56,679 nucleotides of DNA from an uncultured Clostridia bacterium (GCA_944388755.1 CALXJY010000006.1:1-56679), one strand, 5' to 3'; shown: positions 1 to 56,679, numbered from the stretch's first letter. Translations and numbers: made by a program. The notes: generated by a model from the letters alone, not told the origin.

Positions 1-165
1 TATATCTTGAAGGGAGTTTTGTCTACTACATAGCTAAAGCCTTCGTTACTACCGGCAAGCCGGAAGTATATTTATAATAAAAATGCACACAATTTTCTAA
101 ATGAAAATTGGTGCAAGATAAATTATAAAATATAAAATTACTACAAATATGTTTTTTGTTATATA

Positions 166-591
166 CTAATCATCAATTGGTATATATTTTTTATTTTGAA
201 GTTCTTTTTTCTCCTCTTTTTTAGGAACTTCTATGCTTAAAGTACCATTTTTAAATGATGCTTTTATATCATCTTCTTTTATGTCATCTCCTACATAGAA
301 GCTTCTTGAACATTCTCCCATAAATCTTTCTTTTCTAACATATTTGCCTTCTTCCTTTTCATCTTTGTTATGACTTGTTTTTGCATTAATAATTAAGTAT
401 CCATTATTAATTTCAATTTTTATGTCATCTTTTTCATATCCAGGTAAGTCAATATCAACTATATACTTATCTTTCTTTTCTTTAATATCTGTTTTCATCA
501 ATTTGCTTTCTCTCTCTCCTGTAAAAAATGGATCTGAAAACATTTGATCCCATAAATCAAAATCACTTCTTTTTCTTGGTAACATCATCAT
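166..591 (-). CDS. Hsp20/alpha-crystallin small heat-shock protein
   Basis: MKTDIKE..DLPG..KDDIKI..ERFMGECSRSF..ASFKNGTLSIEVPK alpha-crystallin motifs; start set at ATG 591 behind GGAG. Confidence 0.95.
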   Translation of the reverse strand: MMMLPRKRSDFDLWDQMFSDPFFTGERESKLMKTDIKEKKDKYIVDIDLPGYEKDDIKIEINNGYLIINAKTSHNKDEKEEGKYVRKERFMGECSRSFYVGDDIKEDDIKASFKNGTLSIEVPKKEEKKELQNKKYIPIDD

Positions 592-677
592 AAAAATCAA
601 CTCCTATCTTTAAAATTATGTGTTGACACGATATTGTTAGCACATAGTAAAAAGTTCTTTTTCTTTTTACAATATAT

Positions 678-719
678 ATTATATACTTATTTTTAGCAAT
701 GTCAATAGTAAAGTGCTAA
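678..719 (-). promoter_or_regulatory. CIRCE (HrcA operator) overlapping a sigma-A promoter of hsp20
   Basis: 693-719 TTAGCAATG-N9-AAGTGCTAA versus consensus TTAGCACTC-N9-GAGTGCTAA; minus strand TTGACA-16nt-TATAAT. Confidence 0.85.
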
Positions 720-746
720 GTTTCACATAAAATTCACATAATGTTC

Positions 747-837
747 ATAAGAAAAGTGTGCATTTCGCTTCGCGAATATGCACAGCCCAAGGTAACTTAA
801 CCTTGTTGTATAGTCAAAATCTTTGATTTTTCCTATA
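747..837. repeat. REP-like multi-hairpin intergenic repeat, copy 1 (inverted copy at 49037-49163)
   Basis: 757-837 matches the reverse complement of 49037-49117 at 80/81 nt. Confidence 0.95.
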
Positions 838-853
838 TAATAAAAGAGTTTAT

Positions 854-1294
854 TTAACATTTGCTACTTTGTTTTAACATCCATAGTTTTTTCATATAGT
901 CAGAAATAAAACTATCCATCATACTAGATGTAAAGTAACTATTGTTTTTATCTGCTAATTCTTTTATTTTATTTGATTCTTGCAACAATTTTGTATAGTC
1001 TTCTACTAAAATTTCAAATATTGCTTTTGAGCCAATTTTTTCGTTTTTAGCTTCTTTAATTCCTGTATTTGCTATATAATCCTTTAATGTTCCTAAAGGT
1101 TGATATCCTAGCATAAGAATATGCTCTGCCAATTCATCTATTTGTTGATTTAAGTCATCATAATATTCTTCCAATTTTTCATGTATTATGAAAAAATCCT
1201 TTCCTTCAATATTCCAATGATAGTTTTGTAATTTTCTGTAAAATACGGCTAAATCACATAACATTTTGTTTAAGTTATTAATTATTTCTTCCAT
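854..1294 (-). CDS. dps: Dps family DNA starvation/stationary phase protection protein
   Basis: KLQNYHWNIEG..F..IHEKLEEYY..DELAEH ferroxidase signature; C-terminal KKLWML. Confidence 0.95.
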   Translation of the reverse strand: MEEIINNLNKMLCDLAVFYRKLQNYHWNIEGKDFFIIHEKLEEYYDDLNQQIDELAEHILMLGYQPLGTLKDYIANTGIKEAKNEKIGSKAIFEILVEDYTKLLQESNKIKELADKNNSYFTSSMMDSFISDYMKKLWMLKQSSKC

Positions 1295-1348
1295 AACTTC
1301 CTCCTTAAATTTAATTTATATGATTTTACCCTATATTTTAGTTTTTAT

Positions 1349-2413
1349 TCAATTTCTATTTAATTTTGTGTTATATTCTACCTGTGCTTTGCCATTTTCA
1401 TATTTTATGTTCATAATTCCTCCATTTACAATCGCCATTTGTGGCGCAACGTGCCCAATATCTGCATTTACTATTATTGGTACATTTAAGTCCCCTATGG
1501 CTTCTATTACTGCTTGTTCAAATGTGGTTCCATAATCTGTTCTAAAAAATAAAGGTCTTCCAAATATTATTCCTTTTATATTATTAAAATATCCACTATT
1601 TTTCATTTGCCATAATGTTCTTGTGAGTTCAGGACTAGATGTTTCGAAACACTCTAAATGCCATATAATTCCGTCATCTTTATATTTTTCTATAAAATTT
1701 TTTATATTATCATATTTTGTTGCAAAAAACATTTTTATAACATCTAAGTTTCCTCCTAACATTCTGCCTTGTATCTCAACTTTTTTATTTTTTGTTATGC
1801 ATTTCCAATTATTTTTTTCTGTTAATTCATATCCCATATTTATATTTTCTTTTTCTTTTTCTTCTTGATTTGCAAATTCTTCCTCCATATTTAAATTTAC
1901 TTTTTCGCATCTATCAAATGATTCTTGAATTACGTCTTTTCCTGATGCTATTTTCAATGCATCTTTTAAATTTCTATATAATGGTTTCATTGCATAGCTT
2001 TTTATTGTATCACATTGGATTGATGGAATTTCTAAAACTGTATTAAATAAGAATTCTAAAGTGCTTATATCAGAATATCCTTGCATCCATTTAGGTTCTA
2101 ATTGATCGATTTTCTTTAAATCCATGTATTCTAGTATTTCCATCAAATAGTCTCCTCCTGTTGCGAAAATAATTAGTTTGACATCTTTATTTTCCAGTAA
2201 TTCCATTAATTCTTTTGCTCGTTGTTTAGCATCACTACTTCTTCCTTTATAATTTTTTCTAACACTTTCTGTTTCTATTACATTATATCCCATTTCTTTT
2301 AATTGCTTTATTGCTTCATCTAATCTTTTTTGTTTTATTTCTTTATTTATTCCACCTGATGGTGCTGTTATACCTATAGTATCACCTATGCACAAGTTTT
2401 GTGGATATTTCAT
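1349..2413 (-). CDS. S66 family LD-carboxypeptidase (MccF/LdcA-like)
   Basis: GDTIGITAPS, GYSDIS nucleophile, GGNL, DIGHVAP. Confidence 0.9.
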   Translation of the reverse strand: MKYPQNLCIGDTIGITAPSGGINKEIKQKRLDEAIKQLKEMGYNVIETESVRKNYKGRSSDAKQRAKELMELLENKDVKLIIFATGGDYLMEILEYMDLKKIDQLEPKWMQGYSDISTLEFLFNTVLEIPSIQCDTIKSYAMKPLYRNLKDALKIASGKDVIQESFDRCEKVNLNMEEEFANQEEKEKENINMGYELTEKNNWKCITKNKKVEIQGRMLGGNLDVIKMFFATKYDNIKNFIEKYKDDGIIWHLECFETSSPELTRTLWQMKNSGYFNNIKGIIFGRPLFFRTDYGTTFEQAVIEAIGDLNVPIIVNADIGHVAPQMAIVNGGIMNIKYENGKAQVEYNTKLNRN

Positions 2414-2497
2414 ATTACCAATCCTTTCTTTTTTTTGCAATTTTATCATAAGTTTGCATATAATACAATAAGAAATTAAATGGAGGGGCTAATTTTA

Positions 2498-3151
2498 ATG
2501 TTTGAAGTTAAAACAAATGTGATTGAAAATAATATATTTTATAAAAAAACTCTTATTGTAAAGTATAGAATTGAATATCCTCACATAGTTTTTAAAGGTT
2601 TTAATTACAATATTAATAAATTTAATAATTTTAATCAATTAAATGCTATGGAGCTAAAATTATATGCTGAAAAAGATTTATATGAAGATGCTAAAAATGT
2701 TTACGATTATAACATATCTAACAATATACCATTTTTCCCATATGAACTTGTTTATAATTATAATATAACATACAATAAAAAACCTATTATTAGTTTATAT
2801 TTTGATCAATACATATATTCTAGTGGTGCACATGGTTCGACTGTAAGAACATCTCAAACTTGGAATTTAAATACTGGTATGCAGATTTCTCTATCTTCTT
2901 TGTTTAATAATAATTGTTGTTATGTTATATTAATTTTAAAAGAAATTTTACATCAAATAGAAACTCAGACTGAGAATGGTACCAACTTTTATTTTGAAAA
3001 TTATGCTAAACTTGTTATTGAGAATTTTAATTTTGATCAATTTTATTTAGATAATAATACTATTGCAATTTATTTTCAACAATACGATATTGCACCATAT
3101 TCAAGTGGAATACCTGTTTTTTTAATATATATGGAAAATTTGTTTAACTAG
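2498..3151 (+). CDS. DUF3298/DUF4163 (RsiV/PdaC-like) domain protein
   Basis: Y..SGAHG motif and C-terminal FQQYDIAPYSSGIP; GGAGG RBS before ATG 2498. Confidence 0.8.
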   Translation: MFEVKTNVIENNIFYKKTLIVKYRIEYPHIVFKGFNYNINKFNNFNQLNAMELKLYAEKDLYEDAKNVYDYNISNNIPFFPYELVYNYNITYNKKPIISLYFDQYIYSSGAHGSTVRTSQTWNLNTGMQISLSSLFNNNCCYVILILKEILHQIETQTENGTNFYFENYAKLVIENFNFDQFYLDNNTIAIYFQQYDIAPYSSGIPVFLIYMENLFN

Positions 3152-3328
3152 GATTTTGTTCTTAATATTATATTTATGATAAAAATTATATATTTTTAAA
3201 AATTTGCACTTTTAATTTGTGTATAAAATTCATGATTAAATAAATCTGCTTCATTTTACTAACTTAAAATTGTCCTAGAATAAATTAACAGACATTCAAA
3301 GAAAAAAAATTATAATTTATATTATTAT

Positions 3329-3362
3329 CTGTTACCTATTAGCATATTCTAATAGGTAACAG
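3329..3362. terminator. 14-bp stem hairpin between convergent genes
   Basis: CTGTTACCTATTAG-catatt-CTAATAGGTAACAG. Confidence 0.7.
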
Positions 3363-3470
3363 CATTTTTTATTAGCATTATAAAAAATATTGTCAAAGTA
3401 ATATTAAACAGTATTAAAAACTTTTTTTCTTATTATATTGTAATTAATAATTTTAATATGAACTTTTAAA

Positions 3471-4121
3471 TTACATTTTTCTGAATACCCCTGCAACTCT
3501 TCCTAATATTTGACAGTCAGGTACTATTATTGGTTCCATTGTACTATTTTCTGGTTGTAAGCGTATGTGATCTTTTTCTTTATAGAATGTTTTTACAGTA
3601 GCCTCATCTTCTATTAATGCTACTACAATTTGGCCATTGTCTGCTGTATTTTGTTTTTTTACTAAGATATAGTCTCCATCTAAAATACCGGCTTCAATCA
3701 TACTTTCTCCTCTTACTGTTAGCATAAAACATTCTGAGTTCCCAACAAAATCAATTGGTATAGGAAAAGTATCTGTTACATTTTCAACAGCTAGTATTGG
3801 CATACCTGCTGTTATTTTTCCTACTACAGGTACTTCTACTAATTCTTTTTGAGTGTAAAAATCTTTGCTTGATGTCTTTTTTTCTTCTCCTCCACTTCCT
3901 TTTAATAAACGTAGAGTTCTTCCTTTTTTGTCTTTTTTCTTAATATATCCTTTTTTTTCTAATCTTTCTAAATATCCATGTACTGTTGCTGTTGAGCTTA
4001 ATCCAACAGCTTCACCAATTTCTCTTACTGATGGTGGGTATCCATCTGTCATTATTTGTTTTTCAATAAATTTTAGTATTCCTTTTTCTCTTTTATTTAA
4101 CTCTTCCTTTTTTCTTGGCAT
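3471..4121 (-). CDS. lexA: SOS repressor LexA
   Basis: [10 protein letters not shown] wHTH, AG cleavage site (ITAG), GESM serine, ATVK lysine. Confidence 0.97.
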
Positions 4122-4151
4122 TTTTACCACTCCATTCTCAACTTTTTTTAT

Positions 4152-4190
4152 ATAATATCATACAAACAAAAGAATGTCAAACAAAAGTTT
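4152..4190 (-). promoter_or_regulatory. lexA promoter with putative SOS box
   Basis: TTGACA-17nt-TATTAT on minus strand; AAAC-N4-GTTT palindrome at 4179-4190 overlapping the -35. Confidence 0.55.
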
Positions 4191-4300
4191 TAATTTTTAT
4201 TAAGATTTTTTTAAATTTTTATAAAACGTAGATTTTTATAAGTTGATATGTTATAATTAATTTAGATTTTAAATAATTTACAAAGGGGATTAATTAATTT

Positions 4301-4837
4301 ATGCAAGATTTAATTAACAAAATTTATGAAGATACATATTTTATAGATATTGTTTCAGATATTATTAAGAATAAAACTGTTTTACAAATGAAAAATTATA
4401 GACAACATTATGAGACAACTTGCTTTGATCATTGTTTAGTAGCATCTTATTATTGTTATAAATATTGCAAAAAACACAATTTAGATTATATTTCTTGTGC
4501 TAGAGCAGCAATGTTACATGATTTATTTTTATATGATTGGCGAAAAAGAATAAATGGTCGTAAAGGTCTACATGCTTTTACACATCCTAAAACTGCTTAT
4601 GAAAATGCCAATAAACTTTTTATTTTAAATGATAAAGAAAAAGATATAATTTTAAAGCATATGTGGCCAATTAATATTTTTGAAATGCCAAAATATAGAG
4701 AAAGCTTTGTTTTAACGATTATTGATAAAAGGTGTGCTATAAGTGAGGCTATTTATCAAATGCGTAAACAATATAGTCAAAAACGAGCATTTAGATTTTT
4801 GTATATTTTTTTAAGTTTTCTTATATTAAAAATATAA
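4301..4837 (+). CDS. HD-domain phosphohydrolase
   Basis: QH..T..DH, AMLHDLFLYDW, HAFTHP, KHMWP. Confidence 0.85.
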   Translation: MQDLINKIYEDTYFIDIVSDIIKNKTVLQMKNYRQHYETTCFDHCLVASYYCYKYCKKHNLDYISCARAAMLHDLFLYDWRKRINGRKGLHAFTHPKTAYENANKLFILNDKEKDIILKHMWPINIFEMPKYRESFVLTIIDKRCAISEAIYQMRKQYSQKRAFRFLYIFLSFLILKI

Positions 4838-4854
4838 AGAATACTTTTATAAGA

Positions 4855-4920
4855 ATAAATTTATGTAATAAATTTGTGTGCAACGTGTTTTAATCTATTA
4901 GAAAAGTTCTAATAGATTAA
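4855..4920. repeat. Palindromic intergenic repeat family 2 (short/empty form)
   Basis: AAATTTGTGTGCAACGTGTTTTAATCTATTAGAAAAGT nearly identical to 17996-18032. Confidence 0.7.
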
Positions 4921-4921
4921 T

Positions 4922-4958
4922 AAAAAATCCAACCTTGTGAAATATAGTTGGATTTTTT
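4922..4958. terminator. Bidirectional intrinsic terminator
   Basis: AAAAAATCCAAC...GTTGGATTTTTT between convergent HD gene and rplS. Confidence 0.7.
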
Positions 4959-4964
4959 ATTTAT

Positions 4965-5483
4965 CTATTCTGCTTTTTTGTCTGTTTCTTTAACTGTTTC
5001 TACTTTTTCTTCTTTAACTGTGTCCACAACTTCTTGTGTTTCTACATTTTCAGTTTCAACAGCTGGTTTTTCTTCAGGAGCTTCACTTACTTCTTCTACT
5101 AAATCTTCTTTTAATACTATTTCTTTGTCTTCTATTCTAGCGCCAATTTGTTCTTTAGTTTTAGCTGATTTACCTACTCTGTCTCTTAAATAGTATAATT
5201 TAGCACGTCTAGCTTTTCCTACTCTTACTAGTTCAACTTTTTCTACTAATGGAGAATGTACTAAAAATGTTTTTTCTACTCCTACTCCATAAGATGTTTT
5301 TCTAACTGTAAAAGTTTGATTTACTCCTCCACCTTGTACTTTAATAATTGTTCCTTCAAAAACTTGGATTCTTTCTTTATTTCCTTCTTTAATTCTAACA
5401 TGTACTTTAACTGTATTTCCAACTTTTAGTTCAGGAATTTTACTTTTTAATTGTTCATGTTCTATTGATTTTATAATATCCAT
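4965..5483 (-). CDS. rplS: 50S ribosomal protein L19 with acidic C-terminal extension
   Basis: [32 protein letters not shown]; downstream of trmD. Confidence 0.98.
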
Positions 5484-5484
5484 T

Positions 5485-6246
5485 TTAGAATTCTACCTCC
5501 TTTTTATTTTTGAGCGGTGTATTTTTATCTACACTTCTTTTTATTTTTTCTAAATATTCTTGTTCATCTTTAGATAATTTATATTTTTTAAGTAAATCAG
5601 GTCTTTTTAAAAAAGTTACTTTTATTGATTGCTGTTTTCTCCAATCTGAAATATTTTTATGATGCCCAGATAATAATACTTGTGGCACTTCTTTCCCTTC
5701 AAATATTTCAGGTCTTGTATATTGAGGATATTCAAGTAAACCTTGTGAAAATGTTTCTTCTTTAATAGATTCTTGTGTTAAAACATTTTCAACATATCTA
5801 CTTACACTATCTATTAAAACCATTGCTGGTAATTCCCCACCTGTTAGCACATAATCTCCTATAGATATTTCTTCATCCACAATCTTGTCTATTACTCTTT
5901 GATCAATACCTTCATAATGTCCACATAAAATAATAATATGTTCTTGCTTTGATAATTCCACTACTTTTTCTTGATTTAGTGTTTTTCCTTGTGGTGACAT
6001 GTAAATGACTTTGGCATTTTTAGCTTCTATAGACTTATAAGCTCTATATACAACATCTGGCATTATAACCATTCCGGCTCCTCCACCATATGGTGTATCA
6101 TCAACTTTTTTGTGCTTATTATTTGAAAAATCTCTGATATTTACAGTATTTATTTTTATAAGATTTTTTTCTTGTGCTTTTCCCAATATGCTTTGTTTTG
6201 TTGTTACAAACATTTCTGGAAATAGTGTTAAAACATCAAATTGCAT
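5485..6246 (-). CDS. trmD: tRNA (guanine37-N1)-methyltransferase
   Basis: [34 protein letters not shown]. Confidence 0.98.
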
Positions 6247-6257
6247 TTTTTTCTCCT

Positions 6258-6770
6258 TTACACATCTTGTAAACCTTTTGGCAATTTTACTATTATTTTA
6301 TTTTCTTCTAGACAAATTTGTTTTATAACATCTTCTATAGCAGGTAATAAAATTTGCTTTCCTATTTCATTTTTTACAACATATATATCATTACTACCTG
6401 TATTATATATATCTTCTAGTATTCCAAGCAATTTTCCCGTTTCTGTATAAACCCTGCTTTGTAGTAAATCAGCTATATAATATCTACCTTCTTCAAGTGG
6501 TATAGCATCTTTACGTTCTATTTTTAAAATTCCATTACGTAATTTTTCTGCTTCTTCTACAGTGTTTATATCTGTAAATTTTATTAATACCATATTTTTA
6601 TGATATTTAACTTCTTGGATTTCATATTGCTTTTTTTTATGGTTTATATCAATATACGTTTTTTTTAAATTATCAAATCTTGTAATATCATCTGTATAAG
6701 GGATAACCTTTACCATGCCCTTAATCCCAAATGTATTTACTATTTGACCAATTTCAAAATATTCTTGCAT
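6258..6770 (-). CDS. rimM: Ribosome maturation factor RimM
   Basis: IGQIVNTFGIKG, YYIADL, TGSNDIYVV; canonical synteny. Confidence 0.96.
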   Translation of the reverse strand: MQEYFEIGQIVNTFGIKGMVKVIPYTDDITRFDNLKKTYIDINHKKKQYEIQEVKYHKNMVLIKFTDINTVEEAEKLRNGILKIERKDAIPLEEGRYYIADLLQSRVYTETGKLLGILEDIYNTGSNDIYVVKNEIGKQILLPAIEDVIKQICLEENKIIVKLPKGLQDV

Positions 6771-6783
6771 AAACAACTCCTAT

Positions 6784-7020
6784 TTAGTCTTCTACAAATT
6801 CTACTTCTACTTTTTTTCTTTCTTTTGCACCTACAGATTTCATAACAGTTCTTATTGATTTTGCAATCTTTCCTTGTCTACCTATAACTTTTCCCATGTC
6901 ATCTTTTGCTACTTTAACTTGTATTAAAACCTCTTTTTCATTTTTTGCTGTTTCAATGATTTCTATTGCTTCTTGGTTATCTACAAGATGTTTTATAATG
7001 GTTTCTAAGATATTCTTCAT
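6784..7020 (-). CDS. khpA: KH-domain RNA-binding protein KhpA
   Basis: DMGKVIGRQGKIAKSIRTV; between rpsP and rimM. Confidence 0.93.
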   Translation of the reverse strand: MKNILETIIKHLVDNQEAIEIIETAKNEKEVLIQVKVAKDDMGKVIGRQGKIAKSIRTVMKSVGAKERKKVEVEFVED

Positions 7021-7032
7021 ACCCTATTCCTC

Positions 7033-7266
7033 CTATTTTGCATTAGCTATTAAAGCCTTAACAGTGTCTGTTGGTTTAGCACCATTTTTAATCCATTTTT
7101 CTACTTTTTCTTTGTCTAATACTATAGTAGCAGGATCTGTCATTGGATTATATGTTCCTATTTTTTCTATAATTTTACCATCTCTTGGGCTTCTTGAATC
7201 AGCAACAACGATATGATAAAAAGGTGCTTTTTTCTTTCCTTCTCTTTGTAATCTTATTTTTACCAT
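7033..7266 (-). CDS. rpsP: 30S ribosomal protein S16
   Basis: [22 protein letters not shown]; AGGAGGTG RBS before ATG 7266. Confidence 0.98.
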
Positions 7267-7369
7267 ACTATTCACCTCCTTAGACTTGGACAAAGACTTC
7301 TTATATAATATTTTAGATTATTTTTACTTTTTAGGCTAAAAATATATAAATTTTTATATAAGTCTTGTA

Positions 7370-8722
7370 TTAAAATTTTAATTTTTTTAATGTGTTTTCA
7401 TCAATACTATTCATCAATTTTTTCATTCCACCTTTGTTACTTTTTAATTGCTTCATCATTTTTTGTGTCATTTCAAAAGATTTTATGAATTTATTAATTT
7501 CTTGTACTGATGTTCCACTTCCTTTAGCAATTCTTTGTCTACGACTTCCATTTAATATTTTTATGTTTCGTTTTTCCTGTGTCGTCATAGAACATATAAT
7601 TGCCTCTATTTTTTCAAATTCTTTGTCATCTACTTTTAAATCTTTTATTCTATTCATACCTGGAATCATTTTTAGCAATGACGAAAAAGATCCCATTTTT
7701 TTTACTTGTCTTAGTTGTGCTAAATAGTCATCTAGATCGAGCTCTTTTTTTCTCATTTGTTTTTCCAGTTTTTCTGCTTGTTCTAAGTCAAAACTTTCTT
7801 CTGCTTTTTCTATCACAGATAGTATATCTCCCATACCTAGTATTCTTTGTGCCATCCTATCTGGGTGAAATACTTCTAAATCGCTTAATTTTTCTCCTGT
7901 TGCTGCAAATTTAATTGGTTTTCCTGTAACTTTTTTTACTGATAATGCTGCACCACCACGAGTATCACCATCTAGTTTTGTAAGTATTATTCCATCTATT
8001 CCAACCTCTTTGTTAAATGTATCTGCAACATTAACTGCTTCTTGTCCTGTCATTGAGTCTACAACTAATAAAATTTCATGTGGTTTTACTGATGATTTCA
8101 CATTTTTTAATTCTTGCATTAATTCTTCATCAATTTGTAGACGTCCTGCAGTATCTAGTATAATTACATCATTTAATTTTGATATTGCTATGTTTATTGC
8201 TTGTTTTGCTATATGTACTACATCTTTTGATTGTTCATTACTAAATACTGGTATATTTAATTGTTTTCCAACTACTTGTAATTGTTTTATGGCTGCTGGT
8301 CTATATATATCACATGCTACTAATAATGGTTTTTTACCTTGTTTTCTAAATAAATTTGCAAGTTTACCTGCTGTTGTTGTTTTTCCTGAGCCTTGAAGTC
8401 CCACTAGCATTATTATTGTAGGTGGATTTGGTGTAAAATCAACTCTGCTCTCTACACCTCCTAATAGTTCTACTAATTCGTCTTTTACTATTTTAACTAC
8501 TTGTTGTCCAGGTGTTAATGATTTTAATACATCTTGACCTAATGCTTTCTCTTGAATTGTATTAATAAATTCTTTTACTATTTTATAGTTTACATCTGCT
8601 TCAAGCAAAGCAAGCCTTACTTCTCTTAGCATTTCTTTTAAGTCTGATTCTGTTATTCTTGCTTTTCCCCTCATTTTTCTTGTTATTTCTTGCAGACGAC
8701 TAGATAATCCTTCAAAAGCCAT
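7370..8722 (-). CDS. ffh: Signal recognition particle protein Ffh
   Basis: GLQGSGKTT, DTAGR, TKLDGDTRGG, M domain RIAKGSG. Confidence 0.98.
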   Translation of the reverse strand: MAFEGLSSRLQEITRKMRGKARITESDLKEMLREVRLALLEADVNYKIVKEFINTIQEKALGQDVLKSLTPGQQVVKIVKDELVELLGGVESRVDFTPNPPTIIMLVGLQGSGKTTTAGKLANLFRKQGKKPLLVACDIYRPAAIKQLQVVGKQLNIPVFSNEQSKDVVHIAKQAINIAISKLNDVIILDTAGRLQIDEELMQELKNVKSSVKPHEILLVVDSMTGQEAVNVADTFNKEVGIDGIILTKLDGDTRGGAALSVKKVTGKPIKFAATGEKLSDLEVFHPDRMAQRILGMGDILSVIEKAEESFDLEQAEKLEKQMRKKELDLDDYLAQLRQVKKMGSFSSLLKMIPGMNRIKDLKVDDKEFEKIEAIICSMTTQEKRNIKILNGSRRQRIAKGSGTSVQEINKFIKSFEMTQKMMKQLKSNKGGMKKLMNSIDENTLKKLKF

Positions 8723-8775
8723 ATTTATTCTCCTTTGCTTTTTTAGATATTTACTTTAATTTACTAATTTTGTAT

Positions 8776-9154
8776 TTAAAGTAAGCAATTTAATTCTTTT
8801 TTTACATCTTCCAAGATATGTGCTATTTTTTTATCTGAATATTCTTTTTGTATTTTACTTATTTCTAGTAAAGCTTTATTTATTTTCTTTTCTTGTTTTA
8901 ATGTCCTTTCCATAAATGTAAGCTTTTCTTCGTACTGGAAAAGTTTTTTCTCTCCTTTCTTTATTATATCTCTTACTGCTTGTCTTGTTATATTGTTATT
9001 TTCTGCTATTTCAGATAGAGATAAATCATTATTGCAGTAATCATTTATGAATTCATATTGTTTTCCGAGTTAGTAGTTTTCCATAATATTCACATAATAA
9101 GCTCATTGTTATTTTATTTTGTAATTCATTATTCTCTTCTTTTTTTTCACTCAT
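8776..9154 (-). pseudogene. ylxM: YlxM/UPF0122 DNA-binding protein with a +1 frameshift near 9067 (possibly sequencing error); absent from the ORF track
   Basis: Reads MSEKKEENNELQNKITMSLLCEYYGKLLT / (G)KQYEFINDYCNNDLSLSEIAENNNITRQAVRDIIKKGEKKLFQYEEKL..; immediately upstream of ffh. Confidence 0.9.
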
Positions 9155-9270
9155 AAATTTTTACCTCTTTTTTTGTAATGCAAATATACTTTACACTATA
9201 TTTTTAGTTTTGTCAAGTGTTTTTTGAAATATCATCTATTTTTTTTGATTTTTTGTAGTTATAATTTTGA

Positions 9271-9948
9271 TTAAGATACCTCTTTTGCATTAGAATATAT
9301 TTCTTTTAATTTTGAATCAGGATAATATTTATCAAAAAATATGTCAATCTCTCCTTTAGGTTGTATGTTTTTTCTTCTCTCTAAGTGTCTTATTCCGGCT
9401 AAACCTGAAATAGTAATATCAAATATAATAAATATGGCACATAAGACTGTAATAATTTTAAAAGTTTTATATTTATATCCAATATCTAATTTATTTATAT
9501 GTGGAAGTATATATTTTATAAACAATATTCCTCCAATGCCCCAATATATACAATGTAATAAGCTTGTCCTACCATTTATGTTTAATGGTAGATTTTTATA
9601 ATCCCAAGATATAGTTCCAAACCAGGTTTCTTGCATGTAAGAAAATACATATTCTATTATTCCTCCTAGTAACATCGTTATAAAAAATATCTTTGTATAA
9701 TTCTTCTTTTTTATGTTTGAAATAACTAAATAATATGCTACAAGCCCTACACCATATACTTGTATAAATGGTCCAAACAATAGTCCTTGCCTTGATACGT
9801 AATGGTTATTTTGCACTAATCCTACAATTGTTTCAATAATATATCCTAAAACACTACCAATTATAAATATCCAAAAAATTTTTGTAATTTTTTGGAGTAT
9901 TCCTTGTTTATCTGTTTCTATAATGTTTAGACTTTCTACTTTTTTCAT
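9271..9948 (-). CDS. Putative ABC transporter permease (CmpB/TMEM229-like membrane protein)
   Basis: GS.LG..IE, G.L.GPF..VYG.G, EY..S...E..FG..SWDY, NINGR. Confidence 0.75.
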   Translation of the reverse strand: MKKVESLNIIETDKQGILQKITKIFWIFIIGSVLGYIIETIVGLVQNNHYVSRQGLLFGPFIQVYGVGLVAYYLVISNIKKKNYTKIFFITMLLGGIIEYVFSYMQETWFGTISWDYKNLPLNINGRTSLLHCIYWGIGGILFIKYILPHINKLDIGYKYKTFKIITVLCAIFIIFDITISGLAGIRHLERRKNIQPKGEIDIFFDKYYPDSKLKEIYSNAKEVS

Positions 9949-10052
9949 TTTTTACACCTCAAAATTATTATAATATTAGTTTCTTATAATTATTTTGAGT
10001 CTTTCTTAATTTTCTATGAATTTTATTTTCATTTGTAATTTTCTTTCGGTAT

Positions 10053-11261
10053 TTAGATATTTTTAAATTCTTCTAACTTATATAATTCTTTTAAAGGAAT
10101 ATTATTTTTTTCAGCTAGTTCTTTTATACTCTCATATTCAGGATAAATATATATTTTGCCATTACTTGTTACTTTTTTTGCTTTTAATTTACCATATTTA
10201 GTATCTATTTCTATTAATTCTCTTTCAAGTTCTGTACGAAATTCAAAGCAATACCTAATTCCTATTGTTGTAGTTTCTCTAAACATTATATTTTGTAATT
10301 TGTATATATCTTCTTTTTTACAAGCAACTGTTAATTTATACGCTGGTCTTCCTTTTTTCATAAAAATTGGTGTGTAAAATACGTCTAATGCTCCGTTTTG
10401 AAATAATTTTTCACAAGTATATCCTAATATTTCTCCAGAGCAGTCATCTACATTTGTTTCCATTATAACAAAATTTTCATTTGGTTTTTCCATATCTCCA
10501 TAATATACTTTTAATATATTCGGAATTTTTAAATCTTTATAACCTGCTCCCCAACCTATTTTTTCTGTTGTCATTACAGGTAAAGTTGTAAATTCATCTG
10601 CAAGTTCTGCTATAATTGCTGCACCTGTTGGTGTAACTAATTCTGTATCAACATCTATTTGTCTAAATTTAACACTTGCTCCTGCAAAAATTTCACTTGT
10701 TGCAGGTACTGGAACTGACATAATTCCATGGGCACATTCTATAAAGCCATATCCGTCATTTACAACACTAGAAATAATCTTATTTGGATTTATCTTCTTA
10801 ATTAAAATTGCTGTTCCTACAATATCTACAATTGAATCTATTGCTCCTACTTCGTGAAAATGTACTTCATTTAATGGTTTATTATGAACTTTACTTTCTG
10901 CTTTTGCTACTCTTAAAAATATTCTTTTTGCTAAATTTTTTACATCATCATTTAAAGAACTTTCATCAATTATTTTATTAACATCATCTAAATTTCTATG
11001 CTCGTGATGATGGTGTTCGTGGTAATGCTCATGTTCTTCATGTTCATGGTCGTGATGATGTTCGTGTTCTAAAATTACATCAACATAAGTACCTGTTATT
11101 CCGTTTTTTACTTTTTTAGAAATTTCTATTTTATAACCATCAACATTTAATTTTTTTAATTCATTTATCAAGTAATTATTATCACCTATTATTTCTGTTA
11201 ATGCTCCAAGTGCCATGTTTCCACTAATACCACTTGAACAGTCAAAGTATAATATTTTCAA
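10053..11261 (-). CDS. larC: Nickel pincer cofactor biosynthesis protein LarC
   Basis: YFDCSSGISGNMALGAL, His-rich stretch, VHFHEVGAIDSIVDIVG, ELVTPTGAA, ETNVDD, MKKGRP, PEYE. Confidence 0.93.
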   Translation of the reverse strand: MKILYFDCSSGISGNMALGALTEIIGDNNYLINELKKLNVDGYKIEISKKVKNGITGTYVDVILEHEHHHDHEHEEHEHYHEHHHHEHRNLDDVNKIIDESSLNDDVKNLAKRIFLRVAKAESKVHNKPLNEVHFHEVGAIDSIVDIVGTAILIKKINPNKIISSVVNDGYGFIECAHGIMSVPVPATSEIFAGASVKFRQIDVDTELVTPTGAAIIAELADEFTTLPVMTTEKIGWGAGYKDLKIPNILKVYYGDMEKPNENFVIMETNVDDCSGEILGYTCEKLFQNGALDVFYTPIFMKKGRPAYKLTVACKKEDIYKLQNIMFRETTTIGIRYCFEFRTELERELIEIDTKYGKLKAKKVTSNGKIYIYPEYESIKELAEKNNIPLKELYKLEEFKNI

Positions 11262-11262
11262 A

Positions 11263-12147
11263 TTAATCCCCCTTTATTAATTCATATTCTCTTGTTCCAA
11301 TTCCTAGTTCTGTTGCTGCTTCTACTGTATGAACACCATGTAAAGATTCTATTCTTTTTATTAAAATGTCTTTTCCTGGATCTTCTGAATTATACACAAG
11401 ATCTAAACAAGCCTGGTCTATTGCAACTGGATCTAATGATGCTAAAATTCCTATATCTTTCATACATGGTAGCGATGCATTTCCATCACAATCACAGTCT
11501 TTTGATATATTTTTCATAACATTTATAAATGCTATATTTCCTTTAAAATAGTTTACGACTGATTCTGCTGCATCTGCCATTGCCTCTAAAAATCTGTCTT
11601 GTTCTGGCAAATTGTCAAATAATTTAGTTTGGTCATCTGTTGCTCCAGCAGTATGAATTAAAGTTTTTCCTGCTGATGAACCACATCCTATAGATAATTG
11701 TTTTAATGCTCCACCATAACCTCCCATTGCGTGTCCTTTAAAATGTGACAATACAAGCATTGAATCATAATTTTCTAAATTTTTTCCAACATAATTTTTC
11801 TTTAAAACTTTTCCATTTGGAATATCTAATACCAAATCAGGTCCTTCTCTATCTAATAAATCAAAATTAAAATATTTGTCCCATTCATGTTCTTTGATAA
11901 GTTGTAAATGTTTTTCTGTATGGTTTCTTGCTCCCTCATATGCTGTATTACATTCTACAACTGTTCCCTTAACATAATCAACCATATCTTTTACAAATTC
12001 TGGTCTTAAATAATTTTGGTTTCCTTTTTCTCCTGAATGCATTTTTACTGCAACTTTTCCTGGTAATTCTTTACCTAGTGTTTTAAACATTTTTACAATA
12101 TTTTTTGGTGTGATTTCCTTACTAAAATAAACTTTTGATTTTTCCAT
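11263..12147 (-). CDS. DUF362 domain (Fe-S related) protein
   Basis: VAVKMHSGE, SHFKGHAMGGYGGALKQLSIG, CDC, SLDPVAIDQAC. Confidence 0.85.
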   Translation of the reverse strand: MEKSKVYFSKEITPKNIVKMFKTLGKELPGKVAVKMHSGEKGNQNYLRPEFVKDMVDYVKGTVVECNTAYEGARNHTEKHLQLIKEHEWDKYFNFDLLDREGPDLVLDIPNGKVLKKNYVGKNLENYDSMLVLSHFKGHAMGGYGGALKQLSIGCGSSAGKTLIHTAGATDDQTKLFDNLPEQDRFLEAMADAAESVVNYFKGNIAFINVMKNISKDCDCDGNASLPCMKDIGILASLDPVAIDQACLDLVYNSEDPGKDILIKRIESLHGVHTVEAATELGIGTREYELIKGD

Positions 12148-12167
12148 AATCAATTCCTCCTTAAAAA

Positions 12168-12635
12168 TTAATTTATCCAATTTGTTAAATCTTCGTCATT
12201 TTCTCTTCCTGTTAATCTTTTTCCCTCTTTCCAATTATAGCTTGGATATGTTTTTCTTAAATCATTTTCAGCATAACTCATACCTGAACCACCTGAAGTA
12301 CAAAATGGTATTAATGTTTTTCCTGTAAAATCTTTGCTTTCAATAAAAGTATTTACAATTGTTGGGCAGACTCCCCACCAAATAGGAAATCCTATTAAAA
12401 TAGTGTCATAACTACTTATATCTAAACTATTTTCTTTCATTTTTGGTCTAAAAGTTTTATTCTGCATCTCGATTGATGACCTACTTTGTTTATTTGTCCA
12501 GTCTAAATCTTCTGATGTATATTTTTGTATTGGCTCAATTTCAAATAAATCCCCATTAACTGCTTTTGCAATTTTTTCTGCAACTCTTTTTGTGACACCA
12601 CTTGCTGAAAAGTAACTTACTAAAACTTTGCTCAT
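12168..12635 (-). CDS. Flavodoxin
   Basis: YFSASGVT, GFPIWWG, PFCTSGGSG. Confidence 0.9.
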   Translation of the reverse strand: MSKVLVSYFSASGVTKRVAEKIAKAVNGDLFEIEPIQKYTSEDLDWTNKQSRSSIEMQNKTFRPKMKENSLDISSYDTILIGFPIWWGVCPTIVNTFIESKDFTGKTLIPFCTSGGSGMSYAENDLRKTYPSYNWKEGKRLTGRENDEDLTNWIN

Positions 12636-12663
12636 TATAAATTCCCCCCATCTTAAAATAGAA

Positions 12664-12960
12664 TTAATTTTCCTTTTCTACAAATTGCTCTACTCTCATA
12701 CGAAGATGATATTTATCTCTTAATTTTGCTATTTCTTTCATCATAGGAGATTTATGATGTTCATCTAATGCTTCCTTGCTTTCCCATCTATCTATTAAAA
12801 GGAGTGTTTCTGGATCATCCATTGGAAAGAAATAGTTATATCTTAAATTTCCTTTTTCAGCTCTTACTCTACCTACTATTCCACTTGAAACCATTTCTTC
12901 TGCAAATTCTTTAGCTGTTCCATTTTCTCCTGTATAATATATATTAATTGTTAAACTCAT
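12664..12960 (-). CDS. ABM (antibiotic biosynthesis monooxygenase) family protein
   Basis: RAEKGNLRYNYF..LLLIDRWESKEALDEHH. Confidence 0.8.
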   Translation of the reverse strand: MSLTINIYYTGENGTAKEFAEEMVSSGIVGRVRAEKGNLRYNYFFPMDDPETLLLIDRWESKEALDEHHKSPMMKEIAKLRDKYHLRMRVEQFVEKEN

Positions 12961-12976
12961 ATTAAATCCCTCTTTT

Positions 12977-13579
12977 CTAATTAACTTTTTCGATAGTAAC
13001 TTCAAAATCATTATTCATATTTTCAAATATTTCTGTTCCACTTTCTATAGTTCCTAATTTATATAAGGAATTTGAATACCTAAAATCTTTATAAAACACT
13101 GATATATTTCCCCAAGGGGCATAATATGCAAAATCTCCTGTTTCTGGAGTATAACCAGAAGGTTGTCCTTCTGTACTTAGTTCATTTGGCAAGGTTGCAA
13201 TTTTTTCCGTACTATTAAAATCTTCAAATGTTAGTGTTAAAGGTAGCATTTCTAAAAAATCTCGACTTGCTTGATTATCTTCTAACTTTACAAATACTTC
13301 TTCATTTCCATTTACAGTTAATTTAATTCTTACATTTTCCAAAATTTCTTCATCTCCTTGAATTTGTGTATTTTGCTCTGTGCTTTCATTGTTGTTTTCT
13401 GTATTATTTTCTATACTACCAGTTAATAAATTTTGAGTATTTACATTTTGTTTTTCTCTTTGAATTAATATATCTTCTTGCCTTCCGAAATTATATACTA
13501 TTAAACCTATTATAATACCAACGATAATTACTACTAAAATTATTGCTATTGATACTGTTTTCTTATTTATTCTTTTCAT
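12977..13579 (-). CDS. Membrane-anchored cyclophilin-like fold protein
   Basis: N-terminal TM helix, N/Q-rich linker, DFLEMLPLTL..EK..GDFAYYAPWGN. Confidence 0.8.
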   Translation of the reverse strand: MKRINKKTVSIAIILVVIIVGIIIGLIVYNFGRQEDILIQREKQNVNTQNLLTGSIENNTENNNESTEQNTQIQGDEEILENVRIKLTVNGNEEVFVKLEDNQASRDFLEMLPLTLTFEDFNSTEKIATLPNELSTEGQPSGYTPETGDFAYYAPWGNISVFYKDFRYSNSLYKLGTIESGTEIFENMNNDFEVTIEKVN

Positions 13580-13603
13580 ACTTTATTACTTCCTTATTAC
13601 CTA

Positions 13604-14320
13604 TTAAAAACCAATTTGAGATAACCAATTATTTACTGTGCTTTGTGAATTTCTGCTACTACTTCCACTTACTGCTAGTCCTTCTGTTACTGTTGCATTT
13701 GGTTCTTCATTTTGTATTGTTCGTGGTGTCCCAGAAAGTCCTGATCCTCCTGATGTGCAGAATGGTGCTATTGTTTTTCCTGATAAATCATACTCATCTA
13801 AAAATGAATATATAATCATTGGCATATCTCCCCACCAATTTGGATAACCTAAGAAAATTGTGTCATATTCATCAATATTATCAATTTGAGTAGCAATTTC
13901 TGGTCTTGCATCATTTCTTTGTTCTTCTTGTGCTACATCTAATAATGTATTATAGTCATCTATATATGCATTTACTGGCTCTAATTTTATAATATCTCCA
14001 CCTACTGCTTCATGTATGAAATGTGCAACATTTTCAGTATTTCCTGTGTGTGAAAAATATACAACTAATGTTCTTCCTGTTTCTTCTATTTGTGGTTCTT
14101 CGTTTGTAACTTCATTTGAGTTTGACACAGCATTTTGATTCATATTATTTTCATCTCCTGCATTTTCTAAATTTGTAGAATTTTGTTCTACATTATTTCT
14201 TGTTTTGTTTGTATTTGCCAATTCTTGATTATTATTATTTGAAGTAACCATATAAGCTATTATTCCTAATATTGCAAGTATTATTATTGCAACAATTAAA
14301 ACTACTATTTTTTTATTCAT
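13604..14320 (-). CDS. Membrane-anchored flavodoxin
   Basis: N-terminal TM helix, Asn-rich linker, VYFSHTGNT, GYPNWWG, PFCTSGGSG. Confidence 0.85.
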   Translation of the reverse strand: MNKKIVVLIVAIIILAILGIIAYMVTSNNNNQELANTNKTRNNVEQNSTNLENAGDENNMNQNAVSNSNEVTNEEPQIEETGRTLVVYFSHTGNTENVAHFIHEAVGGDIIKLEPVNAYIDDYNTLLDVAQEEQRNDARPEIATQIDNIDEYDTIFLGYPNWWGDMPMIIYSFLDEYDLSGKTIAPFCTSGGSGLSGTPRTIQNEEPNATVTEGLAVSGSSSRNSQSTVNNWLSQIGF

Positions 14321-14333
14321 CCTATTTTTCCTC

Positions 14334-14759
14334 CTAACCTAACTTATTGTATTCCTCATCAGTAACTTCTTCACACCACTCATTTTTTGTATCTTCTCCT
14401 GGTACTTCTATTGCAATATGTGAAAACCAACTGTCTTTTTTTGCGCCGTGCCAATGTTTTACATTTGCAGGAATTACTATTACTTTTCCTGGCTCTAAAC
14501 TTACTGCTTCTTTTCCTTCTTCTTGATACCAGCCATGACCTGCTGTGCATATTAAAATTTGTCCTCCATTTTTACTTGCGTGATGTATATGCCAATTATT
14601 TCTACAGCCTGGCTCAAATGTTACATTTGCTAAAAATATTGGACTTGTATTATCTACTAATGGATTTAGATAACTATTTCCTACAAAATACTTAGCAAAC
14701 GCATCATTTGGATTACCCTTTCCGAACATATTTACTTTTTCAAATTCTTTTTCTTCCAT
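14334..14759 (-). CDS. Cupin domain protein
   Basis: NVTFEPGCRNNWHIH, GGQILI, KHWHGA. Confidence 0.88.
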   Translation of the reverse strand: MEEKEFEKVNMFGKGNPNDAFAKYFVGNSYLNPLVDNTSPIFLANVTFEPGCRNNWHIHHASKNGGQILICTAGHGWYQEEGKEAVSLEPGKVIVIPANVKHWHGAKKDSWFSHIAIEVPGEDTKNEWCEEVTDEEYNKLG

Positions 14760-14792
14760 AATCTACATTCTCCTTTTCTTATTTTAAATTTT

Positions 14793-15539
14793 TTATTCTG
14801 GTATTACTTGATTGATACAACTAATTGCATTTAAACTTCTTGGATAACCTATATAAGGCAAAAGTGCTGTTACTGTATTTAATAATGTTTGCTTATCATT
14901 TCCCACATTTACATTTCCTACAATATGCCCTTTTACTTGTGGCTCACAACCACCTTGTGATATTAGTATTGAAAATGTAATTAACTCTCTTTTTTTAACA
15001 TCTAAACCATTTCTTGTATAGAAATCACCAAAACAGTTATCTGATAAGAATTTTTGTATATGCACTTGATTCTTTGGAGAATTTTTATAATTGTTATCTA
15101 TTGTTTCTCCAAATATTGATTTTTGTACTTCTAGTCCTTTATCAAATCTATCTTCTATTGTAGTTGTTCCTTGCTTTTCTAATGGTAATTCAATTCCTCT
15201 TTCTTTAAAAATTCTATTTGTAGGTTCTAATAAATCTAAAACTTTTAAAATACCAACATAAGGAACTGATTGATATAGAATTTCTTTAATTTCAACTGGT
15301 GATACTCCGACATTTAATGCTGAATTTACAAATACTTCATACATCTTTTTTGTTTGTGTAGCAATAGTTGCTGCTAGTATTACCATTTGTCTTGTTCTTT
15401 TATCCAAATTGTCTTGTTCTTGTGCTTCATCTAGAGCAAAATTTAAAACAATTTCTTTTAGTTCCTCATCTTCCTTACTAAATTCAATATTTTTAAATAA
15501 TTCTTCGTAATTTTCAATTGCTTTTTTTGTAACACTCAT
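14793..15539 (-). CDS. Carboxymuconolactone decarboxylase (CMD/AhpD-like) family, two domains
   Basis: EILYQSVPYVG, FGDFYTRNGLD..RELIT, PYIGYPRSLNA. Confidence 0.85.
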   Translation of the reverse strand: MSVTKKAIENYEELFKNIEFSKEDEELKEIVLNFALDEAQEQDNLDKRTRQMVILAATIATQTKKMYEVFVNSALNVGVSPVEIKEILYQSVPYVGILKVLDLLEPTNRIFKERGIELPLEKQGTTTIEDRFDKGLEVQKSIFGETIDNNYKNSPKNQVHIQKFLSDNCFGDFYTRNGLDVKKRELITFSILISQGGCEPQVKGHIVGNVNVGNDKQTLLNTVTALLPYIGYPRSLNAISCINQVIPE

Positions 15540-15543
15540 TGTT

Positions 15544-16612
15544 TTAAACCTCCTTTACATTATTTTTATTTTTTACCTTCTTTATCAAATTGAAGATAAT
15601 ATAAATAATAAGTGAAATTGCAAGTAAAATTGCTATATATTTTAAATAAAATGATCTTGTACTTTGTTCATAGTCAAAAAACTTAAAGTCTACCAATAAA
15701 AACATTTCTTCCCATAATCGTAATGATATAAATGAATATATACCAAAACATATTAAAAGTAATAATATAAAATAATATACATATTCAAATGTACTATTTT
15801 TCATTTTTGTATTTAATTCATTCATTATTCCTGTTATATGAAGTCCTACATGAATTGCCATTAGCACAAATCCCCACGAAGTCGAAATCATGTGCAAACT
15901 TCTTCCAAACATAGTTGTTTTAATATTTAAAAATTCAAATACATCTGATGAAATCATTATTCCACTTATCATCATTCCTATCATTGCTATAAACAGCAAA
16001 AGATTTATAACAATGTGGAATATCCTTTGAAAATTGTGTTTTCCCTTAAATATGCTCTTATACCATTTTATATTTAAAATATTATGTATGATAAATAATA
16101 CAAATGTTATTGTTCCTAGTATTTCGTGAACTGTATTATCTGTATTGTCTGCATTTCTTACCACTCTAAAACCTATATTATTCATCTTTTGAGTTGGTGT
16201 TGTTGAAGCTCTATATGCTGACCTTAAATGTTTTGCATAATCATTCCAACTTCCACCTCTATTCACTTTTAATGTCCCAGTTTCTGCTCCAGTAGGGTTA
16301 TTAGTATTTTTCTCCATACTCTTTTTGGCTTACTTCTGTCGCTGAAATATAAAAGTCATTTACTGTAACTTCGTGTTGTACTTCATCTGTTTCTCTTTGC
16401 ATTTCATCTTCTAGACTTCCCATTTGGAAAGTATCACCATTAATTAGTATCATGCCATTGGTCTGTTGTACATTTGAATTATTATTCTGTACTTGGCTTA
16501 TATTGTTATTGTTGTTTTCATTATCATTTTGTAAATATATTGCAAATACAATACCAGCAATTACAATAAAAATAATTATTGCAATTATTAATGCGATTAC
16601 TTTTTTATTCAT
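15544..16612 (-). pseudogene. Internally deleted, frameshifted FGE-sulfatase (SUMF1-like) gene fused to a 5'-truncated DUF4405 membrane protein
   Basis: 16301-16612: TM + GDTFQMGS..HEVTVNDFYISATEVSQ (FGE N-term). 15544-16317: RGGSW..LRSAYR..GFRVVRN (FGE C-term) then HEILG..HNILN..H..HVGLH (DUF4405). Confidence 0.7.
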
Positions 16613-16657
16613 AATCTTCCCTCCAAATATATATTTTTTAAATTTTAAAAACTAAAA

Positions 16658-17191
16658 TTATTTAATTTTTTTGCCTAACTCATACGCTTCTTTATAAAAA
16701 TGTTCTGGTATCATACCTACTGTGCCACAACCCTTTCCTATAATCATACCTTCATCTTTATAATTCATATAATTTACTAATTTTTTATAATGTACAATTA
16801 ATGGTTCTACTGTGGAATTATCTGTATTCCAACAAGTCATTATATAAGCTGTTTTTAATCTTTTTCTACTTATTCTACCTGTTCGTGAATAAAATCTATC
16901 AATAGTCGCTTTTAAGGTAGCTGTCATAGCAAAATAGTATACTGGTGTTGCAAATACTAACATATCTGCATCTTCTATATTATCTAAAATTTTTATCATA
17001 TCATCTTGAAATACACAGTCGCCATCCATACCACAATGGTTACAACCAATACAAGGATGAATATTTAAGTGTGCTGTATCAAACCTTACAATTTCATTTC
17101 CGTTTTCTTTTGCACCTTTTATAAATTCATCTACTAATGTATTAGATGTTCCGTGTAAATTATAACTTCCTGTTAATATCACTATTTTCAT
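16658..17191 (-). CDS. Iron-sulfur flavoprotein / NADPH-dependent FMN reductase family
   Basis: CIGCNHC..C..DDM, ATPVYY, KATIDRF. Confidence 0.88.
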   Translation of the reverse strand: MKIVILTGSYNLHGTSNTLVDEFIKGAKENGNEIVRFDTAHLNIHPCIGCNHCGMDGDCVFQDDMIKILDNIEDADMLVFATPVYYFAMTATLKATIDRFYSRTGRISRKRLKTAYIMTCWNTDNSTVEPLIVHYKKLVNYMNYKDEGMIIGKGCGTVGMIPEHFYKEAYELGKKIK

Positions 17192-17213
17192 TGTTTCAAA
17201 CCTCCTGTAAAAT

Positions 17214-17825
17214 TTATTTTAATAATTTTAATAATCCATTATAAGTAATTTCATATATAGTTTGGAACTTAAACGGTACTTTTGCTTTTTCCATTGCTTC
17301 CTTTTGTTTTTCTGTTACTTCAGCATAAGGGTATATGCCATACATAAATGGGAAAAATGAAAATATGAATTTGTCTTTTTCCTCTTCTGACATATCTTTA
17401 AAAAATTTATCAATACATTTTCTTACCATTTCTACTGATCTACCATAAGCTGTTTTAAATTTTATTAATTCTTCTATTCTACTGTTTTCTTCCATATCAT
17501 ACATATTCATTGAAAGTAACTTTAATAGATTTTTTCTTTTTTCTATGGTTTTGGCTAATTTATCAGCAAAACTTTCTTTTGTTAGTTCTTCATTTTTACT
17601 ATACAATTCCTCTAAATCTTTTATCCAGTTTTCATATTCTTTTTTAAAAAGTGCTAAAAATATTTCTTCTTTTGTTTGGAAATAATAGTATATAGAAGTT
17701 CTTGAAAACTTTCCTTGCTCTCCAATTCCTTTTATTGTAATGTCTTTAAAACTTGTTTCTTTATAAAGTTCCTCACAAGCCTTAATAATTTCTTCTTTCT
17801 TATCTTCTCCTATTTCACTATTCAT
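17214..17825 (-). CDS. TetR/AcrR family transcriptional regulator
   Basis: ITIKGIG..SRTSIYYYFQTKEEIFL HTH. Confidence 0.92.
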   Translation of the reverse strand: MNSEIGEDKKEEIIKACEELYKETSFKDITIKGIGEQGKFSRTSIYYYFQTKEEIFLALFKKEYENWIKDLEELYSKNEELTKESFADKLAKTIEKRKNLLKLLSMNMYDMEENSRIEELIKFKTAYGRSVEMVRKCIDKFFKDMSEEEKDKFIFSFFPFMYGIYPYAEVTEKQKEAMEKAKVPFKFQTIYEITYNGLLKLLK

Positions 17826-17841
17826 TTTTTGCCTCCTTTTT

Positions 17842-17896
17842 TCGACATTATGTCAACTTCCATCTATTATATATCACTTTTTTGACATCATGTCAA
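17842..17896. promoter_or_regulatory. Two palindromic operators (TYGACA-N3-TGTCAA), likely TetR autoregulation
   Basis: TCGACATTATGTCAA 17842-17856 and TTGACATCATGTCAA 17882-17896. Confidence 0.75.
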
Positions 17897-17910
17897 TAGG
17901 TTTTTAGAAT

Positions 17911-18120
17911 AAATCGGAAAGCCTTATAATTTTGCAATAATTTAACTTTTCTCTTTGGCTTTCCGCTATTTTGTTTTGCACCAAATTTATGAAATAAATT
18001 TTTGTGCAACATGTTTTATCTATTAGAAAAGTCAGCATGACTTTCTTTTGAAAATAAAATCTTATTTACACTTTGAGTTGCGCAACTTAAAGTTTCATGG
18101 TATTTCCTAATAGATAAAAA
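17911..18120. repeat. Palindromic intergenic repeat family 2 (long composite form)
   Basis: Modules shared with 82-117, 4855-4920 and 47455-47553; nested hairpins. Confidence 0.7.
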
Positions 18121-18170
18121 AAGACAAATGATTCTTATCATCTGCCTTATTTCTTGTAATTTATCATACA

Positions 18171-19655
18171 CTATCTTTCTAATTTTATATTTTTCGTTGC
18201 TACTTTTTCTATAAAAATCTCATCGTGTTCCACAAAAATTAGCGTAGGTTTATATTTCAAAATTGCATCTTCAATTTGTTCTCTCGTTAATATATCAATA
18301 AAATTCAAAGGCTCATCCCAAATATAGATGTTAGCTTGTTCTGATATACTTTTTGCAATTAAAACTTTTTTCTTTTGACCTTCACTCATATCTTCTATAT
18401 TGGTATCAAAGTCAGATTTTGATAATCCCATTTTTACTAGCATTGCTTTAAAAATGCTTTCATCTATTTCATTTTTATACACAAATTCTTTTAAATTTCC
18501 ATTTAAATATTCTGTACTTTGAGAAACATAAGATATTTTTATATTGTTTACAACATTTATTTCTCCATCGTATTGTATATTTTGACCTAAAATAAGTTTT
18601 AAAACACTTGATTTACCAATACCATTTTTCCCTACTATTGCAATTCTATCTCCATTATTTACTTCAAAGGAAATAGGCTTAAATATTAATTCATTATTAT
18701 ACTTTATTTGTAATTTATTTACTGAAATTAATGGTGTCTTATTACTTGTTAATGGAATAATTTTTAGTGTATCATTTCTATCTATATTTTTTAATAAATT
18801 AGTCTTTTCATTTATTGCTTTTTGTATTCTTTGTTCCATAACCTTTGATTTTTTCATCATTTTAGCTGATTTATGTCCTAAATAACCTCTGTCTATTGTT
18901 TTCTCCGAATTATTTGTTTTATATTTTGACCTTTCAACTTCATTAGACCATTTTGCAGTATTTCGTGATGCAACTTCTAATTTATTTATATCTTTACTTA
19001 ATTTTTCGTTTTGTACCATTTCAAAATTATCTTTTCTTTCTTTATTTACTTTCCAAGATGAAAAATTTCCTTTTTGTATTTCAATATTAGTATTATTTAT
19101 AGAAATAATATGGTCTACAATTTTGTCTAAAAAAATTCTATCATGAGAAACTACTATAAATCCTTTTTTTCTATCTAAATAGTTAATTAAATTATTCCTC
19201 GTTTCTATATCCAAATGGCTTGTTGGCTCATCTATAAGTAAAAAGTTATTGCCTTTTAAGAATAAACTTATTAAAAGTATTTTTACTTGTTCTCCACCAC
19301 TTAACAAATTAAAATTCCTATAAAGAATTTCTGCATCTGTGTTTAATAAATTTAATTCTTTTATAATTTCCCAATCTTGAACATTTGGAGCTAAATCATT
19401 TACAATTTCTATTGTCAACTTTTCCTTATCTTTAACTTCAAACGGAAAATAATCGACATCCACACTTTTTGATATTGTTCCTTTATATTCATATTTACCT
19501 TGTAATAAATTCAGAAATGTTGTTTTACCTTTTCCATTTCTGCCTATTAACCCTAACTTCCAATCTGTATCTATATTAAATGTTACATTTTCAAATATAT
19601 TGTTATAACTTCCATCATATCCAAATGTTAAATTATTTATACTTATTAATGACAT
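18171..19655 (-). CDS. Lsa-family ABC-F ribosomal protection protein
   Basis: Two NBDs (GRNGKGKT, GKNGIGKS), no TM; N-terminus MSLISINNLTFGYDGSYNNIFENV..IDTDWKLG and linker DRGYLGHKSAKMMK resemble Lsa(E)/Lsa(B) as I recall them. Confidence 0.85.
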   Translation of the reverse strand: MSLISINNLTFGYDGSYNNIFENVTFNIDTDWKLGLIGRNGKGKTTFLNLLQGKYEYKGTISKSVDVDYFPFEVKDKEKLTIEIVNDLAPNVQDWEIIKELNLLNTDAEILYRNFNLLSGGEQVKILLISLFLKGNNFLLIDEPTSHLDIETRNNLINYLDRKKGFIVVSHDRIFLDKIVDHIISINNTNIEIQKGNFSSWKVNKERKDNFEMVQNEKLSKDINKLEVASRNTAKWSNEVERSKYKTNNSEKTIDRGYLGHKSAKMMKKSKVMEQRIQKAINEKTNLLKNIDRNDTLKIIPLTSNKTPLISVNKLQIKYNNELIFKPISFEVNNGDRIAIVGKNGIGKSSVLKLILGQNIQYDGEINVVNNIKISYVSQSTEYLNGNLKEFVYKNEIDESIFKAMLVKMGLSKSDFDTNIEDMSEGQKKKVLIAKSISEQANIYIWDEPLNFIDILTREQIEDAILKYKPTLIFVEHDEIFIEKVATKNIKLER

Positions 19656-19703
19656 TATTTCTCCTAATTTTATACATTCGTTTATATTCTGTAACCATTG
19701 ATA

Positions 19704-19753
19704 TTACTGATTTTTACCACAGCAATTTTTGTATTTCTTCCCACTTCCACATG
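19704..19753 (-). repeat. Displaced copy of the secA 3' end (att junction)
   Basis: Encodes [15 protein letters not shown] with no upstream ORF; shares CATGTGG with secA 23653-23659. Confidence 0.85.
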
Positions 19754-20186
19754 AATTAGAATACTTTGTATTATATATATTTACAATATTTTTGGTATTA
19801 TTAATATTTCAATATTTATAAGGACAAAGTAAGTTTTACATTTATAATATTTATATTATTTACTTTATTATAAGTATTTGTTTTCTGTGAACAAATCGTG
19901 GACATTGTCCACATCCGTTTACTAAGATTAATCCATATTATTGGTAAAAATTATTTATTATTTTCTTACCACTTATATTATATAGCACTTATTAATATTA
20001 ATCAAGTTGATAAAAAAATTTTACCTAAAACTTCGTTAATATTTAAAACTCTAGAATATATCATAAAAAGAATATAATATATGTAATAAATTATCCTATT
20101 CTTGTCTTTAATAACAATGATTCTTCCGATAATTCTAATTTCGTTTTTTCTTCCTAATATATATAATATTCTATTATGAATTAGAA

Positions 20187-20799
20187 TCATATTTCTATAT
20201 TTAGTAATTCACTTATATCTTTAATTTTCTTATAATATTTATCACAATTTCCAAATCCATACTCTGCCCATATAAAGGGTAGTTCATTTTTTATAGCAGA
20301 CTCATAGTCTTTTTGAGTATCCCCAACATATATAGCCTTTAGTATATTATTTCTTTTTAGGACACTATTTATATTTTCATATTTGGTCATTCCTGTATTA
20401 CCAGAACATTCAAAATCCTTGAAAAATTCTTGCAATGAATAATGTTCTATAAATGACTCTATATAACCTGCCTGACAGTTACTTACAATATATAAATCAT
20501 ATTTATTCACTAATTTTTTTATTGTTTTTTATTGTATTTTTATAAATATGACCGCCATTTTCTTTTAAATAATCATTTTCTTTTTCTTGACATTTTGTAA
20601 TAAATTCATTTCCATCTTTATTATTGCCTTTAAATAAGTATTCTATAATTTCTCTTTTAGTAAGTCCCATTATATTTTTTATTTGTTCTTTGCTAATATT
20701 TAATCCATATTCCATTGCAATTTTATTCCAAATCTTTTCTACTTCTACTGTAGTATCCCATAATGTTCCATCTAAATCAAATAATATTGAATTTTTCAA
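20187..20799 (-). pseudogene. HAD family hydrolase split by +1 frameshift in an A run (~20525-20530)
   Basis: FDLDGTLWD in 20503-20799; IVSNCQ, YVGDT..D, YGFG in 20187-20510; deleting one A joins the frames. Confidence 0.85.
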
Positions 20800-20810
20800 T
20801 TTTTAATCTC

Positions 20811-21302
20811 CTAATTTAATTTTAAAAATTCCAAGCAATCTCTAAAAAATTCTGTATGGCTTTCTGAAAATTGCCCATTTTCTATTAATTTTTCAATTTC
20901 TTGTTTCGATGCCCATTTTACATCCTCTAATTCATCTTCTTGAATTTTTATTTTATCTATATTTATGTTCTCTTTTAAATAATAAATATCTACAAAATCA
21001 TCTTCTGTTTTTAAAGTTTTAAATAATATGATATTATTTTCTATTACATTAATTCCTAATTCTTCTTTAATTTCTGTTATAATCCCTTGTTTACTTGTTT
21101 CTCCTGAAACTGGATGTCCTCCTGTTGTAGCCCATTTTCCATCTTTTTTTGCAACTCTTTTTTGTATTAAAAATTCATTTTTATCATTTTGTATAAATAC
21201 AACGACCGTAATATAATATCTTCCTTTAGGCACTTCTTGACCTTTGTAAATTGTTTCTCCTGTCAAAATCTTATTTTCATCATATAAATCTCTTTTCTCC
21301 AT
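20811..21302 (-). CDS. NUDIX hydrolase
   Basis: LIQKR..W..GGHPVSGETSKQGIITEIKEELG Nudix box. Confidence 0.9.
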   Translation of the reverse strand: MEKRDLYDENKILTGETIYKGQEVPKGRYYITVVVFIQNDKNEFLIQKRVAKKDGKWATTGGHPVSGETSKQGIITEIKEELGINVIENNIILFKTLKTEDDFVDIYYLKENINIDKIKIQEDELEDVKWASKQEIEKLIENGQFSESHTEFFRDCLEFLKLN

Positions 21303-21329
21303 TATCAAAAACTCCTTATAAAATTTGTT

Positions 21330-22472
21330 TTATTTTATCACATTTATATATGCATTTTCAAATCTTTCCATATTATATTGTTCTTGCCATCGTTCGTTTG
21401 GTAATTTTCTTTTAAATTCATCATAATTATTTATCACATACAACAACTTATTTTTTAATTCTTCAACACAATTTTTAAATATATAATTATTATCATTGCC
21501 TTTTGCTATCTCATTAAAAGTAGGTATATCATTTAATATAGTAAATATTCCTAAAGATAAAGATTCTAATGCTGAATATCCAAAACTTTCTGATTTGCTA
21601 GGAAGTACACAAACATCTGCAATTTTATATACTTCTGACATATAATCAAATCTTATTATTTTTATATCTACATTATTCTCTTTTGCTTTAGTTGTTAATG
21701 AATCTACAAATTTTTCATATTGTTTATCTAAACCAGTATAAATTATTTCAAATTTTGCCTTATCTTCATTGTTCATTAAACAACAAGCCTCAAGTAGTAA
21801 TTGAGGTTGTTTTTGTTTAGGCTCTAATCTGCTAGGGACAATTATTTTTAATTTTTCATCATTCAAATTATATTGTGTATTAATTTCGTTTTTGGTTTTA
21901 ATTGTTTCCAATCTCGTTACATCAATTGCGTGTGGAATAAAATTTACAGAGCAATCTGTTAATTTGCTATATTCATTTGCATAAAATTCTGATGGTGCAA
22001 CAAATTTAGTTAGTTCATTATCTTTATACTTTTTCATTATTTCAAGTACTTTTTTATAAGACTTTTCACCCCAAGCTAATTTATATTCAAATGGATTCGT
22101 ATGTATAGTAAAAATTCTTTTCTTGTTTGTCCAAGCCTCTAAGAATAATAATGAATTTAATTGTATAAAATCATACTTCCTCATATCTATTTTGTTTTCA
22201 AGTTGTTTTGCTAAATTAGTATATGATTTATTCGTTTCAAAATTTCCAAATGCCTTTTGTACTATATATTCATCTGCCTCCCCTTCCATATTAAATAAGT
22301 TTATATTTATATAATTAACTCCATCTTCTTTATGAGATTTTCCAGAAAACATAAATACATCAACTTGATTATTATTTTTGGCAAAAGACCTTGCTAAATC
22401 CATTACAAATCTTTCTGTTCCACCTATAGCTTTTCTAGATATCGCCCAAGTATTTACTATCGCTATTTTCAT
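21330..22472 (-). CDS. Glycosyltransferase family 4 (GT-B)
   Basis: GGTERF, PSRL..KQ, LPSKSESFGYSALESL; likely start MKIAIV. Confidence 0.88.
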   Translation of the reverse strand: MKIAIVNTWAISRKAIGGTERFVMDLARSFAKNNNQVDVFMFSGKSHKEDGVNYININLFNMEGEADEYIVQKAFGNFETNKSYTNLAKQLENKIDMRKYDFIQLNSLLFLEAWTNKKRIFTIHTNPFEYKLAWGEKSYKKVLEIMKKYKDNELTKFVAPSEFYANEYSKLTDCSVNFIPHAIDVTRLETIKTKNEINTQYNLNDEKLKIIVPSRLEPKQKQPQLLLEACCLMNNEDKAKFEIIYTGLDKQYEKFVDSLTTKAKENNVDIKIIRFDYMSEVYKIADVCVLPSKSESFGYSALESLSLGIFTILNDIPTFNEIAKGNDNNYIFKNCVEELKNKLLYVINNYDEFKRKLPNERWQEQYNMERFENAYINVIK

Positions 22473-22680
22473 TTTTAATAACACACTCTCTTTCTTTTTT
22501 ATTAGATAATCCTGTTTCTTTATTATAATCGACTCGTATTCTGTCTTTAAAGTTGTTCTATTTATTTCTTCCATAATATGCATTTTCTATAATACTTATA
22601 TAATTCTTTTCTGAATTTCTTTGTGAATATTTATATGCTCTATCACTTAAAATTGTATATGTCTTTTCATCAATATTCAT
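22435..22680 (-). pseudogene. 3' fragment of an unknown gene with an in-frame TAG (22558-22560)
   Basis: Frame NIDEKTYTIL..GRNK*NNFKDRIR..ENSDSKYLGDI* overlapping the GT start. Confidence 0.4.
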
Positions 22681-23433
22681 TTTCCTTCAGTTTTGGTTGT
22701 TCCTAAAGACCATCTTCCTTTTTCATCTTTTAATTTTGAATATACAGTTTTATTTATCCTTATTAACCTATTTTTTAAATCAATATCATTCCAGGTTAGA
22801 GCAAATACTTCTCCTGTTCTCATTCCCGTATAACATGCTGTTAAAAATGAATAAGTAAATGTTGTATTATTTTGAAATCTTAATAATATTCTTTCAACTT
22901 CTTCTTTGGTATAAATATGTTTTATTCTGTTTTTTTAACTCAAATGATAAAACTCTTGGAATTTGCAAATCGCATGCTGGATTGTTTTTTATAAAGCCAA
23001 AATAATTAGTAGCATCTCTTAATGAACTCTTAATTACTTTTTGATAATTTCTTAAAGATTCTTTTGATTCTGATTTTTGATATAACTTTAGTAATGTTTG
23101 ATTTAATATATAAGGTGTTAAATTGCAAAGCTTATACTTTCCAATTATCTTTTTTATGGAGTCAAATGATTCTGAATATCTTTTAGCAGTCGAATATTTA
23201 TAGTTTATCTCGAAGTATTCTTTCATCCAATAATCTAAATAATCTGCATAAGACATTTGTGATTCCTTTTTTATTCCACCATTAATATATTCATTATAAG
23301 CTTTCTGCCCTGCTATATATGCTTCATTTTTTGTCTTAAATCCAGATTTAGTTATAGATTTCCTTTTTCCATTAACCTTTGCAATTTCAAACTGATATTG
23401 ATATACTTTTCCTCTTTTTCTAATATTAATCAT
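22677..23433 (-). pseudogene. Tyrosine recombinase/integrase, frameshifted and C-terminally truncated
   Basis: Arm-binding N-term (RKRG..YQY..SGFKTKNEA), SAM-like core; after a frameshift at the T7 run 22930-22936 reads YTGMRTGEVFALTWNDID..TTKTEGK*; no HxxR or Tyr. Confidence 0.9.
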
Positions 23434-23609
23434 TTTTAATCACCCTTTCTTTTTTTATTTTTGTAAAACAAAAAAAGAAGTGTCAACATATTTTCAATGT
23501 TTCAACTTCTTTATTTTCAATACTTCTTGTCCACATTCTTAGATTTTTGTTGACAAATTGTATTTTTAATTTTATTTTTGATATTGCTAAAAGCCTTTAA
23601 ATTGGCTAT

Positions 23610-26363
23610 TTAACTGTTCTTTCCACAACAGTTCTTATACTTTTTACCCGAACCACATGGGCAAGGATCATTTCTGCCTATTTTTGGTCCTTCATTTCTA
23701 ACAGTCTGATTTTGATTAATGTTAATTGCACCTTCACCATCAACACTTTTAATAGCTTCTAAAGCTGCACCTGTTATTCTAGCAGTTTCTTGACGTCTAA
23801 CTTCCCCTTGTTTTCTAATATTCATCAGTATTTTTACAACATCATATTTTATATTTGATGTCATTTCTTCAAACATGTCCATACCTTCCATTCTGTATTT
23901 CACAACTGGATCTTGTTGACCATATGCACGTAAGCCTATACCATCTTTAAGTTCTTCCATACTATCTATATGGTTCATCCATTTTTCATCAACAACCTTT
24001 AAAAGTATAACTCTTTCTAGTTCTCTCATTTGCTCTTCGCCAATATCTGCTTCTTTTTCTGCATATTTTTCTAATGCTAATTTTTTTAATTCTTCTTTTA
24101 CTTTTTCAGGATTTTTTTCGTTTTGTTTTAAAAATTCTGTCATTTCAATAGATAAATTATTTTTTATTTCATTATCTAATGATTCTATTTCTAAATGTGT
24201 ATGACCATGTTCATCTCCTGATATATATGTGTCTACAATTTCGTCTGATACACTATTTATCATATTTGTCATATTTTCTTTTAGATTTTCTCCATCAAGT
24301 ACTTCTCGCCTTTGTTTATATATAATTTCCCTTTGCACATTATTTACATCATCGTATTTTAATACATTTTTACGTGTTGCAAAATTTCTACCTTCTACTT
24401 TCTTTTGGGCATTTTCAACTGCTTTTGAAATCATTCTTGCTTCTATTGGCATATTTTCATCTGCACCTAATGTGTTATATACTTTTGTAATTGTGTTTCC
24501 TCCAAAAATTTTCATTAAATCATCATCAAGTGCTATATAAAATTTGGATTCTCCTGGATCTCCTTGACGTCCACTACGACCTCTTAATTGGTTATCTATT
24601 CTTCTTGATTCATGTCTTTCTGTACCAATTATTTTTAATCCTCCTGCTTCAATTACTTTTTGTTTTTCTTCTTTAATATCTTCATCATATTTTGTAACTA
24701 ATTCTTTAAATTGTTCTCTTGCTCTTAGAATGTCTTGATCATCTGTTTCATAATATGTGTTTGATTCTTCTATTAAATTTGCAGGTACTTTTTTTCTTGC
24801 CATTTCTTCTTTTGCTAGATATTCACTGTTACCTCCAAGCATAATATCTGTACCACGTCCGGCCATATTTGTTGCTATTGTAACAGCTCCAAATTTACCA
24901 GCCTGTGCAACAATCATTGCTTCTTTTTCATGTGATTTTGCATTTAATACTTCATGTGGTATTCTTTCTTTTTGTAATAATTTACTTAGTTTTTCTGATT
25001 TTTCAATTGAAACTGTACCTATTAAAACTGGTTGTCCTTTTTTGTGACTTTCTTTTACACTTTCAACTACAGCTCTAAATTTTGCATTTTCATTTTTATA
25101 TATAACATCATTTTCATCTTTACGTATCATTGGCTTATTTGTAGGAATAGATATTACATCTAAATTATATATTTCTTCAAATTCTGCTTCTTCTGTCATA
25201 GCTGTACCTGTCATACCTGCTAATTTTCCATACATTCTAAAATAATTTTGGAAAGTAATTGTTGCAAGTGTTTTAGATTCATCAGCTATTTTTACATGTT
25301 CTTTTGCTTCTATTGCTTGATGTAAACCATTATTATATCTTCTTCCATACATAATACGTCCTGTAAATTCATCTACAATTAATACTTCTCCATTTTTTAC
25401 AATATAATCTATATCTTTTTTCATAACTCCATGTGCACGTAATGCTTGGTTTACATGATGAACTAAACTTGAATTTTCTAAGTCATTGAAGTTATCTAAT
25501 TTAAAATATTCTTCTGCTTTTTTTATACCTTTTTGTGTTAATGATGCAGATTTTGCTTTTAAGTCTACTATATAGTCATATTTTTCATTATCTTCTGCTT
25601 GGTCAAAATCTTTTACATCTTCTTCTACAATTACTTTTGGTTCTAACCTTTTAACAAAATCTTCTGCCTTTTTATATAAATCTGATGACTCATTTGCTCT
25701 ACCTGAAATTATAAGTGGTGTACGAGCTTCATCAATTAAAATACTATCAATTTCGTCTACTATTGCATAATGTAATTCACGTTGTACTAATTGATTTTTA
25801 TAAATTACCATATTATCTCTTAAATAGTCAAATCCAAATTCATTGTTTGTACCATATGTTACATCTGCTGAATATGCTTTTTGTTTTTGAGCAGGTTCCA
25901 TTCCTGCAATAACAAGTCCTACAGAAAGTCCAAGGAATTTATATAATTTTCCCATCCATTCACTATCTCTTTTTGCTAGGTAATCATTAACTGTAACCAC
26001 ATGTACTCCTTTTCCTTCTAAGGCATTTAAATAAACTGGAAGTGTTGCTACAAGTGTTTTTCCTTCACCAGTTTTCATCTCTGCAATTCTTCCTTGATGT
26101 AATATTATTCCACCTATTAATTGTACATCAAAATGCCTTAATCCTAAAGTTCTTTTAGATGCTTCTCTTACAACTGCAAATGCTTCTGGTAATATATCAT
26201 CTAGAGTTTTTCCCTCTTTTAATTTATTTTTAAAATAATCTGTTTTTGCTCTTAATTCACTATCACTTAATTTAGAAATCTCTTCTTCTAAACTATTTAT
26301 TTGTTTTACTATAGGCATTACCCTTTTAACTTCCTTTTCGCTATATGATTTAAATAGTTTCAT
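23610..26363 (-). CDS. secA: Preprotein translocase subunit SecA
   Basis: [64 protein letters not shown]. Confidence 0.99.
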
Positions 26364-26504
26364 TTTTAAATACTTCCTCCCACGTTCTTTTTTTCTTTGT
26401 TACTATATCACTAAAATTAAAATTTAGCAATAGTTTTTAGTGTAATATTTTTATTATAACAGCATAAATTCTATTAAAGTATTATTTTAAAGTGAGGAAT
26501 TTAT

Positions 26505-27056
26505 ATGTTTGTTTATAATATAAAAGTAAATGGTAGCAAAATTTTTAAAATCTTTTTTACAGCTGTTGTAGCTTTGGTTACCTGTATTTTATGTTTTGTT
26601 ATTTTTAGAATTTTTAGTGGTGCTGATTTAGATAGTTCAACTTTGTCAGGGTGTGTTAAACAAAATGGGGTATATCAGATTAGCCCTAATAATTATACAA
26701 ATGTGTTAAAAGCTGTTCATGATGATATTGATCCCTATGTTGGAACTAAAATTTCATTTACAGGTTATGTGTATAGACTTTTGGATTTTAGTGATTCTCA
26801 GTTTGTTTTAGCTAGAGATATGGTTATTTCTTCTGATTTTCAGACTGTTGTAGTTGGTTTTTTGTGTGAGGCTAAAAATGCTAGTAATTTTTCTGATAAT
26901 TCCTGGGTAGAAATAACCGGCGAAATTATAAAAGGTGATTACCATGGTGATATGCCAATTATTAAAATTACAGATATTAAAAATTGTGATAAACCTAATG
27001 AAGAATTGGTTTATCCTCCTGATGAGACATATATCCCTGTTGATGGTAAGACTTAG
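26505..27056 (+). CDS. Membrane-anchored protein resembling the DUF1980/TIGR03943 C-terminal domain
   Basis: TM helix; YVGTKISFTGYVYR..FVLAR..WVEITGEI..P.E.LVYP. Confidence 0.6.
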   Translation: MFVYNIKVNGSKIFKIFFTAVVALVTCILCFVIFRIFSGADLDSSTLSGCVKQNGVYQISPNNYTNVLKAVHDDIDPYVGTKISFTGYVYRLLDFSDSQFVLARDMVISSDFQTVVVGFLCEAKNASNFSDNSWVEITGEIIKGDYHGDMPIIKITDIKNCDKPNEELVYPPDETYIPVDGKT

Positions 27057-27066
27057 TCAAAATTTT

Positions 27067-27096
27067 AAGGAGTTATCAATACTATGATAGCTCCTT
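27067..27096. terminator. Hairpin between convergent genes
   Basis: AAGGAGTTATCA..TGATAGCTCCTT. Confidence 0.65.
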
Positions 27097-27162
27097 TATA
27101 ATATTTAATTTTCTTTTATTTAAAGAATATATTTTTAGTCATTATTTATTCATAACCTAACT

Positions 27163-28365
27163 CTACTCACCTGGTTGCTTTTCTTCCTTATTTTCAGTAT
27201 CATTTTTGTTAATATCTTGTTTAATATCACCTTCTAATTCTCTAGTTAATTTGCTCCTAAAATCATCTAATATTTCTGTAAAAGCTTCATTTGTTGGTCT
27301 ACCTGCATCTTGTACTGCTTTTAAAGAAGTTACTACTTCTAATACATTGCTAGTTAATACTCTTGCTGTTTCAACGTCAATGGCACTTCCACTAGAAATT
27401 TTTTGAACTTTTTCAATTGCTTGTTTAGATCGTTCACTCTCTGTTCTTAACATTTCATTCATTCTATCTACAAATTGATTATGTATATCTACTGCCTGTA
27501 TCAAAGAATCATTAGCTTCAGCTGTTACAACTATTCCTTTTAATTCTGGTAGTAAACTTGATAAATCTTGATCATAATCACTTGCAAGTTCTTCATTATG
27601 TTGAGCTAATAATCTTGACATTATTGCTTTAGTTGCTGCATTTATGGTTATACCTCTACAATTATCTATTTTCCTATCGATTTTCTTTTCTACTCCAACT
27701 AGTTGTAAACTTTGGTCTATTTGTAACAAGGTTTTTTCTGTAAATTCAGTTTTTTGTGTTCTTTCTTCTTGTAATTTTCTTGCTACTTCTTGTAAGGCAA
27801 TAATCTGATATTGTGTATTAGCATATTGCTCTGCTGAATTTTGGGCCATAATTTCTAATTTTCCTGCATTAGTTCTTAATTCATTTCTTATATTTTCTAA
27901 TTTTTCTTGAATTACATCTATGTTTGTTAAAACTTTTGTCCTTCTATATCTTTCACCTGATAATATTCGTTTTGGTTTATCTTTTAGGCTTCTTAAAGCT
28001 GTTAAAGGTGATTTTTTCAATAAATCTATGAATTTTTCTCCTTCAGGTTCACTATTTTCGTCTATCGACATCATTAATTCAGTAAACATTTCTTCTATAC
28101 TTATATCATGTGTTCTTAATGTTCCTATTAATATATCTAACTCTTTGTATATTTTTTCTGTTTCTTCTTTTCCGAATTCATCTATTGTTTGGGTATTATG
28201 TATGTCAATTGTTGAAATGTATTCATCAACTATTCTCTTTCCTTCTTCAGATAATTCTGAATAAGATGGTATTTTTGTTGTTAGTGTTGACATTTGTGCA
28301 TTTACTTGTTCTTTTAAATTTGTCATTAGATTAGTATTATCATTCTTTGTTTTTAATTTATTCAT
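27163..28365 (-). CDS. Divergent TelA/KlaA-like (toxic anion resistance) coiled-coil protein
   Basis: LSEEGKRIVDEYISTIDIHNTQTIDEFG..RT.D pattern, ~400 aa, long helical segments. Confidence 0.55.
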   Translation of the reverse strand: MNKLKTKNDNTNLMTNLKEQVNAQMSTLTTKIPSYSELSEEGKRIVDEYISTIDIHNTQTIDEFGKEETEKIYKELDILIGTLRTHDISIEEMFTELMMSIDENSEPEGEKFIDLLKKSPLTALRSLKDKPKRILSGERYRRTKVLTNIDVIQEKLENIRNELRTNAGKLEIMAQNSAEQYANTQYQIIALQEVARKLQEERTQKTEFTEKTLLQIDQSLQLVGVEKKIDRKIDNCRGITINAATKAIMSRLLAQHNEELASDYDQDLSSLLPELKGIVVTAEANDSLIQAVDIHNQFVDRMNEMLRTESERSKQAIEKVQKISSGSAIDVETARVLTSNVLEVVTSLKAVQDAGRPTNEAFTEILDDFRSKLTRELEGDIKQDINKNDTENKEEKQPGE

Positions 28366-30320
28366 TCTCTTTCATTCCCTTCTTCTCTTTCCATAATTTC
28401 TTGTATTTCTTCTTTTGTTAAAATTTTTGTCTTTTTATAATCAATTGGTAAATCTGATATGTCATCTAAATTTACAAATATCTCAAATTCTAATTTACTT
28501 CCATAATGTGAACCATATTTTTTTACATCTATACCCAAATCCCTGCAATCCTCCTGATACTCTTTCCATAATGGTTGTAAATCGTATTTATGATAACTTT
28601 TCTTTTTACGAATGCAATCATACATATTTCTTTCTTCTTTTGGTTCTATTTCATATTTTTTTGGTATTTGGGGTAAATATACTTCAGCACTATCAGTATT
28701 CATATCTTCTAATGGTAATAACTTCCATACATTATATCTATATCTGATGTCTAGGTTATTATAAACAAATTTAATTTTTGATAATAGATTTCTCGTTTCT
28801 TCTAATGTAAGTTGTCCATTTATGTTTTTAAACTCTTTTAATTCTTTTAATAAATTTTCTTTTTCTTGTCTATCATATTCATTATCCCCATTATTCATCT
28901 TATTTTTAACTAAGAATATAGCTATGTCTATATCATTAGATGTAATTCCTTCTCTTTTTATTTTATCTTCTATAATTTGCTGATTTTCTTCTTCATCACA
29001 TATTTTTTGTTTTTTACTGTAAAATTTTACTTTTGAACTTTTTTTCACTTTTCTTTTATTTAATAAATCAATTATATAATTAGGTATTTCAGCTTCACGT
29101 TCATCAATTTCATAAAAAGTTTTTCCTTTTAAATCGTCAATGTAATCATATAATAATCCTTCAAAATCTATCTTGCAATATTTTCCTTCTTTTCTTTTTT
29201 TCTTTCCTATATATTTTTCTTCTATATTTTCTTTAAATTCTTTTAAATCTTTTACTCTATGATAAATTATTTCTACACATTTTTGTCCATCATTAACTAT
29301 TATTTGTCTAGATTTAAATCCAAACTTTTTGTATATGTTTTCACATTCTACAATGCTTATATTTTCATCTGTTATTATACTTTTAAGTACTGCTCTTAAT
29401 AAAGAAAAATTAACTTTATTAGTTTTTAATGTTACCAAACCATTTCTTATATAGCTTTGCATGCCATATTTCCAGTAGTCTAAATCTTTATATTGGAGTT
29501 CTGGTAAATACAACACTTCTTTAAATGGGTCATTAGCTATGTTACATAAATGTGCATTAAAGATTTTTGCTTTTACTAAATTAATATAATAGCATGAGTT
29601 TTCTTCCATATCAATTATTATTAATCTTTCTAATAAATTTTTATCTTTTAATATTTTTTCTTCCTCTACTTCTAATATTTCATCTTTTACTGGAAATATT
29701 CTATTTGCAGTTCTTAATAATTGCTTTTTTTCTTCTAATTGTTTTATAAAACACACTTTTTCTTCTTGACTGTCATATTGCATTAAAGTAGTCGTTTTTT
29801 GCTTATTTCCATATATTAGATGTTCTACTTGATTTCTCCATAAAACATTAAACTTTAATATACTTATATTTCTATGTAATCTCTCTATTTCTTTTTTGCT
29901 GATATATGGACTATATAAATTAAGTACTTGTTTTAATATTTTTATATGTTCGATTTCTTGTTCTAAATTATTAAAATCTTGATAATTTTTTGATTCATAT
30001 ATATAATGTATATTCCTTTCTATTATTTTTTCACAATTTTGAACTGTATTATAGATATATTTGTCAATATTTAATTCTACTTTAGCAATTTCTTTAATAA
30101 TTATATCTTCAACTTTTCTATATTTTTCATATTGTTCTGTTTCGATAAGTTTATTGTACATCTGATAATATTGTTCTTTTATCACATTTAAAGATTTAAT
30201 TTCTCTAGCTTTAGAACTATAAAATAACATATTACATATTAAATATAACTTATCAATTTTTTGTATCATTATTTTAGCTTTTATATCTAATAGTTCTTTT
30301 GTTAATACTTTATTATTCAT
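28362..30320 (-). CDS. Hypothetical protein (652 aa)
   Basis: Long ORF with AGGAG RBS; stop overlaps the next start (ATGA); no motif recognised. Confidence 0.8.
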   Translation of the reverse strand: MNNKVLTKELLDIKAKIMIQKIDKLYLICNMLFYSSKAREIKSLNVIKEQYYQMYNKLIETEQYEKYRKVEDIIIKEIAKVELNIDKYIYNTVQNCEKIIERNIHYIYESKNYQDFNNLEQEIEHIKILKQVLNLYSPYISKKEIERLHRNISILKFNVLWRNQVEHLIYGNKQKTTTLMQYDSQEEKVCFIKQLEEKKQLLRTANRIFPVKDEILEVEEEKILKDKNLLERLIIIDMEENSCYYINLVKAKIFNAHLCNIANDPFKEVLYLPELQYKDLDYWKYGMQSYIRNGLVTLKTNKVNFSLLRAVLKSIITDENISIVECENIYKKFGFKSRQIIVNDGQKCVEIIYHRVKDLKEFKENIEEKYIGKKKRKEGKYCKIDFEGLLYDYIDDLKGKTFYEIDEREAEIPNYIIDLLNKRKVKKSSKVKFYSKKQKICDEEENQQIIEDKIKREGITSNDIDIAIFLVKNKMNNGDNEYDRQEKENLLKELKEFKNINGQLTLEETRNLLSKIKFVYNNLDIRYRYNVWKLLPLEDMNTDSAEVYLPQIPKKYEIEPKEERNMYDCIRKKKSYHKYDLQPLWKEYQEDCRDLGIDVKKYGSHYGSKLEFEIFVNLDDISDLPIDYKKTKILTKEEIQEIMEREEGNERE

Positions 30321-30503
30321 ATTTTTAACTCCTGATATTTTTTTATATAAAGCTTATGCAATTATATCACTTTTATATTATTTTGTAAATATATTATGTC
30401 TATTTTTATCTTTTCGTATCTGTTAAGTAATATGTAGCAAAGTCCTTTACTTCTTAGGCAAAATATGATACAATTGTATCATATTTTATTTGGAGGTAAA
30501 AGT

Positions 30504-32042
30504 ATGGAAAAAAATGAAACAATCCTAATTTTGGACTTTGGTGGACAATATAATCAATTAATAGCTCGTAGAGTTCGTGAATGTAATGTATATTCTGAGG
30601 TTGTGCCTTTTAATATTTCTTTAGAAAAAATTAAAGAGAAAAATCCAAAAGGCATTATTTTTACTGGAGGACCAGCAAGTGTATATGGAGACGATTCCCC
30701 TAAATGTGATCCTGAAATCTTCAATTTGGGAATTCCAGTTTTAGGAATTTGCTATGGTATGCAATTAATGACACATATATTAGGCGGAAATGTAGCAAAA
30801 GCAGGAAAAAGAGAATATGGAACAACAAATGTTATAATAGATAATACTTCTTTACTATTCCAAGGTTTTGGTTCTACAAATGGATTTTTAATGAGTCATA
30901 CTGATTTCGTGGAATCTGTTCCTAAAGGATTTACAAACATTGGGAAAACATCATCTTGTCCAAATGCTGCGATGGAAAATAAAGATAAAAAACTTTATGG
31001 TATTCAATTTCATCCTGAGGTAAATAATTCAATAAATGGTACATTAGTTATTAAAAACTTTTTATATAATATATGTAATTGTTCAGGAGATTGGACAATG
31101 TCATCTTTTGTTGAAGATAGTATTAAAACTTTAAAAGAAAAAATTGGAGATAAAAAGGTTCTATGTGCGTTATCTGGTGGTGTAGATTCTTCTGTGGCTG
31201 CTGTATTAATAAGTAAAGCTGCTGGAAATAATTTAACATGTATATTTTTAGATCATGGGCTTTTACGTAAAAATGAAGGTGATGAAGTAGAAAAAGTATT
31301 TAAAGAACAATTTGATATAAATCTAATTCGAGTAAATTGTCAAGATAGGTTTTTATCAAAGTTAGCAGGAGTAACAGATCCTGAACAGAAAAGAAAAATT
31401 ATTGGTGAAGAATTTATTCGTGTATTTGAGGAAGAGGCTAAAAAAATTGGAGCAGTTGACTTTTTAGTACAAGGTACAATTTATCCAGATGTAATTGAAA
31501 GTGGTCTTGGTAAAAGTTCTGTAATAAAAAGTCATCATAATGTTGGTGGACTACCTGAGCATGTAGATTTTAAAGAAATAATTGAACCTCTAAGAAATTT
31601 ATTTAAAGATGAAGTTCGTAAAACAGGTTTAGAGCTTGGAATTCCTGAAAACTTAGTATTTAGGCAACCTTTCCCTGGTCCAGGTCTTGCAATTCGTGTA
31701 ATTGGAGATATTACAAATGATAAATTAGATATTCTAAAAGAGGCAGATAGTATCTTTAGAGAAGAAATTGCAAATGCTGGTTTACACAAATCTATCAATC
31801 AATATTTTGCAGTTTTGACAAACTTAAAATCTGTGGGAGTTATGGGTGATGAAAGAACTTATGACTATACAATTGCTTTACGTGCTGTAGAAACTACAGA
31901 TTTTATGACAGGTGTGTGGAGTAAAATCCCTTATGATGTTTTAGAAAAAGTATCTTCTAGGATTGTTAATGAAGTTAACCATGTTAATCGTGTGGTTTAT
32001 GATATAACATCTAAGCCACCTGCAACAATTGAGTGGGAGTAG
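30504..32042 (+). CDS. guaA: GMP synthase (glutamine-hydrolysing)
   Basis: [37 protein letters not shown]. Confidence 0.99.
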
Positions 32043-32121
32043 TACATATATTAATTTATATGAATAATTATAAGATACTGTTTTTATATTATTCTTATAT
32101 TAATAGGTAAATAAAATCTTA

Positions 32122-32161
32122 AAAAATAGATCTGATTTTAGCTAAAATCAGATCTATTTTT
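32122..32161. terminator. Perfect 40-bp palindrome; bidirectional terminator
   Basis: AAAAATAGATCTGATTTTAG|CTAAAATCAGATCTATTTTT. Confidence 0.8.
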
Positions 32162-32164
32162 AAC

Positions 32165-33274
32165 CTAATCTTTTCCTAATATTGTTTTCATAACTCCTCC
32201 ATCTATTAAAGTTCCAAAAACATTTTTTAAAATTATTAACACAATTGGTCCTATAAGCATTCCCATAATCCCTATAAATTTGAAGCCTGTATACATAGCA
32301 ATTAGTGTAAAAATTGGATGAACACCTATATTTTTGCTTACTAGTCTAGGTTCTAATAGTTGTCTTACAATAGACATTATTATTAATAATATTATTATTG
32401 CTATTCCTAAATTTAAATCTCCATTTATTCCACATATAATAGCCCATGGTATCATTACAGTACCTGATCCAAGTATTGGTAGGGCATCTACAAATCCTAT
32501 CCCTAGTGCAATAAGCAATGGAAATTCTATTGCAAAACCTGTAAATTTAAGTATATATAAACCTATTAAAGATATTACAAAAGAGACTAAAATAAGTGTT
32601 GCTTCAGCCTTTAAATACCCACCTAGTGTTTTTACTAAGTCTCTAAAATGATTACCTACTCTCATAACCCATGTTCTAGGCAAATGATGTTCAATTAAAT
32701 CTATTATATAAATTTTATCAACACACATTAAATATAATGCAATAACAGTAATTGAAACATAAATTGCTATCTCAGGTATTGCTGTTACTATATCTATTAA
32801 TCCATTTAAAAAATTTCTTATCCAATTAGATACAGTATCTAAAATATCCCCTGTAGAATTTTGCAGTACTGTATTTAATTCGTTTGGTAATTTGATTTTT
32901 TCTAAATTAGAATTATTTAAAAAACCTTGAAATATTGAATATGTTTTTTCAATATAGCTGTTTAAATCATCCAATAAATTTGAAGCTTCTGAAAACAATG
33001 TAATTATTATCCAGGCTAATGTTCCTACTATTATTAATGATACTATTATAAATATTATTATTGAACTTGCTCTTCTTGTAAGTTTTGTCTTTTTCATAAT
33101 CCATTTAATTATTGGCTCAATAATTAAATAAATAATAAATGCTATTAGAAAAGGCATATAAAAAATTGATAATTTAAATGCTGCCCATAATCCAATTAAT
33201 ATTAAGATTACATATATAACTTTTTTTAAAACTCTTGTCCAATAGGACATATCTATAATCATATTAAACTCCAA
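32165..33274 (-). CDS. ytvI: Sporulation integral membrane protein YtvI (AI-2E family)
   Basis: PF..AF..EP, DALPILGSG..PW, RQLLEPRLVSKNIGVHP. Confidence 0.88.
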   Translation of the reverse strand: MEFNMIIDMSYWTRVLKKVIYVILILIGLWAAFKLSIFYMPFLIAFIIYLIIEPIIKWIMKKTKLTRRASSIIIFIIVSLIIVGTLAWIIITLFSEASNLLDDLNSYIEKTYSIFQGFLNNSNLEKIKLPNELNTVLQNSTGDILDTVSNWIRNFLNGLIDIVTAIPEIAIYVSITVIALYLMCVDKIYIIDLIEHHLPRTWVMRVGNHFRDLVKTLGGYLKAEATLILVSFVISLIGLYILKFTGFAIEFPLLIALGIGFVDALPILGSGTVMIPWAIICGINGDLNLGIAIIILLIIMSIVRQLLEPRLVSKNIGVHPIFTLIAMYTGFKFIGIMGMLIGPIVLIILKNVFGTLIDGGVMKTILGKD

Positions 33275-33393
33275 AATATCGTAATTATTCCAATTTCTTT
33301 AATTTATTATATGCAAAATAAGGCGAAAATATCCGCCTTATTTGTAAGTTGCATATATTGCAATTTTGAATAACTGTAATTTTACTTAAGCAA

Positions 33394-33831
33394 TTATTCA
33401 TTTGTTTTACATTCACATATATTTTCTAAAGTTTTAGCTATTTCATGTTCTCCTATTTTTGAACCATTATGACATAAATCTCCTAAAGTCAATATTCCTA
33501 TAACATGATTATTGTTATCACAAACTGGCAATCTTTTTATTTGTTTTTCAGACATTTTTATTTCTGCTTTGTTTATTTCATCATTTTCTGAGCAAGTACA
33601 TACATTACAAGTCATAACATCACTAACTGGTGTAGTATTATTATCTTTGTTACATGCAACAGCTCTTAGTAAAATGTCTCTATCTGTTACTATTCCACAT
33701 AAACAATTATTATCATCACAAACTGGAATTGAACCTATATGATTTTGGTTCATTAATTTTGCAACATCACTTATTGTAGTATTTGGTTTAACACAACAAA
33801 CACTATTTGTCATACAATCTTTTACCTTCAT
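33394..33831 (-). CDS. CBS-domain protein
   Basis: MKVKDCMT, GSIPV, GIVTDRDI, IKRLPV. Confidence 0.9.
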   Translation of the reverse strand: MKVKDCMTNSVCCVKPNTTISDVAKLMNQNHIGSIPVCDDNNCLCGIVTDRDILLRAVACNKDNNTTPVSDVMTCNVCTCSENDEINKAEIKMSEKQIKRLPVCDNNNHVIGILTLGDLCHNGSKIGEHEIAKTLENICECKTNE

Positions 33832-33994
33832 TATTTTTACCACCTTTCAATTAATCTCATTATTATTTTTTGTTTTTTTTTTATTTTTTATTCTATATTA
33901 TTTTTGTCATTATAGTAGTTTTTTACAGTTTTGGAATTTTTTTAAAAAAAGTGGATATAATTTTTATATAAAATATTTAATTGGAGGTTATAAT

Positions 33995-34177
33995 ATGGAT
34001 TTGAAAAGAGTTCACTATATTTTGGATAATAAGGAAAAATCAGATATTTTTTATAATGAGAGACCTGTTTGGATTCAAGGTGTAAATCAGCATGTTGCAA
34101 AAGTTGGTTTTATTGATAATTTTGAAGAAAAAGATGTATATATTGAAGATTTATATGAGAAAAATCTATATAATTAA
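33995..34177 (+). CDS. H-type small acid-soluble spore protein
   Basis: MD..R...I.....I.YN..PVWIQ.V pattern; GGAGG RBS. Confidence 0.75.
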   Translation: MDLKRVHYILDNKEKSDIFYNERPVWIQGVNQHVAKVGFIDNFEEKDVYIEDLYEKNLYN

Positions 34178-34316
34178 CTTAAATATTATTTGTAGTCTTT
34201 AAATTTACTTATATCATTTTTTTATTTTAGATTACTGAAATATTTTTCAAAATATTTCAGTTAATCTATTGAAAAAGAAAAAAAAATGTGCTAATATATA
34301 AAAGTACTTATGTGAT

Positions 34317-34391
34317 AGGGGTATAGTGTTAATGGTAGCACATCGGTCTCCAAAACCGCCTGTGAGGGTTCGAGTCCTTCTACCCCTGCCA
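34317..34391 (+). tRNA. tRNA-Trp (CCA)
   Basis: AGGGGTA/TACCCCT acceptor stem, CTCCAAA anticodon loop, GTTCGAG, encoded CCA. Confidence 0.97.
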
Positions 34392-34411
34392 AGTACTATT
34401 TTTTTAAGCAG

Positions 34412-35008
34412 GTGATTATTATACAAAAGCTTTTTGCAAAAATATGCTTCATGTTTATTTTATTTCTTATATTTATTTCAATTTTTTTTATTCCAATAAT
34501 TCAATGTAATGATATAAATCAAGATGTAAATAATGGTGAAATTATTAATTTAGATCCAAACAAATATGGGTTTATTTGGCCAATACCTGGATATACTAAA
34601 ATTAGTTCACCATATGGAAAAAGACAAGCACCAACTGGAGGAGCTTCTAGTTTTCATTATGGTTGTGATATTCCTGCTCCACAGGGGACTAAGTTAATTG
34701 CAATCCATGATGGTGAAATAACTTTTACAAATTTCCTAGGTGCAGGTGGTTTTACAATCACTCTTTCTTTTGATAATTATAAAGTTACATATTGCCATGT
34801 TGATTCAAATTTTATTGTTTCTGTTGGAGATATTGTTAAACAAGGGCAAGTTATAGGTTATGTTGGTCCTAAAAATGTTTATAATGTTCCATGGAATCCA
34901 TATAAGGATAGCAATGGTAATCCTACAAATGGTGCAACTACAGGCTGTCATTTGCATATTGGTTTTAGGGTTGATGATAAATATCAAGATCCGATGACAT
35001 TTTTTTAG
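34412..35008 (+). CDS. M23 family peptidase
   Basis: WPIPG..ISS.YG.R, HYGCD, YCH, TGCHLH. Confidence 0.9.
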   Translation: MIIIQKLFAKICFMFILFLIFISIFFIPIIQCNDINQDVNNGEIINLDPNKYGFIWPIPGYTKISSPYGKRQAPTGGASSFHYGCDIPAPQGTKLIAIHDGEITFTNFLGAGGFTITLSFDNYKVTYCHVDSNFIVSVGDIVKQGQVIGYVGPKNVYNVPWNPYKDSNGNPTNGATTGCHLHIGFRVDDKYQDPMTFF

Positions 35009-35088
35009 TGCATTAAAAATCCCCATTTAAAACCGTTCTGTATGGATTATTTTCCATTTACAACTATTTTAAATGGGAGTATATTAAA

Positions 35089-35577
35089 TTACATATCATC
35101 TTCATTGTCTTCACTTTCGTCGTCATTTTCTTCTTCATCACATCCGCTACAAGATGAGCACTCTCCATGACATCCTTGTATCTCATCATCTAATTCACCT
35201 GACCAGTCAAGCTCGATTATGTTATTACATTCTGGGCATTGTACTTCAGTCTTGTTTTCATCTACATCTATTACAAATTCATAATTACAATATGGGCAAA
35301 CAATCTCAAAATCAAACCCATCATCTGAATATATGTCTTTTTCTATGTTTTCTACAATGGTTTCAATTTTTTCTAGTCTATTTTCTAATTCTTTGTGCTT
35401 TTTTTCTAAATTTTCTACTTCTGATTCCTTATAATTCATTATATGATCCATTTGATTTAAAACTGCATTCAAAAAGTCGGCAAATCTTAGTTTAATATAT
35501 TCAAGATCTTCTTTATTTTTTATATTTTTTTCAATATCTTCCAAAAAACTTGTATAATTATCTTTTAATACACCCAT
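35089..35577 (-). CDS. Zinc-ribbon protein (CD1247-like)
   Basis: Coiled coil, CPYC..CPEC, Cys/acidic tail; follows efp. Confidence 0.65.
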   Translation of the reverse strand: MGVLKDNYTSFLEDIEKNIKNKEDLEYIKLRFADFLNAVLNQMDHIMNYKESEVENLEKKHKELENRLEKIETIVENIEKDIYSDDGFDFEIVCPYCNYEFVIDVDENKTEVQCPECNNIIELDWSGELDDEIQGCHGECSSCSGCDEEENDDESEDNEDDM

Positions 35578-35599
35578 TTGCAATCTACCTTTCTAAAAC

Positions 35600-36166
35600 T
35601 TACACTCTTTCCATGTATTCACATGTACGTGTATCTATTTTTAATACATCACCAATATTTACAAATAGTGGTACTTGCAATTCTAATCCTGTTTCTAATT
35701 TTGCTGGTTTTCCTGAAGTTGTTGTTGTATTTCCACTAAATCCTGGTTCTGTATATGTAACTTCCAATTCAACAAATGTTGGTGGTTCTACTGCAAATAT
35801 GTTACCTTTATATGAAAGTATTGTTACTTCCATATTTTCTTTTAAGTATTTTAAACAATCTCCTAATTGATCTTCATTTAATGGAATTTGGTCATATGTT
35901 ACATTATCCATAAAATAATATAATCCACCATCATTATATAAGTATTGCATAACTTTTTTTTCTATTTCTGCTCCAGGAAATTTATCTGATGGATTAAATG
36001 TTTTTTCAAGTGTTGCACCTGTTATAACATTTTTTAATTTTGTTCTAACAAATGCAGACCCCTTACCTGGTTTTACATGTTGAAATTCAACTACTCTAAA
36101 TACATTTCCTTCCATTTCAAATGTTGTTCCATTTCTAAAATCTCCTGCTGAGTAAACTCCTGCCAT
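35600..36166 (-). CDS. efp: Elongation factor P
   Basis: [24 protein letters not shown]. Confidence 0.98.
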
Positions 36167-36238
36167 ATTTATTTCTCCTTTCAAAATTCTTATTACTTGC
36201 ATATTTTACTACAAAATCGCTTAAAAATCAATACTTTT

Positions 36239-37297
36239 TTAAATTACAATATAATTTTTCTCAGAATTGGTTAAATTTATACATCCAAATTTTGTAATTT
36301 GTACTGTATCTTCTATTCTTACTCCAAATTTTCCTGGTACATAGATTCCCGGTTCATCTGTAACTACCATATTTTCTTTTAATAATGTATCATTTTTATA
36401 ACTTATATATGGTGGTTCATGTATTTCTAATCCTACTCCATGACCTAAACTATGTATTAAATCATAATTGTGTAATCTAAAATCATTTTCTACCATTTTA
36501 CTTACTAATCTTGTACTCATTCCATCTTTATAATCTTTTAGTGTTTGTATTTGATTTTTCAAAACTAGGTCATATATTGGTTTTACTTCTTCTAATATTT
36601 TTCCAACAAAAAATGTTCTTGTCATGTCTGAACAATATCCATTTACTTTGCAACCCATGTCAATTGTAATAATATCTTCATTTTGAATCTTTCTATTTGT
36701 AGGTACTGCATGTGGTTTTGATGTATTTTCTCCTGAAGCAACAATTGTTTCAAAAGATATCCCATCTGCATATTTATTATAATAGTCCTCTATTTCTTTT
36801 GCAATTTGCTTTTCTGTCATTCCAGGTTTTATATATTTCAAAATATATTTAAAGCAATCATCTGTAATATTACATGCTTTAGTTATATTATGCATTTCTT
36901 CTTCATCTTTTATCATTCTTTGTTTTTCTATTATATATTCTGTTTCTACTAAATTATTTATCTTGTATTTGTGCATATATTCTTTATACATTGCATATGT
37001 TACGTAATGCTCTTCAAATCCTACATTTTCACAAAACATAAAAAAATTTTCATAGTCATCTTTTGATACATCATTAATATCATATACTATTATTTCATCA
37101 AAAAGTGTTAATATACTATGTACGTGTTCTATATATCTTCCATCTGTAATATATATATTTTCTTTTCGTGTAAGTAATAATGTTCCTTCTGCTTCAATAT
37201 TTGTTAAATATCTTATATTTATTGGGTTTGATATTATTATTCCTTGCATATCTAAACTATTCATTTTATTTCTTAACCATTGTAATTTTGGGTTCAT
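36239..37297 (-). CDS. Xaa-Pro aminopeptidase (M24)
   Basis: TDGRY, YCSDMTRT, HSLGHGVGLEIHE, EPGIY, GVRIED. Confidence 0.93.
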   Translation of the reverse strand: MNPKLQWLRNKMNSLDMQGIIISNPINIRYLTNIEAEGTLLLTRKENIYITDGRYIEHVHSILTLFDEIIVYDINDVSKDDYENFFMFCENVGFEEHYVTYAMYKEYMHKYKINNLVETEYIIEKQRMIKDEEEMHNITKACNITDDCFKYILKYIKPGMTEKQIAKEIEDYYNKYADGISFETIVASGENTSKPHAVPTNRKIQNEDIITIDMGCKVNGYCSDMTRTFFVGKILEEVKPIYDLVLKNQIQTLKDYKDGMSTRLVSKMVENDFRLHNYDLIHSLGHGVGLEIHEPPYISYKNDTLLKENMVVTDEPGIYVPGKFGVRIEDTVQITKFGCINLTNSEKNYIVI

Positions 37298-37316
37298 GCT
37301 TTGCTCCTTTTAAAAA

Positions 37317-38069
37317 TTAATTTCTATATAAACCTAAAGTAAAAATCTGCATTAAAATAGCTTTTATTGTTTCAAATGGTACATACATACTTATAAATGT
37401 TCCTAATACTATAAAAGGTCCAAATGGGATATATTCATTCGATTTTTTTATTCTTGTTATAAGCAATAAAATACTTAATACTGCTCCTATTAAAAATGAT
37501 AATAAAGTTATAATGATTATATTAGATAAACCAAATAATAGCCCTAATGCTCCCATTAGTTTGACATCACCAAATCCCATTGCTTCTTTGCCATATATAA
37601 ACCCACCAATAACTGTGATTAGTAAGAATATTCCTGCTCCTGTAAACATTCCAAGTACTAAATTTATACTTATTGCTACATCTGAAAGTCCATATAAAAA
37701 TGCAAATATTAGCCCTATTTCAAATAAGAGTAAATTTAATCTGTTTGGTATTATTTGATGTTTATAATCAATAATAAATGCTGATATTAGTATTGGTGTA
37801 ATTATTAGGTATTTAATTAAATCTAAATTTGCAATTAATGTAGTTTTTATCCCACAAAAATATATTAAAGTTACATAGATTATAGCTATTAAAAATATCA
37901 ATATATAATGTGGTCTAAATTTCATTTTATTTTCTCTAAAAAAATCTTTAGAAATTACTTTTTTGTATTCTGGTAATCTTTCGTTTGCCCAACCTACTAT
38001 TTGAGCTATAAAAATTGATGCTATTACTGCTATTGCATAATATATTATGTGTATATCATTTATGTACAT
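37317..38069 (-). CDS. A24 prepilin peptidase
   Basis: IDYKHQIIP, MGFGDVKL, IPFGPF. Confidence 0.85.
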   Translation of the reverse strand: MYINDIHIIYYAIAVIASIFIAQIVGWANERLPEYKKVISKDFFRENKMKFRPHYILIFLIAIIYVTLIYFCGIKTTLIANLDLIKYLIITPILISAFIIDYKHQIIPNRLNLLLFEIGLIFAFLYGLSDVAISINLVLGMFTGAGIFLLITVIGGFIYGKEAMGFGDVKLMGALGLLFGLSNIIIITLLSFLIGAVLSILLLITRIKKSNEYIPFGPFIVLGTFISMYVPFETIKAILMQIFTLGLYRN

Positions 38070-38091
38070 ATTTTTCCTCCAATTATTTTCT

Positions 38092-38589
38092 TTAGCGTTC
38101 TTCTCTGTCTATCATTTTTTGTTTTATTTTATTTTCTATAGGTCTTTTCCATGCTGTATACCAATAATCTTTTTCATTTATTGGTTCTATTAAAATTGTA
38201 TGCATATTGCATCTATTTCCTCCCAAAATATCTGTAAATACTTGGTCTCCCACTACTGCTATATTTTGAGGTTCTATGTTTAGTTTTTTTCGTATTTTTT
38301 CAAATCCTATTTTTAATGGTTTCATACCAAAATATCTATATGGTATATCTAATATTCCTGCTACTTTCTCGACTTTTCTACGTTTATTTGTGTTTGATAA
38401 TATATATAATCTTATATTTTGTAATTTTACATTTTCTACCCATTTAATGATATTTGGGGAAAGCTGTTGTGTATAGTCAATTAAAGTATTGTCTACATCT
38501 AAAATAACGACTTTTATATTGTTTTTTACTAGATATTCAATTGGAATTTCTTCTACTTTTTTAAAATATGCTTTTGGGCTTATATCCAA
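38092..38589 (-). CDS. YqeG family HAD IIIA phosphatase
   Basis: LDVDNTL, LSN, KP, VGDQVFTDILGGNR. Confidence 0.9.
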   Translation of the reverse strand: MDISPKAYFKKVEEIPIEYLVKNNIKVVILDVDNTLIDYTQQLSPNIIKWVENVKLQNIRLYILSNTNKRRKVEKVAGILDIPYRYFGMKPLKIGFEKIRKKLNIEPQNIAVVGDQVFTDILGGNRCNMHTILIEPINEKDYWYTAWKRPIENKIKQKMIDREER

Positions 38590-38729
38590 TTTTCTTTTCC
38601 CCTTTCTTTTGCTAAGTTATTTTTCTTTATATTATATTATCTTTTTAAAAAAATCAATACTTAAATTTAAAAAGATATATAAAATGTTACAATTCACTTG
38701 CAATTTTACAAGTGAACTGTATCATAAGA

Positions 38730-41171
38730 TTATTTTCTAAGTTCTGCTCCAACATCTTTCTCTAATTCTGAAACAATTCCCTCCATCACTTTATTTACTT
38801 CTTCATCTAATAATGTTTTATTTTTATCTCTAAATATAAGTGCATATGCAACACTTTTCTTGTTTTTTCCTAAAACTTCTTCATTTCTATATATATCAAA
38901 TAATTCTTTAGATTCAAGCAATTTTTTAGCTTTTTTTGTAATTATCTTTTCTATTTGACCAACTTCTATATTTTCGTCTACAATAATCGCAATATCTCTT
39001 TCTACAGCTGGATATTTTGGTATTTCTACATATTTTTTACTATTTCTTGCATATTTTGTTACTTTTGTTATATTTAATTCTGCTAAATAAACTTTTTTGT
39101 TAATTTCATAGTTATCTAATACTTTTGGATGTGCTTCACCAATTGTTGCTATAATATCTTTTCCAATTTTTATATTTGCACATCTGCCTGGGTGATAAGA
39201 CATATTATTTTTTTCTTTTTCTATATCATATCTATTTACAGAAATTTGTTGTAATATATTTTCTATTAATCCTTTTACTATATAAAAGTCTAAATTTTCT
39301 CCATACATTCCAATTGTTAAGATTTTTTCTTCTTCAGGCACTTCTCCTTTTTCAATGTTTTTATTGATATTTTGGTATCTTCTTGAAATGTCAAATAATT
39401 TTGCTTCTTTATTTTTCTTATTAATATTTGTTGTAATAGTTGATAACATACTTGGGATTGTAGATGGTCTCATATATTTATAATCATCATTTAATGGATT
39501 TTTTATACATATTGCTAGTTTTTTTAGTTCTTCTGAAATATTAGCTTTATCTAATTCTTTTTCATTTATAAATCCATATGTGTAGATTTCAGATAGTCCA
39601 TTATTTTGTAATGTTTCTAAAATTTTATCTTCTATTTTTTGTTCTTTGTTTTTTACTCCTAGTGTTGTTTCTGCTTTTATCAAAGTAGTATCTAGTTTAT
39701 CATATCCATAAAATCTTGCAATTTCTTCTGCTAAGTCTGCCATTTGTTCTATATCTTGTCTAAAATATGGTATAATTGCTATATCATCTTCAATTTTTAT
39801 TTCTAATCTTTCTAAAATATTTATCATTTCTTTTTTACTTAAATTGGTACCTAATAATTTATTGATCTTTTCAGGTTCCAATTTTATTTTATTTATTTTT
39901 TGTTTTGTAGGATATCTATCTATTTTTCCTTTAATTTCTTCTCCTGCGCCTAACATTTCTACCAATTGTACTGCTCTATTTACAGCTCTTAGTGCATTTT
40001 CAGGAGACAATCCTTTTTCAAATCTTGATGAACTTTCTGTTCTTAATCCGACTTTTTTTGCTGTTTTTCTTACACTTCCTCCATAGAATACTGCTGATTC
40101 AAAAACTACTGTTTTTGTATCTTTTTCTATTTCTGAATTTAGCCCACCCATAACACCTGCAATTGCAACAGGCTTTTTATCGTCTGCAATAACTAAATCA
40201 TTTTCATCTAGTATTCTTTCTGTCTCGTCTAATGTTACTATTTTTTCTCCATTTTTAGCTCTTCTTACTGTTATATGTCTTCCTTCAATAGACTCAATAT
40301 CAAATGCATGCATTGGTTGCCCCATTTCAAGCATTACATAATTTGTAATATCTACTATATTGTTAATACTTCTCATACCACATGCTTTTAGTCTTTTAAC
40401 CATCCATTTTGGAGATGGTCCTATTTTTACGTTTTTTACCATTCTTGCTATATATCTATAACATAAATCAGGTGCTTCAATATCTACTTTTAATCCTTCT
40501 ATTTCATCTTTGTCTTCAATTTTTTTTGATTTTTCATCTATATCTTTTCTAGGATTTTTGAAATCTGTGTTTAGTGCAACTGCTGTTTCTCTTCCTAGTC
40601 CTTCAATTGATAGACAATCAGGTCTATTAGGTGTAATTTCAAAATCTATAACTTCTTCTTTTAAATCTAAAACTTTTACTATATCTTCTCCTAAATGCTC
40701 CTCTAGATTTGTATTTGCTAAAACTTTAATTTTGTCTTTTCTTTCTAAAATCATAATTCCATCTTCAATTTGATTTTGATATTCATTTACGTCTATATTT
40801 AACTCCCCAACAGAACACATCATTCCGCAGGATTCTACACCTCTAAGCATCCCGGTTTTTATGTTTTTTCCATTTGGTAGCTCTGCTCCATTTTTTGCAA
40901 TTGGCACAATATCTCCGACTTCAATATTAGGCGCTCCTGTTACAATTTGCAATATTTCTTTTCCTATATCAACTTTTGTAACTAATAGATGATCTGAGTC
41001 TTCATGTTTTTTTATTTCTAAAATTTTACCAACAACAACATTTTTTATATCATTACCTCTTAAATCTATTGTTTCTACTTTTTGACCAGCCATAGTCAAA
41101 ATATCACCTAATTTTAGTGTATCTACATCTATATTAGCATATTCTTCTAACCATTCTCTACTTGCTTTCAT
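38730..41171 (-). CDS. pheT: Phenylalanine-tRNA ligase beta subunit
   Basis: ITPNRPDCLS, VDITNYV..GQPMHAFD, SSRFEKG, FDX-ACB tail. Confidence 0.98.
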   Translation of the reverse strand: MKASREWLEEYANIDVDTLKLGDILTMAGQKVETIDLRGNDIKNVVVGKILEIKKHEDSDHLLVTKVDIGKEILQIVTGAPNIEVGDIVPIAKNGAELPNGKNIKTGMLRGVESCGMMCSVGELNIDVNEYQNQIEDGIMILERKDKIKVLANTNLEEHLGEDIVKVLDLKEEVIDFEITPNRPDCLSIEGLGRETAVALNTDFKNPRKDIDEKSKKIEDKDEIEGLKVDIEAPDLCYRYIARMVKNVKIGPSPKWMVKRLKACGMRSINNIVDITNYVMLEMGQPMHAFDIESIEGRHITVRRAKNGEKIVTLDETERILDENDLVIADDKKPVAIAGVMGGLNSEIEKDTKTVVFESAVFYGGSVRKTAKKVGLRTESSSRFEKGLSPENALRAVNRAVQLVEMLGAGEEIKGKIDRYPTKQKINKIKLEPEKINKLLGTNLSKKEMINILERLEIKIEDDIAIIPYFRQDIEQMADLAEEIARFYGYDKLDTTLIKAETTLGVKNKEQKIEDKILETLQNNGLSEIYTYGFINEKELDKANISEELKKLAICIKNPLNDDYKYMRPSTIPSMLSTITTNINKKNKEAKLFDISRRYQNINKNIEKGEVPEEEKILTIGMYGENLDFYIVKGLIENILQQISVNRYDIEKEKNNMSYHPGRCANIKIGKDIIATIGEAHPKVLDNYEINKKVYLAELNITKVTKYARNSKKYVEIPKYPAVERDIAIIVDENIEVGQIEKIITKKAKKLLESKELFDIYRNEEVLGKNKKSVAYALIFRDKNKTLLDEEVNKVMEGIVSELEKDVGAELRK

Positions 41172-41207
41172 CTTCTTCACTCCTCTATATTATTTTTTGA
41201 TATAAGT

Positions 41208-42227
41208 TTAAAATTGCTTTAAAAATCTAACATCATTTTCATATAATAGTCTTAAATCTTCTATTCCAAATTTTGCCATAGCAATTCTTTCTACTCCAAA
41301 GCCAAATGCAAATCCTGAATATTCATTTGGATCTATTCCACAATTTCTTAATACATTAGGATGTACCATACCACAACCTAATAATTCAATCCATCCTTCT
41401 CCCTTACATACTTTGCAACCTTTTCCTCCACATACAAAACATGATACATCTGCTTCTGCTGATGGTTCTGTAAATGGGAAATGATGTGGTCTAAATCTTA
41501 TTTTAGTATTTTCTCCAAGACATTTTTTTGCAAACATTTCTAATGTTCCTTTTAAATCTGTCATTGATATATTTTTATCTACCACTAGTCCTTCTACCTG
41601 ATGGAATACGGGTGAATGTGTTGCATCTACTGCATCTGAACGATATACTGCTCCTGGACATATTATTTTTATTGGAGGTTTTTGTTTTTCCATTACCCTT
41701 GCTTGAACCGGTGATGTTTGGCTTCTTAAGATTATGTCATCTGTAATATAAAATGTGTCTTGTAAATCTCTTGATGGATGATCTTCTGGAGCATTTAGTT
41801 GGTCAAAGTTATAAAATGTTTTTTCTACTTCAGGTCCATCTGCTATTTGGTAGCCCATTCCTAAAAATATTTCTTCAACCTCTTTTATTATTTGTGTAAT
41901 TGGGTGTATTGAGCCTAATTCGGTTTTTTTACTTGGCTCTGTTACATCTATGTTTTCTGTTTCTAATCTTTTTTGTAATTCTTCTGATTTTAGTTTTTCT
42001 TCTTTTTTATTAAACTCTTCTTCTAAAATGTCTCTAACTTCATTTACAAGTTTTCCTATTATTGGCCTTTCGTCATTAGAAAGTTTTCCCATTCCTCTTA
42101 ATACTTGTGTTAATTCACCTTTTTTTCCTAGGTATTTTACTTTGATTTCTTGTAATACTTTTAAATCTTCTGCTTTTTCAATCTCTTTCATTGAATTTTT
42201 TTTGATTTCTTCAATTTGTTCTTTCAT
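41208..42227 (-). CDS. pheS: Phenylalanine-tRNA ligase alpha subunit
   Basis: [36 protein letters not shown]. Confidence 0.98.
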
Positions 42228-42257
42228 GCTAATTCTCCTTTCTTTTTTATTATGCAA

Positions 42258-42510
42258 CAAAAAATCCATTTAATCCTGTTATATAGGACGAAATGGATTT
42301 TATATTCGTGGTACCACCTATTTTTATTAGTATATATTATAACTAACCTCATTACAGCTTTAACGGGCTTACCCGCTTTCTCCTACTTTCATTTTCAGAG
42401 AATGACCAAAAAAGTGAAATTTCAATTAATTATTACAAAATGGCTTCCAGCCTTGACCATTTTCTCTTGTTTGTAATTTTTAATTAATTTACTTTGCTTT
42501 TTTATTGGTT
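42258..42510 (-). ncRNA. T-box riboswitch (Phe)
   Basis: AATAGGTGGTACCACG T-box, stem I AGAGA/GCTG motifs, specifier GAAATTTCAC (UUC), terminator AAAATCCATTT..AAATGGATTTTTT. Confidence 0.93.
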
Positions 42511-42571
42511 TAACTATATTGTTATCTATTTTACCACATAGTCTTTAATTTGGCAATAGATTTTTTAATTT

Positions 42572-45118
42572 TTACGTAACCTCTCTTCTAATTGTTTCAA
42601 TAATGTTTTGATTATTGCTTTTTCTTATAGCATATCTCATAGTTATAAATATAATTGCAAATACAAATATTATGCATATTCCAATGCTTATAAATGGGAT
42701 TTTATACCCACTCTGATATATATTTGCTGTTTGTGTATATATTAAATAAGAAAGCAATATTCCTACAGGTAAACCAAATAGTAGTGCTTTTAATCCATAA
42801 AATAAACTTTCATATCTTATCATTTTCTTAAATTGTTTGTCAGTCATTCCTATAGATTTTAATATTGCAAATTCTCTGTTTCTTAGAGACATATTTGTTG
42901 TTATTGTATTAAATATATTTGTAATTCCTATAATTGATATTACAATTATAAATCCATATAAGAAAATAGATATAACTAATACTATATTATTTTGTGCTTT
43001 TACTTCTGCTTCTATGTTATATATATTGTTTATATTTGACTTGTCTATATCAGAAATTTGTTCTTGTAATTTTTCGGTATTATTAGCCTTTAGATATAAA
43101 TTTCCTACTGTGTAGTCAAATTTTTCTATCATAGCGTCTGAAACAATTAGAGTTGGATATTGTGATGTCTTTAGTAAATCCCCCATTGGTAGTTTATCTG
43201 TTATTTTTATTATTTCTAAATTTCCTGAACCAACTTCTACTTCATAACCTGTATGTAAATCATATTTTTTCTGAATATATGAAATATTGTCTCCTTCATT
43301 AAAATCTGTCATTCTATATTCTACTCTTTTTACCCCATCTTTTCCTTCTTCGTATAAATATTTTATGTTGGTATCATATAATATTGCCTTTTCATTTGCT
43401 TCATCATATGTTAATCCTAATTCTTTTAAATAATTATTATATGCTTCTTCTCCTATTGCATATATGGCTATACTATTTACCATGTTATAACTTTCTAAAT
43501 GTTCTTTTGTTATGTGATTTTTATCTATTTCTAATATAGCACTTTTTTCCAATACGTAATTTTCTATTCCATTAAGATTTGTAATTTTTTCAAAATAATC
43601 TAATCTCTCTTTATTTGTTTGTTTTGATGAACTTACATACATGTTATAATCTCTTTTTACATATTGTGTTGAACTTACATCAAATACATTACTTACTATT
43701 GATTGCATTGATAAAAATAGCACTATACTTAAAAATATTGAAAAGATTGTAGTTCTGTATTTTTTCTTACTCCTTTTAAAATTTTTACTTGCTATTTCTC
43801 CTTCAATTCCAAATAACTTTTTAGTTAATTTTGAAGTATGTAACTTTCTTGATTTAATTTTAATATCATTTGAGCTTCTAATTGCATCAATTGGTGAAAT
43901 TCTGCTTGCTCTTATTGCTGGTTTTATTGCAGATAATATAATCATTATAAAAGATGTTAATATTGCAATACTAATAGGTATTATAGATATTACTAATTTC
44001 AAATTAAAATTATCTATTATTTCTACTCCTCCACTTGTAAGCAAATTATTTACAATAAATAGTACTATTCCTATAGCTAATATTCCAATAATAATTCCGA
44101 GTGGTATACTTATTAATACATAAATTATACTCTCAAATAAAACACTTTTTCTAAGCTGTTTTGTTGTGGCTCCAATACTTGCTAAAATTCCTAATTCTCT
44201 TGTTTTTTCTGTTAAAGAAATATTAAAACTATTTCTTATTACAAATATAGATGTGAACATAATTATAGCAATTACAATACAAGCTAAAAATATTATATAT
44301 TCATTTGTTCTGCTACTTTTAAAAACTCCTAAAAATTGCAACAATGAATCATTTGTTATTACTTTTGAATTATTAAATATTAAATGTTTTTTTAATTCTG
44401 TTTGTACTTCATAAGTGTCTTTTGGTTTTTTTAACAAAATTGTAACATCTATTGGTTTTCCTAAGTCTATATTTTCTAGTTTAGTTATTAATGTATATCC
44501 TGGTGCAGAATATTCCTCAAAATTTGGTCTTTCCATTATCCCTACAATTGTGTATTCTTTTGTTTTTTCAACTTCAATTTTTTCATTTTCTATATTGTAT
44601 GGATTATTTTGACTTAAACTTTCTCCATTAAGTGTGCGTTTTCCTATATCTAATGTTATTTTATCTCCAATTTTCCAATTTTGTCCTCCATTAGTAATTA
44701 CATGTTCAGGAATAATTATTTCATTTTCATTTCTTGGTAAACTACCTTCTTTTAATATTACACCTCTATTTTTTAACGAGGTTTCGTCAAAACTTTCTAT
44801 GTATACATATGGTTTATAATCATTTGCACTATTTTCTAAATTTGCATATCCTATTTCTTGTGATTTAGCTATACTTTTTACTTTATCATTTTGGACTAGT
44901 AAATCTTCGATTTGTTTTTCTGTTGTATTTTTAAAATATATATAATAATTTCCATTTTTCTTTTTTTCTCTTTCAACCATAGCACTTTGAAAGCTTGATA
45001 CAAAAGTTGTTACTGCACATATTAAAGCAACTGAAAGTGCAATTCCTATAATTGTTACTATTGTTCTTTTTTTATTTAATTTTAGATTTTTTATTGTTAT
45101 ATTATTTAAAACTTTCAT
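42572..45118 (-). CDS. ABC transporter permease (FtsX/MacB-like)
   Basis: RTIVTIIGI, ELGILASIGAT, EFAILKSIGMT. Confidence 0.9.
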   Translation of the reverse strand: MKVLNNITIKNLKLNKKRTIVTIIGIALSVALICAVTTFVSSFQSAMVEREKKKNGNYYIYFKNTTEKQIEDLLVQNDKVKSIAKSQEIGYANLENSANDYKPYVYIESFDETSLKNRGVILKEGSLPRNENEIIIPEHVITNGGQNWKIGDKITLDIGKRTLNGESLSQNNPYNIENEKIEVEKTKEYTIVGIMERPNFEEYSAPGYTLITKLENIDLGKPIDVTILLKKPKDTYEVQTELKKHLIFNNSKVITNDSLLQFLGVFKSSRTNEYIIFLACIVIAIIMFTSIFVIRNSFNISLTEKTRELGILASIGATTKQLRKSVLFESIIYVLISIPLGIIIGILAIGIVLFIVNNLLTSGGVEIIDNFNLKLVISIIPISIAILTSFIMIILSAIKPAIRASRISPIDAIRSSNDIKIKSRKLHTSKLTKKLFGIEGEIASKNFKRSKKKYRTTIFSIFLSIVLFLSMQSIVSNVFDVSSTQYVKRDYNMYVSSSKQTNKERLDYFEKITNLNGIENYVLEKSAILEIDKNHITKEHLESYNMVNSIAIYAIGEEAYNNYLKELGLTYDEANEKAILYDTNIKYLYEEGKDGVKRVEYRMTDFNEGDNISYIQKKYDLHTGYEVEVGSGNLEIIKITDKLPMGDLLKTSQYPTLIVSDAMIEKFDYTVGNLYLKANNTEKLQEQISDIDKSNINNIYNIEAEVKAQNNIVLVISIFLYGFIIVISIIGITNIFNTITTNMSLRNREFAILKSIGMTDKQFKKMIRYESLFYGLKALLFGLPVGILLSYLIYTQTANIYQSGYKIPFISIGICIIFVFAIIFITMRYAIRKSNNQNIIETIRREVT

Positions 45119-45141
45119 CTTTAAAAAATTCCTCTCCAATT

Positions 45142-45813
45142 CTAAATTTTACCATCTTGTATAGTAATTATTCTATCTGCTTGTTTTGCTATATTTTCGT
45201 CATGTGTAATTAGTAAAATTGTTTGATTATATTTTTTATTAGAATTTTTTAATAAGTCTATAATTTCTTTTGATGCTTTACTATCTAAATTTCCTGTTGG
45301 TTCATCTGCTAATATTATAGATGGGTTATTAATTAAGGCTCTTCCTATTGCTACTCTTTGTTGTTGTCCTCCTGAAAGTTCATTTGGTAAATGCTCTTTT
45401 CTGTTTTCTAACCCTAGCATTTGTATAATTTCATTTAATCTTTTTTCATCTACTTTTTTACCTTCTAAATCACATGGTAATGTTATGTTTTCCTTTACAT
45501 TTAAAATTGGAATTAAGTTGTAAAATTGATAAATTAGTCCTATTTCGTTTCTTCTGAAAATTGCTATTTCATCTTTTGATAGACTATATATATCTTTTCC
45601 GTTTATATATACCTTTCCACTTGATGGTTTATCTACTCCTCCTATTAGATGTAATAATGTTGATTTTCCACTGCCTGAGGCTCCAACAATTGCAATAAAT
45701 TCTCCTTTGTTTACACTAAAAGATATATTGTCTAATGCTTTTACCTCTGTATCTTTTTTTCCATATGTTTTAGTTAAATTTTCAACTCTTAATATTTCCA
45801 TATTTAATTTCAT
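45142..45813 (-). CDS. ABC transporter ATP-binding protein (LolD/MacB type)
   Basis: GASGSGKS, LSGGQQQRVAI, ADEPTGNLD. Confidence 0.95.
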   Translation of the reverse strand: MKLNMEILRVENLTKTYGKKDTEVKALDNISFSVNKGEFIAIVGASGSGKSTLLHLIGGVDKPSSGKVYINGKDIYSLSKDEIAIFRRNEIGLIYQFYNLIPILNVKENITLPCDLEGKKVDEKRLNEIIQMLGLENRKEHLPNELSGGQQQRVAIGRALINNPSIILADEPTGNLDSKASKEIIDLLKNSNKKYNQTILLITHDENIAKQADRIITIQDGKI

Positions 45814-46177
45814 TCCTTCCTAGAGGCACAAATCTAGTTGGAAAAAATTGTAATTATTTTTCAACCTTCTCTTTCCCCTTTTTATTGTAATTTTTTATAT
45901 TATTTATTATACTAATATATTGATTAATTTACAATAAATTTTTTCTTAATTTTTCGTTAAAATATTATAGCTTACCTATATAACATCAGTTTTTTAAAAG
46001 AGTTATATATTATATTGAATAAATTTGAAGTTTGATTGAAGTTTATTTAGAATTTTTTAGAAAATTTTACGGAAAGTGTTCAATATGAACTATTATAAGA
46101 TATTAAATCTACTAAAAAGTTATTTTTATATTTATAAAGCATATATTTTACTAAGTTTATTTTATTTGGAGGTCATT

Positions 46178-47431
46178 ATGAAATTTTTTAAATCTTCTAT
46201 TTGTTTAATTTTAATCTTAATTTTCTGTCTGATAAATTTAGTACTACCTTTTAATCTAGTATTAGGGTTTGATGATTCATCTTCTTACATATGGTCTAGA
46301 GGTTCTTCTGATTCTATTTTAACAAGTAGTGAAGTTTCTACAGAAAATAATGAAAATTCGCTTAATTTAGAATGTGGTTCTGCAATTTTAATTGAACAAA
46401 AAACCGGTCAAATTTTATACAGTCATAATATACATGAACAACTGCGCCCCGCTTCTGTTACTAAAGTTATGAGTATTTTACTTATTATGGAAGCTATTTC
46501 GAACCAAAAAATTTCCTTAACAGATATGGTTCCTTGTTCTGAAAATGCGAGTTCTATGGGTGGATCACAAATATGGCTTGATCCTAGAGAAACATTATCT
46601 GTTGATGATATGCTAAAAGCTATTTGTGTAAACTCTGCAAATGACTGTGTTGTTGCAATGGCTGAATTTATTGCAGGTTCTGAGGAAGCTTTTGTTCAGA
46701 TGATGAACGATAAAGCAAAAGAACTTGGTATGAATGATACATGTTTTAAAAATTGTCATGGTTTAGATGAAGATGGTCATGTCACTTCTAGTTATGATAT
46801 TGCTTTAATGTCAAGAGAACTTTTAAATAAATATCCTGATGTTACAAAATATACTACAATTTGGATGGATACATTGCGTGATGGAAAGTCTCAACTTTCT
46901 AATACAAATAAATTAATAAAAAATTATAAAGGTGCTACAGGTTTAAAAACTGGTTCCACTTCTCTTGCTTTATATAATTTATCTGCAAGTGCTACTCGTG
47001 ATAATTTATCTTTAATTGCTGTTATTATGAAAGCTCCTTCAACAAAAGTAAGGTTTAATGAGGCTCAAAAATTGTTAGATTATGGTTTTGGTAACTTTAC
47101 TTTTAAAAGCTTTGGAAATAAAGGCGATGTTATTAAAACTATTGATATTAAAAAAGGTTCTAAAAAACAAATCGACATTGTTTTAGAAAATGATAGTGGT
47201 GCTTTAATTGAAAAAGGTAAAGATACTGATATATCTCAAGAAATCGTTCTAAATGAAAATATTTCTGTACCAATTCTTGCTGGTCAAAAATTGGGTGAAG
47301 CTAAATTTGTTATAGATGGAAATGTAATTGCTAGTGTTAATTTAGTTGCCAATAGTGATATAGACAAATTGGGTTTATTCAGTATTTGTAAAACTGTAAT
47401 TTATAAATGGATTGATCTATTGAGAAAATAG
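46178..47431 (+). CDS. D-alanyl-D-alanine carboxypeptidase (DacF-like, S11)
   Basis: PASVTK, MGGSQIWL, SAND, GLKTG; GGAGG RBS before ATG 46178. Confidence 0.92.
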   Translation: MKFFKSSICLILILIFCLINLVLPFNLVLGFDDSSSYIWSRGSSDSILTSSEVSTENNENSLNLECGSAILIEQKTGQILYSHNIHEQLRPASVTKVMSILLIMEAISNQKISLTDMVPCSENASSMGGSQIWLDPRETLSVDDMLKAICVNSANDCVVAMAEFIAGSEEAFVQMMNDKAKELGMNDTCFKNCHGLDEDGHVTSSYDIALMSRELLNKYPDVTKYTTIWMDTLRDGKSQLSNTNKLIKNYKGATGLKTGSTSLALYNLSASATRDNLSLIAVIMKAPSTKVRFNEAQKLLDYGFGNFTFKSFGNKGDVIKTIDIKKGSKKQIDIVLENDSGALIEKGKDTDISQEIVLNENISVPILAGQKLGEAKFVIDGNVIASVNLVANSDIDKLGLFSICKTVIYKWIDLLRK

Positions 47432-47454
47432 CTTTTTGTAAAATTGTGTATTTT

Positions 47455-47553
47455 CTCTATTAGAAAATTAAATATTATTTTATTAATAGATAATAAATAG
47501 GAAAGCCTTAAAATTTACAATATTTTAATCATTTTCTTTGGCTTTCCTATTTT
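47455..47553. repeat. Palindromic intergenic repeat family 2
   Basis: GGAAAGCCTTA..CTTTGGCTTTCC module similar to 17911-17971; TCTATTAGAAAA..TAATAGA module. Confidence 0.65.
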
Positions 47554-47721
47554 TTCAATTTTTTTATTTTATCATAATAACATTTTTCTGTATAATTCTT
47601 GAACATCTTTTCATTTCATGTTATACTTTATGTATATTTAGAAAACTGAGTCTTAATGGATAAAAAATAATATACTTTTTTAGTACTAAAATTTTATGTT
47701 TTGGAAGGAATATGATTAAAT

Positions 47722-48165
47722 ATGAATATAAAATCAATTTGTAAAAACCCTACTGCATATCATAATTATATAATTGAAGATAAATTTGAGGCTGGTATTG
47801 TATTAAGTGGTACAGAAATTAAATCAATACGACAAAATAAGGTTAATTTAAAAGATTCCTATGCCATTATAAGACATGGAGAGGTATATGTAATTGGTAT
47901 GCATATTAGTCCATATGACCATGGAAATATTTTTAATAAAGATCCATTACGTGATAGAAAGTTATTACTGCAAAAACGTGAAATAAACAAATTGGTGGGT
48001 TTAGTTAGTCAAAAAGGATATAGTCTAGTTCCTATTAGTCTATATTTTAAAGGAAGTTTAGTTAAGCTGGAACTTGGTGTTGGTAAAGGTAAAAAACTTT
48101 ATGATAAAAGACAGGATATTATAAAAAGAGATGTAGAAAGACAAATTCGAAGAGACTTTAAATAA
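47722..48165 (+). CDS. smpB: SsrA-binding protein
   Basis: [30 protein letters not shown]. Confidence 0.97.
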
Positions 48166-48321
48166 TTTTATATAAGGTCTCGGTTTTTCGCATTGTCTTT
48201 TTAGTTATCATACAATACGGTAATAGTAACAAATTTTCTGACATAATTGCTTTTTTTTTCTGTTTTTATTATAATATATATATGATTAGATATAATATAT
48301 AAAAAGAAAGGGTGATTTATA

Positions 48322-49008
48322 ATGGATGATTTTAACAATGAAGTTATTATTGATACTGATTCTCAAAATAAGATTTTTGGTAAAACATTTTTTTGGATGT
48401 TTTTAGGTCTTTTAGGTACAGCTATAATTTCTGCCTACACATATTATTCAGGTTTATGTTTTAATTTGATAGCTGATGGATATTGGGGTGGTATTCTTAT
48501 TTTAGAATTACTTGTTGTTATATTATTTAGTTTATTTTTTAGAAAACTTTCTCCTGTAGCTGTCGGTATTTTGTATTTTTGTTATTCAATGATTAATGGT
48601 GTTACTTTAAGTACTATATTTGCTATTTTTGAATTAAATTCAATTATATATCTATTTATAATCTCTAGTTTGATTTTTGCAGTTTTAGGTTTTATTGGTT
48701 ACAAAACAAATAGAGATTTGAGTAAATTTGGAACTTATTTAACGGTATTTTTAATTGCAGGTCTTATTTTAAGTATAATCAATTTATTTTTTGTAAAGAG
48801 TGCTGGTTTTGATTTGCTTCTTGATTGGGTCATACTTTTAGTTTTTTTTGGAGTTACTGTTTATGATATAAATAAAATTAAAGAATTACAGTTAGATACA
48901 TCATTAAATTCTGATAAAATACACATTTATTGTGCTATGCAATTATATTTAGATTTTATCAATATTTTTATACGTATTTTGTCTATATTTGGAAAAAGGA
49001 GAGATTAA
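48322..49008 (+). CDS. Bax inhibitor-1/YccA family protein
   Basis: Seven hydrophobic segments, YDINKIK, AMQLYLDFINIF. Confidence 0.9.
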   Translation: MDDFNNEVIIDTDSQNKIFGKTFFWMFLGLLGTAIISAYTYYSGLCFNLIADGYWGGILILELLVVILFSLFFRKLSPVAVGILYFCYSMINGVTLSTIFAIFELNSIIYLFIISSLIFAVLGFIGYKTNRDLSKFGTYLTVFLIAGLILSIINLFFVKSAGFDLLLDWVILLVFFGVTVYDINKIKELQLDTSLNSDKIHIYCAMQLYLDFINIFIRILSIFGKRRD

Positions 49009-49033
49009 AAAGGAGGAGTATCCTCCTTTTTAA
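49005..49033. terminator. Bidirectional intrinsic terminator
   Basis: TTAAAAAGGAGGA-gta-TCCTCCTTTTTAA. Confidence 0.75.
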
Positions 49034-49036
49034 TTG

Positions 49037-49216
49037 TATAGGAAAAATCGAAGATTTTGACTATACAACAAGGTTAAGTTACCTTGGGCTGTGCATATTC
49101 GCGAAGCGAAATGCACATGTGTGCATCGAAAGCTTTGCTTTCGCTAACGCACACTTTTCTTATATACAACAAGATTAAGTTTCTTTAGGCTGTGAATATT
49201 TACAAATCACAATGCA
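49037..49216. repeat. REP-like multi-hairpin repeat, copy 2 (with 36-bp insert) plus a degenerate tandem copy
   Basis: Inverted match to 747-837; decayed partial copy at 49163-49216. Confidence 0.93.
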
Positions 49217-49226
49217 TAGTTGTGAC

Positions 49227-49862
49227 TTATTTAATTCCTTTGTTTTTTAATTTTTCTATTAAGTCTTTAACTGCTAAATCTCTATGATTATGTGTTTCTT
49301 CATATGTTTTTTCACTTAAATCACTTAATGGTTTGTTAAATCCATTTGGTATAAATATTGGCTGATATTCTAGTCCACCTAAAGTTCCCATTTTTTTTGC
49401 CACTGTTCCTTTACATTCTCCTCTAGCAACTATGATTTCTCCATTAGGTATAATAGCAGTTAGTACACATACAAATTTGCATTTTCTATCTTCTTCATTT
49501 TCGAATCTTTTCATTTTATTTAATACTTTTTCTAACAGTTGTACTTGTGTAGCATTTTCTCCTGCATATCTAGCTGAATATACTCCAGGTTCCCCATTTA
49601 ATTTTTCTATACATAATCCTGCATCATCTGTTATTATTACTTTATTTAATATATCGTTTTTGTCACAAAATTTTTTTATTGCTACTGCCTTTATCTTTGA
49701 GTTTTCTTCAAATGTTTTTCCATCTTCTATTATTTTTTCAGAGAAACCTATATCTCGTAATGTATATATTTCAGCATTTATATCATTATCTTTTAGGATT
49801 TTCTTCATTGCAATGACTTTGTTTTTATTACTTGTTCCATATATTATTTTCATTTTTCTCAT
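49227..49862 (-). CDS. RdgB/HAM1 family non-canonical purine NTP pyrophosphatase
   Basis: TSNKNK, EDGKTFEENSKIKA, DDAGL..L.GEPGVYSARYAG. Confidence 0.9.
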   Translation of the reverse strand: MRKMKIIYGTSNKNKVIAMKKILKDNDINAEIYTLRDIGFSEKIIEDGKTFEENSKIKAVAIKKFCDKNDILNKVIITDDAGLCIEKLNGEPGVYSARYAGENATQVQLLEKVLNKMKRFENEEDRKCKFVCVLTAIIPNGEIIVARGECKGTVAKKMGTLGGLEYQPIFIPNGFNKPLSDLSEKTYEETHNHRDLAVKDLIEKLKNKGIK

Positions 49863-49962
49863 ATCCTGTACAATCTATTTAGGTTTTTATAAAGGATACC
49901 TATAAACCTATTTATATTTTTTTGAAAATATTTTAAGTGACACTCATTCTGCCTAATTTTAA

Positions 49963-51759
49963 TTACATCTTTTTTGGTGCTTTAAATCCTAGTAAATTAA
50001 TGCCAGTTTCAAATATCCTTTTTAGTAATGTTAATAATGATATATTTGATTCTAGTTTATCTGATTCTCCTTGTAATATTTTTACTTTTTGATAATAACT
50101 ATTAAATATATTTGCAATCTCATACAAATATACGCATATTTTTGATGGTGCATTTTCTAAATAGCTTTCTTCTAAAACTTGGTTAAATTTTGCTATTTTT
50201 AATAAAATCTGTTTTTCTATATCTTCTGTTGGTTCTAATATTTTATTTTCTTTTACACTACTTGTTTCATAAAATTTATTTAAAATTGATTTTATTCTAA
50301 CTAGTGTATATAATATATATGGTCCTGTTTTTCCATCAAAAGATGTAAATTTATCTATGTCAAATATGTAGTCCTTTGATATTTGATTAGATAAGTCAGC
50401 ATATTTTAGAGCTGAAAGTCCAACAATTTCAGAAATCTCTCTTTTTTCTTTTTCTTCTATTTCTTTTGTTTCATTCATTTTTTCATATACTTTTTCATTT
50501 ATTTCTTTTATTAAAGTCTCAAGTCTCATTACACCGCCATTTCTTGTTTTAAATGGTTTTCCATCTTTTCCATTCATTGTTCCAAATCCTAGAAATGTTA
50601 ATTTTGCATCTTCATCAATTATTTTTGATTTTCTTGCACATCTAAATACTTGTATAAAATGAAGTTCCTGTCTTTTATCTACAACATATATAATTTCGTT
50701 TGGGTCAAAATCTATTTGTCTTTGCATTATTGTAGCTAAATCTGTTGTTTGATAACATGATACTCCTCCTGTTTTTAAAACCATACATGGATTTATTTCT
50801 GTTGTATCTGTTGGTTCTTGTACATCTACCACCATTGCCCCATTACTTTCATATAAAATTCCTAATTTTTGCATTTTTTCTACCATTTGTTTGACATATT
50901 TTTGTGAATCACTTTCTCCTAACCATAGATCAAATTCTACATCTAATTTTCTATAGTTTTCTTTCAAATCTTTTACAGATATTTCTACAATTTTCTTCCA
51001 TAAATCATAATATCCTTTTTTCTTTTCTTGCAAATATGCTGTATTTTTTCTTGCATTTTCTTTGAATTCATTTGCTTTTTCTTTTTCTTCTTCTGTTGCA
51101 TTATCACTTACTTTTGTCTTACTACTAGCACATGGATATATTTCTTCTAAATCTGATACTGTAAATAGTGATTCTTTTGGATATTCTCCGTCAAAGTTTT
51201 CATTAAAATATGGCCAATCAGGATGTCTAAATTTTAACTCTTCTATTACTAGACCCATTTGAAGTCCCCAGTCTCCTAAATGTACATCTCCTATTACTTT
51301 GTTATCAAAAAATTTATGAATTCTTTTTATACTTTCTCCTATAATTGCTGGTCTTAAATGTCCAACATGTAATGGTTTTGCTACATTAGGTCCTCCATAG
51401 TCAATCACAACTGTTTTTTCTTTTTCCATGTTGCAACCAAATTTTTCTTCATTTATTATTTGATTACAATAGTTTGTTACAAATTCTTTTGAAACATCTA
51501 TATTTATAAATCCTGGTTTTACTACTTCTATTTTTTCAAATTCTTTATTATTTTTACATTTTTCTACTACTTCTTCTGCTATTATAAATGGTGCTTTTTT
51601 ATATTGTTTTGCTGCCATTAGTGCACCATCACATTGAAATTCACATAAGTCTGGTCTATTTGAATTTATAACTTTTCCATATTCTTTGTTATATCCACAT
51701 TCTTCAAATGCTTTTTCAATTTTTTCTTGTAATATTAAAATAAAATTTTTCAATCTCAT
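49963..51759 (-). CDS. argS: Arginine-tRNA ligase
   Basis: PNVAKPLHVGHLR, HLGDWG.Q.G, FKTRNG, G.TGPYILY. Confidence 0.97.
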   Translation of the reverse strand: MRLKNFILILQEKIEKAFEECGYNKEYGKVINSNRPDLCEFQCDGALMAAKQYKKAPFIIAEEVVEKCKNNKEFEKIEVVKPGFINIDVSKEFVTNYCNQIINEEKFGCNMEKEKTVVIDYGGPNVAKPLHVGHLRPAIIGESIKRIHKFFDNKVIGDVHLGDWGLQMGLVIEELKFRHPDWPYFNENFDGEYPKESLFTVSDLEEIYPCASSKTKVSDNATEEEKEKANEFKENARKNTAYLQEKKKGYYDLWKKIVEISVKDLKENYRKLDVEFDLWLGESDSQKYVKQMVEKMQKLGILYESNGAMVVDVQEPTDTTEINPCMVLKTGGVSCYQTTDLATIMQRQIDFDPNEIIYVVDKRQELHFIQVFRCARKSKIIDEDAKLTFLGFGTMNGKDGKPFKTRNGGVMRLETLIKEINEKVYEKMNETKEIEEKEKREISEIVGLSALKYADLSNQISKDYIFDIDKFTSFDGKTGPYILYTLVRIKSILNKFYETSSVKENKILEPTEDIEKQILLKIAKFNQVLEESYLENAPSKICVYLYEIANIFNSYYQKVKILQGESDKLESNISLLTLLKRIFETGINLLGFKAPKKM

Positions 51760-52085
51760 TCACATTCCTTGCATAGTTTATTTAGGTTTTTTATAAAATA
51801 TTTTTGGAAATTTTAATATCATTTTGAGTTTCCATAATTTTTTACTTTAATTCTATATTAATAAAATTCTTTTATTTATTATACATATTAGAAATGTTAA
51901 TATATTCTTTAAGGTTTTACCTATAAACCTTATTTTTATAATATAAGATTACATGTTGTCATTTCATATTTGTTAGGATATTTTCTTTATTATTTATATC
52001 ATAAAATTGCTGTAAATACAAGTATTTACAGCAATAATCTGAAAGTTCTGAATTTTGAATTTAACAGATACTTGGTGTTTTTTAA

Positions 52086-53546
52086 TTATATATTTTTTAT
52101 ATTTTTCTTTTTAAATATTATAAATGTTGGTATTATCATTATAAAGAAATATATTATGCAAATAAATAGTGAAAATATTGGTGTTAATCCTTCCATTAGT
52201 GGCATACTTCCAAATAAATATTGGCTGAAGTCCCAATTTAATGTTACAAAATATTTTAAGAATCCTATGTTATATTGTATAGCAAGCTGATTTATTATAG
52301 TCGTTCCCATATAACCAAGTAATGGTATAACTATTGCTACTGGTGAATTTGTAAAAATTGTGCTTAATGCAAAAGATAATGTTGCTAATAGTATTATAAT
52401 TGGTAGTTGTGAAATTATTTGTATTCCCAAATATACAAATATATTTAATTCTTGTAACACATTTGTATTATAATTATATTCTAGTATAGGTATTGATAAA
52501 CTATCTAGTCCAAATATTATTCCTCCAACAATTAATTCCATTCCTAATATTGCAACAATTGAAAATGCTATCATTATTAGTACTGTTATAAATTTTGATA
52601 ATAATATTTTGGTTCTACTATGTGGTTTTATTAATAATAATTTTATTGTTCCTTTATTAAATTCTTCGCTTACAATTGTTCCTGCTATCATTACACTTAT
52701 TACTATTATAAATAAACCAAATTCGTTAAAGAAACGTGAAAGTATTCCCCTTAAATCATTTCCTTTGTTTATGTCTACATGGTTTTCTATTATATATTTG
52801 CTGATTTCTTTTTCTTTTATGCTTGTTTTATAATTTTTTTCTTCCTGATATGTTAATTTTTTATCTGATGTTTCTGTTTGTGCTATAATATAACTTTGTT
52901 CTTGGTAATTTGCTAGTGCATTATTCATAAAATCATTTCCATATTTTATATTCTCTTCCACCCTATATTTTGCTACTTCTACATCAATTTCTGCTGTTTT
53001 CATTTCTGATTTTATTTCTTCTAATCTTTGTTTGTCTTCAGTCGTATTTTTTTCTTCTTCTAATTTTTTTAGTTTTTCTTCCGATTTTTGTAATTCTTCA
53101 TTTGCAAAATATTTCCAATCATCATTTTTTAGTCTATTTAATAAATTATTTATTTGTTCATTTATCTTATTTGCTTGTTCTTCATTTTTTTCTGCTCCAT
53201 ATAAGTATGTGTTTCTTTCATTTATATAGCTTTCTATTGTAGATGAAATTATTTGTATTTGCCAATCATCACTATTATATTGTTTCATAATGTCGCTTAC
53301 ATCTACTACTGTTTTGTATTCTATATACATTTTTGTATCACTTGGTTTGTTTGGATCTAAATTATTTATTGCTTCTTTTGCATACTGGATATATCCATCA
53401 CTATAATATGTATAGCTTGTATTATTATAAAAATATTTATATATACAGTTTGATAAAATTACAAATGCAAGTGTTACCAATAATATTATATATATAGACT
53501 TTTTCTTAAATATTTTGGTTAATTCATTTTTTACTAAATTATTCAA
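52086..53546 (-). CDS. ABC-2 type transporter permease
   Basis: NELTK, VSEEFNKGTIKLLLIKP.SR.KILLSK, F.KKNI. Confidence 0.88.
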   Translation of the reverse strand: MNNLVKNELTKIFKKKSIYIILLVTLAFVILSNCIYKYFYNNTSYTYYSDGYIQYAKEAINNLDPNKPSDTKMYIEYKTVVDVSDIMKQYNSDDWQIQIISSTIESYINERNTYLYGAEKNEEQANKINEQINNLLNRLKNDDWKYFANEELQKSEEKLKKLEEEKNTTEDKQRLEEIKSEMKTAEIDVEVAKYRVEENIKYGNDFMNNALANYQEQSYIIAQTETSDKKLTYQEEKNYKTSIKEKEISKYIIENHVDINKGNDLRGILSRFFNEFGLFIIVISVMIAGTIVSEEFNKGTIKLLLIKPHSRTKILLSKFITVLIMIAFSIVAILGMELIVGGIIFGLDSLSIPILEYNYNTNVLQELNIFVYLGIQIISQLPIIILLATLSFALSTIFTNSPVAIVIPLLGYMGTTIINQLAIQYNIGFLKYFVTLNWDFSQYLFGSMPLMEGLTPIFSLFICIIYFFIMIIPTFIIFKKKNIKNI

Positions 53547-54448
53547 TTATATTACCTCCCGTTTTTTCAAAAAATGCATCTTCTAATGATTTTTCTTCTT
53601 TTTTTACTTCATAGATATTGATATTACTTTTTACTAATAATTGTATTATTTTTGGTATTTCTTCTTTTTTTGCTTCTATTTTAAATTTGCTTATATCTAT
53701 TATTATTGCATTTGGTAATATTTCTTTTATTTTTTCTGTATTACTTATTTCAAATATATTATAATTTTTTTCTGTTTCTCTTTTTATTTCTGCTATTCCA
53801 CTGGTTTCTACAATTTCTCCATTTTTTATTATGCATATTTTATTACATAGGTTATCTAGTTCTGCTAAATTGTGACTTGATATTAATATTGCCATTTTTT
53901 CTTTTTTTGCTAAATTGATTAATAGCTCTCTCATTTCTTTAATTCCTTCTGGGTCTAGTCCATTTGTAGGTTCGTCTAAAATTAATAAATTTGGTTTATG
54001 TATTATTGCTTGTGCTATTCCCAATCTTTGTCTCATTCCGAAGTGAGTATTTAGATACTTTATCTTTAATTCGATTTTCTAATTTTACTAGTTTTACTAC
54101 TTCATTTATTCTTGTTTCGTCTATTCCTTTGTACATTTTTGTGATTAATTTTAGGTTGTCATATCCTGATAAATACATATATAAATCTGGATTTTCTACT
54201 ATTGCGCCTACTTTACTAATTGCTTTTGTAAACTCTTTCTCTATATCATGTCCATTTATTTCTACTTTTCCTTCAGTTATACTTTGTAATCCCAATATTA
54301 ATTTTATTGTTGTTGTTTTTCCTGCTCCATTTGGTCCTATAAATCCCAATATATCTCCACTGTTTAACTCAAATGAGACATTTTTTAGAATTTGTTTTTT
54401 GCCAAATTTTTTGTACAAATTTTGGCATTTTAAAATTTGCTCTAACAT
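53539..54448 (-). pseudogene. ABC transporter ATP-binding protein split by +1 frameshift at ~54040 (possibly sequencing error)
   Basis: [13 protein letters not shown] / [21 protein letters not shown]; removing one base restores YSLGMRQ. Confidence 0.9.
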
Positions 54449-54595
54449 TTTTTATCCTCCTTTTTCTTTTATTTTAGTTTATCATATATGTATATAAAAT
54501 AGTATTTATTTTTTCTTAATTTTATATGAATTTTTCTTGTATATTTTGTTTTTTTATGTTAATATTTATATATTAAATGTTTAGGAGGGTTCATT

Positions 54596-54748
54596 ATGAA
54601 CAGACAGCAAAGAAGACACAAACATCATCCGCTTCTTCCAATGTTAAATGTATCTAAAAAACGGATTTTAGATACGGAAAAAACTAAGACTTTTTCACAT
54701 GCTAAGGGATACCCTAGTAGAAGAAGAGGAAAATGGAAAGTAATTTAA
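54596..54748 (+). CDS. Small basic hypothetical protein (50 aa), below the ORF-track cutoff
   Basis: AGGAGGG RBS; MNRQQRRHKHHPLLPMLNVSKKRILDTEKTKTFSHAKGYPSRRRGKWKVI*; followed by a terminator. Confidence 0.75.
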   Translation: MNRQQRRHKHHPLLPMLNVSKKRILDTEKTKTFSHAKGYPSRRRGKWKVI

Positions 54749-54755
54749 AGCCTTT

Positions 54756-54786
54756 AAAAAAAGAGAGTTCAATGACTCTCTTTTTT
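54756..54786. terminator. Bidirectional intrinsic terminator
   Basis: AAAAAAAGAGAGT-tcaatg-ACTCTCTTTTTT. Confidence 0.8.
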
Positions 54787-54788
54787 AT

Positions 54789-55562
54789 CTAATTGCATTT
54801 ACTGTCTACATATTCTTTTGCACATTTTCTAATTTCTTCCATTTTTTGCTTTGTGTCTTTGTTTTTATATTCTATTCTGTCTATTAAAATATCTATATAA
54901 TTATTTCCTTTTACATATCGTAATGATATATTAAAATTTAAATCAAATATAAATGCAATAACACATATCCAATAATCAATAATTGTTTTTCTATCTTTTA
55001 ATTTTATAGGCTTGTGTTCCATAAAGTCTTTATATACTTTGTCACTTATTGTTTCGTAATTTATTGTTTTACTATTATATATTCTTGGGAATATATTTTC
55101 AAATTTATCTTCTTGTTTGACTCTGAAATTGTCAAGCTTGTCTGCGTCTCTGATTATTTTGCAATGTAGTAATTCTATTTCGGTTAAGTTATCCTCAATT
55201 TTTAATTTGTTATGGTTGTATATTGCTTTCTCTATTATTTTATCATATTGTTCTTCCTTTATAAATTGTCTTATTAGATTATCTTTAAACAATATTTTTA
55301 CACCAAATTCTGCATGTTCTATTCTTTTGTCACTAAAGTCTTCAAATTGTTTTATTTGTTCAAATCTTCCTATATCATGCAATAAAGCTATTATTTTGGC
55401 AAGTTCTATATTTTCCTTGTCTAATCCTAAATTTGTAGCTATATATTCGCTCATTTTTACTGTTTCATATGTATGTTTTACTTTTAGCGCAATACATCCG
55501 TCACTTGTGTTATAATTTTTTAAGTATTCTTTTAATGCTTTTTTTGCTAGTTCAAAATCCAT
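54789..55562 (-). CDS. HD-domain protein
   Basis: LK..HT, ALLHDIGRFEQ, HA..G, HN, IIRDADKLD. Confidence 0.9.
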   Translation of the reverse strand: MDFELAKKALKEYLKNYNTSDGCIALKVKHTYETVKMSEYIATNLGLDKENIELAKIIALLHDIGRFEQIKQFEDFSDKRIEHAEFGVKILFKDNLIRQFIKEEQYDKIIEKAIYNHNKLKIEDNLTEIELLHCKIIRDADKLDNFRVKQEDKFENIFPRIYNSKTINYETISDKVYKDFMEHKPIKLKDRKTIIDYWICVIAFIFDLNFNISLRYVKGNNYIDILIDRIEYKNKDTKQKMEEIRKCAKEYVDSKCN

Positions 55563-55783
55563 TTTTTGTCCCTGCTTTCATAAATATTTGTCATATAAGT
55601 TATTACTATTATATAATAGCATATATTTTTTGATTTTTCAATATTTATGCGAATAAATATTTGGATGAATTTTACAACTTAAAACTGTTATTTTTTATAG
55701 GTAAAAAGCTTTAAACTTTTAAAAATTTTGCAGTGTATTTTAATTAATAACAACAATATTTATTGTTTTTTAATCTCATTTCC

Positions 55784-56056
55784 TTATCTTTCCTCATTAA
55801 TTGCATAATTTCTGACTTTTTTCATATCCATTTCTAGTAATGGATTTAAGTAACTTCTTTTTGGGTTATTTAATTTTTTTAGTTCTTCTATTGCATTTTC
55901 TTTTTTTAAAAAATGTAATGTTTTAAATTCTCTTTCTAAGTTATTTTCTTTTAAATATTTATAATAACTTTCAAAATATTTTCTCACTTCTTCTGCTGTC
56001 ATTTTTTCTCCAACTATATCTTTCTTGTCAATTCCTCCACCTGTTACTTGTAACAT
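55784..56056 (-). CDS. Hypothetical protein, possibly a 3' gene fragment
   Basis: 90-aa ORF with host-like composition but no clear RBS. Confidence 0.45.
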   Translation of the reverse strand: MLQVTGGGIDKKDIVGEKMTAEEVRKYFESYYKYLKENNLEREFKTLHFLKKENAIEELKKLNNPKRSYLNPLLEMDMKKVRNYAINEER

Positions 56057-56080
56057 GGTTGGTTTTCAATATTTTTGGTC

Positions 56081-56110
56081 AAAAAAAGACCGTTTCCTTT
56101 GAAACGGTTT
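56081..56110 (-). terminator. rRNA/tRNA operon terminator
   Basis: ACCGTTTC-aaag-GAAACGGT then C and T7 on the minus strand. Confidence 0.75.
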
Positions 56111-56194
56111 AAAGTTTTTGTGTTCATCAAACTTTTTATAATCTTGAAATCAAGTTATATCAAGGTTTTCAAAAAGTTCGACGAAAACTCTTTA

Positions 56195-56270
56195 TGGCTC
56201 CTCTTGTTGGACTCGAACCAACGACCTATCGGTTAACAGCCGAGCGCTCTACCAACTGAGCTAAAGAGGA
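56195..56270 (-). tRNA. tRNA-Asn (GTT)
   Basis: TCCTCTT/AAGAGGA acceptor, CTGTTAA anticodon loop, GGTTCGAG, CCA. Confidence 0.97.
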
Positions 56271-56282
56271 ATTTATATTAAA

Positions 56283-56399
56283 TTTGGCAACAACCTATCT
56301 TCCCAGCAGGGTAACCCGCAAGTATTTTCGGCACATTTAGGCTTGACTTCTGTGTTCGGGATGGGAACAGGTATTACCCTAAATGTCATCGTCACCAAA
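56283..56399 (-). rRNA. rrf: 5S rRNA
   Basis: Reverse complement contains ACCTGTTCCCATCCCGAACACAGAAGT..GCCGAAAATACT; terminal helix. Confidence 0.95.
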
Positions 56400-56576
56400 A
56401 AATTATAGACTTTTTAATGTTCTTCTTTGTACTTTGTTATTATACTATATTAAATATAATATTGCAAGTACTTTTTAATATTTTTATTAATTATTTTATA
56501 ATTTACTATTTAAAGCACACTCAAAAATACATAGATGAATATTTTGTAGTTTTAGGTCCATTTCCACAAAATTATA

Positions 56577-56679
56577 GTGGTTAAGCCCTCGATTTATTAG
56601 TTTTGGTCAGCTTAATATATCACTATACTTACACCTCCAACCTATCTACCATGTCGTCTTCATGGAATCTTACTACCTT
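56577..56679 (-). rRNA. rrl: 23S rRNA 3' end (partial, runs off the window)
   Basis: Plus-strand GGTTAAGCCCTCGATTTATTAG..CTTACACCTCCAACCTATCTACC is the complement of the 23S 3' terminus; upstream of 5S. Confidence 0.93.

Follow-up and report, generated by a model that had tools for sequence, protein, structure and literature searches.

A probable integrative island at the zinc-finger end of secA, with a second SEC-C tail 3.9 kb downstream, in an uncultured Clostridia bacterium

The secA end, the orphan tail and the DNA between them

The window, namely the whole stretch of 56,679 nucleotides that was analyzed, contains a complete secA gene, an orphan copy of the secA 3′ end and, between the two, a small set of genes together with the remains of a tyrosine integrase. 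The features, each with the evidence used to assign it, are as follows.

18171-19655, minus: Lsa-family ABC-F ribosomal-protection-type gene, a neighbor and not shown to be part of the element (NCBIfam)
19688-19703, minus: 16 bases 3′ of the orphan stop, tatcaatggttacaga, resembling the left flank seen in a second element family (flank comparison)
19704-19754, minus: orphan SEC-C tail, non-coding, presumed displaced (no start codon; upstream stops)
19747-19753, minus: putative attR core CATGTGG (alignment with the secA end)
19754-20186, minus: putative right arm (P′ arm) with an imperfect palindrome and a third half-site, TGTGGACAATGTCCACGATTTGTTCAC (minus strand), at 19887-19913 (motif comparison)
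20187-20799, minus: cargo, HAD-family hydrolase, two ORFs in the present assembly (Pfam HAD_2 on both halves)
20811-21308, minus: cargo, NUDIX hydrolase (Pfam NUDIX)
21330-22583, minus: cargo, family-4 glycosyltransferase (GT4), ORF of 417 aa (Pfam Glycos_transf_1, Glyco_transf_4, and GT4-conflict, the last with 32.2 bits)
22683-22946, minus: integrase frame break, then what is left of the catalytic domain (its start), read in another frame (three-frame translation, tblastn)
22894-23433, minus: integrase N-terminal ORF, 179 aa, with arm- and core-binding domains (Pfam Arm-DNA-bind_4, Phage_int_SAM_3)
23434-23609, minus: putative left arm (P arm), from tail to integrase, with ATGTGGACAA at plus-strand 23527-23536 (arm-word comparison)
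23610-23652, minus: tail of 14 residues plus stop now completing secA, probably a replacement brought by the element (TCN serine usage; parallels in loci L150 and L152)
23653-23659, minus: putative attL core CATGTGG within the Pro-Cys-Gly codons of secA, the presumed crossover region (shared run; other orphan tails begin at the same bases)
23610-26363, minus: secA, 917 aa, complete, with a C-terminal SEC-C zinc motif (ORF and Pfam)

The secA product matches Pfam SecA_DEAD, P-loop_SecA, SecA_SW, SecA_PP_bind, and SEC-C, the last of these intact at residues 897-915, and the target gene stays whole. On the minus strand it ends CCA TGT GGT TCG GGT AAA AAG TAT AAG AAC TGT TGT GGA AAG AAC AGT TAA, with the stop codon at 23610-23612, and the orphan tail reads TCA TGT GGA AGT GGG AAG AAA TAC AAA AAT TGC TGT GGT AAA AAT CAG TAA. 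Their alignment agrees with the preliminary description of this DNA, which had reported an orphan tail with the same peptide about 3.9 kb downstream of secA and a shared CATGTGG. This is the only common run at the point where similarity begins; it appears on the plus strand as CCACATG at 23653-23659 and 19747-19753, 3906 bp apart, and at both island ends it is followed by the same 14 residues. Cleavage and the exact crossover would fall on bases within CATGTGG. Past this run, 12 of 13 codons differ between the secA end and the orphan, all synonymously, and a nucleotide repeat finder misses the pair, as had been foreseen for direct-repeat searches. A degenerate pattern of the tail has exactly two matches in the genome, and the same two are the only ones in the window, which holds no third tail and no second right-arm motif (two tails and one right-arm motif only); as a control for chance, the pattern read backward gave 0 matches in all 338 genomes of the genus. 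The orphan tail is not a gene, because it has no start codon and stops lie 19 codons upstream.

The integrase ORF begins 176 nt past the secA stop, and its N-terminal part is 71-82% identical to 23 loci from 22 other species. Its frame breaks at an A-run, which is the plus-strand T-run at 22940-22946, and the catalytic domain is deleted past ...LGTTKTEG. The matches obtained by tblastn with integrase relatives are confined to 22934-22683, a 48-aa fragment at 22677-22823 matches Pfam Phage_integrase, and contigs of three of the four other samples have one extra base behind 22929. The gene is thus broken in the window and complete in relatives, in keeping with the pseudogene that had been described 176 bp past secA, and the genome holds no second close copy. 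Because the integrase is out of frame and the part with most catalytic residues is lost, the island is dead, or fixed, and cannot excise by itself.

The real start of the GT4 gene is probably a later MKIAIV. The NUDIX hydrolase falls in the PADLOC candidate family PDC-S07 (E 2.6e-12), its homologues are cargo of secA-tail elements at loci L044 and L051, and a PADLOC search of the GT4 and HAD genes gave no match. At 20525, in the HAD gene, one base is missing from the contigs of all four other runs, and the split of this gene is therefore specific to the strain or the assembly. Among the island ORFs, which are the integrase pieces, GT4, NUDIX, and HAD only, there are no transfer genes (relaxase, coupling protein) and, by Pfam, no genes for capsid, terminase, replication, or repressor functions; an excisionase gene was not identified either. 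Nor do structural phage genes appear among the cargo families that were sampled in related islands (10 clusters). On the far side of the orphan tail, the ABC-F gene scores 702.7 bits with ABCF_Lsa_all (cutoff 750) and 467.9 bits with ribo_prot_ABC_F (cutoff 380); in the window genome, the tail stands directly before an Lsa-type ribosomal-protection gene.

Tails, integrases and arms in other genomes

Of the 338 genomes of the genus, 81 have at least two tail copies (hand count), often 1-22 kb apart on the same contig and strand, and three tails are present at three loci. Twenty regions were taken for a detailed reading of the tail contexts; here, 23 of the 24 tails not attached to secA have at most 55 open codons upstream, and the orphan tails start at (C)CATGTGG or CCTTGTGG. 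The junction is a common one, since 23 orphan tails of other genomes show the same junction as the window.

The preliminary description had proposed that integrase relatives be examined for adjacency to secA, and the linkage of integrase and secA tail recurs in each sample. An integrase homologue lies within 1.5 kb of the secA stop in 8 of 30 secA loci of other species; a tail is found upstream in 18 of the 24 loci with window-like integrases (16 on secA and 2 orphan), and a search of named MAGs from several orders with an integrase alignment gave 80 loci, 42 of them with a tail within 3 kb. Further support was provided by the serine codon of the tail: of 18 tails that precede window-like integrases, 17 use TCN, as against 19 of 59 other tails. 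Because this codon travels with the integrase subfamily, the tail belongs to the element, and L150 and L152 have the same tail, arm, and integrase in the orphan position. The earlier claim that a DNA-divergent, protein-equivalent tail came from an integrase-type element is thus borne out by the linkage, the common junction, and the joint travel of tail and integrase. Nucleotide identity between the window and 14 relatives is 70-93% in the tail and 73-85% in the secA body; this comparison, which covered secA body, tail, arm, and integrase, was dropped as a test of ownership, because the tail is constrained.

Right-end DNA similar to that of the window is found in other genomes, and the right-arm architecture recurs in each of the 16 element right ends listed, where the motif lies upstream of the core, at about 150-165 nt in most of them and closer in L053. 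The arms of the family with integrases of about 430 aa share words of 14-24 nt, a length reached by 0-4 of 200 shuffles. The word common to both arms of the window, ATGTGGACAA, is 10 nt long, a length reached in 131 of 200 shuffles and not beyond chance; its sharing was rejected as arm-site evidence, and its role as an arm site is suggested only.

Order of events and alternative explanations

It is likely that the locus is a secA-tail island formed by site-specific integration, with a displaced tail and tandem accretion followed by deletion, and now fixed. According to this account, the 3.9-kb island, with an integrase of the lambda-type tyrosine family, would have inserted into the Pro-Cys-Gly codons (CCATGTGG) at the SEC-C start of secA. 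The 14 codons that remain would also be present on the attP of the element, so that upon integration element DNA (23610-23652) would finish secA, and the earlier tail would have moved 3.9 kb downstream to become the dead remnant at 19704-19754. At least two successive integrations have most likely occurred, followed by deletion, and loss of the integrase would have left the island immobile.

Unoccupied secA genes are followed by a terminator and then by prfB within 1.5 kb (8 of 30 loci, other species). The empty allele predicted earlier, with secA ending in GKNQ directly before the ABC-F gene, is at variance with this arrangement, and no conspecific empty allele was found when the secA C-terminus was compared with 121 genomes of the genus, the best relative having 80% protein identity; a scan of metagenome contigs for a conspecific secA reached 79% at best. 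Among the listed contigs from other samples, none skips from core to core and none spans either core, the unitigs stopping at 19724-19726 and 23652. The junctions are supported by analogy with other genomes, because no independent assembly of the species bridges the cores, and the order of events is reconstructed from other species, because the best secA relative is only 80% identical in protein; the window copy itself would once have been mobile. A contig from run X14 connects 23648 back to 19864, its shorter side being 59 letters; a circle and a tandem copy of a related element are both possible. Joints whose shorter side fell below 30 letters, e.g., 19753 to 23964, were discarded as unreliable, and the loose ends at 19751 and 23653 lead to other secA bodies or tails that are not assignable to the species of the window.

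The simplest reading of the anatomy is a single integration, in which the orphan would be the original tail of the host, as first supposed, and the ABC-F gene its original neighbor, so that excision would rejoin them. The orphan does begin exactly at the core, and the window has only two tails. This reading is nevertheless unlikely, since prfB lies here on contig C4, other than that of secA, and at least 19.7 kb of other DNA follows the orphan. Moreover, the tatcaatggttacaga-type flank of the orphan, although a short match of 16 bases, also follows tails that precede integrases of about 430 aa (L051, L053, L059, L009, L043, and others) and is missing from unoccupied secA ends. In the four other genomes whose ABC-F context was compared, the homology ends at the ORF limits, and a tail never precedes it; being confined to the ORF, this homology is therefore uninformative on any mobile unit. 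The orphan is thus probably not the native secA tail, and tandem accretion is favored because the orphan has the flank signature of another family and no prfB behind it.

The divergence of the two tails had left two options, namely recoding that hinders excision and plain saturation. The former, in which element tails would be selected to be unlike the resident tail and so suppress RecA-dependent deletion between the repeats, draws on the window pair, where 10 of 12 codons are different, a divergence that 1.4% of random tail pairs attain. It is very improbable all the same: 19 adjacent tail pairs differ on average in 5.3 of 12 codons versus 5.76 for random pairs, the pairs at L054, L058, and L059 have only 2-3 differences, and the repeats span only some 48 bp. 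In the available text of PMC13626634, the icd ends at the element e14 differ mostly at synonymous sites as well, with no such claim attached. Because adjacent pairs differ no more than random ones, no special recoding is called for; saturation fits, and the synonymous differences are best read as separate ancestry under strong protein-level constraint rather than as designed recoding. Even less credit is due to the possibility that homologous or homology-facilitated recombination in the conserved tail, and not an integrase, put the cassettes in, much as C-terminal ends are displaced by homologous recombination at rhs and CDI loci. The tail is indeed conserved on the incoming and the resident DNA, and the islands at L053 and L060 have no recognizable integrase; however, the left homology boundary falls on the same few bases in all loci, integrases with arm-binding domains adjoin the tails, the arms bear family-specific repeated sites, and the tails of adjacent pairs are too dissimilar for homologous exchange.

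Known 3′-end targets and the frame split of the integrase

Site-specific integration at secA, the preferred reading, is the classical 3′-end integration trick, at a target gene absent from print as far as we found. The 3′ end of icd in Escherichia coli is used by phage 21. It is also the site of e14, which supplies a replacement end and leaves the displaced one as the pseudogene icdC (available text of PMC13626634, citing Hill et al. 1989). Like e14, the present islands would target the 3′ end of a housekeeping protein gene, supply a replacement, and let the displaced end survive. Unlike e14, their target is the secA zinc-finger tail, the identity spans 7 bases only, the islands are small and without phage genes, and the site is used by many species and several integrase subfamilies, often in tandem.

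Streptococcal ICE-type elements have fda among their 3′-end targets. The tyrosine integrases of streptococcal ICEs, IMEs, and CIMEs also act at the 3′ ends of conserved genes such as rpsI and rplL, with tandem accretion, and secA occurs 0 times as a target in the available portions of these surveys (PMC4701971, PMC5704250, PMC5357655). In contrast to those elements, the island has no conjugation or mobilization gene, and the hosts are uncultured gut Bacillota with small genomes. Closer in function is phiEf11, whose att site lies in ffs, the gene for the signal recognition particle's 4.5S RNA, with an identical core of 27 nt (PMC12540744, as far as available). Both use an essential protein-export gene, but the target of phiEf11 is an RNA gene, whereas the target in secA is a protein tail whose 7-nt core is accompanied by similarity at the protein level. 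No paper naming secA as an attachment site was found, although supplements could list more targets; one candidate (10.1101/2022.10.18.512807) deals with SecA2 only and reports no secA att site.

The frame break of the window integrase recurs in its subfamily. Among 24 loci with window-like integrases, the A-run is 8 residues long in 19 and 7 in the other 5. At none of the 24 does the catalytic half continue in frame: at 19 loci it lies in the −1 frame, with 208-259 open codons or an opening that reaches the end of the locus, and at 1 locus it lies in the +1 frame. Relatives of about 50% identity are encoded in one frame of 422-539 aa. In the 96-nt segment behind the shift site, compared in 14 loci, the variable columns number 12, 9, and 26 by codon position, and 11 of the 14 have no ATG, GTG, or TTG in the shifted frame; this fits a coding segment without a start of its own. 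A stimulatory RNA structure behind the A-run was not predicted (0 pairs on 12 sequences), and none of the RNA runs contains the DNA of the window.

In the IS3 and IS1 transposases (OrfA/OrfAB) and in Thermus dnaX, −1 frameshifting or transcriptional slippage occurs at A-runs. The frame split of the integrase subfamily is probably programmed recoding as well, with a short product and a long fusion made from two overlapping frames that meet at a homopolymer; recoding is the subject of a review (PMC5009743). The integrase split would differ from those cases in concerning a tyrosine integrase, divided between its DNA-binding and catalytic halves; in the published literature, no tyrosine integrase with a programmed frameshift was found. 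A possible, if not quite probable, extension of this idea from the sequence comparisons is that the subfamily is never single-frame and that full-length integrase arises by a rare −1 slip of the ribosome or RNA polymerase. By default, the gene would then yield a noncatalytic arm- and core-binding protein, perhaps a brake or directionality factor, a role modeled on IS3 OrfA/OrfAB, and together with the secA docking site this would amount to a widespread island system.

With these islands, the secA zinc-finger tail joins the short list of protein-gene ends that serve integrative elements, and about a quarter of the species in a large genus of uncultured gut bacteria carry at least one of them. 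The C-terminus of the essential export ATPase would have been repeatedly exchanged for foreign DNA with the protein unchanged, a process that annotation by nucleotide repeats misses, and the site gathers accessory and candidate defense genes. The frame split, if programmed, would represent a control known from transposases and not found described for tyrosine integrases. If the widespread island system is real, the terminal part of an essential gene would effectively be mobile DNA.

The end of secA and its orphan copy

The last SEC-C codons of secA (the tail) recur as an orphan, a displaced copy without a gene, 3906 bp downstream, and the DNA between the two tails forms an island that carries a broken tyrosine integrase.

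Features of the island and its flanks, from secA onward
23610-26363, minus strand: secA, 917 aa, all SecA domains, SEC-C match at residues 897-915
Between the secA stop and the integrase ORF: left arm, 176 nt
Integrase N-terminal ORF: 179 aa, Arm-DNA-bind_4 and Phage_int_SAM_3
After the N-terminal ORF: integrase frame break at an A-run
Other frame than the N-terminal ORF: start of the catalytic domain, about 85 codons, last residues ...LGTTKTEG
Downstream of the integrase: cargo, in the order family-4 glycosyltransferase (GT4), NUDIX hydrolase, two-piece HAD hydrolase
Downstream of HAD: right arm, 430 nt, AT-rich
19704-19754, minus strand, as secA: orphan tail, SEC-C tail codons ending in a stop
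18171-19655: Lsa-family ABC-F ribosomal-protection-type gene, starting 49 nt past the orphan tail

The orphan has no start codon, and stops lie 19 codons upstream. Both tails have CATGTGG (the core) in common at the start of their similarity (plus-strand CCACATG at 23653-23659 and 19747-19753), and past it 12 of 13 codons are unlike, every change being synonymous. The tail pair of the preliminary description was thus recovered in all these respects, and a nucleotide repeat search did miss it, as predicted there. The window holds just two matches to a degenerate tail pattern, the secA end and the orphan, so that the search for a further orphan copy gave none in the window; the reversed pattern, used as a control, had no match in 338 genomes. 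An exact 12-nt repeat, ATGAATTAGAAT, found at 19751-19762 (the attR junction) and at 20176-20187 (directly behind the HAD stop), may be a chance product of AT-rich DNA.

Relatives of the integrase run about 150 residues further and hold most of the catalytic residues there; because this part is gone, the window's copy is, judging from its sequence, dead. The frame break and the lost catalytic part agree with its earlier designation as a pseudogene, and the window's genome has no second close integrase copy. The HAD split (20503-20530) comes from one extra base within a T-run of the window's assembly, and contigs of all four other samples have one base fewer and no split. Judged by its gene content, the island is neither an ICE or IME nor a prophage. 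The neighbouring ABC-F gene has counterparts of 75-81% DNA identity in four further genomes, one belonging to the genus and three to two different families of the same order; in another two genomes it is fragmentary or has been deleted, and its homology in other genomes ends at the ORF ends.

Probable integration at the secA tail

The genus is so diverse that the closest secA C-terminus found in 121 of its genomes is 80% identical, and the tail pattern was therefore sought instead of the empty allele proposed in the preliminary description; neither these genomes nor other metagenome contigs gave a conspecific allele for comparison. Of 338 genomes, 251 contain the pattern and 81 (by hand count) contain two or more copies of it, and multiple tails often lie on the same contig and strand, spaced 1-22 kb. 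Twenty multi-tail regions were fetched, in which 24 tails are unattached to secA; 23 of these have at most 55 open codons upstream, and all start at (C)CATGTGG or CCTTGTGG, which are Pro-Cys-Gly codons. Three loci in these regions hold three consecutive tails.

The adjacency of integrase homologues to secA that the preliminary description had asked for was borne out. Of 30 secA loci from other species, eight have a homologue no more than 1.5 kb from the secA stop. A tail is found upstream in 18 of the 24 loci with window-like integrases, the subfamily of the window's own (16 at secA, two orphan), at a distance of 190-260 nt in 15 loci and 0.9-1.2 kb in three; two of the remaining six loci are at contig edges. 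When an alignment of six complete integrases was used as the query, 80 loci were obtained in MAGs labelled uncultured Clostridium, Clostridia, Bacilli, Tenericutes, Mollicutes, Erysipelotrichaceae, Anaeroplasmataceae and Candidatus Coprovivens, and a SEC-C tail lies no further than 3 kb from 42 of them. Among fetched loci L195-L250, most of the 39 with a downstream tail have the orphan tail 1.52-1.69 kb past the integrase start.

In all 16 right ends examined, the core is preceded by an imperfect palindrome accompanied by a third half-site, in most of them about 150-165 nt away (nearer in locus L053), with words that vary between element families. In a second family, whose integrases are about 430 aa long, the two arms have common words of 14-24 nt, reached by 0-4 of 200 shuffles; the common word of the window arms, ATGTGGACAA, is within chance expectation (131 of 200 shuffles). 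On the marks tested, other than an unoccupied site in the same species and an excised form, the island qualifies as a site-specific integrative island.

The main proposal of the preliminary description, that the element supplies the working tail of secA, is supported by codon usage. Of the 18 tails that precede window-like integrases, 17 have a TCN serine codon (TCG in 16), as against only 19 of 59 other tails, and loci L150 and L152 carry the same unit of tail, arm and integrase in orphan position behind another element. Both observations indicate that the tail preceding the integrase, in the window the one that completes secA, is element DNA. In another genus genome (G010, locus L027), secA has a window-type tail followed by about 35 nt of matching left arm and no integrase, with prfB 376 nt past the secA stop; this looks like a scar, an element-borne tail retained after element loss.

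Origin of the orphan and of the synonymous differences

The preliminary description took the orphan for the host's native tail. Where the site is unoccupied, secA is succeeded by a terminator hairpin and prfB, the latter within 1.5 kb in 8 of 30 loci, and in genome G048 prfB is again found, behind the element. In the window's genome, prfB, which normally adjoins secA in this genus, is at the end of another contig (C4:63150-64753), and other genes, the ABC-F gene first, occupy at least 19.7 kb behind the orphan. Furthermore, the first 16 bases past the orphan stop, a short match, agree with the flank after tails preceding the integrases of about 430 aa (L051, L053, L059, L009, L043 and others), and this flank is absent at unoccupied secA sites. 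The orphan is therefore probably not native. The simplest account, which we consider rather probable, would be that two elements integrated one after the other at the secA-proximal core and that the older one was later lost for the most part.

The G048 element is the closest relative of the window's (integrase 79%), and its decaying orphan tail (L062:8250-8320), 1.1 kb before prfB, carries a one-base indel, so that some occupied sites are missed by the strict tail pattern. The prfB of the window's genome has the known +1 frameshift site visible in translation, with a putative tRNA gene, read by eye, in front of it; the ends of C4 and of the window contig are repeats common to further contigs.

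Suppression of excision had been raised as one of two possible reasons for the recoding of the tail, the other being saturation from a distant donor. Over a 12-codon stretch, the window pair is unlike at 10 codons, a value reached by 1.4% of all pairs among 63 tails. The 19 adjacent pairs at other loci average 5.3 unlike codons, versus 5.76 for all pairs, and there is thus no general tendency for elements to bring tails that diverge from the resident one, which leaves suppression of excision unsupported. The two tails of the window are each a common DNA version of a peptide that is fixed as protein.

Integrase frame, other samples and known systems

The frame split was compared in 24 window-like integrase genes from 23 species (window 22683-23433; L144-L166), with N-termini 71-82% identical. 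The first frame ends at the A-run after 171-199 codons in all 24, and the run is 8 A long in 19 loci and 7 A long in the other five. In 19 loci the catalytic half lies in the -1 frame, which stays open over 208-259 codons or until the locus ends, and in one locus it lies in the +1 frame; it is broken in four, the window included, and in frame in none. In relatives at about 50% identity, the integrase is encoded by a single ORF of 422-539 aa. In the 96 nt behind the A-run, variable columns number 12, 9 and 26 by codon position of the shifted frame, mostly third, and a start codon is missing from this segment in 11 of 14 loci; the segment evolves as coding DNA. No conserved RNA structure was predicted behind the run. 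Programmed slippage at the A-run is likely, and no printed case of a programmed frameshift in a tyrosine integrase was found.

Twenty runs, mostly of chicken gut, contain the window stretch, and contigs of four were compared with it. One extra base behind 22929 in three of the four indicates that the integrase remnant is not in the same frame state in every sample. Contigs of one run (X5) cover the island piece by piece, at 1-3 differences per 0.9-1.6 kb, and end at both cores; no island-skipping contig was among the matches listed for the four runs. In another run (X14), a single contig links 23648 back to 19864, a joint that could perhaps reflect a circular form or a related element repeated in tandem. 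One 4.8-kb contig of the same run holds the GT4-NUDIX-HAD block (window 20024-22683) with 7 differences and diverges from the window at both ends, and this cargo block may therefore also be present in another context.

Phage 21 uses icd as e14 does, and the secA island works likewise. In the e14/icd case, synonymous differences separate the working end from the displaced pseudogene, as they do the window tails (PMC13626634). The principle is known, and the target gene was not found in print: no main text was found that names secA as an attachment site, and the main-text parts available of surveys of streptococcal and Firmicute ICE/IME have no occurrence of secA. A further likeness is to the stacked ICE/IME arrays of streptococci.
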